From an uncultured delta proteobacterium (GTDB lineage Bacteria > Desulfobacterota > Desulfomonilia > UBA1062), in assembly GCA_963785235.1 (NCBI GenBank), contig CAWAUM010000001.1:288001-352000 (forward strand): a stretch of DNA of 64,000 nucleotides, read 5' to 3'. How positions within the stretch are numbered: position 1 is the first letter of the stretch; every line of letters begins with the position of its first letter. A program made the position numbers and the translations under genes. Shown here piece by piece: positions 1-64,000 of the stretch. A model generated the notes under the pieces. The model saw nothing but the letters and a program-made list of their open reading frames with translations, was not told the DNA's origin and made no database searches.

Positions 1-150
1 CGGCATACTGCACCTTCAGGCTCAATTGATAAATCAGGCAAACCACCCATTTCTCTCTCAAGGTGTATGTATTCGCTAGAAGAGAATATTTCTGACGTGA
101 GCGGATCATTCGAACCTTGAAGCCGGGTTGTGCATCTGAATGTATCCAAT

Positions 151-198
151 GAACTACCCCGTAGCAAGCTGCGGGGAATTAACCCGGATGAGATTAAA
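151..198. mobile_element. Short palindromic element resembling an IS200/IS605-family end (non-autonomous remnant)
   Basis: GAACTACCCCGTAGCAAGCTGCGGGGAATT with hairpin CCCCGTAGC-AA-GCTGCGGGG (157-176) in AT-rich intergenic DNA; no transposase nearby. Confidence 0.4.
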
Positions 199-330
199 AA
201 AACAATTCCATGGTTCATATGAGGTTTATATATAAACCCCCTGAAGTGCATAGAGTATCAATTGCAAAACCTGTGATAAGTATCGAACCCCGCCCGGAGG
301 AAAGAGAAATACCTGAATCCCGTAGTGCAC

Positions 331-377
331 AATAGGGTGTTCACCTGATTCATAAATCCTGAGAGTTTCCGTACTAT
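331..377 (+). promoter_or_regulatory. Putative activator box overlapping the -35 of a sigma70 promoter for the CoA-transferase
   Basis: AATAGGGTGTTCACCTGATTCA (331-352) matches 2541-2562 at 21 of 22 positions; TTCATA-N17-TACTAT. Confidence 0.6.
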
Positions 378-455
378 AAAAAATGAAACCAATCGGGGGA
401 TGGCAATTATAAAGAAATTGAAATCTTTTCAGGTGCGAAGAAAGGAAGGTGCGAA

Positions 456-1826
456 ATGAACGATTTCACAAAAAAGAAGTATCTCCAGAAATTCCGCACA
501 CCGGAGCAGGTGGCGGGTATGGTCAAGTCCGGCGACAGGATATTTTTCGGCGAGTTCGTGCTCAGGCCCGATGCGCTTGACCAGGCGCTGGCAAACCGTG
601 CAAACCAGCTTACGGACGTTATCATCGAGGGCGTGTGCGTAACCAAGGTTCCCAAGTTCATAGAGGCTGACCCGCATCGGGAGCACTTCATCTATAATGA
701 CTGGCATATGTCCGGAGTGGGCAGAAAGCTCTACCAGCAAGGGCTGTGCAATTATGTCCCCTTCACCTACCACCAGGGTCCGCGTGTGGTGAGGAAGTAT
801 AAGGAATACGATTTCGTCTTCGTGTCCGCAAGGCCCATGGACGACCAGGGATACTTCAATTTCGGCCTGTGCAACTCCATCACCTCTGCCGCCATCACCA
901 AGGGTAAAACGGTGGTGGTCGAGGTCAACGAGTCATTGCCCCACTGCCTTGGGGGGAACCAGGAGTCTGTCCACATATCCCGGGTGGACTTTGTCGTGGA
1001 AAGTAAGAATATGCCGCTCCTGGAGATAAAGCCTGCTGTACCCACCGAGACCGATGTCCAGATCGCCCGGCACATCATGAACGAGATAGAAGACGGGGCC
1101 TGCCTCCAGCTGGGCATTGGCGGCCTGCCCAATGTCATTGGTTCCATGCTCGCAGAGTCCGACCTCAAGGACCTTGGCATCCATACGGAGATGCTCGTAG
1201 ACTCCATGGTGGACCTCTACAATGAAGGGAAGGTCACGGGAAACTGCAAGACCATTGACCGTTTCAAGATGGTCTATACCTTTGCCATGGGCACGAACAA
1301 GCTCTATGAATTCCTCCACAACAACCCGGCTTGCGCGTCGTATCCGGTGAACTACACCAATGATCCTAGGATCATCGGTGTTAACAGCAAGGTGGTTGCC
1401 ATCAACAACGCCATTGAGGTGGATCTGTTCGGCCAGGTCTGTTCAGAATCAGTGGGCACCGCCCACATCTCCGGCACGGGCGGGCAGTTTGACTTTATCT
1501 TCGGAGCGTTCAACTCGCGCGGCGGAAAAGGGATCATCGGCATATCGTCCACCTTCAGCGACAAGAACGGCAAGCTCCATTCACGCATTGTTCCCACCTT
1601 GAGGCCGGGCTCCATCGTCACGGTGCCCCGGTCCATCGTGCAGTATGTGGCCACGGAATTCGGCATTATCCAGCTTAAGGGCAAGTCCACCTGGGAGCGC
1701 TCGGAGGCCCTTATCAGCATCGCGCACCCCATGTTTCGCGACGAACTCATCAAGCAGGCCGAGGAAATGAAGATCTGGCTCGACAGGAGAGAGCCCCAAG
1801 CACTTGAGGCGGCAGTCGTTCCTTAG
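456..1826 (+). CDS. Acetyl-CoA hydrolase/transferase family protein (butyryl-CoA:acetate / 4-hydroxybutyrate CoA-transferase-like)
   Basis: Motifs LQLGIGGLP, LGIHTEM (catalytic Glu), SGTGGQFDF, QYVATEFG, IAHPMFR; purine-rich RBS. Confidence 0.9.
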   Translation: MNDFTKKKYLQKFRTPEQVAGMVKSGDRIFFGEFVLRPDALDQALANRANQLTDVIIEGVCVTKVPKFIEADPHREHFIYNDWHMSGVGRKLYQQGLCNYVPFTYHQGPRVVRKYKEYDFVFVSARPMDDQGYFNFGLCNSITSAAITKGKTVVVEVNESLPHCLGGNQESVHISRVDFVVESKNMPLLEIKPAVPTETDVQIARHIMNEIEDGACLQLGIGGLPNVIGSMLAESDLKDLGIHTEMLVDSMVDLYNEGKVTGNCKTIDRFKMVYTFAMGTNKLYEFLHNNPACASYPVNYTNDPRIIGVNSKVVAINNAIEVDLFGQVCSESVGTAHISGTGGQFDFIFGAFNSRGGKGIIGISSTFSDKNGKLHSRIVPTLRPGSIVTVPRSIVQYVATEFGIIQLKGKSTWERSEALISIAHPMFRDELIKQAEEMKIWLDRREPQALEAAVVP

Positions 1827-1845
1827 AGATATCCGGATGGAAAGA

Positions 1846-1909
1846 GAGGAACAGCGCTTAGGGCCACCTGACGGGCATCGCACACTCGATCAAGCAAGCG
1901 CTGTTCCTC
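1846..1909. repeat. 14-bp perfect inverted repeat with 36-nt spacer
   Basis: GAGGAACAGCGCTT (1846-1859) / AAGCGCTGTTCCTC (1896-1909). Confidence 0.75.
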
Positions 1910-1972
1910 CTGTCCATAGAGGGAAGGGACATCTGAGAAAGGCCGGACATACGGGAAAGAGGAGATCCTGAC

Positions 1973-2485
1973 ATGAATGTCTTCACCGCTATCACCCACA
2001 GGAAGAGCGTCAGGTTTTACAAGGATATCATAGTGGAAAGGGAGAAGATCAGAAAGGTGCTGGATGCCGCACGACTCTCTCCCTCAGCGGAGAACCGCCA
2101 GGAATGGAAGTTTATAATTGTCACGGATACCCAAACCAAGGCTAAGCTTGCGGGAGCAACCCTCGGGCAGCCTTTTCTGGCTCAAACACCTGTGATAATA
2201 GTCGCCTGTGCAACAGAGACGGACCACATCATGGCCTGCGGCCATAGCGCTTATACCATGGATGTAGCCATAGCATGCGCCTATATGACACTCCAGGCCA
2301 CGGAACTGGGCCTGGGAACCTGTTTGGTCAGTGCCTTCAGTGAATATGAGGTCAAGTCAATCCTAAAAATCCCCGGGCATTATCGGGTTGTCTCCATGAT
2401 GCCCATGGGATATCCGAATCAACCCAGGTCAATGAAACTGAGGAAGAGCCTGGATGAGATTGTGTGTTTTGAAAGGTATGAATAA
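1973..2485 (+). CDS. Nitroreductase family protein
   Basis: RKSVRFY, SPSAENRQEW, ATELGLGTC motifs; RBS GAGGAG. Confidence 0.9.
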   Translation: MNVFTAITHRKSVRFYKDIIVEREKIRKVLDAARLSPSAENRQEWKFIIVTDTQTKAKLAGATLGQPFLAQTPVIIVACATETDHIMACGHSAYTMDVAIACAYMTLQATELGLGTCLVSAFSEYEVKSILKIPGHYRVVSMMPMGYPNQPRSMKLRKSLDEIVCFERYE

Positions 2486-2540
2486 TGATCTCTGCCGATT
2501 TATGCAACCCTAAGGGGAAATACTTGACTCACATAGACAT

Positions 2541-2587
2541 AATACGGTGTTCACCTGATTCACCTATTCAGGATTTATCTTTATGAT
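2541..2587 (+). promoter_or_regulatory. Second copy of the putative activator box plus sigma70 promoter for thiolase/acyl-CoA dehydrogenase
   Basis: AATACGGTGTTCACCTGATTCA; TTCACC-N17-TATGAT; same spacing as 331-377. Confidence 0.6.
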
Positions 2588-2627
2588 CTCTCATGAGGAT
2601 TGAGAAGACAGATAAAGCCTAAAGGAG

Positions 2628-3890
2628 ATGAAAACAATGAGAGACGTGGTCATCGTTTCAGCTTGTCGTACGGCAATCGGCACCTTCGGGGGAGCGCTCA
2701 AGGACCTGCACGTGGTGAACCTTGCAACCGCAGTGATGAAAGAGGCGGTCAAGAGGGCAGGCATCGATCCCTCCATCATCGATGATGTGCGGTTCGGTAA
2801 CATGTATGAGCACTATACCTCCATGAACCTGGCCAGGGTGGCATCCATCCAGGCCGGGCATCCCATATACGACCAATGCCGTCACCATCAACAGGGTATG
2901 CGTCTCGGGCATGGAGGCCGCCGTCTCGGGAATGGCCATGATCCAGGCAGGCTTGGCAGATGTCATCCTTGCAGGAGGGGCCGAGCATATGTCCGGCGTT
3001 CCCTATGCAGTGCCGGGGGCCCGGTGGGGGTGCCGTCTCCAGAACAACACGCTCGATGACATGCTCATGGAAGGACTTCTGTGCGGATCTAAATTCAACC
3101 CCTGCCCCGCAGACGGACCACTTGCAGGCGGCCAGCCGTTATGACCTCTACAAGGGAAAGCCCTACATCATGGGCCACACTGCTGAATTTGTCGCCCAGA
3201 TGTACGATATCAGCCGCGAGGAGATGGACGAGGTGGCTCTGCGAAGCCACAACAACGTGGAGCGGGCAACAAAAGACGGTGATTTTGCAGAGGAGATCGT
3301 GCCCCTGGAGATCCCCCAGAAGAAGGGCAAGCCGCCCAAGATATTCGACAAGGACGAGCACTTCAGGCCCGGGATAACCATGGAGGCTTTAAGCCAGCTC
3401 CCACCCGCATTCATCCCCAAGGTCGGGAAGGTGACGGCCGGCAATGCATCGGGACTCAACGACGGCGCCAGCGCCATGGTCATCATGGCGGCAGAGCGTG
3501 CGAAAGAACTGGGTCTGAAACCCCTTGCCAGGATCCGGGCCGTGGGCTACGGCGGATGCGATCCCACCATCATGGGCATCAGCCCTGCGCCTGCCATCAC
3601 GGTGCCTCATGAAACGCTCCAAGCTCAAGATCGAAGACTTCGAACTGATCGAGCTGAACGAGGCATTTGCCGCCCAGTACCTGGGGTGCGAAAAAGAGCT
3701 GGGGCTCAACCGGGAGATCTGCAACGTGAACGGCTCGGGCATCGGGCTGGGCCACCCCATCGGCGCCACGGGCAACCGGATCATGGTGACCCTGATCCAT
3801 GCCATGAAGAAGCAGGGCAAGACGCTCGGTCTGGCATCTTTGTGCGGCGGGGGCGGGGTGTCCATGGCCACGGCCATAGAGATGCTCTAA
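2628..3890 (+). CDS. Acetyl-CoA C-acyltransferase (thiolase); three apparent +1 frameshifts (~2857, ~3140, ~3601), probably sequencing errors
   Basis: Joined frames give CRTAIGTFGG, NRVCVSG (catalytic Cys), NEAFAA, GHPIGATG and SLCGGGG in order. Confidence 0.85.
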
Positions 3891-3946
3891 CCAAGATAAA
3901 TGCAGGTATAAAAGAGAAGATAATCCAACATAAGGAGGATATAACA

Positions 3947-5089
3947 ATGGATTTTGAACTCACCGAAGAAATGCGCATGCTCTCCGATATGGCCTACAAG
4001 TTCGCCATGAATGAGATCGCCCCTGTTGCAGAGAAGGCCGACCATGACGAAGTATATATGCCCGATGTCCGCAAGAAGGCGGGCGAGAACGGGCTTATCG
4101 GCTGCTGGATCGATGAGCAGTACGGCGGGGCGGGCGTCGGCTTCCTGGGAAACTCCATCATCACCGAGCAGCTCGCCCGGGCATGCCTGGGCTTCTCCCT
4201 GTCCATCACCGCCGCCACATTCGGTGCCGAGAACGTGCATTACTATGGCACCCACGAGCAGAAGCTGAAATACTTCCCCGAAGTCTGCGCAGGCGACGCC
4301 GTGGTTGCGGGCGCCTACACCGAGCCCAACGCCGGAACCGACGTGGCGGGCTACAAGACGCGCGCGGTGGAAGACGGCGATCACTACGTCATTACCGGCA
4401 ACAAGATGTTCATCACCAACGGAAGCGTATGCGACTGGATGGTGGTGCAGGCCATCACCGACCCTGGCGAAAAGGCGCACAAGAGCTTCAGCCAGTTCAT
4501 CGTTGATGCCGACACCCCCGGCATCAGCAGGACGAAGCTCCACGGCAAGCTCGGCATCCGCACCAGCGACACGGCAGAGATCGCTTTCGACAGCGTGCGC
4601 GTCCCCAAGGAAAACCTCGTGGGCAAAAGGGGCAACGGATTCTATCAGCTCATGCACTTCTTCAACACCACGCGGGTCATGATCGCGGCCCAGGCGCTTG
4701 GCCTGTGCGAGGCATGTCTGGACGAGTCGGTGAAATACTGCAAGGAGAGGAACGTCTTCGGGAAACCGCTGGGAAGCTACCAGATCTCCATGCAGAAGCT
4801 CACCGATATGGCCATCAGGGTAGAGGCATTGAGGGGTATGGTCTACAAGGCCTCCTGGCTGCTGGATATCGGGAAACCGGACCATCACCTCGCGGCCATG
4901 GCCAAGTTCTTCGGCGGCCAGTCCGCAGTGTTCTGCGCCAATGCGGCGGTGGAGATCCACGGCGGCTACGGCTACATGGAAGAGTACAAGGTGTCCAAGT
5001 GGTACCGCGACGCCAAGATCCTCGAACTCTACGAGGGCACGAAAGAGGCCGAGATCATGACGCTGGGCAAGGCGCTCTTGGCCGGATAA
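3947..5089 (+). CDS. Acyl-CoA dehydrogenase
   Basis: True start MDFELTEE after AAGGAGG; TEPNAGTD, GNKMFITNG, EIHGGYGY, ELYEGT; the ORF track joins it artificially to a thiolase fragment. Confidence 0.93.
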   Translation: MDFELTEEMRMLSDMAYKFAMNEIAPVAEKADHDEVYMPDVRKKAGENGLIGCWIDEQYGGAGVGFLGNSIITEQLARACLGFSLSITAATFGAENVHYYGTHEQKLKYFPEVCAGDAVVAGAYTEPNAGTDVAGYKTRAVEDGDHYVITGNKMFITNGSVCDWMVVQAITDPGEKAHKSFSQFIVDADTPGISRTKLHGKLGIRTSDTAEIAFDSVRVPKENLVGKRGNGFYQLMHFFNTTRVMIAAQALGLCEACLDESVKYCKERNVFGKPLGSYQISMQKLTDMAIRVEALRGMVYKASWLLDIGKPDHHLAAMAKFFGGQSAVFCANAAVEIHGGYGYMEEYKVSKWYRDAKILELYEGTKEAEIMTLGKALLAG

Positions 5090-5174
5090 TCAGCAGGAAA
5101 GGCAAGTATCAGCAATACTCTCTATAACTGCCCGGTATAGTGTGACTACAAGTCCGGTATACCAAGCCCCCTGG

Positions 5175-5199
5175 GGGATGAGGCTCTGAGCCTCATCCC
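5175..5199. terminator. GC-rich hairpin between convergent genes (probable terminator)
   Basis: GGGATGAGGCTC-T-GAGCCTCATCCC; no strong U tract. Confidence 0.5.
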
Positions 5200-5208
5200 T
5201 CTATCCCC

Positions 5209-5404
5209 TTAACCCCGGACTTTGCAATCGAATGTAACCAGTAACAAATCTCTAGAAACGATTCAGTCTTTTAAACAGGTCCGATCAAATCATCAATCTT
5301 GCAGCCTTTACGGAATGCTGATCCTCTCGGTCCTTCAAGGCTGCAAGATTGATGATTTGATCGGATCAAGTTTTTACTACTCTTAAACGCGAAATCCGGG
5401 TTAA
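5209..5404. mobile_element. MITE-like element with imperfect terminal inverted repeats, TTAA on both flanks and an internal 29-bp perfect inverted repeat
   Basis: TTAA-CCCCGGACTTTGC ... GCGAAATCCGGG-TTAA; inner arms 5280-5308 and 5337-5365; AT-richer than flanks and non-coding. Confidence 0.55.
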
Positions 5405-5412
5405 CCCCTGAC

Positions 5413-7524
5413 TTACGATACCCTGTCACCCGGGTCAGGCTCTCCGTCAAAGGTGCAGATGTTCCATGTGTCTCCATGTCCGCCTGCCATGATCATGCCC
5501 TCGGACAACCCGAATTTCATCTGGCGCGGTTTGAGGTTGGCCACTACAATCGCTTTCTTGCCGATAAGTCCGGCCGGGTCGGGATATGCGCCCTTTATGC
5601 CGGCAAAGATCTGGCGGAGACGTCCTTCATTCAGGTCGACCATGAGCCTCACCATCTTGTCAGAGCCTTCTACAGGATGCGCCTCCATGATCTTTCCCAC
5701 CCTGAAATCTATTTTTGTAAAGTCATCGATAGTTATTTCGGCTTGCTTGGCAGGTACAGTCTTTTGCGCAGGCTTTACCTTTTTCTCCGGCTGCTTGGCG
5801 TGGCCTGAGGCCTTCTCGATCTTGGCCCAGGAATCCCGCAGGGTAACGGTCCGGTTAAACACCAGGGTTTTATCCTTTGAATCCTTGGAGTCCACACAGA
5901 AATAACCCTGCCGCTCAAACTGGAAGCACATCCCCGGCTTCGCCTTACCAACGGATGGCTCAAGCATACACCCTTTCAGGGGAACCAACGAATCCGGGTT
6001 CAGGAACTCCTTGTAGTCCTTGCCCGTCTTCTCGGCCTCGGATGCGATATTCTCCACCGTGAAGAGCCTGTCGTACAGCCTCACCTCTGCGGTAAGGGCG
6101 TGTCCGGCAGATACCCAGTGGAGCGTACCCTTCACCTTGCGACCGTCCGGTGCATCGCCGCCTTTTGTGGCCGGGTCGTAGGTGCAGCGGAGTTCTTTGA
6201 TGTTGCCTGTCTCGTCCTTCACCACGCCGGTGCAGGTGATAAAGTAGGCCCCCCGGAGCCTCACCTCTCTGCCCGGTGCCAGGCGGAAGAACTTGTCAGG
6301 AGGGTTTTCCATGAAGTCTTCCTGCTCGATATAGAGTGTCCGGGAGAAGGGCACCATGCGGGAGCCCATGGAAGGGTTGTCCGGGTGATAGGGGATCTCG
6401 AATTCCTCGGTTGTATCTTCCGGGTAGTTCTCGATGGTTACCTTGAGCGGCTGCAGCACTGCCATGACCCTGGGGGTTTTAATGTTCAGGTCCTCCCGGA
6501 TGTGGTACTCAAGCAGTGCCATGTCCACCATGGAGTCCTTCTTGGCCACCCCGATCGTCTCGCAGAATTTCCTGATGGCCGAAGGTGTATAGCCGCGGCG
6601 CCTCAAGCCTGCAATGGTAGGCATGCGCGGGTCGTCCCATCCGGTTACGATGCCAAGATTTACAAGCTCTAAAAGCCTGCGCTTGCTCATCATGGTGTAG
6701 CTCAGGTTGAGCCTGGCGAATTCGATCTGCTGGGAACGGTACATATCGATCTTTTCCAGGAACCAGTCGTACAGTACCCGGTGGTCTTCGAACTCAAGGG
6801 TGCAGATGGAGTGGGTTATCTTTTCCAGCGAATCGGAAATGGGGTGCGCGTAGTCATACATGGGGTAGATGCACCAGTCATCGCCGGTGCGGTGGTGGGT
6901 GGAGCGCAGGATCCGGTAGATGATGGGGTCCCGCATATTGAGGTTGGGCGATGCCATATCGATCCTGGCGCGGAGCACCCGGGCCCCGTCCGGAAACTCG
7001 CCCGCCCTCATGCGGCGGAACAGGTCGAGGTTCTCCTCCTTGCTTCGGTTCCGGTAGGGGCTGTCTTTGCCGGGTTCGGTGAGCGTGCCACGGTACTGCC
7101 TGGTCTCCTCGGCACTCAAATCGCACACATAGGCCAGGCCTTTTTTGATGAGCGTTTCGGCCAGCTCGTAGGTCTTCTCGAAGTAGTCGGATGCGTAGTA
7201 CATCCGCTCTTCCCAGTCAAAGCCCAGCCAGCGGACATCTTCCATGATGGAGTCGAGGTATTCCTGGTCTTCCTTGCTTGGGTTGGTGTCGTCGAAGCGC
7301 AGGTTGCAGATGCCCTTGTAATCGGCTGCTATGCCGAAGTTCAGGCAGATGGACTTGGCGTGGCCGATGTGCAGATAGCCGTTCGGTTCAGGGGGGAAGC
7401 GGGTGTTCACCCTGCCGCCATATTTTCCGTTCTTCATGTGCTCGTTGATGATGGTGCGTATGAAATCAATGGATGCCGGTGCACCCGGTTCCTTCGTGCT
7501 GTCATTGTCAGTAGGCTTTGCCAT
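5413..7524 (-). CDS. glnS: Glutamine--tRNA ligase with C-terminal Trbp111/MetRS-C-like tRNA-binding domain
   Basis: [47 protein letters not shown], then [16 protein letters not shown]...[18 protein letters not shown]. Confidence 0.95.
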
Positions 7525-7616
7525 GGCTTCATTCCTTCAATACGGATAATAGGGCAGGTATACCACAGGATCGTATTCTTTTAAATCATGTTCACTGGAT
7601 TCGAAGCCTGCGCTTT

Positions 7617-9266
7617 TTATTGAACAGGCCTGATTCCGGAATCACGGCCCAAACCGTCCAGGACAGCCTTGTCACGATTATAGGGATCTTTCTTGAAAGA
7701 GACGATTCCGTCTTTGTCCACCTCTACCGTCATGTAAAGCAGCAGTATGGTAACAGGCCTGGGCAATACCAGTGTCCGGGTCTTTCCTGATTCGCCTGCC
7801 TTCATGATGCTTTCGGAGCTCCACCTGGTTGGATTGTCCAGCAGCAGCTCCGCCAGTTCGAAGGGCTTCTCCAGACGTATGCACCCGGAGCTGAAAGTCC
7901 GGTCCTCGCTGGCGAACAGTTCCTTATGCGGGGTGTCATGCATGTACACGGAATAGGGATTGGGGAAGATGATCTTGATGCGCCCCAGGGCGTTTTTGGC
8001 GCCGGGTTCCTGCCTGAGGGTGTAAGGAAAAGGTCGTACAGGGTATAATGACCAGTTGAGCGTTTTCGGATTTATCCTTGCACCTTTACTGTCAAGAACC
8101 CTGAGGCCCTTCTTGTTGAGGTAGGAGGGGTCCTTCTGTACTGCCGGCAGGATGTCCTTTGTAAGGATAGTCGGCGGCACTACCCACGCGGGATTGAGCT
8201 GCATCTGTGTGATCTTCGATCTGAACACCGGCGTGTCCCGAAAGGGCTGCCCCACCTGGGCCCTGCAGGACCATATGACCTTGTTGTCTTTGTTGAAAGA
8301 TACGCGGAACCCGGCAATGTCAACGAGGACGAATGTTTCGCCCGGGTCACGGAGCACCCACCTGGAGCGCTCGAGGTTCACACGGATCTGGTCGATGCGG
8401 TCCTCCACCGGCACATTTAGGGCTGCAAGTGTCTCTTTCCCCGCCGCGCCGTCTTCTTTCAGGCCGTGTCTGCGCTGAAAACAGATGACTGCCTGCTGGA
8501 GCTCCCCGTCGAAGGTCAGGGGGTCTGAGGCTGGTTCCTGCAGGTTATCGGTGATGGCCAGGCGCCTGCGCAGTGCTGAAACCCTTGGGTCGATCATGCC
8601 TTTATTCAGGGTCGGGCCGGGGGGCACTTCTTCCCATCCGCCGCCGGCCCTGATTGCGCGATATGCCCTAAGCGCTGACTTCAGGCGGGAGTAGGACGGG
8701 TGGATTATCTTCCATTCGTTGATCGTTTGCACAAGGCTCCTGGATGCGATTGCGTGCTCGATGAACACTACCGGGTCCGTATTGTCGATCTTCCGGTCGA
8801 GGTTCCACTGGGGGTGATAGGTCAAGGGGTCTTGCTTGCCGCAGTTTGAGTGGTTGGCCAGGAGGACAAAGGCATCGGTGAGGACGAGGTCCAGCGATGC
8901 CGTGAGCGACGGGTCGGGGGGCTTACCGGTACGGGTCATGGACCACTGCTGCCGGATCTCTTGCCAATGATAATCCTGTGGGTCGAGACCGTCTTCGTAG
9001 GTCTCTTCTATGGCACGAATGAGCTGCTCGACGGAGTTTGCATCCAACCAGATGGGACGGTATCCACGCCGTTTATAAATCTCAGGAATGACGGTGAGAG
9101 AAGAGATCTGGCAGGTGCCCACACTGATTCCGCCGTTGACCTGGGCTCCGCCAAGCTTCTCTTTGATTATTACGGCAACGCTGTCATCGAAGGTCTGGGC
9201 AAGGCAAATTCCAGCAGGCATGAGCATGAAGCCCAGCAGAAAGGTAGTGAGAAATTTTCGTGACAT
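7617..9266 (-). CDS. L,D-transpeptidase, YcbB/LdtD family
   Basis: Signal peptide, scaffold domain, PG-binding domain (FQRRHGLKEDG), YMHDTP...FSSGCIRL. Confidence 0.9.
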   Translation of the reverse strand: MSRKFLTTFLLGFMLMPAGICLAQTFDDSVAVIIKEKLGGAQVNGGISVGTCQISSLTVIPEIYKRRGYRPIWLDANSVEQLIRAIEETYEDGLDPQDYHWQEIRQQWSMTRTGKPPDPSLTASLDLVLTDAFVLLANHSNCGKQDPLTYHPQWNLDRKIDNTDPVVFIEHAIASRSLVQTINEWKIIHPSYSRLKSALRAYRAIRAGGGWEEVPPGPTLNKGMIDPRVSALRRRLAITDNLQEPASDPLTFDGELQQAVICFQRRHGLKEDGAAGKETLAALNVPVEDRIDQIRVNLERSRWVLRDPGETFVLVDIAGFRVSFNKDNKVIWSCRAQVGQPFRDTPVFRSKITQMQLNPAWVVPPTILTKDILPAVQKDPSYLNKKGLRVLDSKGARINPKTLNWSLYPVRPFPYTLRQEPGAKNALGRIKIIFPNPYSVYMHDTPHKELFASEDRTFSSGCIRLEKPFELAELLLDNPTRWSSESIMKAGESGKTRTLVLPRPVTILLLYMTVEVDKDGIVSFKKDPYNRDKAVLDGLGRDSGIRPVQ

Positions 9267-9301
9267 GGTCCCTCATCCCTGCTGAGCACTTCTTGCAGGG
9301 T

Positions 9302-9886
9302 TTACCAGTATCGTATGCGGCCCACATCCACGTGGATGAAGTCGGAGTCCGGATAGTAACCCACTCCCCCGCCCTTCAGGTCAACCGCGCAGCGCCTTAG
9401 TGAGGACAGGCTGTATCCCGGCAGGCGGATATCCGCCGCTTTCCCCAGCATGTGGAGGCTGTGACCGGCTACGCCGTTGCTGTTCTTGTGCATGCGGGCG
9501 TTCGTGGCAGGGGAACGGTAGCCGGAGATTATGTGCAGCTTATCGCGAGACCCGGTGCTGTTGTGAAGGTCATGGAGCAGATCGAGAAGGCCGGTGTCGA
9601 TGGGCAGGATCTCTTCAGTGCGGAAGTCCCTGAGGATATGGTTGATCTCACAGAGTGCATCGGAAACATATTCGCCCTTGATCCAGTATGCTGTCTTGAG
9701 TGTTTCTCCCGTGTGCAGGTTGTAGAGTGCCAATGTCCGTTCAGGCGATTGTGGCGCCTGTATGGCCCCCAGAAGGGTGTGGGGGAACATGCTTGCGCCC
9801 AGCGCCATCGCCCCTGCCTTCAGGAAACCGCGGCGGCAGACTTTGTGTTCCAGAGCCTTGTGCATAATCGACTGATGTTTCTTCAT
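9302..9886 (-). CDS. YcbK/MepK (DUF882) M15 peptidase with Tat signal
   Basis: RRGFLK twin-arginine motif, ISGYRSPATN, SLHMLGKAADI, FIHVDVG; next to ycbB-like gene; start placed at MKKHQ. Confidence 0.88.
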   Translation of the reverse strand: MKKHQSIMHKALEHKVCRRGFLKAGAMALGASMFPHTLLGAIQAPQSPERTLALYNLHTGETLKTAYWIKGEYVSDALCEINHILRDFRTEEILPIDTGLLDLLHDLHNSTGSRDKLHIISGYRSPATNARMHKNSNGVAGHSLHMLGKAADIRLPGYSLSSLRRCAVDLKGGGVGYYPDSDFIHVDVGRIRYW

Positions 9887-10168
9887 TGTTCCTCTTACAG
9901 GGGATAAATACCGAACATGCCCATGTCTTGTCAACCCGATCGGTCCAGTGGGCAGTTCGCTGTCCCTGTGTTTTCTTGGCTGTTCACCATCCCATCGTCA
10001 TAAAACGAAAAGGACTTAAGCCGGCAGGCATGTGGAAAACAATTTCGATCACTATGAGTTTTATGCCTATGGCACTCCTGAAATGTATAGATATAGAGTG
10101 CTTATGGGCACATCCAATTGCAGAATCCGGCTTAAAAAACCGGTATGACTCCTATCTATCTCCGACGT

Positions 10169-11637
10169 CTATCTCCGACGTCCTCCGAAGAGCGAACCGA
10201 GCACACCTCGAATGATCTGCCTGCCGATCTGGCTGCCGATGGCATGGGAGGCGCTTTTTGCCATTGCCGCAAAGAGGTCTCCGGCCTGGGATTGCTCTTT
10301 GGGCGCCGGTTGACGCTCTAAACGGGACGCTTGTGCTTCTTTCTCATCCGGCTCCGCGCCGGCCTTGAGCTTTTCATACGCCGATTCCCTGTCGATGATC
10401 TTCTCATAGTGGCCATAGATCACCGATCCTTTTATTATCCCGAGCCTTTCTTCCGGGGTCAGAGGAGTCAACCGGCTGTGAGGGGGGCAGATGAAGGCCC
10501 GTTCCACGATTGTCGGCGCCCCTTTCTCATCCAATACCGAGACCAGGGCTTCGCCCACTTCAAGCTCGGTGATGGCCTTTGCCACGTCCAGCTTGGGATC
10601 GGCGCGGAACGTTTCAGCAGCGGCCTTTACGCTTTTCTGATCCCTGGGAGTAAAGGCCCGCAGGGCATGCTGGACCCGGTTCCCCAGTTGCCCGAGAATG
10701 GTCTCCGGCAGATCGAGGGGATTCTGGGTGATGAAATAAACCCCCACACCCTTGGAGCGGATGAGGCGGACGACCTGCTCGATCTTTTCGGTCAGGACCT
10801 TCGGTGCATCGTCGAAGAGCAGGTGGGCTTCGTCGAAAAAGAACACTAATCCGGGTTTCTCCGGGTCCCCCACCTCGGGGAGCGTCTCGAACAGCTCGGA
10901 GAGCATCCAGAGCAGGAAGGTGGCATAAAGCTTGGGGGATTGCATCAGCTTATCGGCGGCGAGGATATTGATGACCCCTTTCCCCTTGGCGTCCGTCTGC
11001 ATGAGGTCCTGAAGATTCAGGGCGGGCTCTCCGAAGAACTTGTCCCCTCCCTGTTCCTCGAGGGACAAGAGGCCTCGCTGGATGGCGCCGATACTGGCGG
11101 CGGAGATGTTTCCGTACTGGGTCTTGAACTGTTCCGCCTGATCGCCCACAAACTTGGAGCATGGACCGCAGGTCTTTCAGATCGAGCAGGAGAAGGCCGT
11201 TGTCATCGGCGATCTTGAATACGAGGGTAAGGACGCCGCTCTGAATTTCATTGAGCATCAGGATGCGGCTGAGAAGCAGCGGGCCCATGTCGGAAACGGT
11301 GGTGCGAACCGGATGGCCCTGCTCCCCGAAGACATCCCAGAAGGCCACAGGGAATCCCTCGAAAGCTGAAATCTTTGAGGCCCAATTTCTGGATCCGCTC
11401 TTTTACCTTGGGGTTTTCGCCGCCGGGAAAAGGCAGCCCGGAGAGGTCGCCCTTCACATCCGCCATAAAAACCGGCATCCCGATGGCGCTGAACTGTTCG
11501 GCCAATGTCCGCAGGGTGATCGTTTTTCCCGTGCCCGTTGCCCCGGCTATAAGTCCATGGCGGTTGGCCATTTTGGGGATGATGGCAATTTCCGAGTGTG
11601 CCTTGGCAATCAGGAGAGGATTAGGATTTGTGCCCAT
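10169..11637 (-). CDS. DUF853/YjgR HerA-like ATPase; two apparent frameshifts (~11363, ~11154)
   Basis: [50 protein letters not shown] across three consecutive frames. Confidence 0.85.
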
Positions 11638-11775
11638 CTTGACCTCCTCAATTCTTCATAGGGAATATATAAGGGAAGAGAGAACCAAGTCAACGCAGTA
11701 GATCGCTCTGCAAGTATTCATCCTCTTTGTGGTTTCAGGTGTTGCCAAACGAGGCACTCAAGATCCGGATAAGGA

Positions 11776-11810
11776 AAAAGCCCGGGAACCATGCTGATTC
11801 CCGGGCTTTT
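11776..11810 (-). terminator. Intrinsic terminator downstream of the tRNA pair
   Basis: AAAAGCCCGGGAA...TTCCCGGGCTTTT with A/T tracts on both sides. Confidence 0.8.
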
Positions 11811-11814
11811 AAAC

Positions 11815-11890
11815 TGGTAGTCCCAAGGGGAATTGAACCCCTGTTTACGGCGTGAGAGGCCGTTGTCCTAGGCCACTAGACGATGGGACC
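11815..11890 (-). tRNA. tRNA-Glu(CTC)
   Basis: GGTCCCATCGTCTAGTGG...ACGGC-CT-CTC-AC-GCCGT...GGTTCAATTCC...CCA. Confidence 0.95.
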
Positions 11891-11901
11891 GCACACTACT
11901 C

Positions 11902-11975
11902 TGGCTGGGGGACTAGGATTCGAACCTAGATAAACGGAGTCAGAGTCCGCTGTCTTACCGTTGGACGATCCCCCA
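11902..11975 (-). tRNA. tRNA-Gln(CTG)
   Basis: TGGGGGATCGTCCAACGG...GCGGA-CT-CTG-AC-TCCGT...GGTTCGAATCC...CCA. Confidence 0.95.
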
Positions 11976-12079
11976 GTGCATCTAGCTCTTCTAACGGCTG
12001 AACAAAGGCTTGTCAAGGTGTTTTTCTCTTGTCGTTATTCCGGTTGGAGCATGTCCTGGAGCGGCTTTAAAGACATTTC

Positions 12080-12095
12080 AGGCATGGAGCTTGCT
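12080..12095 (+). promoter_or_regulatory. Possible sigma54 (-24/-12) promoter
   Basis: AGGCAT-GGAGC-TTGCT; correct GG-N10-GC spacing, about 85 nt before the ATG. Confidence 0.4.
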
Positions 12096-12179
12096 CGTTA
12101 ATGGGAAATGATTAATCTCCATGCTAGGATTTGAGCAAAAGACCTTGTATTGCTCATTAGTCAATGTTATTCAAATTAT

Positions 12180-13400
12180 ATGACCATCAAGGACGACAAA
12201 CTCTATATCGTGATGGTGGGTCTGCCTTCCCAGGGCAAATCCACCGTGGCCTATCGGATGCAGGACATCTTCAAGAAGAACTCCATCCCCACCATGATCT
12301 ACAACAATGGGGAGTTGCGGAGGAAGTACGCGCCTGCAGACACCTGGATGTCAAGCTTCTACAACCCCCAGAATCAGGAGGCCATGGAGCTGAGAAGAAA
12401 GTTTGCCCTCATGAACATGAAACGCGCAAGGCAATACCTGAAGAATAAAGGCCATGTGGCCATACTGGACGCAACGAACGTCAGCCGGTCCAGGCGCAAG
12501 CTGATCGAGGAGAACCTGAAGGACCACCCCATACTCTATATCGAGTGCATCAACAATGATGAGGATATCGTGAATGTAAGCATCAGCCACAAGGTGCGCG
12601 TGCCGGAATTTTCAATGCTCAGCGAAGAACTGGCGGTTAAGGAATTCAAGAAGAGGATTGAATATTACCGGATGATCTATGATCCCCTTCATGCGGAGCG
12701 GAATTTTATTTCCATGGACACCCTGCACAACCGGGTTCTGTCCGAGCAGATCGAAGATCAGCTCCCACTCTATTCCCGCATCAGAGACTGCCTGGTGACC
12801 GATGTAGTGAAAAGTCTCTTCCTCATCCGTCACACCGAGACCTTCTTCAATGTGGAAGACCGCATCGGCGGCGACCCGGACCTCACCCCCAGGGGAAGGG
12901 AACAGGCAAATGCCCTTGGCCGGTTTTTCAGGAACAAGAAGATATCCTACATCTTCACGAGCGAGAAGAAACGGACAATCCAGACGGCCAAGGCCATCAA
13001 GGCCCTCCAGCATGATTGCACTATCGTGCGTCTGGGAGAGTTTAACGAGATCCATGCAGGTATCTGCGAGGGCATGACCTATGACGAGATCCAGCGTTTC
13101 AAGCCTGATATCCATTCCGCCCGCAAGGCGGACAAGTACAACTATGTCTACCCTGATGGAGAGGGTTACGGCACCATGAAGGAGCGGATCAAGATGGGCA
13201 TTAAAAAGGCCTTCTATCTGAATCAGAGGCCCGACAACATCATGATCATCGGTCATAGGGCTGTTAACCGCATGATCCTCTCGCACTTTCTGTACCGCAG
13301 GGAAGAGGATGTGCCCTACATCTACATACCCCAGGACAAGTTCTACCATATTGTGGCAACCCAGGATCGAAAGGTGTTCGAGCTGAATAAGTACGAGTAG
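12180..13400 (+). CDS. Bifunctional 6-phosphofructo-2-kinase/fructose-2,6-bisphosphatase-like protein
   Basis: Kinase half: MVGLPSQGKST, NGELRR, DATN, FKKRIEYY. Histidine phosphatase half: RHTET, RIGGD, KRTIQTA, NEIHAGICEGMTYDEI, DKYNYVYPDGE, GHRAVNR. Confidence 0.85.
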   Translation: MTIKDDKLYIVMVGLPSQGKSTVAYRMQDIFKKNSIPTMIYNNGELRRKYAPADTWMSSFYNPQNQEAMELRRKFALMNMKRARQYLKNKGHVAILDATNVSRSRRKLIEENLKDHPILYIECINNDEDIVNVSISHKVRVPEFSMLSEELAVKEFKKRIEYYRMIYDPLHAERNFISMDTLHNRVLSEQIEDQLPLYSRIRDCLVTDVVKSLFLIRHTETFFNVEDRIGGDPDLTPRGREQANALGRFFRNKKISYIFTSEKKRTIQTAKAIKALQHDCTIVRLGEFNEIHAGICEGMTYDEIQRFKPDIHSARKADKYNYVYPDGEGYGTMKERIKMGIKKAFYLNQRPDNIMIIGHRAVNRMILSHFLYRREEDVPYIYIPQDKFYHIVATQDRKVFELNKYE

Positions 13401-13411
13401 GTATCAGGGGC

Positions 13412-14440
13412 TCAGGTAGCCTTTTCCATGGATTCAAGCGTCTTGACCATGGTGGATGCAGTTTCAAAATCAGGGTTGATTTTCAGGGCATTAATAAAGC
13501 ATTCCTTTGCCAGAAGGTTTTCTCCCATTTCGAGATAGGCCCTGCCCATGTTGAAGTGGATATTCTCATCGTTCGGATCGATCTTCACTGCCTTCTGATA
13601 AACCTTCACGGCATCTCCATGCCGGTTCTGTCTCCGATAGATTATCCCCAAGCTGTTGTATACGTTCGTGGTATCTGGGTTCAGCGAGATGATTTCATTG
13701 AAGATGCCCTCTGCCTTTTCATGCATGTCGCGCTCTAAAAAGATCTCGCCTGCCAGATTGAGATATTTTTCAGCCATAGCGTTGTCGCCCATCTTTACAA
13801 AGACTTCTGCCATGGCTTGGTAGGCCTTGGCGAACAGTTGGTTGATCTGGGTGGCCTTCCTGAAGGCTGCGATGGCATCATCATATTCGGATTTTGCAGT
13901 ATGGATGTACCCGATGTTGTAGTAGACCTCGGCCGATTCCAGAATGGCCAGGATGCTCTGATATTCCTTTATTGCGAGATCGAACAGACCTGCCTTTGTA
14001 TAGGTATCGCCCTTAACCAGGTAGGCCTTTGCCTTCTTGGTGGACGGGGTCATGTCGAATTCCAGGATCCGGTTTATCTTTTTATCAAGAATATCCATGC
14101 TGAGCGGTTCCACTAGGATGGCATTGACCCCGGATTCTCCGGCCTTGATGACATCACTGCGTGTTATCTCGGCAGTCCACAGGATAACGGGCGTATCCGA
14201 ATATTGTGAATCCGAGCGGATAAGTCTCAGCAGGGCCATGCCGTTCATCTCGGGCATATGCCACTGGGCAATGACAACACCGGGATTAACCCTTTTCTTC
14301 ATGATATCCCATCCGCCTGGCCCGTCATCGGCATGATCCATAGTGGTGAAGCCGAGCTTTGTCAGCATGGTTGATACGTTCTTGTGAAAGAAGGTGTTGG
14401 GTCCAATGATAAGGATTCGAATCCCTGGGGCGTTTGCCAT
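13412..14440 (-). CDS. Degenerate receiver domain plus TPR-repeat protein
   Basis: Start MANAPGIRIL after GGAGG; CheY-like N-terminus (WHMPEMNG) followed by several TPRs (YYNIG, YNSLGIIYRRQ, HFNMGRAY). Confidence 0.85.
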   Translation of the reverse strand: MANAPGIRILIIGPNTFFHKNVSTMLTKLGFTTMDHADDGPGGWDIMKKRVNPGVVIAQWHMPEMNGMALLRLIRSDSQYSDTPVILWTAEITRSDVIKAGESGVNAILVEPLSMDILDKKINRILEFDMTPSTKKAKAYLVKGDTYTKAGLFDLAIKEYQSILAILESAEVYYNIGYIHTAKSEYDDAIAAFRKATQINQLFAKAYQAMAEVFVKMGDNAMAEKYLNLAGEIFLERDMHEKAEGIFNEIISLNPDTTNVYNSLGIIYRRQNRHGDAVKVYQKAVKIDPNDENIHFNMGRAYLEMGENLLAKECFINALKINPDFETASTMVKTLESMEKAT

Positions 14441-14451
14441 AGATGATCCTC

Positions 14452-15485
14452 CTAGAAACGTCTGGTTAAGCCGATGCAGGCATGAGAGCTCTTCTGTTTG
14501 ATCTTTGCATTGATGGTAATCCCGGAGCCTGTATCGTTGCCGGAAGTAGCAGGGTCGTCTCCATACCAGTACTGATCCATATGGCCTTCCGTATCGATCC
14601 TGGTAAAGGCGTACCTGAGGAGATGAACCAGTTGCCGGTGATCTTGAAGAGACTTGAAAACGAGGCTTGATAGCCTGTCCCTGAAGTGGACGTGTATGAG
14701 ACCCGGTTGCGTTTGAGATGCTCGTCCTCATCCTTTGCATAAACAAGGGGGAGCGCGCAGGCCTCAAGGGTGATGATGAAAGTGTCTTCGATCCTGGTCT
14801 TCAGGGCAAGACCTAGGGAAAATATATTATAGTTCACCGAGTAGATAGATGTAGGCCCTGATATGTTGCCTGTCTGGTTCTCCCAGGGGCCATACCCGAC
14901 CTGGCGTGTGTTGTAAGCCCTGTAATCAAATTCCTCAAACCGGTAGCCGGCGGTAAAACCCCCAGAGATGAACCTGGTGCGCAATGGGAAGATACGCGAT
15001 TGAAGGGCACATAAGAGTACCTTGGAATCGAGGTCATTTTCCGAATAGATATCCACACCGGCATGGGTTTGCGCTCCCCTTTCATCGAGGTAATCGAAGT
15101 CCTTCATGGGGTTGTGATTCGACACCCAAGGTGTTGCAGCGATGCTGAACTCAGCTTCAAAGATGTCACGGGCCCACAGACCGACCCTGATGCCGATGGT
15201 CCTTGCATCCATGGGCCACTCTAGTTTGCTGCGGCCACCATTGAAGGTCGTTAGATTAGAGCTCTTCCCTGTTATGTCGACGGCTTCAAGCGAGATAGTG
15301 CCTTGATATTCAAAAGCATGAACAGATGAGTATAAAGATACAACCGTGAGCACCGAAAAAATCAGGACAAGGAATGAAAGCGATAAGGATTTTAGCCCCT
15401 TGTACACTAGTAGTCTTCCACTGTTTTCAGAAGGGATGGACTTGGTCTGCGTTGTTGTATGCGCCGATGTATAATCCTGATTCAA
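14452..15485 (-). CDS. Omptin-family outer membrane protease; one apparent frameshift (~14611); start uncertain
   Basis: SKLEWPMD, MKDFDY, DEDEHLKR; the alternative frame continues AFTRIDTEGHMDQYWYG...IGLTRRF-stop, ending in Phe as beta-barrels usually do. Confidence 0.7.
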
Positions 15486-15589
15486 TCTTAATTCCGCTAA
15501 TTCTTTTTATACAAGGGTTAGCATGATCGGTTTTTGTCAGGCAAGAAGATTTGTAGGTTGAAGCGCCCTGATATCAATAATACAAGGAT

Positions 15590-17647
15590 TTGATTTTCAT
15601 GTCCCGGATTCCGATAAGAAGCCAAGTGAGCACATATCGGTCAGATGAAATATCAATTGATCATATTCGACAGATCACAGAATCTTGTCGGGATACGATA
15701 GAAAAAGACCACAAGGACGTCGAGGACCGATATCGAGCACTCTTCGAACGGTCCCTCTTTTATGTCTATGTGCATGACTTCGATGGTAATTATATTGATG
15801 CAAACAAGACCACACTGGATACCCTGGGCTATACCTTGGACGAGCTCAAGGGGCTTCAATTCAGATCGCTCATCACGAAGGATCAGTATCCCCTTGCGCG
15901 TAAGGTCCTTGAAGAGATCATGAACAATGGTACCCAGGAGGGGTTGAGTGAGTTTACGCTCACCAGGAAAGACGGTACAACGCTTACCATTGAATCCAAT
16001 GGCGCGCTTATCTTCCATGGCGGCAAGCCCTATGCCATCCAGGGTGTGGCAAGGGATATAACCGAGCGAAAGCTGGCTGAAGAAGCCCTGAAGGAGAGCG
16101 AAAACAGGTACCGCACCGTTTTCGAGAACGTCAGTGACTTCCTCATCATCCATGAACTGAACGGTACCATCATGGAGACCAATATCGCATCGATTCAAAG
16201 CAGCGGGTACACATCAGACGACTTCAAGGGCATGAACATACGAGACCTTATCCCGGTAAAGTACCGGGATGGATTCAATGAATATCTGCATAGGGTTGTG
16301 GAAAACGGCCGTGACGAAGGGCTCCTGCGCGTCAGGACAAAAGACGGTGATGACAAGATTGTGGAATACAGGAACGTCCTTATCCGCCATATGGACGCAA
16401 GCCCGTGGTATATCCAGGGATCGGCCAGGGACATCACCGAGCAGGTCAAGGCGCAGAAGGCACTGAAGGAGAGTAAAGAGAAGTACCGGAATATCATTGA
16501 AAACATGCAGGAGGGCTATTTCGAGGTGGATCTGGCCGGCAGCTTCACCTTCTTCAACCATGTCATATGCGACAACCTCGGCTATACCGCCGAAGAGCTT
16601 GCCGGAATGAACTACCAGGACTACATGGATGAAGAGAATGCCCGGAAGGTCTTTGATCAGTTTCACCAGGTCTTCCGGACGGGCAAGTCCATCAAGGCCT
16701 TTGAGTGGGAGCAGATACGAAAGAACGGCAACCCCATGTATGTTGAGGCATCCATCATGCTCATCAGGAACGCACGGGGAGATCCGGAAGGATTCCAAGG
16801 CATTGTCCGCGACATCACCGAGCGCAAGGAGGCTGAGAATGAGCGGGTCCGTCAGGAGCTGCGCCTCTTGCAGGCCCAGAAGATGGAGGCCATCGGTACG
16901 CTGTCCAGCGGCATAGCCCATGACTTCAATAACATGCTCTCGGGCATCATGGGATACGGCGAGCTGCTCAATCGTGAACTGGAAGCCGGCAGCCGTACAC
17001 GTGCATACTGCGAGCAGATCCTCAGTGCGAGCATGCGGGCGCGGGACCTTGTTGCGCAGATCCTCTCGTTCAGTCGATCATATAAGGCCGTCAGAGAGCC
17101 TGTAGAGATATATCCCCTCGTGGAGGATGCACTCAAGCTCCTTCACGCAAGTATACCCACAACCATCGAGATTGTGAGCTCCATTGACACCCATTCAGGA
17201 ATGGTCTGCGGCGATCCCACGGAGATACACCAGATCGTCATGAATCTCTGCATGAATGCCTTCCATTCAATGGAAAAAAAGGGCGGGGTCTTAAGGGTGG
17301 ATATGTATCCCATGATCCTTGATGGGCATTTCATTGCACGCTATCCCAGGCTTAATAACGGCCCTCATGTGGTGCTCTCGGTGAGTGATACGGGGTGCGG
17401 TATTGATGAGGAGACCAGAAAGCATATCTTCGAGCCTTTCTTCACCACCAAGGAGCAGGGAAAAGGCACGGGGCTGGGCCTGGCTACGGTCCATCGCATC
17501 GTGAGCGCCCTCAATGGCGAGATCACCCTTGAGAGCACCTTGAACAAAGGGAGCACCTTCACTATCTACCTGCCGTGCGTCAGCCAGGGACAGAAAGAGG
17601 CCCGGGTGAAGCATCCGGATTCCGAATCAGACATTGCCAGCAGTTGA
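15590..17647 (+). CDS. Cytoplasmic sensor histidine kinase with three PAS domains
   Basis: Three PAS/PAC units ending RDITE; [39 protein letters not shown]; no receiver domain. Confidence 0.92.
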
Positions 17648-17735
17648 TGCCTTTCCACAGATTGTGCGTTTAAGAAGAGGAAAAAAACTGATCCGTTAAA
17701 AACTTGGTCTGTTAATTATGTATACATCCAAGCGA

Positions 17736-18503
17736 TTAAGACCTCCTGGTCATTCCCGCACCGCACACAGGGCATCCCTGCATGGATAAGGGCTGTTCCA
17801 GATGGCACTCCTCAAGGAGGGCGTCGTCCTGGAAGATATCCGCAGTCAAACCGTCCGAGCGAATCCGCCCGCCGAACAGGATGATGGTGCGGGGGCACAG
17901 ATCAAGCACCAGGTCCAGGTCGTGGGTAGCGATGATCTTGGTGTGGGTGAACTCCTTCAGGATCGCGATGATCTGCCTGCGGCCCAGGGGGTCGAGCCCG
18001 GTGGTTGGTTCGTCCAGCACGAGGATGTCGGGCGTCATGGAGAGCACCGTAGCTATGGCGGCCCTTCGCTTCTCCCCGGCCGAGAGCCTGTAGGGGGGCT
18101 TGTCCTTCAGGTGTGCGATGCCGAGGCGCTCCAGGGCATCTTTCACCCTTACCTCCACCTCTTCCCGGGGAAGGCCAAGATTGAACGGTCCGAAGGCCAC
18201 GTCATCGAAGACCGTGGGCATGAAGAGTTGATCGTCCGGGTCCTGGAAGATCATGCCCACGGTGCGTCTGACCTCGCGCAGAGTGTCTTTGGTGAGCGGG
18301 TAATCTCCTATGCGCACAATGCCTGTTGTGGGGGTGAGGTAGCCGTTTAAATGGTGCAGCAGGGTGGATTTACCTGCGCCATTGGGGCCCACGATAGCGA
18401 CCGACTCCCCGTGGGTGATGCGAAGGCCGATGTTATCAAGGGCCTTTGTCCCGTCCGGATAGACATGGGTGAGCCCCTTCACCTCGACGATGTGGTGGCT
18501 CAT
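17736..18503 (-). CDS. cbiO: ECF Ni/Co transporter ATPase
   Basis: GPNGAGKST, FQDPDDQLF, LSAGEKRR, LDEPT; ATGA overlap with cbiQ. Confidence 0.9.
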   Translation of the reverse strand: MSHHIVEVKGLTHVYPDGTKALDNIGLRITHGESVAIVGPNGAGKSTLLHHLNGYLTPTTGIVRIGDYPLTKDTLREVRRTVGMIFQDPDDQLFMPTVFDDVAFGPFNLGLPREEVEVRVKDALERLGIAHLKDKPPYRLSAGEKRRAAIATVLSMTPDILVLDEPTTGLDPLGRRQIIAILKEFTHTKIIATHDLDLVLDLCPRTIILFGGRIRSDGLTADIFQDDALLEECHLEQPLSMQGCPVCGAGMTRRS

Positions 18504-19312
18504 GATATCCCACCCATGATAAGTTTCCCCAGGACCTGGGGTAGATTGACAATCCTTAAGCCCATGAAGAGCAGGCACCAGAAGATCGTGAATGCTATGT
18601 CGGCCCTGCCGATACCCAGGGGTCTACGCAAGGGGAACTCGCCGGTGAAACCACGGGAGAGCATGGCCATATGGATGCGCTGCGCCCTGTGCCAGGTCCG
18701 AAGCAGAAGATGGCCTAAGAGGGAGCCATATACCCTGATGCCGAGACTCTGTCCGCCTACAGCCCGTAACTCCCTGGCCCTGGCCATTTGTACGCCCTCC
18801 GAGGTGAGTACAAAGATATACCGGTAGAGCATCATAAGTTGGACACTGAAGGCCTTAGGCACATGAAAACGCTCCAGGGCCATGCAGATTCCATTAAACC
18901 CGGTCACGGCAATGAGGATAAGTGCTGCGAGCACGGTCAGGGTAAACCGGATGAGGATCGAGACAAAGGAAACGACGCCGCCTGAAACGTGCAGTGTCCC
19001 CAGGGAAAACAGGATATGCCGGTCGTAGATGGGATTGAAAACGCCGATGAGCACGGCAAAGGGCAGGCCGAAGAGCAACTTTTTCACCAGGTAGCGTGCC
19101 GGTATCCGGGCAACAGGGATGATGACCGCAGGAAAGAAGAAAAAGGGGATGAGCCCGGAAACCTCGTATTTATTATATGATACGACACATGCCACGAAGA
19201 CAACAAAGGTGATGAGCTTGGCTCTGGGGTCGATGCGGTGCACCGGGCTGTCCATGCATGACAGGGTGTCGATGTAATTCAGGTCATAAAAGGTTCGGGC
19301 TATTTCAGCCAT
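18500..19312 (-). CDS. cbiQ: ECF Ni/Co transporter T component
   Basis: HRIDPRAK, YRYIFVL, ARELR, AMLSRGFTG. Confidence 0.9.
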   Translation of the reverse strand: MAEIARTFYDLNYIDTLSCMDSPVHRIDPRAKLITFVVFVACVVSYNKYEVSGLIPFFFFPAVIIPVARIPARYLVKKLLFGLPFAVLIGVFNPIYDRHILFSLGTLHVSGGVVSFVSILIRFTLTVLAALILIAVTGFNGICMALERFHVPKAFSVQLMMLYRYIFVLTSEGVQMARARELRAVGGQSLGIRVYGSLLGHLLLRTWHRAQRIHMAMLSRGFTGEFPLRRPLGIGRADIAFTIFWCLLFMGLRIVNLPQVLGKLIMGGIS

Positions 19313-19378
19313 GGCGTTGTGAATAGAGGTGCAGGGGAATCCTGAAGACTTCCCCTTATGGGTTCATGTGAAGGAATG

Positions 19379-20407
19379 TTAATGAGCACCTTTTGCCGAG
19401 AACCTCTTCAGGGTGAAACCCATGATGAAGGCAAGGAGCAGGACAAAGGTACCTCCCACGATGCCTGACACCGAAGTGCCGAGCCGGGCGGATTGACTCT
19501 CCTCCTGAGCCTCTGCGGCTGCAGCGGTGCCCTTGAACGAGTAGTCCGGCAGGAAGGCGGTCTTTTCCTGGATGGATGCGAGTTCGGAGTGTATGGCATC
19601 TTTCCCCTCAAGCTCCGCCTTTCCCGAGACCTTTTCCATGGACCACTCGAGTCCATCCGGGTATTCGGATGCATACCAGGAGACGAGGCCGCCGGTGATG
19701 AGCGCTGCTACAAGCAGGATGGCAAAGGTCGATTTTATGGGCATCCTTCCCGCGGGGGCCATCTTTAAGGACCCGCCCAGAATCTGGGGGCTTGCCTGCC
19801 AGACAAAGGAAACAACTGCGGTCGTTACAATGCCCTCCACTATCCCGATGGCCAGGTGGATGGGCTGCATGAACATCACAAAGGTGGAGAACGGCAGCTC
19901 TGTAATACCCGAAGCCAGTGTTTCAAGTACCACACCGAATGCTCCGAGCTGGAGGCCTATGATACCGGCGAGAGTCGCTCCAAGGGCAAGCCGACCCTGG
20001 GTAATCTCGTCTTTTACGATCTTCTTATAGATAAGGGGATAGGCGATGAAGGCGGGGAAGAAGCCGAGGTTGAAGATATTGCACCCGAGCGCCAGCAGCC
20101 CGCCGTCGGCAAAGAACAGGGCCTGCACAACAAGGACCGAGGCGATGACCAGGAAGGCTGCATAGGGGCCGAGTAGGATTGCCAGCAGCATGCCTCCACC
20201 CAGGTGACCGGATGAGCCTGTAGCCGGGATGGTGAAATTGATCATCTGAGCGGCAAAGACAAAGGCGCCCAGTACCCCCATGAGGGGAACCTTGCGCTCG
20301 TCAAGGTCTTCCTTCACCTTCTTCGAACAATACGCGATTAAAGCAGCAGAGGCCGCCCACATGGTTCCACCCACTGCAGGGGATATGAGTGCATCAGCCA
20401 TATGCAT
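19379..20407 (-). CDS. cbiM: ECF S component, fused CbiM/NikM-NikN (PDGLE domain)
   Basis: N-terminal MHMADAL metal-binding motif, GSSGHLGGG, ASEYPDGLEWS. Confidence 0.9.
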   Translation of the reverse strand: MHMADALISPAVGGTMWAASAALIAYCSKKVKEDLDERKVPLMGVLGAFVFAAQMINFTIPATGSSGHLGGGMLLAILLGPYAAFLVIASVLVVQALFFADGGLLALGCNIFNLGFFPAFIAYPLIYKKIVKDEITQGRLALGATLAGIIGLQLGAFGVVLETLASGITELPFSTFVMFMQPIHLAIGIVEGIVTTAVVSFVWQASPQILGGSLKMAPAGRMPIKSTFAILLVAALITGGLVSWYASEYPDGLEWSMEKVSGKAELEGKDAIHSELASIQEKTAFLPDYSFKGTAAAAEAQEESQSARLGTSVSGIVGGTFVLLLAFIMGFTLKRFSAKGAH

Positions 20408-20483
20408 AGGATTCTCGCTCCTTTCCGTAAGGTATTTCAATGCTCAACTGAAGAGCATCAAGGCTGACGAGTCATACGGTGAA

Positions 20484-20510
20484 GTAGCACAAAAAAAATA
20501 TTAGTGCCAC
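20484..20510. promoter_or_regulatory. Putative NikR operator
   Basis: GTAGCAC-N13(AT-rich)-GTGCCAC imperfect palindrome between nikR and the transporter. Confidence 0.6.
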
Positions 20511-20583
20511 AAAAAAATGAAGAATTTGACCGGAGTGACACGATAATAGGGTGATCAGGGAGTGATGCCTGGATGAGGAGGAT

Positions 20584-21000
20584 CTATTCGATGTCTTTGC
20601 CCGTGCTGGTCATGCTGAGCGCCCCGTGGCGTACACCCTTGACAGAGCGGAGCTCATCGGCAAGTTTCTGGACCTCTCCGGCCTTGCCTTTCACTGCCAC
20701 GATTTCCAGGCAGTTGTGGTGGTCCAGGTGGATATGCTGGGTGGAGATGATGGTGTCCTGATGGTCGTGCTGCAGGTCGGTAAGCTGGCTCGAAAGGCCC
20801 CGCTTGTGATGATCGAAGATGAAGGTGATGGTGCCGGCCACCTCCTGGTCTTCCTCCCACTCGTTTTTGACCAGCTCCTGGCGGATCAGGTCCCTTAGTG
20901 CCTCGGACCGGGTTGCATAGCCTTTTTTCCTGATGAGACGGTCGAACTTATCAAGCAGACTGTCTTCGAGTGATACGCCGAATCTCACGAGTTCTGACAT
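20584..21000 (-). CDS. nikR: Nickel-responsive regulator
   Basis: RFGVSL ribbon, RSEALRDLIR, QHDH, HIHLDHHNCLE. Confidence 0.95.
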   Translation of the reverse strand: MSELVRFGVSLEDSLLDKFDRLIRKKGYATRSEALRDLIRQELVKNEWEEDQEVAGTITFIFDHHKRGLSSQLTDLQHDHQDTIISTQHIHLDHHNCLEIVAVKGKAGEVQKLADELRSVKGVRHGALSMTSTGKDIE

Positions 21001-21153
21001 AACCCACCCACGGTTTATTCTCAGTGCATGGTGCCATAGTGACCCACAGGGAGTCAAACGCTATTCAATTTCGACTTATACTTATGAAAACAGGTATCAT
21101 AATCCGATAGAGAGGAAGAAGCAGACACTGGCACGAAAGGATCTATAAGGGTA

Positions 21154-22623
21154 ATGCCTCCGGAGAACAGTGAAGATAGAACACTGAAGATAAAAAGAGG
21201 GCTCTCGTTGAGGACCAAGGGGCTGCTCTTAGTGGCTTTACTCAATATAATCTCGACGAGTATCTTCTCGGGATATTATTACCATGCCCAGAAATACTCA
21301 ATCATGAAGGATATCGATGACAGGCTCCTCGCAAGTGCCCATGCAATCAGGTATATCCTCCCTGAAGGATATCATGGCAGGATAATCTCCAAGACCTCTA
21401 TCTCCCCTGATGAATATGCAAGCAACATCAACAAGCTTTCGCAATTTTCAAAATATGCCGGAGTTACCTATCTCTATACCATGATGGAGTCAGGGAATAA
21501 AATTGTGTTCACCTCCACGAGCGCCACAAATGAGGAGCTCAAGAAGGGGGCATTTGATCATTTTTTCACTGTTTACGAAGATTCCACCCCGAAGCTGAAA
21601 CAGGCATTGCGAGACCACAAGGTATTCTTTGAAGAATCCCATGATAAATATGGAGACTTCCGATCAGTCTTCGTACCGGTGAGAATGCCTTCTGAAGAGG
21701 TCTATGTAATGGCGGCTGACCTCGACATCCGCTCTATCAGGGTTTTGCTCAACCAGGGTTTGCTTCGTTCACTCATGATAGGTGGATTACTGTTCATACT
21801 ATCCATGGTCGTCTCGGTCGTTTTTTTCAGGCGTTTCACAGGCTTCTTCATAACAAGGGATATATTATCAGGGGTGACGACTTCATCGGGTAAAATCATA
21901 AAGGCGTCCCAGGACATTGTCAGTAACAGCGCCGAACTGGCCTCATACGCCCAGGATCAAAACGAAGTGGTAAGTGAGACATCAAAGACCCTGGAAGACC
22001 TAGCCTTGGTTGTCGGACGCAGCACTGAAGGTTCTGAATCTGTTGAAACAGAACTCAAATCCTTCAATGATACGATTTGCGCCCGGATTGGTCTTATCAA
22101 TGAGATGAACGATTCAATGAGGGAGATCGCTGTATCGAGCGTGAGAATCGAAAAAATTATTGACGTTATGAATGAAATTGCATTCCAGACAAACTTGCTT
22201 GCACTGAATGCCTCAGTGGAGGCTGACAGGGCGGGTGATGCAGGCAAAGGCTTTTCAGTGGTGGCCGAAGAGTTGCGAAATTTTGCCCGCATGACAGCCG
22301 AATCATCACAGGACATAGAACAGCTTGTCCATAAAAATATCGATGCGACCAGAAAGGGTCTGGATCTTGTCACGGAAACATCCGATTTCTTTCAGGTCAT
22401 CAGTGAACATATCACTGTTATCGTGGCTAAGATCTCCGACATAACCCAGATCAGCCTTGAACAGAGTGCCGGCATGGAATATATCAACGCGGCCATAGCA
22501 AGGACAAAGGATATCCTGGAACACAATACCGACCTTGCAGGGATGCTTTCAGAAAGTTCCAGGGAGCTTCAGTCTAGTGTGGTTTCTCTGGAGGAGAGCT
22601 TAGTGTCTCTCAAGGACAAATGA
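21154..22623 (+). CDS. Methyl-accepting chemotaxis protein
   Basis: Two TM segments around a periplasmic domain; IAFQTNLLALNASVEADRAGDAGKGFSVVAEE. Confidence 0.9.
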   Translation: MPPENSEDRTLKIKRGLSLRTKGLLLVALLNIISTSIFSGYYYHAQKYSIMKDIDDRLLASAHAIRYILPEGYHGRIISKTSISPDEYASNINKLSQFSKYAGVTYLYTMMESGNKIVFTSTSATNEELKKGAFDHFFTVYEDSTPKLKQALRDHKVFFEESHDKYGDFRSVFVPVRMPSEEVYVMAADLDIRSIRVLLNQGLLRSLMIGGLLFILSMVVSVVFFRRFTGFFITRDILSGVTTSSGKIIKASQDIVSNSAELASYAQDQNEVVSETSKTLEDLALVVGRSTEGSESVETELKSFNDTICARIGLINEMNDSMREIAVSSVRIEKIIDVMNEIAFQTNLLALNASVEADRAGDAGKGFSVVAEELRNFARMTAESSQDIEQLVHKNIDATRKGLDLVTETSDFFQVISEHITVIVAKISDITQISLEQSAGMEYINAAIARTKDILEHNTDLAGMLSESSRELQSSVVSLEESLVSLKDK

Positions 22624-22654
22624 AATCCTACCCCTGCCATGCGATAATCCGGGT

Positions 22655-22903
22655 TTATTTGGTCTCTTCCCCTTTGGAGATTGTTTTCAATCTGAGAAGA
22701 TTAATTTCAGTCATGGGCTGATACTTCTTTATGAGCTCGCCAATGGCCTCATTTACCAAGAGAGACAGCTCTTTGCCTGTCAGTGCGGAGAGTACGGTCA
22801 AGGCCCTTGCATGACCCTCCTCGATGTAGTAATTCCTTTTAACCAGTGCGCCGGTCGGGTTATTCTTTCTAATTTCAAGTGGTTTTCTTCCTCTTTGCCC
22901 CAT
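22655..22903 (-). CDS. Small protein, possible ribbon-helix-helix DNA-binding fold
   Basis: KRNYYIEE-strand, helix, GKELSLLVNEAIGELIKKY pattern; weak RBS. Confidence 0.5.
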   Translation of the reverse strand: MGQRGRKPLEIRKNNPTGALVKRNYYIEEGHARALTVLSALTGKELSLLVNEAIGELIKKYQPMTEINLLRLKTISKGEETK

Positions 22904-23014
22904 GCAATCCTCGCTGAAAATTTATTTGTAATGCTAATAAATACTGACTCTTGATACCTAAACCACATCATAACAAACAGGTACTCTTGTAAATAGAACA
23001 ATTTCAAAACTAAG

Positions 23015-23086
23015 AGGCGGCAACCGGATTTGAACCGGTGAATAACGGTTTTGCAGACCGTCGCCTTACCACTTGGCTATGCCGCC
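23015..23086 (-). tRNA. tRNA-Cys(GCA), CCA not encoded
   Basis: GGCGGCATAGCCAAGTGGTAAGGCG-ACGGT-CT-GCA-AA-ACCGT...GGTTCAAATCCGGTTGCCGCCT. Confidence 0.95.
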
Positions 23087-23133
23087 TTAGTCCCGAAGAA
23101 CCTACTTGGTATACCGGGGTGACCCATGAAAAG

Positions 23134-24117
23134 TCAAGACTCAGTATGTGTCCCGGACTTACTCATGAGTGTTTCTTTTCTCCTGTTGAGGACATATTCC
23201 TTGAAGTCCAGCTTCTTTCTGATGACCTTTCTCATGTCGGAGCGCTTGAGCCATCTGCTGTATTGCCAGAACCAAAACTCCGGGTGTTCCCCGGCAACAG
23301 AAGCCACCCAGGACTGCATGAAGTCACTCAGTTTCTGTATGGCCTCATCCCCATCACCGAACTGTGCTGCATCTACAGCCTTGGCAAAGTACCAGTGATA
23401 GGCGCCTTTTTGCTTAATGGCATAGGCCGGCATTATCAGGGCATTCCCTTTGAGTGCTATGGAGGCTGGTGCGGATTTGGAAGGCGCAGGCAGGCCGAAG
23501 ATATCGCAGAACAGGTCATCTTTCTGGTCGCCACGCATGTCAATGACCATGCCGATGGTCTTGCCCTTTCTCAGTTCATTAATAAGCAGGTGAAACGTGC
23601 CCGTGGGCGGCAGGATGGTGGCCCCACAGCGGACCCGGATATCGTTCACTATTACCTCGAGCTTCGGATCTTTGCGGATATCAGCCATGATGCAAAACTG
23701 GGTGCCCATAACCTTATTCATATGGCCCATGACTTCCCAGTTGCTGATATGGCCCGTTATCATCATGACGCCGCGGCCCGAGGCCTGGGCCTCATCCATG
23801 TGCTCCTTGCCCTCCACCACAATCCTGCTTCTGATCTCTTCATCACTCATGAATGCATATCGGATCGTGTCAACCATCATCTCGGTCCAGTTCATGAACA
23901 TCTTCAGCACAAGCCGCCACGGGTTTTCAATGCCAAGGGCGGAGCGTATCTGGATCGTGGCGACCTTCCTGTGGAATGGGTCTACGAGCCAGACGATTAT
24001 GCCGATAAATCGAAAAAGATGTATGACGAGGTTATAGGGCAGGCACCGGATGAGCCTGATCATTGCGCGTATAGCCAGATACGGTATTTCCTTAAGAAGA
24101 GGGAGTAAGGATTTCAT
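23134..24117 (-). CDS. Lipid A late acyltransferase (LpxL/HtrB family), paralog 2
   Basis: GHISNWE, DIFGLPA, PEFWFWQYSRW. Confidence 0.85.
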   Translation of the reverse strand: MKSLLPLLKEIPYLAIRAMIRLIRCLPYNLVIHLFRFIGIIVWLVDPFHRKVATIQIRSALGIENPWRLVLKMFMNWTEMMVDTIRYAFMSDEEIRSRIVVEGKEHMDEAQASGRGVMMITGHISNWEVMGHMNKVMGTQFCIMADIRKDPKLEVIVNDIRVRCGATILPPTGTFHLLINELRKGKTIGMVIDMRGDQKDDLFCDIFGLPAPSKSAPASIALKGNALIMPAYAIKQKGAYHWYFAKAVDAAQFGDGDEAIQKLSDFMQSWVASVAGEHPEFWFWQYSRWLKRSDMRKVIRKKLDFKEYVLNRRKETLMSKSGTHTES

Positions 24118-25085
24118 GGTTTCTTCCTTTGTGCCTTAATTTCTTCGGCCTGGGCTTTTGTAAATTCCCGAAGGTCGTTATCGGTCTTGATGGTCTTGGC
24201 GAAGTGTCTGCGTTTCACCCATCTGCTGTGGAGCCAGAACCACTGATCAGGATACCTATCCACTACCTTTTCCACCCAGGTGTGCATGAAGTCGGAGAGA
24301 TCCTGGATTGCATCATGTCCGACCCCGAAATCCGCGCTATCCACGGCCTTGTCGATATGGATATGGTAGGTTCCATGGAGCTTCACGATGTATGCGCCTA
24401 GGACAAGGGAGCCCCCTTTTATGGCAATGAATGCGGGTGCAGGGTTGGTCAGGGCGGGCATGCCGAAGAAGTTGCAGAGGATGCCGTCTCTGCGCCTGCC
24501 GCGCTGGTCTATGATCATGGCGATGGTGCGTCCCTTTTTCAGCTCCTTTATGAGCATGAGGGCCTTGCCCTTGGGGGGAAGGATAGTGGCCCCTGAGCGG
24601 GCTCTAAGGTTGTCGATGATGGATTCAAGCCGTTCATCCTTGCGTATGTCGGCCATAACGCAGAACTCAATGTTCAGAAGCCTCGATATGTGCGAGAGGA
24701 CCTCCCAGTTCCCGATGTGGCCGGTGAACATCATGAGGCCCCTGCCGGTCGATAAGGCCTCGTCGAGGTTCTCTTTCCCCTCCACCACGACTTTTGCCCT
24801 GATCTCGTCATCGCTCATGTATGCATATTTTATGGTGTCAACCAGGATATCCCCCTGGTTCATGAACACCTTCATCACGAGACGCCATGGATTATTCAGG
24901 CCAAGGGCAGTGCTCATCTGGATCTTTACGATCTTGCGGCGAACAGGCATGAAGAGCCACACCAGGAGCATGATTAACCTGCCAAGAGCTATGGCTGCAT
25001 GGTACGGCATGGCCAGAATAATCCTGATCATGGCCTGTGTCCCATAGTATTGGATGGCGCTTGATGTCTTTTCAAGAAAGCTCAT
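24114..25085 (-). CDS. Lipid A late acyltransferase (LpxL/HtrB family), paralog 1
   Basis: GHIGNWE, DQRG, FFGMPA, YPDQWFWLHSRW. Confidence 0.88.
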   Translation of the reverse strand: MSFLEKTSSAIQYYGTQAMIRIILAMPYHAAIALGRLIMLLVWLFMPVRRKIVKIQMSTALGLNNPWRLVMKVFMNQGDILVDTIKYAYMSDDEIRAKVVVEGKENLDEALSTGRGLMMFTGHIGNWEVLSHISRLLNIEFCVMADIRKDERLESIIDNLRARSGATILPPKGKALMLIKELKKGRTIAMIIDQRGRRRDGILCNFFGMPALTNPAPAFIAIKGGSLVLGAYIVKLHGTYHIHIDKAVDSADFGVGHDAIQDLSDFMHTWVEKVVDRYPDQWFWLHSRWVKRRHFAKTIKTDNDLREFTKAQAEEIKAQRKKP

Positions 25086-25651
25086 GGCATCATGTCCTTT
25101 AGTATCCGACTTACCGCATCCTTTATGCCGGCTGCCCTATAATCCGCTTTTGCCTCAATAGCCATATCATTTTCCGTGCCCACAAGGATACCCCTGCCGC
25201 CCACCTTGTGTATGGTCTCCATGTCGATGGGCTTGTCCCCTACCAGGTAACAGTTCTTCAGATCAAGTCCGAAGTCCTGGGCAGCCCGGAGCAGCAGCCC
25301 TGGCTGGGGCTTCCGGCATGTGCATGCAAGACGGTACTCTTCAACGACCCCGTCCGGGTGGTGGGGGCAATAGTAGATGGCATCGATCCTCGCCCCATGC
25401 CCGGAAAGAAGGGCCGTCAGCCTCTTGTGGATCGCCTCGAGGGTTTCCTCTGTGAAAAACCCCCTAGCAATGCCGGATTGATTGGTGATGATGATTGCCG
25501 GGATGCCCGACTCATTGAGAGCACGGACAGCCTCTGGAGCCCCCGGCAGTATATGGATGCCGTCAGGGTCGCTCAGGTATCCCGGATCTCTGATGATGGT
25601 GTCATCCCTGTCCAGGAAAACAGCGGTTGTCGGCCTTGCGTTCGATCTCAT
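25082..25651 (-). CDS. gmhB: D-glycero-manno-heptose 1,7-bisphosphate phosphatase
   Basis: FLDRDDT, TNQSGIARG, CPHHP...CTCRKPQPG, VGDK. Confidence 0.88.
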   Translation of the reverse strand: MRSNARPTTAVFLDRDDTIIRDPGYLSDPDGIHILPGAPEAVRALNESGIPAIIITNQSGIARGFFTEETLEAIHKRLTALLSGHGARIDAIYYCPHHPDGVVEEYRLACTCRKPQPGLLLRAAQDFGLDLKNCYLVGDKPIDMETIHKVGGRGILVGTENDMAIEAKADYRAAGIKDAVSRILKDMMP

Positions 25652-26604
25652 CTATAAGCCCTGCCAGTCCAGGCATTTCAATGCCTACACGTACGGCATA
25701 CAGCTTGTCTGACTCTGCTGTAAACCATGCCGTATCGATCTTCACCAGGTCCTTCTCCGTAGTCAGTATCAGGTCAGCGCCTGAAGCTCTGTCCAAAATC
25801 TCTTTTGCATCCGGGGCAGTATAGCAATGATGATCTTGATAGGCAAGCCGCTCAACTACAGCGCCGAGCTGCTCCAGCATGGTAAAGAAGTGATCCGGCC
25901 TGCCGATGGCGCAGAAGGCCAGTATCCGCTTGCCTTCAAGAAGGCGAAGATCCGAGGTATTTCCCTTAGTATCGACCAGTACCAATGGTTTAAGCACGGC
26001 CTTGAGTCCTTCATGGTCAGCCCCTTTCATGGCGATAATGATATCGGCACGGGACAGGCAGGAGCCCTGTTCACGGAGCCGGCCCGCCGGCAGGAGCCTC
26101 TCGCGGGTTATGTCTGTGCCCACCAGGACAATGTCCAGGTCGCGGTGAAGCCTGCGGTGCTGGAATCCGTCGTCTAAGATGATGATCTCGGCGCCGAGAT
26201 GCACATAGGCAAACAGTGCACCCCTGAGGCGGTCAGGGCTCTTGATGACAGGCACTTTCATGAGCCGGGCCATGAGCAGTGCTTCATCACCTACTTCTTC
26301 GTTTCGGTGCTGCGGCGTAACGATCATAGGCCCTTGGAGTCTACCCTTGTACCCGCGCGTCACGATGGCAACCTTGCGGCCCCTGTGAATAGAGCTCATT
26401 TGCCAGGGCCATGGTAAAGGGGGTCTTGCCCGTGCCGCCTGCCTCGATATTACCCACGCTCACTACAAGCAAAGGCGCCCTGTATGACTTCAGGATGCCT
26501 GCGTCGTACAGTGTGTTGCGGGTCTTTACAACGGCGCCATAGATCAGCGCCAGTCCTTTAAGGATTCCCGAACTGAAGGGCATAAAGCCTCGCATAGTGG
26601 CCAT
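25602..26604 (-). CDS. lpxK: Tetraacyldisaccharide 4'-kinase; one apparent frameshift (~26381)
   Basis: SVGNIEAGGTGKTP in one frame; TRGYKG, GDEA, LDDGFQH, LLPAGRLRE, TTEKD in the next. Confidence 0.88.
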
Positions 26605-28294
26605 CTTTTTTCAAAAGCTCATGATGGGTTCCCTGCTCCACGATCCGGCCATGGCTGAGCACGATGATCTCATCAGCGCCTACTATGGTGGAGAGGCGGT
26701 GGGCTATCACCAGGGAGGTCCTGCCTTTCATGAGCCTATCCAGAGCCGCCTGGACCTCTCGTTCCGACTCTGTGTCCAGCGCCGAAGTTGCCTCATCCAG
26801 GATGAGGATCGGTGCGTTCTTGATTATCGCCCTTGCTATGCACAGTCTCTGGCGCTGGCCGCCCGAAAGCCTCACCCCGCTCTCACCCACCACGGTGTCA
26901 TACCCATCCTTGAGGCCCAAGATAAACTCATGGGCATTCGCTGCCTTGGCTGCCTCACGGATCTCTTCCATGGACGATCTCTGGGTGCCGTAGGCAATAT
27001 TGGCGCTGATAGTGTCATTGAACAGGATCATCTCCTGGGTTACCATGGCGATGTTCTCGCGCAGCGACTTAAGGGTTACATCCCTGATATCCGTCCCTGA
27101 CACAAGTATGGACCCCTTGCTCACATCAAAGAAGCGGGGCAGCAGGTTTGCGATGGTGGACTTGCCGGAGCCCGATTCCCCCACAAGGGCCAGCTGCTTG
27201 CCCTTGACGGCGGTAAAGCTGATGTCTTCCAATGCATAGCACTGGTCTGAAGAATAACTGAACCATACGTTCCTCAGCTCAAAATCTCCATCCACGCGCG
27301 GCAGGGTAATACCGCCGGGTTTTTCAACGATCTCAGGCGTGGTATCTAAAAGCTCGAAGATCCTCTTTGAGGCTGCGATGCCTTCCTGGATTTCGATGTT
27401 CACTTTGTTGAGCTTGCGGATCGGCGCATAGAGCATGGACAAGCCGGTGAGGAAGGACATGAAGTCACCCGGCGTCAAGGACCCGCTGATAACCTTCATA
27501 CCCCCATACCAGAGAAGGAAGGCCATGCTGATGCCGCCGATGAGCTCCAGGAGGGGCCCGGAGAGAGCTCGGACGGAGACCCTCTTCATCCAGTTCTTGT
27601 AATAAATTCGGTTCTCCTCGGAGAAGCGCGCAGTTTCATACTCCTCCATATTATATGCCTTTACGATCCTGATGCCGCTGATGGCCTCGTCCAGAATGCT
27701 CATGACATTGCCCATGACCTTCATGCTCTTGGTGGAGTAGCGCTTCAGCCTCTGGCCGAACTTGCTGATGGGATAGATGACCAAAGGGAATACGAACATG
27801 GCGATGATGGCAAGCCTCCAGTCACGCCAGAATACCACGGTGATAAGGCCCATGAGTGTCAGAGACTGACGGATAAACTCGGTGACCGACTCAGTGACCG
27901 AGAGCTGCACCATATTCACGTCATTGGTGATCCTGCTGATAAGGGTGCCTGTGGTGGTCCTGATGAAATAGGGCATGGAAAGGGTCTGTATGTGGTTGTA
28001 GAGCCTGTCCCTGATGTCCCTTATAACGCTCTGGCCCACATCGTTCATGTTATAGTAGCTGAAGTAGTCGCATATGCTCTTAATGAGGTAGATGATAATC
28101 ACGGCCATAGCCATAAGGCTGAGCCAGAACTGGTCCTTGGCGATAAAGACCTTGTCCATGACATATTTCACCAACAGCGCTATGGCAGGCATGGCCCCTG
28201 CGACAATAGTCGTGAGGATAAGCGAGATCATGAGCTTCACCCGGTAGGGCTTGATGAAAGAAAGCAGTCTGCGGTAAATGCCCAGGTTGGTCAT
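26558..28294 (-). CDS. msbA: Lipid A flippase ABC transporter
   Basis: TMD plus NBD ([33 protein letters not shown]) between lpxB and lpxK. Confidence 0.9.
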   Translation of the reverse strand: MTNLGIYRRLLSFIKPYRVKLMISLILTTIVAGAMPAIALLVKYVMDKVFIAKDQFWLSLMAMAVIIIYLIKSICDYFSYYNMNDVGQSVIRDIRDRLYNHIQTLSMPYFIRTTTGTLISRITNDVNMVQLSVTESVTEFIRQSLTLMGLITVVFWRDWRLAIIAMFVFPLVIYPISKFGQRLKRYSTKSMKVMGNVMSILDEAISGIRIVKAYNMEEYETARFSEENRIYYKNWMKRVSVRALSGPLLELIGGISMAFLLWYGGMKVISGSLTPGDFMSFLTGLSMLYAPIRKLNKVNIEIQEGIAASKRIFELLDTTPEIVEKPGGITLPRVDGDFELRNVWFSYSSDQCYALEDISFTAVKGKQLALVGESGSGKSTIANLLPRFFDVSKGSILVSGTDIRDVTLKSLRENIAMVTQEMILFNDTISANIAYGTQRSSMEEIREAAKAANAHEFILGLKDGYDTVVGESGVRLSGGQRQRLCIARAIIKNAPILILDEATSALDTESEREVQAALDRLMKGRTSLVIAHRLSTIVGADEIIVLSHGRIVEQGTHHELLKKDGHYARLYALQFGNP

Positions 28295-29388
28295 GGAGCC
28301 TCCAGCAGCTCCTGTGCCCAGGCAGCCACGTGTATGGAAGCCTTCTTGTCGCCGAGTAATTGCCTCATGTCATGATATGAGCGCCCCGTGGCTTCAAAGA
28401 ATCCCTCATCATCCAGATACCTACACAAGGTACGTGCGAGGTCCTGCGCGGTAAGGTGTCCCTGGATGAGCTCCGGAACGATTACTTTGCCTGCAATGAT
28501 ATTGGGCATGCCGATATGATCGATCTTCACAAAGGTCCGTGCAAGGAAATAATTTACCAACGACGTCCTGTAGCAGATGACCTCGGGGACGCCCCGGAAG
28601 GCCATTTCCAACGATGATGTACCGGACTTTACCATGGCCAGATCCACATCCGGTAACGTTTCTTCAAGGCTGACGTCTTTGTCCACCATGTCTGTGATGG
28701 CATGTATATCGAGCCCTTTTGCCACCGGCAGGTGCCAGCTTAAGTCCGGGTGCTTTTCTGAGATAATGCGTTTCGCATCCATCATAATGGGTAGGATCTT
28801 GGTTATTTCATGATACCTGCTGCCCGGCATGATACCGATGCGTTTGGGTGGCCAGGAGGCCTTCCAGGAAGAACCCGCGGCTTCGGCCTCTACAAACGGA
28901 TGGCCTACATATCGTGTATTCACTCCCGATGATGTAAAAAAATTCTCCTCAAAGGGAAAGATCACGGCCAGGCCGTCTGTGACCCTGGCGAGTGTCTTGG
29001 CCCGGCCACGTCTCCATGCCCATGCCTGTGGTGCAATATAGTACAGGACGTTTAAGTTTTTTGCCTTGGCATACCGGGCAAGTCGCATATTGAAATCAGG
29101 CAGATCAACAGGGATGAAGAGGCCTGGCCTTCTCTCATCCATGAGCTGCTTGATCCCTCTATAGACCTTGATGATCTGAAAAATCTTAGGGATGACATCC
29201 GTGAATCCCATGACCGAGAGCTCGTCCATGCCGAAGATGCATTCCATACCGGCTTTGGCCATCTCGGGGCCGCCCATGCCGAATATTTCGGCATACGGCA
29301 TGAGCTTCCTGATGGCCCTGATTACGTGTGAGGCATGGCTGTCTGCGCTTGCCTCTCCTGCAACCATGAGGATCTTCTGCGTGGTCAT
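28291..29388 (-). CDS. lpxB: Lipid A disaccharide synthase
   Basis: AGEASAD, DLPDFN, APQAWAWR, FPFE, VGHP, PGSR, KSGT, VPELIQ. Confidence 0.93.
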   Translation of the reverse strand: MTTQKILMVAGEASADSHASHVIRAIRKLMPYAEIFGMGGPEMAKAGMECIFGMDELSVMGFTDVIPKIFQIIKVYRGIKQLMDERRPGLFIPVDLPDFNMRLARYAKAKNLNVLYYIAPQAWAWRRGRAKTLARVTDGLAVIFPFEENFFTSSGVNTRYVGHPFVEAEAAGSSWKASWPPKRIGIMPGSRYHEITKILPIMMDAKRIISEKHPDLSWHLPVAKGLDIHAITDMVDKDVSLEETLPDVDLAMVKSGTSSLEMAFRGVPEVICYRTSLVNYFLARTFVKIDHIGMPNIIAGKVIVPELIQGHLTAQDLARTLCRYLDDEGFFEATGRSYHDMRQLLGDKKASIHVAAWAQELLEAP

Positions 29389-30311
29389 CTCGTGGGTACT
29401 ATAAGGGCATTTTTGATGGCATATGCCATTTCAAGGGCCTTTAGCCCTGCTGTACCGTCCACCACGACAGGGCTGCCGTGGAGCGCTGCGTCCACGAAGG
29501 AACGGATTTCGGAGGCAAGGGCGTCCGATTCTGATATGGCAATGTGCTTGTGTTGTATTTCCCGTGATTCATTCAATGTATAGACATCCACCTTGGCCTT
29601 GGCAAAATCCAGCGAGATATAGGAGTCCGGCTGGAAGATCCTTATCTTGCGCATCACCTCGGCGCTCACCCTGCTGGCCGTAATGTTGGCGATACAGCCG
29701 GATTCAAAACGCAGCCTGGCGTTGGCAATGTCGACAGAGTCCGTGAGCACCGGCACACCAATGGCTTCCAAGGAGGCAACTTTCGAGTCAACAAGGGAAA
29801 GGATGATGTCCAGATCATGGATCATGATGTCAAGGACCGCATCTACATCCGTACCGCGGGCCCTGAACGGGCTGATCCGGTGGGCCTCAATGAACATGGG
29901 TTTTGTTATGCTGCCGCTCAGCTCAAGCAATGCCGGGTTGAAGCGCTCCAGGTGCCCGATCTGGAGGATGGCGCTGCCGGTTTGCGAGGCGGCGATAATG
30001 GCAGATGCCTCATCGAGTCTCCCTGCAACCGGTTTTTCAAGCAACACTGCCACCCCGGCCTCAAGCAAGGGTATGGCCACCTCTGCATGCCTGGAAGTGG
30101 GGACTGCGACACTGGCGGCGTCGATCATGCCTTTGACTGCCTCCACAGATGTGTAAAAGTCAGTGCCTACCTCGCCGGCTACCTCTTGGGCCCTTGCCTT
30201 GTCGATGTCTACGACACCCACAAGCTCGACATTTTCCAATGCGGCAAATTTTTGGGCGTGGAATCGCCCCAGGTATCCCACCCCGATCACTGCAACCTTG
30301 AGTTTTTTCAC
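29385..30311 (-). CDS. Gfo/Idh/MocA oxidoreductase, GnnA-like (UDP-GlcNAc 3-dehydrogenase candidate)
   Basis: GVGYLGRFHA, LEKP, GHLERFNP, DIMIHDLD, TASRVS; located between lpxA and lpxB; GTG start. Confidence 0.8.
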   Translation of the reverse strand: MKKLKVAVIGVGYLGRFHAQKFAALENVELVGVVDIDKARAQEVAGEVGTDFYTSVEAVKGMIDAASVAVPTSRHAEVAIPLLEAGVAVLLEKPVAGRLDEASAIIAASQTGSAILQIGHLERFNPALLELSGSITKPMFIEAHRISPFRARGTDVDAVLDIMIHDLDIILSLVDSKVASLEAIGVPVLTDSVDIANARLRFESGCIANITASRVSAEVMRKIRIFQPDSYISLDFAKAKVDVYTLNESREIQHKHIAISESDALASEIRSFVDAALHGSPVVVDGTAGLKALEMAYAIKNALIVPTR

Positions 30312-31084
30312 CTGGTGATACCTCTGCGTGTAGATGTGAGAAATGCGATCAGCCGTGAGATTTCTTCGGCCCCTTGAAATTCCTGTTCGAGTACAGCCAA
30401 CGCATCCTTCAGGAGAAGGCCTTGTTTGAACAGGATACTGTAAGCCTTTGTGATCCGCGCCATCTGCTCCTTGGTAAATCCGTTTCTCTTGAGCCCTATG
30501 GTATTCATGCCGTAAAGCCTTGCCCTGTCACCTGATGCCTTGGCATAGGGTGGGATGTCCAGGCTCACCATGGAACCTCCGCCCAGGATGGCAAAGGCGC
30601 CTACACGCGTAAACTGGTGGATGGCGGAAAGACCGCCGATGATGGCATTGTCATGGATCTCCACATGGCCTGCGAGTGTTGCGAGGTTTCCCATGACCAC
30701 ATGGCTGCCCACGATGCAGTCATGGCCCACGTGGCAGTAAGCCATAAGGAGGTTGTTGCTGCCGATGGTGGTTACATGTTTATCTTTGGTGGTGCCCCGG
30801 TTCAGTGTCACGAATTCGCGGAATGTATTGTTGTCGCCGATGACAAGCCTTGTCTCTTCACCCCGGTATGAATGGTCCTGGGGCGGTGTGCCGACGCTGG
30901 CGTATCCTGTGAAGGTGCACCCTTTCCCGATTGAAGTGGGGCCTTCAATCATGCAATAAGGGCCTATAAAGGTGCCTTCGCCGATCTGTACCTTGTCCCC
31001 GATGAGCGCAAACGGCGCAACCGTTACGTTTTCGGCCAAAATGGCCCCTGGTGAGACGCTGGCGGTAGAGTCAATCCTTGACAA
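30308..31084 (-). CDS. lpxA: UDP-N-acetylglucosamine acyltransferase
   Basis: Hexapeptide repeats, PQD, HVGHDC, IHQF, GLKRNGF. Confidence 0.95.
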   Translation of the reverse strand: MSRIDSTASVSPGAILAENVTVAPFALIGDKVQIGEGTFIGPYCMIEGPTSIGKGCTFTGYASVGTPPQDHSYRGEETRLVIGDNNTFREFVTLNRGTTKDKHVTTIGSNNLLMAYCHVGHDCIVGSHVVMGNLATLAGHVEIHDNAIIGGLSAIHQFTRVGAFAILGGGSMVSLDIPPYAKASGDRARLYGMNTIGLKRNGFTKEQMARITKAYSILFKQGLLLKDALAVLEQEFQGAEEISRLIAFLTSTRRGITR

Positions 31085-32081
31085 GTTCTTTTACCTTCCT
31101 TTCCAGCTCGCGCACACGCTTTAAAAGCTCCGGCAGATCCTTGTATACATTCTGGACCCTGAGCCAGTGTTTGTGGTCCATGGCAGGGAATCCCGAGATC
31201 ACCTTGCCGGCAGGTATGTCTGTTACAATACCGGTACGGCTGGCTGCAGTGACACCGTCACCGATGGTGATGTGACCGACCACGCCGCACTGGCCTGCCA
31301 GCACGACTCCCGCCCCGATGCGGGCACTGCCGGAGATGCCTGTCTGGGCCACGATGATGGTATGGTCACCCACCACCACGTTATGGCCGACCTGTACGAG
31401 GTTGTCCATTTTAACGTCCGAACCTATCCTGGTGCTGGTAAGGGCTGCCCGGTCGATGGTGCAGTTGCTGCCGATCTCCACATGGTCGCCTATAATGGCG
31501 ATCCCCTTCTGGGGAATTTTGACATGTTGCTTCCCGTCCCAGACAAACCCGAACCCGTCTGATCCGATGACGACCCCTGCATGGATGATACAGTGATCAC
31601 CGATTGTACATCCGTCATAGAGTACTACATTCGGGTAAAGTATGGTGTGTTCGCCTACAGCAGCACCATCACCGATAAAACAGCCTGGATAGATCACGGT
31701 GTTTGGCGAGATGCATGCCTGAGCACCTATGTACACATGGGGATGGATACAGGCATCTGCGTGCACCTGAGCATCCGGATGCACATAAGCAAACTCTGAT
31801 ATACCCGGGCGTATGGGTTTTCCCGGGTAGATAAGCTGCAGTACCTGTGCAAAATAGAGGTAGGCATTGTCGGTTATGATCTGTGAAATGGGCAGATCAA
31901 ATGCGGCCTGGACAATGACAGCACCGGCCTTGGTGTCTTTCACCGCCTCACGGTACTTGAGATTGGCCAGGAAGGTTATATCACTGGCCACGGCCTCCTC
32001 AAGGGTTGAAGCCCCTGAGATCTCCCGGTCTTCACCCTGTAAGGCCCCCCCGAGAAGCTCTACAAGTCTGGACAGCAGCAT
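31071..32081 (-). CDS. lpxD: UDP-3-O-acylglucosamine N-acyltransferase
   Basis: IGSDGFGF, KIPQKG, TIDRA, DNLVQVGHN. Confidence 0.95.
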   Translation of the reverse strand: MLLSRLVELLGGALQGEDREISGASTLEEAVASDITFLANLKYREAVKDTKAGAVIVQAAFDLPISQIITDNAYLYFAQVLQLIYPGKPIRPGISEFAYVHPDAQVHADACIHPHVYIGAQACISPNTVIYPGCFIGDGAAVGEHTILYPNVVLYDGCTIGDHCIIHAGVVIGSDGFGFVWDGKQHVKIPQKGIAIIGDHVEIGSNCTIDRAALTSTRIGSDVKMDNLVQVGHNVVVGDHTIIVAQTGISGSARIGAGVVLAGQCGVVGHITIGDGVTAASRTGIVTDIPAGKVISGFPAMDHKHWLRVQNVYKDLPELLKRVRELERKVKELVKD

Positions 32082-32084
32082 GGG

Positions 32085-32639
32085 TTACTCTTTTTTCGCC
32101 TTGTCCTTGCCCTTCTTTTCCTGGTTGTGCTTGTCGAATGCCGTTATAATCTGGCTCGTGATGTCGATCTTCGGGTTTGTATAGACAAGGGCAGGGTTCT
32201 GTTTGTCAAGGACCATGTCAATGTTGTTCTTCTCGCTATAGGCCTTGATGATCACGTCAAGATCCTTGCTGAAGGGTTTTAAGAACTCCATCTCCTTACG
32301 CCTGAGATCGTCCTGGGCGTCTTTTACGGAGCGGTTATAGTCCTTGAGCTCCTTGTCATATTTTGTCTCCAGATCTTCTCTGGCCGTGACTGTCATGGTG
32401 GCTGATTTGGCCTGGAGCTGATCGGCCATGGTCTTGAGCTTGTTCTGTTTCTTCTCAAGATCAGATGCCTTCTGGTCTTTCAAGGTGTTCAGCTGCTTGT
32501 ACGCATCCTTTCCCGCCAGTGATTCCATGAGGATCTTCTGCGAGTCGAGATAGACGATTTTCGTGTCCTGTGCGCTCAGAGTTCCTGATGTCGCACAGAT
32601 AAGGCAGACTGCAAAAAAACTAACGATGATTCTTTTCAT
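32085..32639 (-). CDS. skp: OmpH/Skp periplasmic chaperone
   Basis: Signal peptide, coiled coil, DMVLDK...IDITSQI; between bamA and lpxD. Confidence 0.88.
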   Translation of the reverse strand: MKRIIVSFFAVCLICATSGTLSAQDTKIVYLDSQKILMESLAGKDAYKQLNTLKDQKASDLEKKQNKLKTMADQLQAKSATMTVTAREDLETKYDKELKDYNRSVKDAQDDLRRKEMEFLKPFSKDLDVIIKAYSEKNNIDMVLDKQNPALVYTNPKIDITSQIITAFDKHNQEKKGKDKAKKE

Positions 32640-32672
32640 ATGTGCTCCTCTCTCAGAATATGTTCTTTAATA

Positions 32673-35108
32673 CTAGAAGAAAGCCCCGACAGTGAAATCC
32701 CAGCGCGATGGGGATTCATCAGGCTCAGGGTTGATGACCTTTGCGTACTCGATCCGTATCGGTCCCATGGGTGTCACCCACCTGATGCCCGCACCATACG
32801 ACTTTTTCAGGTTTGTCAGGTCGATGCGATGCTCATAGCCATTCCCCTGGTCATGGAAGATAACTCCATAGAGCCCGGGAATCGGACCGAGAGGGAAGGT
32901 GACCTCGATATTCATTACAACCATGCGTCTTCCCCCAAGCACATTGTCCAGGCTGTCTCTCGGCCCGATCTCGCCGTACTTGAAGCCTCGTATGCTGTTC
33001 AATCCGCCCAGCGTGAATCGCTCATACTCCGGGAGCTCATCGCCGTGGGCGGGGTTCACTGTACCCCATCTCCCCTTCAACATCAAGGCGAGTTTGTCGG
33101 TCCAGATGGGGAAGAACTTGGCCGCTGAAGCAGTGACCCTGGTGAAATGGAACGTACCTCCAAGCCCGGCATATTGAAGGGATACACCCATGTCGGAACC
33201 TTGTGTGGGGCGGAAGTAATCGTTGGTGGTATTCCGGTAAAGGCTGTTTGTAATGCTGCTTGTGATACCGCCCTCAATCTCTTCTTCGGTAAGGGAGGGC
33301 AGGTAGGATGCGTCGATATTCGTAAGCGGGGCGGTATCGTCAAGGGAGTATACGATACTGTGACGTATCTTCTCTATGACCGAGTAACTAAGCCGTATAT
33401 TTCCGCCCCTGCTCGACTTGGTGTAGTAAAGGTAGTCCTTTTCCGTATTATAAAGAAGGGCGCCAAGCGATACCGGATGGTCCAGGAGCCAGGGTTCCTC
33501 AACGTCCAAGGTATAGCTTTTCCTTTTCGGGCCGTATTCCAGGCCGGCCTTGCTCTTCAGCCCTTTGCCCAGAAGGTTTATCTCGCTCAACGCTATGGTC
33601 CCCATGGGGCCGTCTTCTGTGGAGTAGGCCATACCAAAGGAAAAGGAGCCTGTAGTGGTCTCTTCCACGTCCACGTTCAGCGACATGGTTTCTTCGTTTA
33701 TCGGTATAGGGTCAATGTCCGCGGATTTGAAATATCCCAGCCTGTTCAGGTTGTCTTTGCTGTCCTTGATGGCGGTTGAAGAGAACAGCTTCCCTTCTTC
33801 GAGCTCAAGCTCACGCCTGATGACCTTGTCCCTGGTCTTGTTGTTGCCCTTGATCCGGATCGTGTCAATGGTTACCGGCTTGCCCTGGGTAATGCGAAAG
33901 GTGAGACCGACTTTGGTTTCCGCCTCATCATTGGTTTCAGTTTTGATCTGGACATAGGCATACCCCTCGTCCATATACAGGTCACGCAGGCGTTCGATGT
34001 TCTCCTGGATCTTGCTCTTGCTCATGACATCACCTGGCTCGAGTTTGATCATGGCCAGGAGTTCTTCCTTGGGCAATATGAGATCACCTGATACATCGAT
34101 GGCGCCTATGGTGAAGACCGGCCCTTCAAAAATCGGTATGGTAATGTAGATGCCGTCATCTTCCCTGATGTCGATCTTCGGCCTGCCCACCCTGGTCTGC
34201 ATGTACCCGTTGTCTCCATAGAACTGTTCAATCCTTAAGAGGTCGGTATCAAGCACGCTGTCCTGATAGGTGCCCTCATGACTGAATATGCCCAGCGGCC
34301 ATCGTGTCGAGGTCTCCATTATGCCCTTGATCTGGCGGGAAGAGAGGTTTTCGTTGCCGTCGAAAGAGATCTTCTCAATGTAGAGCTGCTTGTTCTCCGT
34401 GACGTTAAAGGTGAGGTTGATCCCACCTTCGGTGGTGATTGTCTCGGATTTGACATCGACCTGATAATAGCCCCTTTCGCGATAAAGCCCCTTTATACGG
34501 TCGATGCTGGTTTTCAGCAGCCTGGTGTTCAAGATGTCGAACTTCTTCAGGCCGATGCCGTCAAGGATATCCTTCTCTTTGATCTCCGAGTTGCCCTTGG
34601 TCTCAATCTTGATGATGATGGGATATTCCTTTACCATAAAGACCACTGCGTTGTCCTCAAGGGTGGCATCACACTTCTCAAAATATCCCATGGAGTAGAT
34701 CTCTTCGATATCTTTTTTAATGGCGTTCTTATGGAGGATATCGCCCTTGGCGGTTTTTATACGGAAGCGGATGGCGTCAGTGCTTATGCGGGAATAGCCT
34801 TTGATGGTTACATCCTTGATGGTACAAACGCCCTTGAGCCTGAGGTAGCCGTCTGTGGCCTCGGTTATGCTCGCAGCGCTATATCCTGTCCCTGAGGGGT
34901 CTGTGACACGGTATACCCCCTCTTTGGATTCAAGGTACAGTTCTGTAGCAGACGGAGTGTCGGACAAGGTAATACAGGGGACGTCTAAAAGATAATCAGA
35001 TACGGCCTTGACAGCTGTCTTTACCATAAACTGCTCGGCAAAGGCTGCAGAAGGAAGGATCGTGAAGAGTATAAAGATAATCAGGCCGCTACTGCGCAGT
35101 TGGTTCAA
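32673..35108 (-). CDS. bamA: Outer membrane protein assembly factor
   Basis: POTRA repeats ([13 protein letters not shown]), SIRGFKY loop, [16 protein letters not shown]-terminal Phe. Confidence 0.95.
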
Positions 35109-35778
35109 GATGTCCCCCTTTCAGTACAAGCACCTTGTCCATGGTGCGGGCAAGCTCCATATTGTGTGTGGCAATAATTAACGTCACACAAAGCGTAGTC
35201 CGAAGCCTGGTGAAGAGCTCAATGACCTTGTGGCCTGTTTCGCTGTCAAGGTCCCCGGTGGGCTCATCCGCCAGGATGATTCCGGGCGACATCATAAGGG
35301 CCCGCGCAATGGCGACCCGCTGTTGTTCCCCGCCCGAGAGCTCGCCGGGCTTATGGGTACTCCTGCCTTTGAGCCCTACCAGGTCCAGCAGCTCTTCAGC
35401 GCGCGCTGTGATGGGGCCGGACATATTCGAGGAGAGGAGCGCAGGGACCATCACATTCTCCAGGGCCGTGAACTCAGGGAGCAGATAGTGGAACTGAAAT
35501 ACAAACCCGATTTTCGTGTTCCTGAACCGGGCGATCTCGCGGTCCTTCATGGCGGAGATGTCGCTGGCACCGTAGATGATATTGCCTGAATCCGGTTTTT
35601 CCAATCCCCCGAGCAGGTGAAGCAACGTGCTCTTGCCTGATCCGGACGCCCCTACAATGGCAATGCCTTCAGACTTGTAGACATCAAGGTCAATGCCCTT
35701 GAGCACCTCAATGACCTCAGGCCCTTTACGGAATGACTTGTGGAGGCCTTCTATGGTGAGCACCAGCTCATCCTTCAT
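35089..35778 (-). CDS. lolD: Lipoprotein-releasing ABC ATPase
   Basis: [39 protein letters not shown]. Confidence 0.92.
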
Positions 35779-37000
35779 ATCGGATTACCTCTACAGGGTC
35801 TTGCTTTGCAGCCTGTCTGGCAGGGTATATGGTTGCCAAGAAGGACAATAGGATAGAGGCCACCACGATCAATGTCACCTCTATGGCATCCACCTTTGTC
35901 GGCAGCCCGGTGATATAATACACATCCTTGGGCATGACCTGGATACCAAAGACGAACTCAACAGCAGCAACAACGGTATTCAGGTTGTTGGTGAGCAAAA
36001 GACCCAGCGCGAGCCCCCCAATGGTACCGGCAATGCCGATGGCCATTCCTACGGTAATGAAGATCTTCAGGATCTGCTCTGTTGTGGCCCCCATGGACTT
36101 TAAGATCGCGATCTCCTTGCGTTTCTCCATGACCATCATGATGAGTGTGCTTATGATGCTGAACGCGGCCACCAGGATGATGAACAGCAGGATGATGAAC
36201 ATGATGGTCTTTTCAAGCCGTAAGGCAGCGAAGAGGCTCTTGTTCATATCCTTCCAGGTCTTGGCCCAGAAACCTTCCTTCAGGTGTGAAAGGATAGACT
36301 TGGAGATGGCATCGGCCCGGTAGATATCATCCACCTTGACCTCAACTCCTGAGGCCATATCCAGCATGAACAGCTTTTTTGCCGCTTCAAGCGATATGTA
36401 GATCATGTTGCTGTCAAATTCGTACATGCCGGTGGAGAAGATGCCCCGGACAATAAAGGTCATGGACTTGGGTATCATGCCCAGCGGGGTAATGGTGCCG
36501 GTAGGTGATATCAGCGTCACGGCATCCCCCAGGCTGACACCCGAGGCGGCAGCCAGCTCGGAGCCGACCAGCACACCGGTGTTCCCCATGTTGCTGGTGC
36601 CCTGCGAGATGATCTCCTTTAAGCGGATAACCTTGGAGGCACTTTCAGGGACTATTCCCCTGATTACCGCCCCTGATATGCCTCCGGGGGCTGAAACCAG
36701 GCCCTGGGAGAGGATAAACGGCGTGGCGGCCACCACACCCTTTTCCTTGGCGACTACATCCATTACGGCCTTCGTGTCGCTGATGCCGCCCTTATAATGG
36801 GAGATGACGATGTGCGACTGGGTGCCCAGGAGCTTGGTCGTGATGTCGTCTTCAAAGCCGTTCATCACGGAGAGCACGACGATCAGCGCCATAACGCCTA
36901 TGGCTATGCCCATCACCGACAACCCGGAGGTAAAGCTTATGAAGCCCTGGCTCTTCTTGGCCCGCAGGTATTTTTTGGCAACAAGGAACTCGAATCTCAG
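35768..37000 (-). CDS. Lipoprotein-releasing ABC permease LolC/E; probable CTG start
   Basis: The frame extends upstream of the ORF-track start as (M)RFEFLVAKKYLRAKKSQGFISF; VLSVMNGF, KRKEIAILKSMGA, PARQAA. Confidence 0.9.
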   Translation of the reverse strand: MRFEFLVAKKYLRAKKSQGFISFTSGLSVMGIAIGVMALIVVLSVMNGFEDDITTKLLGTQSHIVISHYKGGISDTKAVMDVVAKEKGVVAATPFILSQGLVSAPGGISGAVIRGIVPESASKVIRLKEIISQGTSNMGNTGVLVGSELAAASGVSLGDAVTLISPTGTITPLGMIPKSMTFIVRGIFSTGMYEFDSNMIYISLEAAKKLFMLDMASGVEVKVDDIYRADAISKSILSHLKEGFWAKTWKDMNKSLFAALRLEKTIMFIILLFIILVAAFSIISTLIMMVMEKRKEIAILKSMGATTEQILKIFITVGMAIGIAGTIGGLALGLLLTNNLNTVVAAVEFVFGIQVMPKDVYYITGLPTKVDAIEVTLIVVASILLSFLATIYPARQAAKQDPVEVIRYEG

Positions 37001-38478
37001 GATGTCTCTCCTTTGCGAAGCAGCGGGAACAGGATGACATCCCTGATGGAGGGGCTGTCGGTCAGCAGCATGACGAGCCGGTCGATGCCGATGCCTTCGC
37101 CGGCCGCCGGAGGCATACCATACTCAAGCGCCCTGATGTAGTCCTCATCCACCTCCGAGGAACCTTCTGCCTTATTGCGTACCTGTTCGACAAACCGTTC
37201 CTTCTGATCAAAGGGGTCATTCAGCTCGGAAAAGGCGTTCGCGATCTCGCGTCCGGTGATAAAGAGCTCGAAGCGGTCTACAATGCCTGGGTCGTCATTG
37301 TTTCTCCTGGAAAGCGGAGAGACCTCCGTGGGGTAGGAGGTGATAAAAGTGGGCTCCATGAGTTTTTCTTCAGCCGTCGTCTCGAAGATGATGAGCTGGA
37401 GATCGCCCAGGGATTCGTTTCCGGCCAGTTCCATGCCAGCATTCTTGCAGAAGGCCCTGGCCCTGTCCAGATCCTCCATGACCCCGGCTTCGACGCCTCC
37501 AACTTCATAGGCTGCTTCCTTGAGGGTATAACGCTTCCATGGCGGTGTCAGATCAATGGTGGCGCCCTGGTAGGGAACGATTGTTGTTCCAAGCACTTCT
37601 TTTGCCACCGTCGAGATCATGTCCTCGGTAAAGGCCATGAGATCGGTGTAGTCCGCATAGGCCATGTAGAATTCCATCATGGTGAATTCAGGGTTATGCC
37701 TGGTTGATATGCCCTCGTTGCGGAAATTCCGGTTGACCTCGTAAACCCTCTCGAAACCGCCGACTAAAAGCCTTTTGAGGTACAGTTCGGGCGCGATCCT
37801 CAAATAGAGGTCCATGTCCAGTGCATTATGGTGCGTGAGAAAGGGTTTTGCAGTTGCGCCGCCCGGGATGCTCTGCATCATGGGGGTCTCAACCTCGATG
37901 AACGAGTGGGAGTCCATATATCTTCTCAGTGCAGTGATGATCCTTGTCCGTTTCAGGAAGGTCTCCTTCACCGTCTCAGAGACAAAGAGATCAACGTAGC
38001 GCTGACGGTATCTGGTTTCTACATCCTTGAGCCCGTGCCATTTCTCCGGCATGGGCCTGAACGACTTGGTAAGCAGCTCGAACCCCGACACATAGACGGA
38101 GAGCTCGCCGGTCCTGGTTTTGACAGGTGTGCCCCACAAACCGATGATGTCGCCGATGTCGAGCTTTTTAAAGAGCTCGTAGGCATCTTTGCCGAGTTTT
38201 GCCTCCTCGAAGAAGGCCTGGAGCCTGCCGGTGTGGTCTAGAAAATGGATGAAGGATGCCTTGCCGAACTTGCGGGCCGCCATGATCCTGCCGGCAAGGT
38301 GGTGGATGGTTTTTATCTCATGAAGCTCCTCGGTGGAGCGTTCCTGGTATAGGGAGATAAAGGCGGATATATCCGTGTCCTTCCTGTAGGTGTTGGGGAA
38401 ATGCTTGACCCCGGATTCCTGTTTCAATTGCTCATACTTCTCTATCCGCTGGCGGATGAGGGGATTCAGATCTTCCAC
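36997..38478 (-). CDS. lysS: Lysine--tRNA ligase (class II)
   Basis: RYRQRYVDL, LRIAPELYLKRL, FRNEG, HNPEFTM, YGMPPAAGEGIGIDR; GTG start after GGAG. Confidence 0.96.
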   Translation of the reverse strand: MEDLNPLIRQRIEKYEQLKQESGVKHFPNTYRKDTDISAFISLYQERSTEELHEIKTIHHLAGRIMAARKFGKASFIHFLDHTGRLQAFFEEAKLGKDAYELFKKLDIGDIIGLWGTPVKTRTGELSVYVSGFELLTKSFRPMPEKWHGLKDVETRYRQRYVDLFVSETVKETFLKRTRIITALRRYMDSHSFIEVETPMMQSIPGGATAKPFLTHHNALDMDLYLRIAPELYLKRLLVGGFERVYEVNRNFRNEGISTRHNPEFTMMEFYMAYADYTDLMAFTEDMISTVAKEVLGTTIVPYQGATIDLTPPWKRYTLKEAAYEVGGVEAGVMEDLDRARAFCKNAGMELAGNESLGDLQLIIFETTAEEKLMEPTFITSYPTEVSPLSRRNNDDPGIVDRFELFITGREIANAFSELNDPFDQKERFVEQVRNKAEGSSEVDEDYIRALEYGMPPAAGEGIGIDRLVMLLTDSPSIRDVILFPLLRKGETS

Positions 38479-38629
38479 GTTCACATCTCCATATGCTTCA
38501 AATTGAGCGCATATATAGTTAATTTCCCGCACCGAGTCAATAAAACACCAATAAGCCCTGAAGAAGCAGCAGTTGAATCCCCTGGCGCGGCATATGCTCT
38601 TCCGGTAAGATCATATCACAGGTATAAGT

Positions 38630-39202
38630 ATGGGACTTTCATCATTGGAAAAAGGGGTGCTCATGGATCTGGCCCGAAGAGCGGCAACAGCCTTCACCCA
38701 AAAGGGTCTTGGTGTTGAACCTGCCGTTGATGAAAGCGGACTGCCGGACGCCCTCTTGGAAAAAAAGGGTCTCTTTGTGTCCGTCTATAAGCAAGGCGAG
38801 CTCAGGGGCTGCATGGGAACCATTCTCCCCGTGATGCCCATATGGCAGGCATGTATGGAAAACGCCCGTAGCGCCGCATACAAGGACCCCCGGTTTGTTC
38901 CCCTGGCCAATCATGAGCTGGATCATATCAGCTTCGAGATAACCATAGTAGACACCCCAAGACCATTCTCAGACGTCTCCCAGCTTAATAAAGGCATCCA
39001 TGGCCTCATTCTCACAAAGGGTTTCCGCAAGGAGGTATTTCTGCCGGGCTCCCTCAAAGATCTGCCTCAAAATACTGAAGAAATTTTCGCGAGGCTGCGG
39101 GACAAGGCGGACATGAATGATGATGATCATAACGCACCCGAGCAGTGGGAGTTCTTCCATGCGGAGGTGATATCAGAGAGAACAACGGATGATGGGTGCT
39201 AA
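38630..39202 (+). CDS. AMMECR1 domain protein (AmmeMemoRadiSam protein A-like)
   Basis: GLFVS, ELRGCMG, AAYKDPRF, GIHGLI, FLP. Confidence 0.8.
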   Translation: MGLSSLEKGVLMDLARRAATAFTQKGLGVEPAVDESGLPDALLEKKGLFVSVYKQGELRGCMGTILPVMPIWQACMENARSAAYKDPRFVPLANHELDHISFEITIVDTPRPFSDVSQLNKGIHGLILTKGFRKEVFLPGSLKDLPQNTEEIFARLRDKADMNDDDHNAPEQWEFFHAEVISERTTDDGC

Positions 39203-39400
39203 GGAACCAGGTGTTCGATCATGAGATGGTTACTGGGTTTGCTGGGGATAACAGGTTTGCTCTAACCTTACAGATGGTGAGCCTTGAGATAGATTACATC
39301 TTGCCCTGGATCTACAGGTCGTTCCTCGGACAATTTTACAAGTGAAGCAAAATTGTAGTATAGTTAGGCGGCAGCACTAAATCAGATATAGGATACAAAC

Positions 39401-40234
39401 ATGACCGGTCTCTCTGTCGTTATTCCCGCTCACAATGAAGAAGCAACCATTGAAAGTGTCGTTGAAGAAATCGTCCCAGTAGTACAACAACTTTGCAAAG
39501 ACTACGAAATTATCTTGGTCAACGACGGCAGCACTGACCGAACAGGTGAGATTGGCCGATCCCTGGCTCAACGCATTCCAAACGTTCAACTCGTCGAGCA
39601 TTTTCCTAACCGTCACTATGGCGGAGCACTCAAAGCTGGATTCACCAAGGCTACGAAAGAACTCATTGCATTTTTTCCAGCCGATAAGCAATTTGTCTTT
39701 AGTGAGATTGACCGACTATTGGCTGAACTACCTTCAGCAGATATTATTTCAGGCTATCGTGCCCATCGCCAAGACAACTTGATCCGCCGATTCAATGGCT
39801 TTGGCTGGAACACCGTTGTACGGATGCTGTTTGGTTATCTCTGCCGAGACATTGATTGCGGATTCAAACTGTTCCGGCGCGAGATTCTGGAACATGTCAA
39901 GCTCGTGAGTGATGGCGCTCCCTTTGATACAGAACTCTTGGCAGGAGCAAAGGCGCGCGGCTACCGCATTGCCGAGGTAAAGGTAACCCATTTGCCTCGC
40001 TCGGCTGGTAAAGCCACGGGGGCTGATTTTATGGTGATTGCCAAGGCTTTTTGTGACTTGCCTCGCTTTAGGTTGCGCTTGAATCGAGAGTTGCGGGAAG
40101 AAAAGCAAGCACGTGCAAGGGAGGAGGCAAATAGAGTTAGCGTCATCAAGGTAAAGGTTTCGTGCATTCGAGAGAAAAAGGGTACGGATATACCTTATAA
40201 AAGCGCTAGAAAAAGGCTTCATACAGACCTCTAG
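39401..40234 (+). CDS. Glycosyltransferase family 2 (polyprenol-phosphate glycosyltransferase-like)
   Basis: VVIPAHNEE, VNDGSTD, YGGALKAGF, DIDCGFKLFRR; TTTACA-N18-TATAGT upstream. Confidence 0.88.
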   Translation: MTGLSVVIPAHNEEATIESVVEEIVPVVQQLCKDYEIILVNDGSTDRTGEIGRSLAQRIPNVQLVEHFPNRHYGGALKAGFTKATKELIAFFPADKQFVFSEIDRLLAELPSADIISGYRAHRQDNLIRRFNGFGWNTVVRMLFGYLCRDIDCGFKLFRREILEHVKLVSDGAPFDTELLAGAKARGYRIAEVKVTHLPRSAGKATGADFMVIAKAFCDLPRFRLRLNRELREEKQARAREEANRVSVIKVKVSCIREKKGTDIPYKSARKRLHTDL

Positions 40235-40477
40235 ACCGTATGTTTGTGCTAAGTTAAACATACAATTGAATATGTCGGCCGGTGATCCGATGAATTATAG
40301 TATAAGAAATTTTTCGATTAATCGCTGATCCCCAAACACAGAGTATGAACCATTGATTTCTATGATACTCGTGAAAATAGTAATGTTATTCCATTACAGA
40401 GGAAGAATAGTCCTCATGTTATCAGAATGTTCCAGGGCATCCTTATTTAACCAATTGAAAAATCATTGATTGACGAA

Positions 40478-40493
40478 TGGCATTGTTATTGCT
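40478..40493 (+). promoter_or_regulatory. sigma54 (-24/-12) promoter candidate
   Basis: TGGCAT-TGTTA-TTGCT in a long AT-rich intergenic region upstream of the lipoprotein. Confidence 0.6.
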
Positions 40494-40613
40494 TTAAATA
40501 TTAATAGGTTGCTCCATTATGATGTGCATCTGTCCAGATGGGGAAACCAAAAGCATCCACGATTCATTACAACCCCGATTATTGAATTTATTTTGTGAAA
40601 GAGGGACTCATAT

Positions 40614-41237
40614 ATGTTCACAGTTAGGTTCATGGTCATCTTTCGGATAAGCATTATTCTAACTATTGTTGCTCTCTTTGCTGGTTGTGGCGGAGGAGGT
40701 GGGGGTGGTAATGCATCAGCAGAATCTGTTCCCACATTTAATGTAACTGGTAAGGTAGTAAGTGATGATATTAAACAACGTATTTCTGTAACAGTATCTG
40801 GCCTGAACTCAGAAACCACAACAACAGATAGCGCCAGTGGAAAATATAGCTTTACCGGCCTTGTCAAGGGGACGTACACTATTACTCCATCCATGGCTTG
40901 GTATAGATTCACTCCACCTTGTCAAGCGGTTACGATAAACAGCGCAGATGTCAGTGAAATAAACTTCACTTTCACTGGAGCCAATGGTTATATTCATAAC
41001 ATCTCAGGATTCATAACAGTGGGCGGTGTGGTTAAGCAAGGTGTTATTGTAACATTATCTGGCCCTAACTCAGCTACTGCGGCAACAGACGGCAGCGGGT
41101 ATTATAGTTTTCCGGGCCTGGCGAATGGGAAATATACTCTTACACCATCCATTACTGAATATACATTCACACCAACTAGTCAAACGGTAACGATCAATGG
41201 AGGAGATGCCAGCGCAATCAACTTTGCAGCTCCATAA
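40614..41237 (+). CDS. Lipoprotein with two tandem beta-sandwich (carboxypeptidase-regulatory-like) repeats
   Basis: Lipobox FAGC, poly-Gly linker, repeats TTDSASGKYSFTGLVKGTYTITPS / ATDGSGYYSFPGLANGKYTLTPS. Confidence 0.75.
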   Translation: MFTVRFMVIFRISIILTIVALFAGCGGGGGGGNASAESVPTFNVTGKVVSDDIKQRISVTVSGLNSETTTTDSASGKYSFTGLVKGTYTITPSMAWYRFTPPCQAVTINSADVSEINFTFTGANGYIHNISGFITVGGVVKQGVIVTLSGPNSATAATDGSGYYSFPGLANGKYTLTPSITEYTFTPTSQTVTINGGDASAINFAAP

Positions 41238-41325
41238 ACTGAATATAACCGCGATCATTTTTTTCATAGGACTATATAAAACCATCGGTCTCATGATAGA
41301 ACCTATGCCAGGTATAACCTACTTG

Positions 41326-42069
41326 TCATTGAATATCATCCAGGCTGTCAACAACCACATCCATATGTTCTTGAAGTTCTTCTTTAGGTACGATACCGGG
41401 CAGGCCGACAGTGAGCATGACGCCGGAGTTCTTCCCAAGCATTGCATCCATAACGGTATCGCCGATGAGAACTGCCGAGCGCGGATCAACCTGGAAGTGC
41501 TCGCAGATCTTTGTGACCATATCCGGGGCAGGCTTGGAGTTCTCGACACTATCGGCCCCCACTACGATGTCGATGTAGTAAGCGGCGCCTATTGCTATCA
41601 TGTCTGAGCTTGCATCAGCAGCCTTGTCGTTGGTGGCTATGGCGGTATGGATACCTTTGTCTTTCAGCCGGGACAAGAGAGAGATGGTTCCCTTTACAGG
41701 TCTTATACTTCTGTTTCTCGTATCAGATCGGAAGACCTCATCCCCGACCTTTCGCACAATGTCCTGGGCATTATTCCAGCTGATGCCTTCCCGGTAGAGG
41801 CAGTAGGCAAGCAGGGCGTCGCACTCGGTAAAGGTGCCCATGGCAAGGGGCCCTGAGCCGTCTATGGTGCCGTTATCTACAGAAATGCCCAGGGCTTCCT
41901 GGACCCTTAACCACAAGTTTTCATTCATTGGGACATGCTCCCCAAAAGTCTTTAAAAGATTGGCAATGATCTCTAACCATGTAAGCCTGAAGTCGATTAA
42001 GGTTCCATCCTTATCAAAGATGACAAGCCCTGTTGTATATTCTTTTCCCGCTATCCGAATGGTTGGCAC
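41326..42069 (-). CDS. HAD family hydrolase (phosphoglycolate phosphatase-like)
   Basis: FDKDGTL, ATND, KPAPD, IGDTVMD. Confidence 0.88.
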   Translation of the reverse strand: MPTIRIAGKEYTTGLVIFDKDGTLIDFRLTWLEIIANLLKTFGEHVPMNENLWLRVQEALGISVDNGTIDGSGPLAMGTFTECDALLAYCLYREGISWNNAQDIVRKVGDEVFRSDTRNRSIRPVKGTISLLSRLKDKGIHTAIATNDKAADASSDMIAIGAAYYIDIVVGADSVENSKPAPDMVTKICEHFQVDPRSAVLIGDTVMDAMLGKNSGVMLTVGLPGIVPKEELQEHMDVVVDSLDDIQ

Positions 42070-42168
42070 CTGGATCCTCCTGAAGGTTATGCATAAAAGA
42101 ACTTTTGGGATTGATTGGTTACCATATTTCCGTGATATATACTACCGGCTTTGAAGGAAGGATAGATC

Positions 42169-43413
42169 ATGACAGCAGTGCGCCATGCAATGAAGACTAT
42201 GCGAACCTTTGCCTATTTCACCTTCATTCTTATTGTTGTTACCTGGATATCATTTTCATGCTGCCGCAGCATACAGGCTAAGAATAATGAGGTCCCCGGT
42301 TCCCAGCAGGCGGCCCCGGTAAAAATAGGTGTCTGCATGCCCATGGCGGGTCCATTGGCAGAGGTTGCAAGGGTCCAGTCCGAAGGTATCAGGATGGCCC
42401 ACGATATGGAAAAAGGCAAGCCGGGGATCCAGGTTGAACTCGTATTCAAGGATTCCGGTGCTTCATCACTGGCCCTTTCTCAAGCGCTTCAGAAGCTGTT
42501 GGTGGATGATAAGGTGTCAGGTATCATTTCGGGCGCACCCGCTGATGTAATTGCTAAAGCCGGGGGGGTTATGAAGCAAAGGCCAGTGCCAATTATAGCA
42601 ACAACTGCGATCAGGCTTGACTGGAAAACAAAAGAGGGTCCGCCGGTGATAAGGATATGTGCAAGCCTTGAGGATCAGGCCAATGCATGTGCCAGGTTCA
42701 TGAAGGATGTGATTCATGCCCGCAGGGTAGGGCTTATCATTAACGACCGTGACGAAAGCTGCGTCAGGCTTGCCAGCCTGTTCTCTGCGGAAGTGGTAAG
42801 GGCCGGAGGCAGGATTGAGGATATTGCTTATATAAAAGAGGGAGAAGACCCGTCATCTGCCATCACACACCTTATGGGCCGGAAGCCTGATGCTGTTTAT
42901 ATTCCTCTTTCCGGGGCGAACACAAAAGAAACTCTGAAGAAAATCCGCTCTATTGATGCATTAAAACCCATCTTGGTAGGCAGTATTCCCAATGAGGATT
43001 CATTCTTCACTGAGGTGGATAAGTATCTGGAAGGTGTTTATGTCCAGTCGAATTATATTCAAGAGAAAGCAACATCAGCAAAGGGCAAGGAATTTATTGA
43101 GTACTACTCAAAGCATGCCAGGAAAGGGGCTTATCTCGGATCAAACATTGCTACCGGAGTTGATGCCTATTATCTGATGCTTAATATGATATCGATGCAG
43201 CAAAAGGCTAAATCTCATGAGGTGATTGTAGCCCCCTCCTCATGGAAGCCCCTGCTCCTGGGGATAAACCTCATGACATCCACTGGCGATGCGCAGACAC
43301 AGCTGTCTTTCGGACAGATTAAGAGAAATTTTTTTGGTGGCGCCACGCTCAAGTACGTGGCATCAATTGTTGTTAGCCGCTCAGATCCTGTCGCTAATGT
43401 TAGGGCTCATTAG
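42169..43413 (+). CDS. Branched-chain amino acid-type substrate-binding protein (no permease adjacent)
   Basis: KIGVCMPMAGPLA, GIRMA, ELVFKDS, KPDAVYIP; N-terminal hydrophobic segment. Confidence 0.7.
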   Translation: MTAVRHAMKTMRTFAYFTFILIVVTWISFSCCRSIQAKNNEVPGSQQAAPVKIGVCMPMAGPLAEVARVQSEGIRMAHDMEKGKPGIQVELVFKDSGASSLALSQALQKLLVDDKVSGIISGAPADVIAKAGGVMKQRPVPIIATTAIRLDWKTKEGPPVIRICASLEDQANACARFMKDVIHARRVGLIINDRDESCVRLASLFSAEVVRAGGRIEDIAYIKEGEDPSSAITHLMGRKPDAVYIPLSGANTKETLKKIRSIDALKPILVGSIPNEDSFFTEVDKYLEGVYVQSNYIQEKATSAKGKEFIEYYSKHARKGAYLGSNIATGVDAYYLMLNMISMQQKAKSHEVIVAPSSWKPLLLGINLMTSTGDAQTQLSFGQIKRNFFGGATLKYVASIVVSRSDPVANVRAH

Positions 43414-43698
43414 CTTATCCGCCACTACAGTAAGATCAGGGTTGTAAGTGCCCTTTTCGATCTTTGTCTCGACGGCATTGACCTTTTCGGAACGGATATC
43501 AGGGGATTCGTTGACCGCAGCAAGTATGTCTTTCATAAGCCTTACGGTGCTTGATATGTTCACCCTGTCAGCAGTCGGGGCAGCATTCGGTTTTGCAGCA
43601 TTTGCAATTTCTTTGTCTTTATTGTTGAGTTGAACACCCTGAGCCGATTGAGCGACGTATGCCTTGAGGGCATCAGTGTTCGGAGTATTAATTTTCAT
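43381..43698 (-). CDS. flgM: Anti-sigma28 factor
   Basis: DRVNISS, PDIRSEKV...IEKGTY...VADKLM. Confidence 0.88.
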   Translation of the reverse strand: MKINTPNTDALKAYVAQSAQGVQLNNKDKEIANAAKPNAAPTADRVNISSTVRLMKDILAAVNESPDIRSEKVNAVETKIEKGTYNPDLTVVADKLMSPNISDRI

Positions 43699-43909
43699 CT
43701 ATTAGCACCTCATTCAATCCTTTCTGTAAACTGCTTTCCATAATATCCCTGAAAAGTCTCTTGCTCGCGCGCTGGGATATGGTAACGGAATCTGCGCCAA
43801 GCTCGCTGCCGGACTTTTCCATATCAAGTTTCATGCCCGAAGACGCATTCTGTTTCTCATAGGTCCTCATGATGAGATTCATGAATAGGCTTTTGACCTC
43901 CATACACAC
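43688..43909 (-). CDS. Small protein upstream of flgM (FlgM-associated, DVU0524-like)
   Basis: MRTYEKQ, DSVTISQRASKR; overlaps the flgM start; downstream of a sigma28 promoter. Confidence 0.55.
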   Translation of the reverse strand: MCMEVKSLFMNLIMRTYEKQNASSGMKLDMEKSGSELGADSVTISQRASKRLFRDIMESSLQKGLNEVLIDEN

Positions 43910-43941
43910 TCCTTGTGATTAATCAGCCATCCGTAAGTTAA

Positions 43942-43968
43942 TTATCGGATTCTCACCGGAATTCTTTA
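43942..43968 (-). promoter_or_regulatory. sigma28 (FliA) promoter
   Basis: Minus strand TAAA-N15-TCCGATAA. Confidence 0.75.
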
Positions 43969-44096
43969 ACGTTATTTCTCTACAGGTGTCCTGCATCAGG
44001 CGCAAGGATTGAATTGCCCAAATCAGTCCTGAAGCACCTGGAAAAAATTGCCTGTCTTATATGATAAGAAGTATGGACCAGAGCCATTTTTAAGGA

Positions 44097-44113
44097 TTGG
44101 CATTCCATTTGCT
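44097..44113 (+). promoter_or_regulatory. sigma54 promoter of the flgF operon
   Basis: TTGGCAT-TCCAT-TTGCT about 25 nt before the flgF ATG. Confidence 0.75.
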
Positions 44114-44138
44114 CAAATGATCCCAGAAAGGAGCACAT

Positions 44139-44882
44139 ATGGATCAAGGGATATACACAGCGGCGGCAGGGGCGATTGCAATGGAGGACAGGCTCAATAT
44201 CATCTCCAACAACATTGCCAACCTGAACACTACCGGATTCAAGAAAGACCAGATGAGCTTTGAACAGTATATGAAGCAGCTGGACACCTCTTCACTGTAC
44301 CCCGGACAGTACCGTACAGTGCCTATTGATGTCGTCGCGGTCAGCAGTTCCATAGACCTTTCAGCAGGAGCCCCTGTGAAGACAGGCAACGTACTGGACA
44401 TAGCCGTGATGGGGGATGGGTTCTTTGTGGTCAATACCGATAAAGGCACCCGGTATACCAGGGCCGGTTCCTTCCAGCTAAGTACTGAAAACACAATAAT
44501 TACGCCGCAGGGATACCGTGTTCAGGGCAACGGCGGAGATATTACCATAGACCCAGATAAGAGCGATATAGTGATAGATTCCACGGGCAAGATTACCCAG
44601 GACCAAGACGAACTGAGTACGTTACAGATCGTGAAGATTCCCCCCGAGGCACTTGAGAGGCAGGGGAACAACCTGTTCTCGGTCAAGGAAGGGGTTATGC
44701 CCCAACCCGTGGAGACCGTATCCCTTATCCAGGGAAGCCTTGAGAAAGCCAACGTCGAGCCCATTTCAGAGATGGTGGAGATGATAGCAGCTTCACGGGC
44801 CTATGAATCCTTCCAGAAAGTGATAAGGGCAGCCAACGATGCCTATTCTTACTCGATGCGCAATGTCGGGACAGTCGTATAA
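44139..44882 (+). CDS. flgF: Flagellar basal-body rod protein
   Basis: SNNIANLNTTGFKK, TGNVLDIAV, YTRAGSF, LEKANV. Confidence 0.9.
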   Translation: MDQGIYTAAAGAIAMEDRLNIISNNIANLNTTGFKKDQMSFEQYMKQLDTSSLYPGQYRTVPIDVVAVSSSIDLSAGAPVKTGNVLDIAVMGDGFFVVNTDKGTRYTRAGSFQLSTENTIITPQGYRVQGNGGDITIDPDKSDIVIDSTGKITQDQDELSTLQIVKIPPEALERQGNNLFSVKEGVMPQPVETVSLIQGSLEKANVEPISEMVEMIAASRAYESFQKVIRAANDAYSYSMRNVGTVV

Positions 44883-44894
44883 AAGGAGAGAACG

Positions 44895-45677
44895 ATGATC
44901 AGAGCAATGTGGACATCCGCCACTGGCATGAATGCACAGGAGTTGATGGTAAATACCATAGCCAACAATCTGGCGAACGTGAACACCACGAGCTTCAAGA
45001 AGGGCAGGGCCGAGTTCGAGGACCTGTTCTATGCGACATATAATCAGCCGGGCAGCGAAACGCCTGCCGGCGGGACGGTTCCCGTGGGCATCCAGGTGGG
45101 TATGGGTGTGAAGCCTGTTGCAATCCAGAAGATATTCTCCCAGGGCGACAACCTCGAAACCAAGAATCCTCTGGATGTTGCCATCGAAGGAAAGGGGTAT
45201 TTCCAGCTGATCTCGGACGGGGACGAGGTGTATACCCGGGACGGCGCATTCAAGACAGACAGCGAGGGCTATATCGTGAATGCCCGTGGCGAGAGACTCC
45301 AACCCGAGTTTGTTGTACCTGAGCAGACCGCGAACGTAACCATTTCCAATTCAGGAGTCATAACCTGTCTCTCCAGTTCCGGTACAACGCTGGCCACCGG
45401 GAATATCCCCCTGTACATCTTCGCCAATCCCGGTGGTCTGAACTCCATCGGCATGAATCAATATGTGGCCACACCGGCATCCGGAGATGCCATTGAAGGG
45501 GTTCCCGGCACGGATAATTTCGGCACCCTTTCATCCGGGTTCCTGGAAATGTCCAATGTGGACGCCGTGGAGGAGATGGTCAACATGATCGCGGCACAGA
45601 GGGCCTACGAGCTCAACTCCAAGTGCATAACCACCGCCGATCAGATGCTCCAGACAGTGAATTCGATGGTGAGGTAG
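44895..45677 (+). CDS. flgG: Flagellar distal rod protein
   Basis: ANNLANVNTTSFKKGRAEFEDL, GIQVGMG, LEMSNV, QRAYELNSK. Confidence 0.95.
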   Translation: MIRAMWTSATGMNAQELMVNTIANNLANVNTTSFKKGRAEFEDLFYATYNQPGSETPAGGTVPVGIQVGMGVKPVAIQKIFSQGDNLETKNPLDVAIEGKGYFQLISDGDEVYTRDGAFKTDSEGYIVNARGERLQPEFVVPEQTANVTISNSGVITCLSSSGTTLATGNIPLYIFANPGGLNSIGMNQYVATPASGDAIEGVPGTDNFGTLSSGFLEMSNVDAVEEMVNMIAAQRAYELNSKCITTADQMLQTVNSMVR

Positions 45678-45683
45678 CATAGG

Positions 45684-46631
45684 ATGCAGGTTCTTGTCCT
45701 GGTGATGTGTCTGATCTGCGGGATATTTATCCCCACCGGAGCCTTTGCGGTGACGACCGTCAACCTCAAGGCAGAGGCCACAATTGTCTCGAAGACCGTG
45801 ACGCTCTCAGATCTGGCTGATATCACCGGAGACGAGGCGGCTTTACTTTCGGGTATAGTCATTGCGAAGTCGCCTGACGGGACAACTGGCATGAACATTT
45901 CGGCACAGACCGTTGAGACCAGGATAAAGTCCCGTTACCTTGGGCCCATACTAATGACAGGCGCCCACAGGTGCAATGTCGTATCATCCAGGGTCGAGGT
46001 GAGCGAAGAAGTCATCAAGAAAGTCTTCACCCAGGAGATCCTCAGAAATAGTCCCTGGAAAGATACCGGCACCATCGAGGTTACAGATATACGGGTATCC
46101 AGGCTCCCCAAAGTACTTCAGGCAGATACCAACACCATACAGGCAAAATTTTCCTCCTTTGAAAAGTACCTTGGATTCACAAGCGCCACAATATTAATAG
46201 GCAGCGGACCGTATCCCGAAAGGGTGAATGTTACAGGAAAGGTCCGGCTTATTGCCGGAATCCCTGTTGCGAGGACAAAGGTTGCACAGGGAAGGGTTAT
46301 TGTCCTGGGAGATCTTTCCATGAAATCCTGTGATATTTCATCAAACCCTAACGCCTTTACCCGGTTCGAAGACTGTGTGGGAAAGCGCGCAAAGGTGACG
46401 TTGCGTGAAGGCTCTCACATTCTGCCGTCCCAGGTGGAGCGAAATCCTGATGTCCTCAAGGGTGAGACGGTCGTCATCGAGGTCCGCCTCGATAACCTCG
46501 TGGTGAGGGATAAAGGCATTGCCATGAAGGATGGATATCTCAGCGAAACCATCCACGTGAAGAATGCCTCCTCAGGCAGGCAGGTGGTTGGCACCATTAT
46601 TGCTCCATCACTGGTGCAGGTCGAGCTCTAG
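45684..46631 (+). CDS. flgA: P-ring assembly chaperone
   Basis: Signal peptide, SAF-like C-terminus (GIAMKDG...IHVKNASSGR); position between flgG and flgH. Confidence 0.85.
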   Translation: MQVLVLVMCLICGIFIPTGAFAVTTVNLKAEATIVSKTVTLSDLADITGDEAALLSGIVIAKSPDGTTGMNISAQTVETRIKSRYLGPILMTGAHRCNVVSSRVEVSEEVIKKVFTQEILRNSPWKDTGTIEVTDIRVSRLPKVLQADTNTIQAKFSSFEKYLGFTSATILIGSGPYPERVNVTGKVRLIAGIPVARTKVAQGRVIVLGDLSMKSCDISSNPNAFTRFEDCVGKRAKVTLREGSHILPSQVERNPDVLKGETVVIEVRLDNLVVRDKGIAMKDGYLSETIHVKNASSGRQVVGTIIAPSLVQVEL

Positions 46632-46640
46632 GAGGCTGAA

Positions 46641-47336
46641 ATGAAGGCATACAGATATATGGTTTACCTCATGGTTATGGCGGCTCTGAGCGCATGTTCC
46701 CACGCAGAGAAGGAAGTCGATTTCACCGAAGACGAGCTGTCGCCTCCCATGATTGACCAGAGCGAGAATGTTCAAAGCCCGGGGTCTTTATGGACACCCG
46801 GCGCCAAATATTACGACATGTTCAGCGATCACAAGGCACGCCGAGTGGGAGATCTCATCATGATCCAGATCGTGGAAAACTCCTCTGCCGATAAAGAGGC
46901 CTCCACCGATGCATCCAAAGACAGCAGCACCGACAATTCGGTAACGAGCTTTTTAGGGCTGCCCATGGACCAGTCGTCCATCTTTGGCTACAAGATCAAG
47001 CCCGAAGTCCAGACAAATGGGTCTTCGACATTCAAAGGTGACGGAAAGACAACACGCAAGGGGACTCTGAGCGCCGTGGTTTCTGCGAGAATTATTCGGG
47101 TCCTGCCTTCCGGCAATTTTGCGGTCAAGGGGAAGAAGCAGATACGGGTCAATGATGAGGAACAGTATATAACTGTCTCCGGCATCATCAGACCGGAAGA
47201 CATCATGGGTAACAACTCCGTCTTATCGGCGAATGTCGCCGACCTGAGGGTCGACTATTACGGTTCAGGCATTATTGGTGACCAGCAGAGCAAAGGGTTC
47301 CTGGCAAGGGCTATTGATAAGATATGGCCATTCTGA
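46641..47336 (+). CDS. flgH: L-ring protein
   Basis: Lipobox LSAC, GSLW, DHKARRVGD, GIIRPEDI, C-terminal WPF. Confidence 0.93.
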   Translation: MKAYRYMVYLMVMAALSACSHAEKEVDFTEDELSPPMIDQSENVQSPGSLWTPGAKYYDMFSDHKARRVGDLIMIQIVENSSADKEASTDASKDSSTDNSVTSFLGLPMDQSSIFGYKIKPEVQTNGSSTFKGDGKTTRKGTLSAVVSARIIRVLPSGNFAVKGKKQIRVNDEEQYITVSGIIRPEDIMGNNSVLSANVADLRVDYYGSGIIGDQQSKGFLARAIDKIWPF

Positions 47337-47344
47337 GGTGGACT

Positions 47345-48439
47345 ATGAAGAAGACGATCCTTGCAATTATCCTTCTAGTATTTCTTGCACAGCCCGTTAT
47401 GGCCATACGGGTGAAAGACCTCGTAACCATCCAGGGGGTAAGGGAAAACAGACTTTCGGGTTACGGGCTTGTGGTGGGTCTGAACGGAACAGGCGATAAG
47501 GCCGGGACCGGCAATGAATATATGATACGCTCTGTTTCAAACATGCTCCGTAACATGGGTATACTGGTGAGACCAGATGACCTGAAGATGAAAAATGTGG
47601 CTGCCGTTATCGTTACCGCATCGCTGCCGCCTTTTGCCAAGAGCAGCCAGAAGCTCGACTGCACGGTTTCCTCCCTGGGCGATGCCACTTCGCTTGCAGG
47701 CGGCACATTGGTCTCCACGCCGCTTTATGGTCCTGACGGGAAGGTGTATGCCCTTGGGCAGGGCCCTATATCGGTGGGCGGTTTTGCCGTGAGTGGGGCT
47801 TCCGGTTCCGGTGTAACCAAGAACTTCCCCACAGTGGGCATAGTACCAGCAGGGGCTATTGTCGAGAGATCATTGGACATGGCCATGGGTCCCCAGATGA
47901 CCCTCATTATGAATAACCCTGATTTCACCACTGCCAACAGGTTGGCCAAGTCCATCAACAACAAGCTGGGCTCCCCGGTGGCCAGTGCTGCCGACCTTTC
48001 CACCATAAAACTCGATGTCCCGGAGTCATACCAGAACAGCCTGGTTGATTTCGTGTCGATCATTGAGACCGTGGATGTGACCCCTGATAACCGGGCAAAG
48101 ATCATCGTGAATGAGAGGACAGGCACGGTCATCATGGGTAGCGATGTCAAGATCTCGACCGTTGCCATAGCGCATGGAAACCTGAGCATCAAGATCTCAG
48201 AGCAACCAAAGGTATCCCAGCCCCAGCCGTTTTCGCAAGGGTCCACCACCGTTGTTCCCCAGTCCGGGGTCCAGGTGGAGGAGGGCGGGAAACGCCTGAT
48301 CCTGTTGAAAAGCGGCGCAAGCATCGGTGACCTCGTGACCGCCATGAACGCCATAGGCGTCTCTCCGCGGGACCTGGTTGTAATCCTCCAGGCCATCAAG
48401 AGGGCAGGGGCCCTGTATGCTGATCTGGAGGTCATATGA
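47345..48439 (+). CDS. flgI: P-ring protein
   Basis: GYGLVVGLNGTGD, KNVAAV, NERTGT, ILQAIKRAGAL. Confidence 0.95.
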   Translation: MKKTILAIILLVFLAQPVMAIRVKDLVTIQGVRENRLSGYGLVVGLNGTGDKAGTGNEYMIRSVSNMLRNMGILVRPDDLKMKNVAAVIVTASLPPFAKSSQKLDCTVSSLGDATSLAGGTLVSTPLYGPDGKVYALGQGPISVGGFAVSGASGSGVTKNFPTVGIVPAGAIVERSLDMAMGPQMTLIMNNPDFTTANRLAKSINNKLGSPVASAADLSTIKLDVPESYQNSLVDFVSIIETVDVTPDNRAKIIVNERTGTVIMGSDVKISTVAIAHGNLSIKISEQPKVSQPQPFSQGSTTVVPQSGVQVEEGGKRLILLKSGASIGDLVTAMNAIGVSPRDLVVILQAIKRAGALYADLEVI

Positions 48440-48771
48440 TCCGCGACGTCGGCATGCTTGCGCACATGAACAGGACCGATCCGGTTAAGGCCCTCGACAA
48501 GGTCTGCAAGGAGTTCGAGACGCTGTTTGCCAACCAGCTCCTGAAGACCATGAAGGAATCCATGCCGGAAGGCTTCCTTGAAGAAACTATGGCCGATGAT
48601 ATCTACAAGGATATGTTCTATCAGGAGATTGCCAGGAGCATCGGGCAATCAGGGGCGTTGGGCATTGCCGATATCCTCAAGAGGCACATCCAACAGAATT
48701 TCGGTGAGGATGGGAAGACGAAACAGGATGGTGTTCACAAGGCACCCGATGGAACCGATAAAGATAACTAA
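48436..48771 (+). CDS. flgJ: Short rod-binding FlgJ without muramidase domain
   Basis: KEFETLFANQLLKTM, LGIADIL. Confidence 0.85.
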   Translation: MIRDVGMLAHMNRTDPVKALDKVCKEFETLFANQLLKTMKESMPEGFLEETMADDIYKDMFYQEIARSIGQSGALGIADILKRHIQQNFGEDGKTKQDGVHKAPDGTDKDN

Positions 48772-48812
48772 AGCAGAGAGTTAACAACACTGGGCATGAC
48801 CAGGGGGTCGAC

Positions 48813-49235
48813 ATGACATATACGGACTTGATCCAAAGGCTTCAACAGGAAAAAGAGCTCGTGGAAAGGCTTATTGCACATTTGCACAGGGAGCTCGATC
48901 TCATAACGGAAGGTAATGTCCAGACACTCGAAGAATCCATGCCCGCCAAGCAGAAGCTCCTGATGGGCATAGCTGATAACCGCCAAGGCGACGAGCAACT
49001 GCAAGGAGATCCCCGGCCTGAGCAGGCACAAGTAATACGGACACTCCAGCAGGATCTGGTCGGGCTCTGGAAGAAGGCAAGTGGGCTTAACGAGATTTCC
49101 AAGAAGCTTGTCAACCAGAGACTCTTTGAGATTAATGACCAGCTAGAGATATTCTTTGCCGGCCTGAAGGACGGCTACACAAGGGATGGAAAGAAATCTG
49201 CCGTTTCTTTGCATACCATAAAGACAGGAGCATGA
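48813..49235 (+). CDS. flgN: Flagellar export chaperone
   Basis: Helical protein directly upstream of flgK; C-terminal GYTRDGK. Confidence 0.7.
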   Translation: MTYTDLIQRLQQEKELVERLIAHLHRELDLITEGNVQTLEESMPAKQKLLMGIADNRQGDEQLQGDPRPEQAQVIRTLQQDLVGLWKKASGLNEISKKLVNQRLFEINDQLEIFFAGLKDGYTRDGKKSAVSLHTIKTGA

Positions 49236-49236
49236 T

Positions 49237-51018
49237 ATGCCCGGTATAGGCGGCGCACTCGATATTGCACGGTGGTCCATGTATTCCTCTCAGCTTGCTA
49301 TTGAGATAGCATCTCACAACATCGCCAATGCGAATACGGAAGGATATTCCAAGCAGAATTTGCGCATTGAGGCGAATCAAGCCATCAACGTGGGTCCGGG
49401 ACAGATCGGAACAGGGGTTAAGGCGGTAGAGGTGACAAGGAACAATGATGCCTTTCTCTCCGCACAGGTTACACAGAAGAAATCCGATTATGCGTACTGG
49501 AAGGCCCAGAATAGCGCTATGGAAGAGATCGAGAGCATCTTCAATGAGACAGGCGATAATGGGCTGAATGCGTTAATGGGTCAATTCTGGGGTGCCTGGG
49601 GAGATCTTTCGAATAACCCCGAGGGACTCCCTGAGCGTCAGTCCCTGCTTGCAAAGACAGACAATCTTCTGTCAATGGTCCGCGAGGTCGATTACAACCT
49701 GAGAGTCTATCAGAGAAACCTTGATGCCAAGATCAGGGGCTCTGTGACCGAGGTGAACACGATCACGCAGCAGATTGCCGACCTGAACCTGAGCATATCC
49801 ACTGTGGAGGTAAAGGGGTCGGTCAATGCCAATGATCTCGGGACCAGAGAGACCTCCTTTTGGATAAGCTTGCAGAACATATGGACATCACCTACTACGA
49901 AGACGAGAGGTCCGGCCAGGTCATGGTATTCGTCCTTGGCGGGACGCCTCTGGTCATGGGAAAGGAAACGAATACCCTCAGCGCCGAGCGGGATGCCACC
50001 ACAGGCTTTTCGAGGGTTTTGTGGAATGATTCTTCAGGCAGGACCATCGATCTCACCCACAAGCTCAAGGGTGGTGACATAGCCGGGCTGGTAAATATCC
50101 GGGACTCAGGGGGTATCGATTCCTACCTGGATTCATTGAACACGCTTACCGGGGAACTCGTTTGGCAGGTGAACAGCCTGCATTCCGAAGGTGTAGGGCT
50201 CCAGGGTACACAGCAGATGACCGGAACGGTCCAGGTCTCGGCCCTTACCGACGACCTCTCATCAAGCTTTCTTTTCAGCGACCGGTATGCCCCTGGCGGT
50301 TCATTCGACATACAGGAATACGATGCAGATGGCCAGGTAGTAAACACGTATCATATCAGCCCTGCAGGGAATACGGTTGGGGACCTCATTACCGAGATCA
50401 ATACGGAATCAGCAGGCGCCATCACGGCCTCGCTCACAGGCGGTGCCAGCGGTGCATTGAGAATCAGCACCGCAGTAGGGACGAACACCTTTGCCATCAT
50501 AGCCGAGCACTACAGGATCATCCAGCAATGCACTGGCAATTCTCGGGGTCAATACGTTCTTTTCATGGACAGAAACAGTGGGTAACCCTGTCCATGACAT
50601 AACCGAGACAGTCGAAGTGAATGCGATGCTTAAGGCAAATCCCAATCTCATCTCATCGGGATATACTGACAATGATGGCAAGATAGCACCTGGTGCCAAT
50701 GATGTCGCTCGATCCATAGCCAATCTTCAGGACAAGGTTATCGCAAATATCGGGGGCACCGGGGTGGATACTACCATGGATTCCTACTATAGCTCGCTGG
50801 TGGCCCAGGTTGGGGTCGATGTCCAGAATGCCTCCAATAATGAAAAGTTCAATAATACAATACTAACCCAGTACACCCAGAGAAAGGAAAGTGTCTCGGG
50901 GGTAAGCCTTGACGAAGAGATGTCGGATCTCTTGAAGTTTCAGTATGCCTACCAGGCAGCTGCAAAGCTGATATCAATATGCGATGAGATGATGCAGACA
51001 TTGCTTTCAGTAAAATAA
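49237..51018 (+). CDS. flgK: Hook-associated protein 1; two apparent frameshifts (~49840, ~50500)
   Basis: SHNIANANTEGYSKQ ... ANDL|(R)DQRDLLLDKL ... SVSGVSLDEEMSDLLKFQYAYQAAAK. Confidence 0.9.
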
Positions 51019-51060
51019 TCATGTAATACTTCCCCTAAAGTACACTCCCTGGGGGTTTTA

Positions 51061-51297
51061 TTGCTGATACTGACAAGGAAAGTCGGCGAATCTGTCGCCA
51101 TCGGCGATGACATCCAGGTATCCGTGGTAGAGATCAAGGGCACCCAGGTCAAGCTTGGTATACGAGCTCCCAAGGACGTTACGGTGCACCGTGAAGAGAT
51201 ATATCTGAAGATCCAGGAAGAGAACAAAAGGGCGTCCCAGGTGTCGACAGATACCTTGGGCTCAGTAGAAGATATGATCTTAAAGAAAGACGTATGA
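51061..51297 (+). CDS. csrA: Carbon storage regulator
   Basis: [11 protein letters not shown]...[19 protein letters not shown]; TTG start. Confidence 0.96.
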
Positions 51298-51370
51298 ATA
51301 AAAAGTCGTTCTATGAATAAAAAGCCGTTCGAAGAGCCTTAATAAATTACCAAACAGGAGGTATGAGACC

Positions 51371-51622
51371 ATGCACTTTCTATTTAATCTCATAACATCG
51401 ATTATCCTGGCTCCCTTCAAGATAATCAAATTCATCGTGTCCGATGTCATCTTCTTCGGCATTATTGGAGGGATCGCCTCCATAATCAGATCGGTAGTCA
51501 AGACAATTTTCAGGCTTGTCTTAAGGCCTTTCACTCTTCTTCTGCTTGCAGGTGGAGCCGCAGCCTTCTATATTGCGACCGATGAACAGAAGAAGAAGGT
51601 CAAGGCCTTGATGGGGATGTAG
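51371..51622 (+). CDS. Small hydrophobic hypothetical protein
   Basis: RBS AGGAGG, 83 aa, hydrophobic/amphipathic; followed by a hairpin. Confidence 0.6.
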   Translation: MHFLFNLITSIILAPFKIIKFIVSDVIFFGIIGGIASIIRSVVKTIFRLVLRPFTLLLLAGGAAAFYIATDEQKKKVKALMGM

Positions 51623-51736
51623 GAAGACGCTTTAAGTCTGCCTACCCCTTTCTATTCTAAGGGCAGATAAAGACAGACCAGATTTCTTTTTTAGGATTGG
51701 GATGTACTGGCCTGGGCATCTCTTGTTGGATAATAT

Positions 51737-51774
51737 AAAAGAGAGGACACCCGTTTGAGTGCCCTCTCTTTTTT
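51737..51774. terminator. Bidirectional intrinsic terminator
   Basis: AAAAGAGAGGACAC...GTGCCCTCTCTTTTTT between convergent units. Confidence 0.75.
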
Positions 51775-51801
51775 CGTGCTTGGGTGGGTATCCGATAATT
51801 T

Positions 51802-52173
<372 letters not shown>

Positions 52174-52307
52174 TTATTGTAGTCATATTACCAAAGGCGG
52201 CTAGGATTGTATCCTACCCCGCTTTCATGGTAGCCGTCAACACTGTTGCCCGGCATACAAAATTAAAACAGGAGGGCTTCCGCAGGCCCGACTGTTTTGA
52301 TTTTCTC

Positions 52308-53015
52308 TTAGTGGCCCTCCTCCATTGCGCCGCTTATGTACATCATGGCTAAGAGCGTAAACACGAAGGCCTGCAGAATCGACGTGAACATCATGAGCAC
52401 AAGCATAGGCATGGGGAGGAGGAATGGCACCAGGGCCAGAAGGACCACGAGAACGAGGTCTTCTCCGAAGATGTTCCCAAAGAGACGCATGGTGAGCGAG
52501 AGCGGCCGAGCCAGATGTCCGATAAGTTCCACCGGAAGCATGATAGGTGCCATCCACCATACCGGTCCTAAAAAATGCTTGAGATATTTAAGCCCGTGGA
52601 TTTTTACCCCTACTATGTGCGTCAGTAAGAATACGGTGAGCGCAATGGACAGGTTGGTGTTGAGATTTGCCGTGGGTGAGTAGAAGCCCGGGATGACGCC
52701 GGCCATATTGCAGGTGAAGATGAACAGGGCAATGGTGGCTATGAGGGGGAAGAACCTCATCCCATGCTCTCCCATGGTGTCCACCAGCAGGGACTTCAGT
52801 CCGCCGATGATCACTTCCAGAAAGTTCTGAAGTCTGCCCGGGATCATCTTCAGGCTCCTGGATACGAGTAGCGACATAATGATGAGCACAATCATGAAGA
52901 GCCAGGTAAAGGTAACCTGATGGAAGTGATTCCCGTCTGTAAGGCCAAAGGTCTCATGAAGGAATTCATAAAGGGGATGGGTGATGAAATCTAAAATGAG
53001 GTACCCGTGATCCAT
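52308..53015 (-). CDS. atpB: ATP synthase F0 subunit a
   Basis: PTANLNT, RPLSLTMRLFGNI, LQAFVFTLL. Confidence 0.95.
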   Translation of the reverse strand: MDHGYLILDFITHPLYEFLHETFGLTDGNHFHQVTFTWLFMIVLIIMSLLVSRSLKMIPGRLQNFLEVIIGGLKSLLVDTMGEHGMRFFPLIATIALFIFTCNMAGVIPGFYSPTANLNTNLSIALTVFLLTHIVGVKIHGLKYLKHFLGPVWWMAPIMLPVELIGHLARPLSLTMRLFGNIFGEDLVLVVLLALVPFLLPMPMLVLMMFTSILQAFVFTLLAMMYISGAMEEGH

Positions 53016-53016
53016 A

Positions 53017-53400
53017 CTAATCTCCTCCTGCACTGATGTAGGTGTAGCATGCGTAGCTCATGACGCCGAACATGATGACCGACAGGCCGAGAAGCAGCCC
53101 TAAGGTATCCACGTGCAGCAATGCGATGAGCACATAGAGTACGGCCCCTGTAAGGGTAAGCCTGAGTATATAACGTTTTATCATGAAGGCCTTACCCTGA
53201 TTTGCAGTAAGGGTGACCGATGACTTGGCGTGCCTCCAGAGCAGATGATAATTTGCCAGGCAGACCCCTCCGCCCAGGAGAACACCCAGGGCAAATTTAG
53301 GGCCCAACAGAGGCAGGCTGACAATACAGAAGCCAGCCCAGAGGGCCAGCGATATGAATTCTATCCTTTTCTGTACGGGGTCCTTACTTGTGTTTTTCAC
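53017..53400 (-). CDS. atpI: ATP synthase protein I
   Basis: Four-TM protein upstream of atpB (GVLLGG, RYILRL). Confidence 0.8.
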   Translation of the reverse strand: MKNTSKDPVQKRIEFISLALWAGFCIVSLPLLGPKFALGVLLGGGVCLANYHLLWRHAKSSVTLTANQGKAFMIKRYILRLTLTGAVLYVLIALLHVDTLGLLLGLSVIMFGVMSYACYTYISAGGD

Positions 53401-53632
53401 CTGACTTATCCTCGCTGAAAAACCGCATGTAGGTCTTGTACATCATTCTGAACCCTGCCATGATGCCGCCAAAGAGAAAGACAAAGGTAAAGATGGGCTC
53501 TGTGCCGAATTTGCCATCAAGGTAGAAGCCCGCAATAAGGCCGATGATTATTGACAGGACCATGGCAAACCCCATGGTGCTCAGATCAGCCACTGTGAGG
53601 TACATCTTCCTCTTTTCCTTGTCTTCCGCCAT
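53384..53632 (-). CDS. AtpZ/AtpI family small membrane protein
   Basis: GFYLDGKFGTEP...GIMAGF; first gene of the F0 cluster. Confidence 0.8.
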   Translation of the reverse strand: MAEDKEKRKMYLTVADLSTMGFAMVLSIIIGLIAGFYLDGKFGTEPIFTFVFLFGGIMAGFRMMYKTYMRFFSEDKSGEKHK

Positions 53633-53846
53633 CGTGGAGGCCTACCCCTTGAAATAGTCTCAAATCATATTACTGAATCACGGTTCATAATGCAAGGAAG
53701 TTTTTGGCCGAGGTGTTCCATGTGTAAAATGGCTTCTGATAAAGGTTTTAACTCTCTTGATCAAACAACATTTTTTTCTTGCTCTGTGAAAACATTTCAG
53801 GTAAAGATAACGAGTTTGAGCACATGACTACACTACAGAGTGAACT

Positions 53847-54671
53847 ATGGACAGTACACAAAGTAACAAGGGTCAGATGCGAAAACTCACGGTTGTTTCG
53901 GTGTGTTTTTTAGCTTCATTAATAGGGGCAGCCTTAATACCGACCAGTATGGTCACTGACAGGAGTACACCTCCTGCCATGCCCATACCGAGTCCGGCCA
54001 TCGAATATCAATACACCGCGAGTTTGCAGGACCGGCTTGCACAGATCGATGACGTGCAGGAAAGGAAGCAGTCTCTCATCAGGATTCTGCTGCCGCTGGT
54101 GCTCCATGCAAATGAAAGAGTCCTGCAGCAACGGATGATTATCGAGCAATTACAACAAAGACTGCCGTATCTGACTCCCCTTGAAAAACAGACGCTTATT
54201 ACGTTTGCCCGGATGTACCTGGTGGAGGGAGTTACCAGCGAGGAGATGGTTGCAGAACTCCTCAAGAGGGTGAATGTGCTCCCCGTCTCCCTGATCCTTG
54301 CCCAGGCGGCCATAGAGTCCGGGTGGGGAACCTCCCGGTTCAGCCTCAAGGGGAACAATATTTTCGGGCTGAGAAATTCCTCCGGATATGGCATGGTGCC
54401 GAGGGAACGCCCGAGCGAGGAGGAATTCACTGTCTCGGTATTCCGTGACCTCCAGTCGTGTATCGATTACTATATGTGGAATATTAATACGAATCCGCAG
54501 TATGAGCAGCTCAGGTATACACGGTCCCTCTCCGAGGCACCGTACGATTCCTATGCCCTGGCGCAGGGTCTGCGCAATTATTCCGAGATGGGGATCGAGT
54601 ACGTGCGAAGGGTGGAACTGCTCATCGGTTACAACTCACTGAAGAATTATGACGATTACCGGCTCCAGTAG
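53847..54671 (+). CDS. Glucosaminidase-domain (GH73, Bax-like) protein
   Basis: LAQAAIESGWGTSRF, GNNIFG, NINTNPQY, YSEMGIEY. Confidence 0.85.
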   Translation: MDSTQSNKGQMRKLTVVSVCFLASLIGAALIPTSMVTDRSTPPAMPIPSPAIEYQYTASLQDRLAQIDDVQERKQSLIRILLPLVLHANERVLQQRMIIEQLQQRLPYLTPLEKQTLITFARMYLVEGVTSEEMVAELLKRVNVLPVSLILAQAAIESGWGTSRFSLKGNNIFGLRNSSGYGMVPRERPSEEEFTVSVFRDLQSCIDYYMWNINTNPQYEQLRYTRSLSEAPYDSYALAQGLRNYSEMGIEYVRRVELLIGYNSLKNYDDYRLQ

Positions 54672-55794
54672 TCCTTTGCAGGTATTTACAAAGCCCGGTA
54701 AAAGAAGGCTCCCTTGCAAAGGCTTTTTTCGATATTTCCTGCCCATGGTCATGGCAGCGTTTCTCTCACTGATGCCGATTCTTTCAACACAGGCATCCGC
54801 ATACATATCCGTTCTCCTCTACCACCGGTTCGATGAGGACCGCTTTCCCACCACCACGACATCGAGTGCCCAATTCGAGCAGCACATGGCATATCTTAAG
54901 TCTAAAGGGTACACTGTGCTCTCTTTAGACCAGCTTGCCGAATGTGTGGAGGGCCTAAGGCCCGTGCCTGAGAAAGGGGTCGTCATTACCATCGATGACG
55001 GGTTCATTTCCGAGTATGAGAAGGCTGTCCCGGTCCTGCGGAAATACAACTATCCATTCAGTATCTTTGTCTTCACCAATGCCATTGGCAAAAAGAACTA
55101 TCTGAGTTGGGAACAGCTGAAGCAGATGGAATCCTTAGGGGGTGAGGCGGGGTGCCATACGCAAACCCACCCGAGATTGATAAACCTTTCCGGAAGGCTT
55201 GTGGAGCAGGAGATCATGGGTTCCAAGGCGACCATGGAAAAGAACCTGGGGCGTAAGGTCAAGTATTTTGCCTATCCCTATGGACTTTACGATAATACGG
55301 TCAGGGCTGTTGCCAAGCGCGCTGGATTCCGGCTCATGTTCTCATCCGACCCGGGCAGCGTGGGGGCAGGAACAGAGTTTGACCGCATACCCCGCCAGGC
55401 CGTTGTGGGTGCTGAGATGAGCCTTAATGACTTTGCAAATAAGCTCATGAATCCACCTTTACAGATAACCGGCCGTATCCCCGGCAGCGGGACCCTGCCG
55501 TCCACTACCATACCTTTTGTGTCGGTTACCCTGAAGGATCCGGCTCTCTATGATCCGAATCAGATCAATGTGTTCCTCTCTGAGAAGAAAAGGCTCTACG
55601 CACATTTCAACCCCAAGACAGGGATTCTTGGCTGCAACGGTCCCTTCCACCTAACCAGGAAGACGAACCGTATCATCGTTTCTGCCAGGAGAAAGAGCGA
55701 CGGACTCTTTGCCATGGATTCCTGGCTGATCGTGCTCCCGGGTTCGTGGGACAAGATGAAGTATACCAAATTAGAAGATGGATTTGCCCCATGA
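54649..55794 (+). CDS. Polysaccharide deacetylase (CE4); start probably further downstream
   Basis: LLYHRF, ITIDDG, HTQTH, FAYPYG. Confidence 0.85.
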   Translation: MTITGSSSPLQVFTKPGKRRLPCKGFFRYFLPMVMAAFLSLMPILSTQASAYISVLLYHRFDEDRFPTTTTSSAQFEQHMAYLKSKGYTVLSLDQLAECVEGLRPVPEKGVVITIDDGFISEYEKAVPVLRKYNYPFSIFVFTNAIGKKNYLSWEQLKQMESLGGEAGCHTQTHPRLINLSGRLVEQEIMGSKATMEKNLGRKVKYFAYPYGLYDNTVRAVAKRAGFRLMFSSDPGSVGAGTEFDRIPRQAVVGAEMSLNDFANKLMNPPLQITGRIPGSGTLPSTTIPFVSVTLKDPALYDPNQINVFLSEKKRLYAHFNPKTGILGCNGPFHLTRKTNRIIVSARRKSDGLFAMDSWLIVLPGSWDKMKYTKLEDGFAP

Positions 55795-57369
55795 AATCAA
55801 CACCACCTTCCACTGCGAATCAGAAGGGCAAGATAAAAAAAACCGTCTTGATCCCCTCCGTTGAAAAGCCCCGCAGGGAAGTAATTGTAGAGCTCACAAA
55901 GGCGGAAAAGGCCATTGAGAGATTACAAAGGGCCGAGTCCAAGAGGAAGAAGGAATGGGAAACCTATCAGGAGACCACCCATGCCCTCAAGGAACGGGTT
56001 AAAGAACTAAACTGCCTCTACAGCATATCGAACATCGTAGTAAAGTATGGTCTCAATATGGATGAGATTCTCAAGCGTACCATAGAGATCATCCCGGATG
56101 CCTGGCAATATCCGGAAATAACCAGCTGCCGGCTTCGACTTGGAGAGAAAACCGTCCAGAGCCGGGATTTCCAGGAGACCGCATGGAGGCAGTCTCAGGA
56201 TATCATTGTCAATGCCGTGAAATGTGGAACACTGGAGGTGTTTTACCGGGAACACAGGCCCGATATGGACGAGGGCCCGTTCCTGAGGGAGGAGAGGAGC
56301 CTCATCAAGGCGATAGCCGAGAGTATCGGCAAGATTGCGGAGCGGCACAATACAGAAGAGGCGCTCAAGCAGAGCGAACTGAAAACGACGGCGCTGCTGA
56401 CTGCCATACCTGACCTCATGTTCCAGATCGACAAAGACGGTACCCTTGTGGGTTTCCATGAGGGGACCTTTGTCATGCTGCGCGATCTGGGAAAGAGGAT
56501 GATCGGAAAGAACATCTATGCCCTTGCCGATCCCGATCAGCTCATTGGCCGCCGGTTGCTCGACCATGGGATGCTCTATGTGAGGCAGGCCATAGAAACG
56601 GGCAATCCGCAGATGTATGAACAGCATACCTCCATCAACGGCCATGGAATGGACTACGAGGTCCGCATGGTGTTGTGCAAGAAGGACGAGGTGCTGGGGA
56701 TCGTGCGTGATATCACCAAGAAAAAGCAGCTCGAGCGGGAGATCCTCGAGATAAGCAACCGGGAGCAGAGGAGGATCGGGCAGGATCTCCATGACAGCCT
56801 CTGCCAGCACCTGACCGGGATCGGATTCATGGGCAAGGTGCTGGAAAAGAAGGCGGCCTCGCAGGTTCCCCTGGAGACCTGCTGATATCAAGGAGATCGT
56901 CGATCTCATAGACCAGGCAATAACGCTGACCAGGGGATTCGCAAGCGGTCTGAATCCGGTGGAACTGCAGGCCGAAGGCCTCATGCATGCCCTGAACAAG
57001 CTTGCCTGGAATGTGAAGAAACTCTTCGGGGTCTCATGCACCTTTACGTGTTCCGACCCCATATATATCTTCGATAATGAGATGGCCACACACCTCTACC
57101 GCATTGTTCAGGAGGCTTTGAACAATGCCATCAAACACGGCAAGGCCAAGGATATCGTCATATCTCTGGAGAAGAAAGGGGCTGCATGCACCCTGAGGGT
57201 GAGCGACAATGGCGTCGGATTCGGCAAGATCTCAAGCCATGGAAGGGGTATGGGGCTGAGCATCATGCAGTACCGGGCATCCATGATTGAGGCATCTCTT
57301 GATTTCAAGGTCCACCCGCAGGGTGGTACGGATGTTGTGTGTTGCTTCCAGATCAGGGATGGGTTTTAA
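55791..57369 (+). CDS. Sensor histidine kinase (GAF-like + PAS + HisKA_3); one apparent frameshift (~56878)
   Basis: ERVKELNCLY, EQRRIGQDLHDSLCQ, then HLYRIVQEALNNAIKH, DNGVG, GMGL in the next frame. Confidence 0.87.
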
Positions 57370-57396
57370 TAGACGCCTTGCTGACGGAGGAACTTA

Positions 57397-58047
57397 ATGG
57401 AACGCTTTAAAATTCTGATTGTTGATGACCACCCGATCCTGCGCAAAGGCCTCGGTATGGTCATCGACCAGGAGCAGGATCTCGTTGTCATCGGCGAGGC
57501 TGAAGATGTCCAGGGCGCCCTGGAAATGATCGATACCCTGAGTCCGGATCTGGTCATTGTGGACCTGGCGTTACCCGGGGTGGACGGCATTGAGCTGATC
57601 AAGACCATGAAGCTGAAATATCGTGACCTGCCTGCTCTGGTAGTATCCATGCATGACGAATCCCTGTTTGCCGAGAGGGCTCTGAGGGCGGGCGCAAGGG
57701 GATACATCATGAAACAGGAGGCGGTGGAAAAGGTGCTCGTGGCCATCAGAAAGGTTCTCAAGGGCGAGATCTTCGTGAGCGACAAGACCACCACCAAGAT
57801 GATCGAGACACTCATCTCGGGTGATGCAAAAGGCCTGAGCACCCCCCTTGACCTCCTCAGCAACAGGGAGATGACCGTGTTCCGAATGATCGGCCAGGGA
57901 TTCAAGACAAGCCAGATTGCTGACAATCTTCATCTGAGCGTGAAGACCATCGAGTCTTACCGTTCTCATATCAAGGAAAAGCTCAAGCTTCCAACCGGGA
58001 CCGACCTCATGAAATGCGCCATACAATGGGTGCAGAACACCACCTAG
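57397..58047 (+). CDS. NarL/LuxR family response regulator
   Basis: VDDHP, IVDLAL (phospho-Asp), GYIMK, LSNRE...SVKTIESYRSHIKEKL. Confidence 0.93.
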   Translation: MERFKILIVDDHPILRKGLGMVIDQEQDLVVIGEAEDVQGALEMIDTLSPDLVIVDLALPGVDGIELIKTMKLKYRDLPALVVSMHDESLFAERALRAGARGYIMKQEAVEKVLVAIRKVLKGEIFVSDKTTTKMIETLISGDAKGLSTPLDLLSNREMTVFRMIGQGFKTSQIADNLHLSVKTIESYRSHIKEKLKLPTGTDLMKCAIQWVQNTT

Positions 58048-58142
58048 GGGATTTTTTCCATAATACTATCCCTTGCCGGCCATTACAGATAAGATCATAA
58101 TGCCTTTACCGGTCTATCCATCCACATGCTGCACATCAGGAC

Positions 58143-58210
58143 TATAAGGATAACCCCCTTAGTCAGTATAAGGGAAACCCCTATAGCAAAATCAGCTGAA
58201 CCCTGATTGT
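58143..58210 (+). promoter_or_regulatory. Three tandem imperfect palindromes upstream of gdhA
   Basis: TAAGGATAACCCCCTTA, TATAAGGGAAACCCCTATA and AATCAGCTGAACCCTGATT at roughly 23-25 nt intervals. Confidence 0.6.
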
Positions 58211-58306
58211 GGAATCTGCCTTTTTCGGGTTTGATAACATGATACTTTCAGGAGAAACATGCGTTGCATGAGAATTGACAGAAAATAAAAAAATGAACCA
58301 GACTAA

Positions 58307-59683
<1,377 letters not shown>

Positions 59684-59713
59684 CAGCGATACGCCTTTGA
59701 TTGAGAAAATCAG

Positions 59714-60772
59714 ATGACTCACAGGAGAACATATGTTGATAAGGGAGAGGATGTGAACAAAATCATGTTCACCATCCTCTCCATCCTCCATAAGCACCAG
59801 GGCCCTTTTCGTTCAGCGCAAATCGTATCTCACCTTGTCTCGCAGGGCATGAATATCTCCGATAGCACAGCCCGGTATTATCTGCAGAAACTAGATGAGA
59901 AGGGTTTCACCACCAATAGCAGCAAACTAGGCAGGATGATCACCGAGAAGGGGCAGGACGAGATACGTGCGCAATTTGTTTATAACCCTACAGAATCAAT
60001 TATAGAAAGGATCAACAGGCTCTCTCTCTTGACGGATTTCGATCCGGACACGGGAACAGGCAAGGTAATCCTCAATGTCAGCCATGTGCGGAAAGATGAT
60101 GTGGAGAAGGCACTCCATGTTCTGAATGCGGTATTCTCATCCCCCTATGCCTTATGCGATAAGGTGGTGCTGGCGGAAAATGGAAGGCATTTCCAAGACA
60201 TCGAGGTGTCTGACGGGTTTGTGGGGATAGGGACCGTATGCAGCATCACGGTGAACGGGATTTTTCTGCGTAGCGGCATACCCGTCCGCCCGAGGATGGG
60301 TGGGATTATCGAGATTACCGGGAGAAAACCGGTGGGCTTCCAGTCGTTCATCAGTTATGAAGATTCCACTGTTGCACCGCTCGAGGTTTTCATCACCAAC
60401 CAGAAGACAAGTGTTCTCCATACCCTGGCTTCCGGAGAAGGGAGCATACTGGGCAGCTTGAGGGAAATCCCTCAGGAACACCTGTTTGTGTCCAGAGCCC
60501 TGATGCAGAAACTCATTAAGTGCGGTTTCAGAAATACCACTCTGTACGGGTTCGCCTTTAGCCCGCTTCTCGGCATACCTATTACGGAAGGCATGGTAGG
60601 TCTTGTAGAGATCGGTGGGATCAACCCATGTGCAGCACTCAATGAGGCCGGGTTGAGCGTTCATACAAAGGCCATGGCAACCATGTATGAGTACTCGGAT
60701 ATGTTGCCCATACACAACTACCTCCATCATACCACCACAAACAAGGCTATCGAGGCAGGTTTTCAGGCATAA
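59714..60772 (+). CDS. NrpR-family regulator (winged HTH plus a single NRD/DUF128 domain); alternative GTG start at 59753
   Basis: STARYYLQKLDEKGFT...RMITEKG, GKVILNVS, GTVCSITVNG, GGINP...LNEAG. Confidence 0.8.
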   Translation: MTHRRTYVDKGEDVNKIMFTILSILHKHQGPFRSAQIVSHLVSQGMNISDSTARYYLQKLDEKGFTTNSSKLGRMITEKGQDEIRAQFVYNPTESIIERINRLSLLTDFDPDTGTGKVILNVSHVRKDDVEKALHVLNAVFSSPYALCDKVVLAENGRHFQDIEVSDGFVGIGTVCSITVNGIFLRSGIPVRPRMGGIIEITGRKPVGFQSFISYEDSTVAPLEVFITNQKTSVLHTLASGEGSILGSLREIPQEHLFVSRALMQKLIKCGFRNTTLYGFAFSPLLGIPITEGMVGLVEIGGINPCAALNEAGLSVHTKAMATMYEYSDMLPIHNYLHHTTTNKAIEAGFQA

Positions 60773-61048
60773 AGATCCGGATAAGGGCCATCGTAGTGTT
60801 CAGGCTTTTTCCCTGCAGGCGAAATTATACCAGTTTTGTGATATGACATCAGCAAAGAGATAGTAACAACTGCATTTCATATCTCTGATAGATACTCAAA
60901 AAGATGATATCCATGCTCGACAAGTGATAAGGAATCAGAGATACGATATTGTTATCTAAGCACATTTTCTTTAGATTATCTGATGGGATACGTTAAGTGA
61001 AAGAAGAAGGTATGTTGTGAGATTCATTCGTTGGTAAAGGAGTTTTTT

Positions 61049-62225
61049 ATGAAAACATTCATGCGACCAAACCTGGTCGATTCTGACATGTCTTCTTTTT
61101 GTGATCTTTCTCCTATCCGGGTGCAATACCGGCAGCACGGATAAGGCATCTGAAACAGGAGAAACAGTAACACTTGATTCCCTAAGCGTAACGCCAGAAG
61201 ACCAGGATATTGCTCCAGGTGAAACCCTTCAGTTCAGCGCAGAAGGCTCCTATTCGGACGACACGACAAAGGATTTGACCTCATCAGTTGTATGGGAGTC
61301 AACAGATACGGATGTTGTAACAATAAACAATAAAGGGCTTGCAACAGCAGTCGCCCAAGGCACGGCAACAGTCACTGCAACATCAGATGATATTTCGGGG
61401 TCTGTAGAAATGACTGTCACAGCAACAGCAACACCCCCTACAAACACAGCTATCATCATTGACCATACCAGCACAAAGCTCGCCGACATCCCTGCAGAGT
61501 CCATCAATCAGGCAAAGACGAGCCTGCACATAGCCTATGGCCATACCTCCCACGGCAGCCAGCTTGTTGATGGTATGACCGGTCTGTATAACTGGAAAGG
61601 CAGTCTCTATGCATTCAACAATGGGGGCACAGGTGATGCGCTGGACCTGAGGGATACCCCTTTCTCCGGGGCATATGACCTGGGCAATCCGGATCGTACC
61701 TCATGGGCAAGTGCAACGCGTACATACCTCAATGCCAACCCGGACATCAATGTCGTTATCTGGTCGTGGTGCGGGCAGGTTTCTTCGTCTACCGTGGCTG
61801 ATATCAATACCTACCTGAGTCTCATGACAGATTTGGAAGCTGACTATCCGGGTGTGAAATTCGTATACATGACAGGCCACCTCGACGGCAGCGGGCTTAA
61901 CGAAAATCTGCACTTCAGGAATGAACAGATACGAAACTATTGCAGGGACAACAACAAGATACTCTATGACTTCGAAGACATCGAATCCTACAATCCTGAT
62001 GGTACCTATTTCGGGGACAAGATCCCGAACGATGCCTGCGATTATGACAGCAACGGTGACGGTGTTCAGGATGCAAACTGGGCTGACCAGTGGCAGAATG
62101 CGCATACCTTGGGTGTAGACTGGTTTGATTGTTCGGCCGCCCACTCGCAGCCGTTAAACGGCAATCTCAAGGCATATGCCGCCTGGTGGCTATGGGCGCG
62201 CCTTGCCGGATGGAGCGGCAATTAG
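61049..62225 (+). CDS. Lipoprotein with Big_2 Ig-like domain and an uncharacterised C-terminal domain; apparent frameshift in the signal peptide (~61067)
   Basis: RBS AAGGAG plus ATG at 61049, out of frame with WSILTCLLFVIFLLSGC; LQFSAEGSYSDDTTKDLT..VVWES. Confidence 0.7.
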
Positions 62226-62325
62226 AGATTTTGTTTTGGGAAGTTATAATGATCACCCCCAAAAAAGCTTTTTGTTGAAATCATTTATAACCGATACAAT
62301 TCAACAAGAGGGATTGGGCATCACG

Positions 62326-63153
62326 ATGATACGGTTTAGCTACTTGTTTATGATATTTTGTTTTGGCATCTGTCCTGTGGTCCATGCGGGTAATGATGCT
62401 TCTCACAAAGCCCTTTGTTACATCAGGGCGTATCCCGATTTTTTTCTCGGATATAAAGACGGATTCCTCATGGCGAAAGACGGCCGCAAGATCCCTTTCG
62501 ATGACGGGATAGGCTCAAAAGACTACGACCAGATGATTGTAGATCGTCGTATAGGTGATAAAGCCTTTGACCCGGAAGACGCGTTTTACTGGGAATATCA
62601 TGCGGGGAGTGAGATCCCGACCGTTGATAGACCGCCGGTGGGTGATCCTGGCCGTATCCGGCCTGCTGAGATATTCAGCTACATGTACGGACCAACAAAA
62701 TCACTGCGCATGAAAAAAATGCGTCGAGTTCAGTGGATAGGCTCATCTGTCGGCAAGGACAATACCATCCTCGTCACCACGGTGAATGGGGTCGACAAGG
62801 CCCTTGAGAAGGTGGCTTGTGAACTCAGAGATCTCCCGGAAGAGAAGAAGCAGGAAGTGGAAGGGATAGTATTCGATGTAGATGCATACTCAGGATATTG
62901 CGACAGAACGGTTCGTGACTATCCGTATAGAACTTCAGGACATGCCTACGGCATTGCAGTGGATGTAAACTGGGATGACTCATACTTTATTGGCCGCCAC
63001 CAAGGTGAGCCATATCACTACAGGAACAACATGCCGCAATTCCTGGTAGAAATCTTTGAGAGGCATGGGTTCATCTGGGGCGGCCGTTGGCATAATTATG
63101 ATACCATGCACTTCGAGTATCGCCCTGAACTCTTGTTGAATGATCCCACATAA
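62326..63153 (+). CDS. M15-family metallopeptidase (cell-wall peptidase)
   Basis: Signal peptide, SGHAYGIAVD, WGGRWHNYDTMHFEYRPEL. Confidence 0.85.
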   Translation: MIRFSYLFMIFCFGICPVVHAGNDASHKALCYIRAYPDFFLGYKDGFLMAKDGRKIPFDDGIGSKDYDQMIVDRRIGDKAFDPEDAFYWEYHAGSEIPTVDRPPVGDPGRIRPAEIFSYMYGPTKSLRMKKMRRVQWIGSSVGKDNTILVTTVNGVDKALEKVACELRDLPEEKKQEVEGIVFDVDAYSGYCDRTVRDYPYRTSGHAYGIAVDVNWDDSYFIGRHQGEPYHYRNNMPQFLVEIFERHGFIWGGRWHNYDTMHFEYRPELLLNDPT

Positions 63154-63288
63154 ACCCGACAATGCGCCTTGAGGTAATGGAAATGTAAAGTTCTAATACT
63201 ATTGTTATTCCTATATCAATGAATCCAGGTCTTCAAACTTTGTTATCATGCATCTTAGAGAATACATTAAATCTATGAGGGGGTTCGT

Positions 63289-64000
63289 ATGGAGTTAAGC
63301 AAAAGGTGGTGTGTTGTTGTGCTTATGGCACTTTTGACCCTGTGTTTTTCATCAAACCTCTTTGCCGTTGATATCGGTGTGGCCTGGGAGGGAAAGTCCG
63401 GGATGGCAAACAATGTCATAAAGGGCTTTGCCGAAGGGATCAAGGGATCAGGCATCAATGTCGAGTACCAGAAAGACCTTGCTTCCGTGGATGAACTGGT
63501 AAAGGTCATGAGCCGCTTCCAGAAGGAAAAGGCAGGCATGGTGATCCTCAGGTCCACCGGGGCTGAATCGCTCATCAAGAATCAGCCCACTATCCCCACA
63601 TTCATCGGGGCCTGCAATAATCCTGCAAAGGTCGGGGTAGTGAAAAATATGAAGGCACCCGAAGGTAAGATCACTGGGGTCAGCTACTATATCCCGGGAC
63701 TCATCCATGTTAAGTTAATTAAAACCATTCTGCCGGAGGTGAAGTCCGTAATGCTCCTCTTGGATAAAGAACACCCTTCTGCCCCCATAGAAAATGAGGA
63801 AACAAAAGAAGGATGTGCTGCACTCAAAATAACCTACCATGGCAAGATGTGTTCATCTGTGGATGAAATCCTGACTGCAGTGAGGGACAATAAAGACAAG
63901 GTATCGGCCTTTATCATCGGTACGCAGGCACTTGTCTTTGATAATACGCCGAAGATAATAGAGGCGGCAGGGAAGACACCTGTCTTTGCCTATTCAGAAA
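63289..64000 (+). CDS. ABC substrate-binding protein (ABC_sub_bind/DUF534-like), truncated by the window end
   Basis: Open frame MELSKRWCVVVLMALL...NNPAKVGVVKNMKAPEGKITGVS runs to the window edge. Confidence 0.75.
   Translation, partial: MELSKRWCVVVLMALLTLCFSSNLFAVDIGVAWEGKSGMANNVIKGFAEGIKGSGINVEYQKDLASVDELVKVMSRFQKEKAGMVILRSTGAESLIKNQPTIPTFIGACNNPAKVGVVKNMKAPEGKITGVSYYIPGLIHVKLIKTILPEVKSVMLLLDKEHPSAPIENEETKEGCAALKITYHGKMCSSVDEILTAVRDNKDKVSAFIIGTQALVFDNTPKIIEAAGKTPVFAYSE

Follow-up and report, generated by a model that had tools for sequence, protein, structure and literature searches.

Fructose-2,6-bisphosphate (Fru-2,6-P2) is generally described as a regulator confined to eukaryotes. The animal bifunctional enzymes PFKFB1-4 (PDB 1k6m, 5hr5/5htk, 2axn, 1bif) possess a 6-phosphofructo-2-kinase (PFK-2) and a fructose-2,6-bisphosphatase (FBPase-2) domain, with a Walker A motif, DATN motif, catalytic Lys, fructose-6-phosphate (Fru-6-P) arginines, phosphatase Arg-His...Glu...His set and 6-phosphate pocket. 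These features are shared, in the same domain order, by a protein encoded on the window (the whole stretch of 64,000 nucleotides analysed here, from an anaerobic bacterium). The solved PFKFB chains are 430-530 aa in length, whereas the window protein is 406 aa and is without N- or C-terminal regulatory tails; it has 13 residues before the P-loop glycine, with the solved chains being 30-40 residues longer at the N-terminus. It further differs in having RHT rather than RHG, no Arg at position 323, and Arg where the animal enzymes have Gln following the second catalytic His; its clade is a separate, bacterial one. Public databases already carry annotated bacterial copies, the existence of which was noted some 20 years ago. 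The introduction of PMC9721465 names ‘Desulfovibrio desulfuricans’ as the bacterial exception, citing Rider et al. 2004. Searches of the literature (main texts) found no paper on a bacterial PFK-2/FBPase-2 enzyme or assay. The gene of the window is a new member of this known and already annotated family, with a putative function; what is new in the present analysis is the co-occurrence with class I fructose-1,6-bisphosphatase (class I FBPase).

The ORF at the locus (12150..13400, forward strand) encodes 416 aa from a TTG codon at 12150. This TTG is unlikely to be the start codon, with the ATG at 12180 (406 aa) being the likely one, as near homologues are mostly 404-417 aa in length and align from the ATG, with diverged sequence containing indels found 5’ of it. 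The first-pass annotation had begun the feature at 12080, which is the position of a sigma54-like motif outside of the gene (Table 1). All kinase and phosphatase motifs that it quoted were found to occur in the translation; counted from the ATG, these are GLPSQGKST (14-22), NGELRR (43-48), DATN (97-100), FKKRIEYY (156-163), RHTET (217-221), NEIHAG (289-294) and GHRAVNR (358-364). Its description of the gene as standing alone was also borne out, with the tRNA pair being divergent upstream and the receiver-TPR gene convergent downstream. No sugar-metabolism gene or operon clue was identified near the gene in the window neighbourhood.

Table 1. Features identified at the PFK-2/FBPase-2 locus (positions are those of the window)
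Feature	Coordinates	Strand	Remarks
tRNA-Glu (CUC)	11815..11890	-	Divergent upstream neighbour
tRNA-Gln (CUG)	11902..11975	-	Divergent upstream neighbour
Sigma54-like motif AGGCATGGAGCTTGCT	12080..12095	+	Proposed in the first-pass annotation; 2 mismatches; unsupported
Conserved block CCTTGTaTTGC ... aATGtTATtca	12143..12173	+	Shared with the closest orthologous loci; ends 7 nt before the ATG
PFK-2/FBPase-2 homologue, CDS	12180..13400	+	406 aa plus stop; Pfam, PFKFB alignment, homologue alignment
6-phosphofructo-2-kinase domain (predicted)	12180..12764	+	aa 1-195; PF01591, 9.1e-40; residue conservation
Kinase-domain motifs			Walker A GLPSQGKS, NGELRR, ELRR, DATN, RSRR, K138, FKKRIEYY
Fructose-2,6-bisphosphatase (histidine phosphatase) domain (predicted)	12816..13382	+	aa 213-401; PF00300, 9.3e-36; model fold match
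Phosphatase-domain residues			R217 and H218 (RHTET), N224, R265, E290, Y301, R315, K319, Y330, R336, H359, R364
Response-regulator receiver and TPR repeat gene	13412..14434	-	Convergent downstream; marks the 3’ boundary, outside the unit

The HMM check proposed in the first-pass annotation was performed as a profile search of the protein, and both domains scored well above their cut-offs: 6PF2K (PF01591) at 136.8 bits (E 9.1e-40, cut-off 27) and, C-terminal to it, His_Phos_1 (PF00300) at 123.8 bits (E 9.3e-36, cut-off 21.7). Kinase and phosphatase thus lie on one chain in the eukaryotic domain order. A search of solved structures aligned residues 9-385 of the query with residues 5-380 of PFKFB1 (1k6m; E 3.5e-65), matches to PFKFB2/3/4 being full-length and colinear at about 1e-60, and returned twelve distinct PFKFB chain sequences at E<=1e-58. 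These alignments span query residue 7-9 to near 385-390 of 406. The proposed colinearity with the animal bifunctional enzyme accordingly extends over approximately 380 residues (E 3.5e-65 to 1e-59 against PFKFB1-4). As judged from sequence, the family match is far beyond chance, and the assignment as a full-length PFK-2/FBPase-2 homologue is supported. Stand-alone bacterial histidine phosphatases (CobC, PhoE/GpmB, PspA) share the His_Phos_1 fold and catalytic core with the window protein, but they have no fused kinase, do not carry the 6-phosphate pocket residues as a set, and gave far weaker matches, all below NCBIfam cut-offs (the best being cobC, with 89.9 bits against 162.9).

A structure model of the protein was obtained with a pLDDT of 91.8, and its best 26 PDB fold matches were all PFKFB, with 31-33% identity in the structural alignments. 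The phosphatase domain of the model superposed on the rat liver FBPase-2 domain (1tip/1fbt) with a TM of 0.91-0.92 and an rmsd of 1.9 A. Superposition of the whole chain on crystal structures was poor (TM 0.49, rmsd 16 A), leaving the domain arrangement unconfirmed by the model.

Residue conservation was examined on an alignment of 50 sequences of the bacterial clade, 13 other prokaryotic and 96 eukaryotic sequences. In the kinase domain, G14, P16, G19, K20, S21, R47, R48, R72, D97, N100, R105, R106, K138, R159 and Y163 were found to be invariant in the clade (50/50), so that the nucleotide site (Walker A GxPxxGK[ST]), the Asp of DATN and the catalytic Lys are all present. Loss of Fru-6-P-binding residues was looked for on the same alignment, and none was lost among the kinase pocket residues R47, R48, R72, R105, R106, R159 and Y163 (50/50), which comprise the arginines of NxGxxRR, ELRR, RxRR and KRI..Y plus the Tyr, and which are present in 93-99% of the eukaryotic representatives (n=96). 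The assignment of kinase substrate contacts is one that we take from structures of PFKFB3 and the testis enzyme. In the phosphatase domain, R217, H218, N224, R265, E290, Y301, R315, K319, Y330, R336 and R364 were invariant (50/50), and the second catalytic His, H359, was present in 98% of the clade. The catalytic set is hence complete (R217 with the nucleophile H218, N224, R265, E290, H359), and, of the sugar-phosphate pocket, the residues Y301, R315, K319, Y330 and R364 are present and clade-invariant. The rat-liver equivalents are presumably R257, H258, N264, R307, E327 and Y338 for R217 to Y301 in the order listed, and R352, K356, Y367, H392 and R397 for R315, K319, Y330, H359 and R364; the offsets of this mapping were consistent in the alignment.

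The claim that both active sites are intact therefore stood for the defining catalytic and Fru-6-P/6-phosphate residues, but not for two other positions of the phosphatase. At position 219, where eukaryotes carry the Gly of the RHG signature in 95 of 96 sequences, the clade is divided between Thr, as in the window protein (24/50), Gly (24/50) and Ala (2/50). As half of the clade keeps the Gly, we read RHT as a variant that the enzyme tolerates rather than as grounds for disqualification. Position 323, which we take to be rat-liver Arg360, a contact for the 2-phosphate, is Val in the window protein; Arg was found here in none of the 50 clade members, versus 94 of the 96 eukaryotic representatives. 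Other clade-specific changes were S329G, Y369H, D143E/Y144F and N134S (Ser in 29/50). Comparison with eight orthologues gave dN/dS values in the range of 0.05-0.16 (kinase) and 0.03-0.12 (phosphatase); purifying selection acts on both domains.

Homologues among the deltaproteobacteria had been described as scattered. The gene was instead found in 20 of the 24 genomes of the host’s own family. Of the 401 genomes sampled from the phylum, 51 carry it, and these represent 11 family-level groups, whereas the literature treats ‘Desulfovibrio desulfuricans’ as a single bacterial oddity. The latter is a sulfate-reducing relative in the host’s phylum, and a Desulfovibrio sp. MAG protein (P0122; 44% identity) belongs to the same clade as the window protein. 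Cultured carriers include Desulfogranum marinum DSM 2058, the orthologue of which (L024) is 49% identical, and Chondromyces apiculatus DSM 436. In the phylogeny, which the first-pass annotation had suggested as a check, the bacterial clade was monophyletic with 100/100 support and lay outside all eukaryotic rows; ‘eukaryote-type’, taken as a hint of import from a eukaryote, does not fit a gene whose clade is bacterial, old and separate. In this bacterium the gene is native and vertically inherited. The stem of the clade is long (0.9 changes per site), which could reflect a shift in specificity.

Other prokaryotic lineages, namely Saccharibacteria-type sequences (L026/P0135), a marine group (P0196/P0207) and Myxococcota (L027/L028/P0148), share the tail-less architecture of approximately 400 aa and the same conserved catalytic residues, with 30-34% identity to the window protein. 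In the tree, the long stem divides these from the clade of the window protein and puts them on the same side as the eukaryotes, among which the Myxococcota are nested; they mostly keep the eukaryotic states (219 Gly in 13/13, 323 Arg in 10/13, 369 Tyr in 13/13).

Class I FBPase was identified in 50 of the 51 genomes carrying the gene, as opposed to 166 of 350 non-carriers, in a hand count across the phylum sample, although the carriers are related to each other (11 families) and the count consequently overstates the independent support. The sole carrier without class I FBPase is a genome that is 80% complete. This difference between carriers and non-carriers suggests class I FBPase as a candidate target of a Fru-2,6-P2 signal. 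The host genome encodes one class I FBPase (482 bits, cut-off 368) and three PfkA-family genes; GlpX and FBPase_3 were absent from it. The ATP-dependent PFK type (L004) was present in 33 of 51 carriers and 138 of 350 non-carriers, an association too loose for it to be named as a target. Two related families include five genomes in which this gene and that for class I FBPase lie at a distance of 3-6 kb from each other, which is a weak hint; the intervening genes (HGD-D, metallophosphoesterase, radical SAM, Bax1-I, M48 peptidase) are unrelated and on the opposite strand.

On the basis of these residues and gene contents, the gene probably encodes a working minimal bifunctional PFK-2/FBPase-2, the product of which is likely to restrain class I FBPase. 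Given that the active-site and Fru-6-P/6-phosphate pocket residues are conserved, the most parsimonious interpretation is a Fru-2,6-P2 cycle. The enzyme consists of the core only, with no regulatory tails; its substrate, product, target and physiological role are inferred. Its N-terminal P-loop kinase would transfer a phosphate from ATP to the 2-position of Fru-6-P, yielding Fru-2,6-P2, and its C-terminal histidine phosphatase would remove this 2-phosphate through a phospho-His218 intermediate. Fru-2,6-P2 would most likely act as the signal restraining class I FBPase and may also tune one of the three PfkA-family kinases, with the outcome that gluconeogenesis would be prevented from running in a futile cycle with the breakdown of sugar or glycogen.

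An alternative to this is that fold and chemistry are retained while the physiological substrate is a different one, for example another ketose phosphate, the signal or metabolite then not being Fru-2,6-P2. Replacements within the clade at positions that hardly vary among eukaryotes (Val/Ile for Arg at 323, Thr for Gly at 219, Gly for Ser at 329, His for Tyr at 369, EF for DY at 143-144) would agree with this, as would the long stem branch and a literature in which no assay of a bacterial member was found. We nevertheless regard it as unlikely, as the arginines, lysine and tyrosines of the Fru-6-P and 6-phosphate pockets are all invariant and the gene is nested almost perfectly among the genomes that have class I FBPase, which accords with an analogue of fructose bisphosphate. 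The enzyme might also be effectively monofunctional, with one head weak and serving mainly as a regulatory or Fru-6-P-sensing domain, like some yeast and plant isoforms; both kinase-only and phosphatase-only isoforms are known in yeast. The phosphatase would be the most likely weak head here, due to RHT replacing RHG and the loss of Arg at 323. Retention of RHG by 24 of the 50 clade members, of the catalytic Arg-His and Glu by the entire clade and of H359 by nearly all of it speaks against such a loss, however, as does purifying selection that is even stronger on the phosphatase than on the kinase, and we consider a monofunctional enzyme quite improbable.

A gene recently acquired from a eukaryote, or eukaryotic DNA contaminating the assembly, would account for the 37-40% identity to animal enzymes and for a GC content slightly lower at the gene (0.50) than in the flanks (0.54-0.58 at 5-11 kb and 16-20 kb). 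The low-GC stretch, however, reaches beyond the gene and covers 11.5-16.5 kb, for which reason the dip was rejected as a genomic-island signal. The gene also lies on a large contig between bacterial tRNAs and bacterial genes, and 14 of the 19 related loci in the alignment likewise have the tRNA pair upstream of their orthologue. Import or contamination is contradicted by this synteny, by the family-wide presence of the gene and by the tree, and was considered exceedingly improbable.

A working bifunctional enzyme that generates and removes Fru-2,6-P2 is the preferred reading for the window protein. The large conserved bacterial family, with what appear from the alignment to be working active sites and a class I FBPase almost always encoded in the same genome, makes bacterial use of the Fru-2,6-P2 signal a directly testable question and bears on how eukaryotes came by their control of glycolysis. 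The unrooted tree shows three prokaryotic groups diverging one after another ahead of one group in which every eukaryotic row is found; should the root lie on the prokaryotic side, the fused gene would have passed from bacteria to eukaryotes. Shorter relatives of the phosphatase half were also sought. Of the 129 matches, those listed appear to be pieces of members of this family, lying on short contigs or carrying a partial label, and offer neither evidence for split genes nor an outgroup that could be used. It is a speculative and rather doubtful proposition that Fru-2,6-P2 signalling is native to bacteria, with an old, vertically inherited clade among relatives of sulfate reducers and syntrophs gating class I FBPase by means of a tail-less enzyme, and that the eukaryotic enzyme descended from a prokaryotic ancestor.

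Upstream of the gene, a possible sigma54 site had been proposed. Scanning of the window for the element TGGCAC-N5-TTGCW with two mismatches gave 32 such matches, compared to 34.35 expected by chance, and the motif was not conserved in the orthologous loci examined (L012, L013, L014), even in one that is 92% identical; the proposal was not retained. The conserved block closer to the ATG could possibly represent a -35 and extended -10 pair, giving a very short or absent leader. A sigma-70 scan called nothing upstream of the gene, this block included, and a promoter role is consequently put forward as conjecture.

In a sediment metatranscriptome run (X20), 8% of the sampled words of the stretch were found. 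Contigs from this run that are 88-93% alike cover 12128-12469 and 12774-13699 at a depth of 3-6, with one beginning upstream of the putative transcription start. As these derive from a relative and DNA carry-over is possible, they are evidence for neither expression nor a transcription start. Parts of the stretch also occur in DNA runs, the labels of which are wetland, rock, hot-spring, wastewater and sediment.

The PFK-2/FBPase-2 homologue is encoded by a single open reading frame, whose start is likely to be the ATG listed in the table, since most of the close homologues listed are 404-417 aa in length and alignment of the orthologous loci begins precisely at this codon, the DNA 5' of it varying by indels and not being codon-like. 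Both of the domains proposed in the first-pass annotation were identified by profile search, and all seven motifs that it quoted are present in the translation. A Protein Data Bank search showed the protein to be colinear with human liver PFKFB1 (1k6m; query residues 9-385, E 3.5e-65), as well as with PFKFB2, PFKFB3 and the rat testis enzyme (E about 1e-60). No NCBIfam model was passed, the best being that of cobC phosphatase (89.9 bits, cut-off 162.9). The gene belongs to a known, already annotated family, many relatives being labelled in public databases as 6-phosphofructo-2-kinase/fructose-2,6-bisphosphatase or "broad specificity phosphatase PhoE/predicted kinase"; full-text literature searches found no paper characterising a bacterial PFK-2/FBPase-2. 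New here are how widely the clade is spread and its vertical descent, its placement in the phylogeny, its specific active-site changes and its near-complete nesting inside carriers of class I fructose bisphosphatase (FBPase).

Features of the PFK-2/FBPase-2 gene and its surroundings (window coordinates)
Feature	Position	Strand	Remarks
Open reading frame	12150..13400	+	single
PFK-2/FBPase-2 homologue	12180..13400	+	406 aa from likely start, ATG 12180
6-phosphofructo-2-kinase domain	N-terminal part	+	PF01591, 9.1e-40
Branch-1 histidine phosphatase domain	after kinase domain	+	PF00300, 9.3e-36
Conserved upstream block	12143-12173		CCTTGTnTTGC ... ATGnTAT
Sigma54-like motif	12080-12095		two mismatches
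Glu/Gln-type tRNA synthetase, class I	5413-7524	-	703 aa; additional C-terminal tRNA_bind domain (PF01588)
HerA-like (HerA_C / DUF87) gene, split	10169-11637	-	at least two reading frames
HerA-like ORF	11248-11637	-	profile positions 9-96
HerA-like ORF	10169-11149	-	profile positions 159-502
Third ORF, overlapping	10950-11348		between the HerA-like ORFs
Low-GC stretch	11500-16500		GC 0.46-0.51 over 5 kb; 0.54-0.58 on both sides

The gene is present as one copy in an assembly of 3.9 Mb (13 contigs, 93% complete), the window lying on contig 1. Its neighbours are ordinary bacterial genes, with GlnRS, L,D-transpeptidase, M15 peptidase, the HerA-like gene, tRNA-Glu and tRNA-Gln upstream on the minus strand, and a convergent receiver-TPR gene, an omptin-like protein and a PAS histidine kinase downstream. 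The HerA-like gene is either a frameshifted pseudogene or the product of an assembly error. The tRNA synthetase is situated approximately 4 kb from the tRNA pair, and the low-GC stretch takes in the tRNAs, the PFK-2/FBPase-2, receiver-TPR and omptin-like genes and the start of the PAS kinase gene.

The sigma54 site suggested earlier for this gene was not upheld, as 32 matches with two mismatches occur in the window against 34.35 expected and the motif is not conserved in the closest orthologous loci. The conserved upstream block can be read as a putative -35 and extended -10 element, 17 nt apart and ending 7 nt 5' of the ATG, with no Shine-Dalgarno-like run in between; on this reading the mRNA would have no leader or almost none. 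The block was not called in a sigma-70 scan. In one metatranscriptome run, low-depth contigs from a relative cover parts of the gene, establishing neither transcription nor a start site.

Every query position was compared among 50 members of the window's clade, 13 other prokaryotic sequences and 96 eukaryotic representatives, with the positions treated as catalytic or substrate-binding being those of the animal enzymes. Invariant in all 50 clade members were the kinase residues G14, P16, G19, K20 and S21 of Walker A, R47, R48, R72, D97, N100, R105, R106, K138, R159 and Y163 (T99 being kept in 86%), and the phosphatase residues R217-H218, N224, R265, E290, Y301, R315, K319, Y330, R336 and R364 (H359 in 98%). 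We take the phosphatase positions to correspond to rat-liver R257, H258, N264, R307, E327, Y338, R352, K356, Y367, H392 and R397, a numbering supported by offsets that shift only at gaps of the Protein Data Bank alignment. The claim that both active sites are intact is supported by these residues but needs qualifying at two phosphatase positions where the window's protein and its clade depart from eukaryotes. These are residue 219, the Gly of RHG (Thr 24, Gly 24 and Ala 2 in the clade; Gly in 95 of 96 eukaryotes), and residue 323, presumably rat-liver Arg360 (Val 21, Ile 17 and no Arg; Arg in 94 eukaryotes). Further differences were found at 329 (Gly in 43 clade members, Ser in 94 eukaryotes), 369 (His in 38, Tyr in 93), 134 (Ser in 29, Asn in 86) and 143-144 (Glu-Phe throughout the clade, Asp-Tyr in 91% and 96% of eukaryotes). 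An AlphaFold2 model from a 40-sequence alignment was of high confidence (pLDDT 91.8, pTM 0.83), and the top 26 matches in a PDB fold search were all PFKFB entries. Its phosphatase domain superposes on that of rat liver FBPase-2 (TM 0.91-0.92, rmsd 1.9 A), with the whole chain reaching only TM 0.49 (rmsd 16 A) against crystal structures, so that the domain-domain arrangement of the model, which is provisional, differs from that of the crystal dimers.

The simplest explanation, and the one we favour with some reserve, is that the protein is a genuine fructose-6-phosphate 2-kinase/fructose-2,6-bisphosphate (Fru-2,6-P2) 2-phosphatase lacking regulatory tails, whose product would restrain class I FBPase. 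Specificity for a different sugar phosphate is considered unlikely. Slightly less probable again is an enzyme that is monofunctional in effect. Pairwise dN/dS against eight orthologues ranged from 0.05 to 0.16 in the kinase half and from 0.03 to 0.12 in the phosphatase half (0.16 and 0.09 in the closest pair, the sole unsaturated one, at dS 0.30), and these low values indicate that both halves are being kept.

Recent import from a eukaryote, or contamination, is highly improbable. Of the 24 other genomes in this family-level group, 20 gave a strong match to 6PF2K (E below 1e-36), compared to none of 16 from the sister family, and the divergent tRNA pair, correctly described by the first-pass annotation, is kept 5' of the orthologue in 14 of the 19 related loci aligned. 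An even sample of the phylum gave matches at E<=1e-15 in 51 of 401 genomes, the window's own included, with carriers concentrated in 11 family-level groups (e.g. f1 6/6, f18 6/6, f26 5/7). Among the best 30 places fetched as loci, 29 encode proteins with 47-100% identity to that of the window along its entire length, the exception (L030) being only 30% identical and of another lineage. Named relatives comprise Desulfomonilia and "Deltaproteobacteria" MAGs, a Syntrophaceae MAG and the cultured Desulfogranum marinum DSM 2058 (49%), with a Saccharibacteria MAG and Polyangiaceae, including Chondromyces apiculatus DSM 436, farther off (30-34%).

When 1.84 billion cluster representatives were searched, 247 matched at E<=1e-30; names were looked up for 30 of these. 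Prokaryotes among them were a Desulfovibrio sp. MAG, a Nanobdellota archaeon MAG, Myxococcota MAGs and a marine-metagenome cluster including a protein labelled Methylobacterium sp.; eukaryotes were Pygsuia, Nutomonas, Vermistella, Syssomonas, Hanseniaspora, Electrophorus (PFKFB2), Sodiomyces, Cyanidiococcus, Rhodelphis, Mucochytrium, Euglena and Volvox. Trees built with FastTree (142 rows) and IQ-TREE (LG+C20+F+G4 by PMSF, quick and careful runs) were in agreement, the 70 IQ-TREE rows (22 clade, 13 other prokaryotes, 35 eukaryotes) being hand-picked among the 142 so as to cover the FastTree groups, with the remainder omitted for speed. The window's clade (Desulfobacterota, Desulfovibrio sp., one further and Nanobdellota sequences) forms one side of a 100/100 branch, on a stem of approximately 0.9 changes per site. 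Outward from it in the tree, left unrooted as no usable outgroup was found, lie a Saccharibacteria-type pair (100/99), a marine prokaryotic group (91/86) and a 98/81 group into which every one of the 35 eukaryotic rows falls, Myxococcota and L030 being nested among those rows. This position argues against a recent acquisition of the gene from an animal, a fungus or any other eukaryote sampled. L030, a 779-aa open frame with a PFK-2/FBPase-2 core (genome G137, contig 51) that groups with Myxococcota and eukaryote-side sequences, is either a second, independent lineage within the phylum or contamination, its contig being 3.5 kb long. P0123, a 405-aa clade member (41% identity) on a 31-kb contig labelled as a Nanobdellota (DPANN archaeon) MAG, has either been transferred to an archaeon or been binned wrongly.

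With respect to the proposed restraint of FBPase, Fru-2,6-P2 is known as an inhibitor of class I FBPases, that of E. coli included, and binds at their active site. Searching the window's genome revealed one class I fructose-1,6-bisphosphatase (NF006778, 482 bits, cut-off 368) and neither GlpX nor FBPase_3. By hand count, 50 of the 51 PFK-2/FBPase-2 carriers possess class I FBPase, compared to 166 of 350 non-carriers (216 of 401 overall), the sole exception being a genome that is 80% complete (G259). Many genomes carry class I FBPase yet lack the bifunctional gene, a nested pattern expected if a regulator needs its target; as the carriers come from just 11 family-level groups and related genomes do not count as independent cases, it is suggestive of a link and is not statistical proof. 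The association with ATP-dependent phosphofructokinase (PFK) is much looser (171 of 401 genomes; 33 of 51 carriers, 138 of 350 non-carriers). Three PfkA-family genes were identified in the window's genome, namely an ATP-dependent PFK (L004; NF005301, 653 bits, cut-off 400), one passing only the subfamily model NF002872 (L002), whose GGEDT and PKTIDGD we take by rule to suggest PPi dependence, and a divergent one (L003). The last (locus positions 64-2640, on contig 7) has GGQG instead of GGDG, falls below all NCBIfam cut-offs and lies immediately 3' of an ORF ending in what we take to be a glycyl-radical-like motif; its product may be a non-canonical sugar-phosphate kinase. Characterised bacterial PPi-PFKs are all non-allosteric, according to a 2025 review of the PFK superfamily (PMC12203962). 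In five genomes from two related family-level groups (loci L057-L061, in G074, G177, G265, G345 and G293), the PFK-2/FBPase-2 gene lies 3-6 kb from a class I FBPase gene, with conserved unrelated genes on the opposite strand in between (HGD-D, metallophosphoesterase, radical SAM, Bax1-I).
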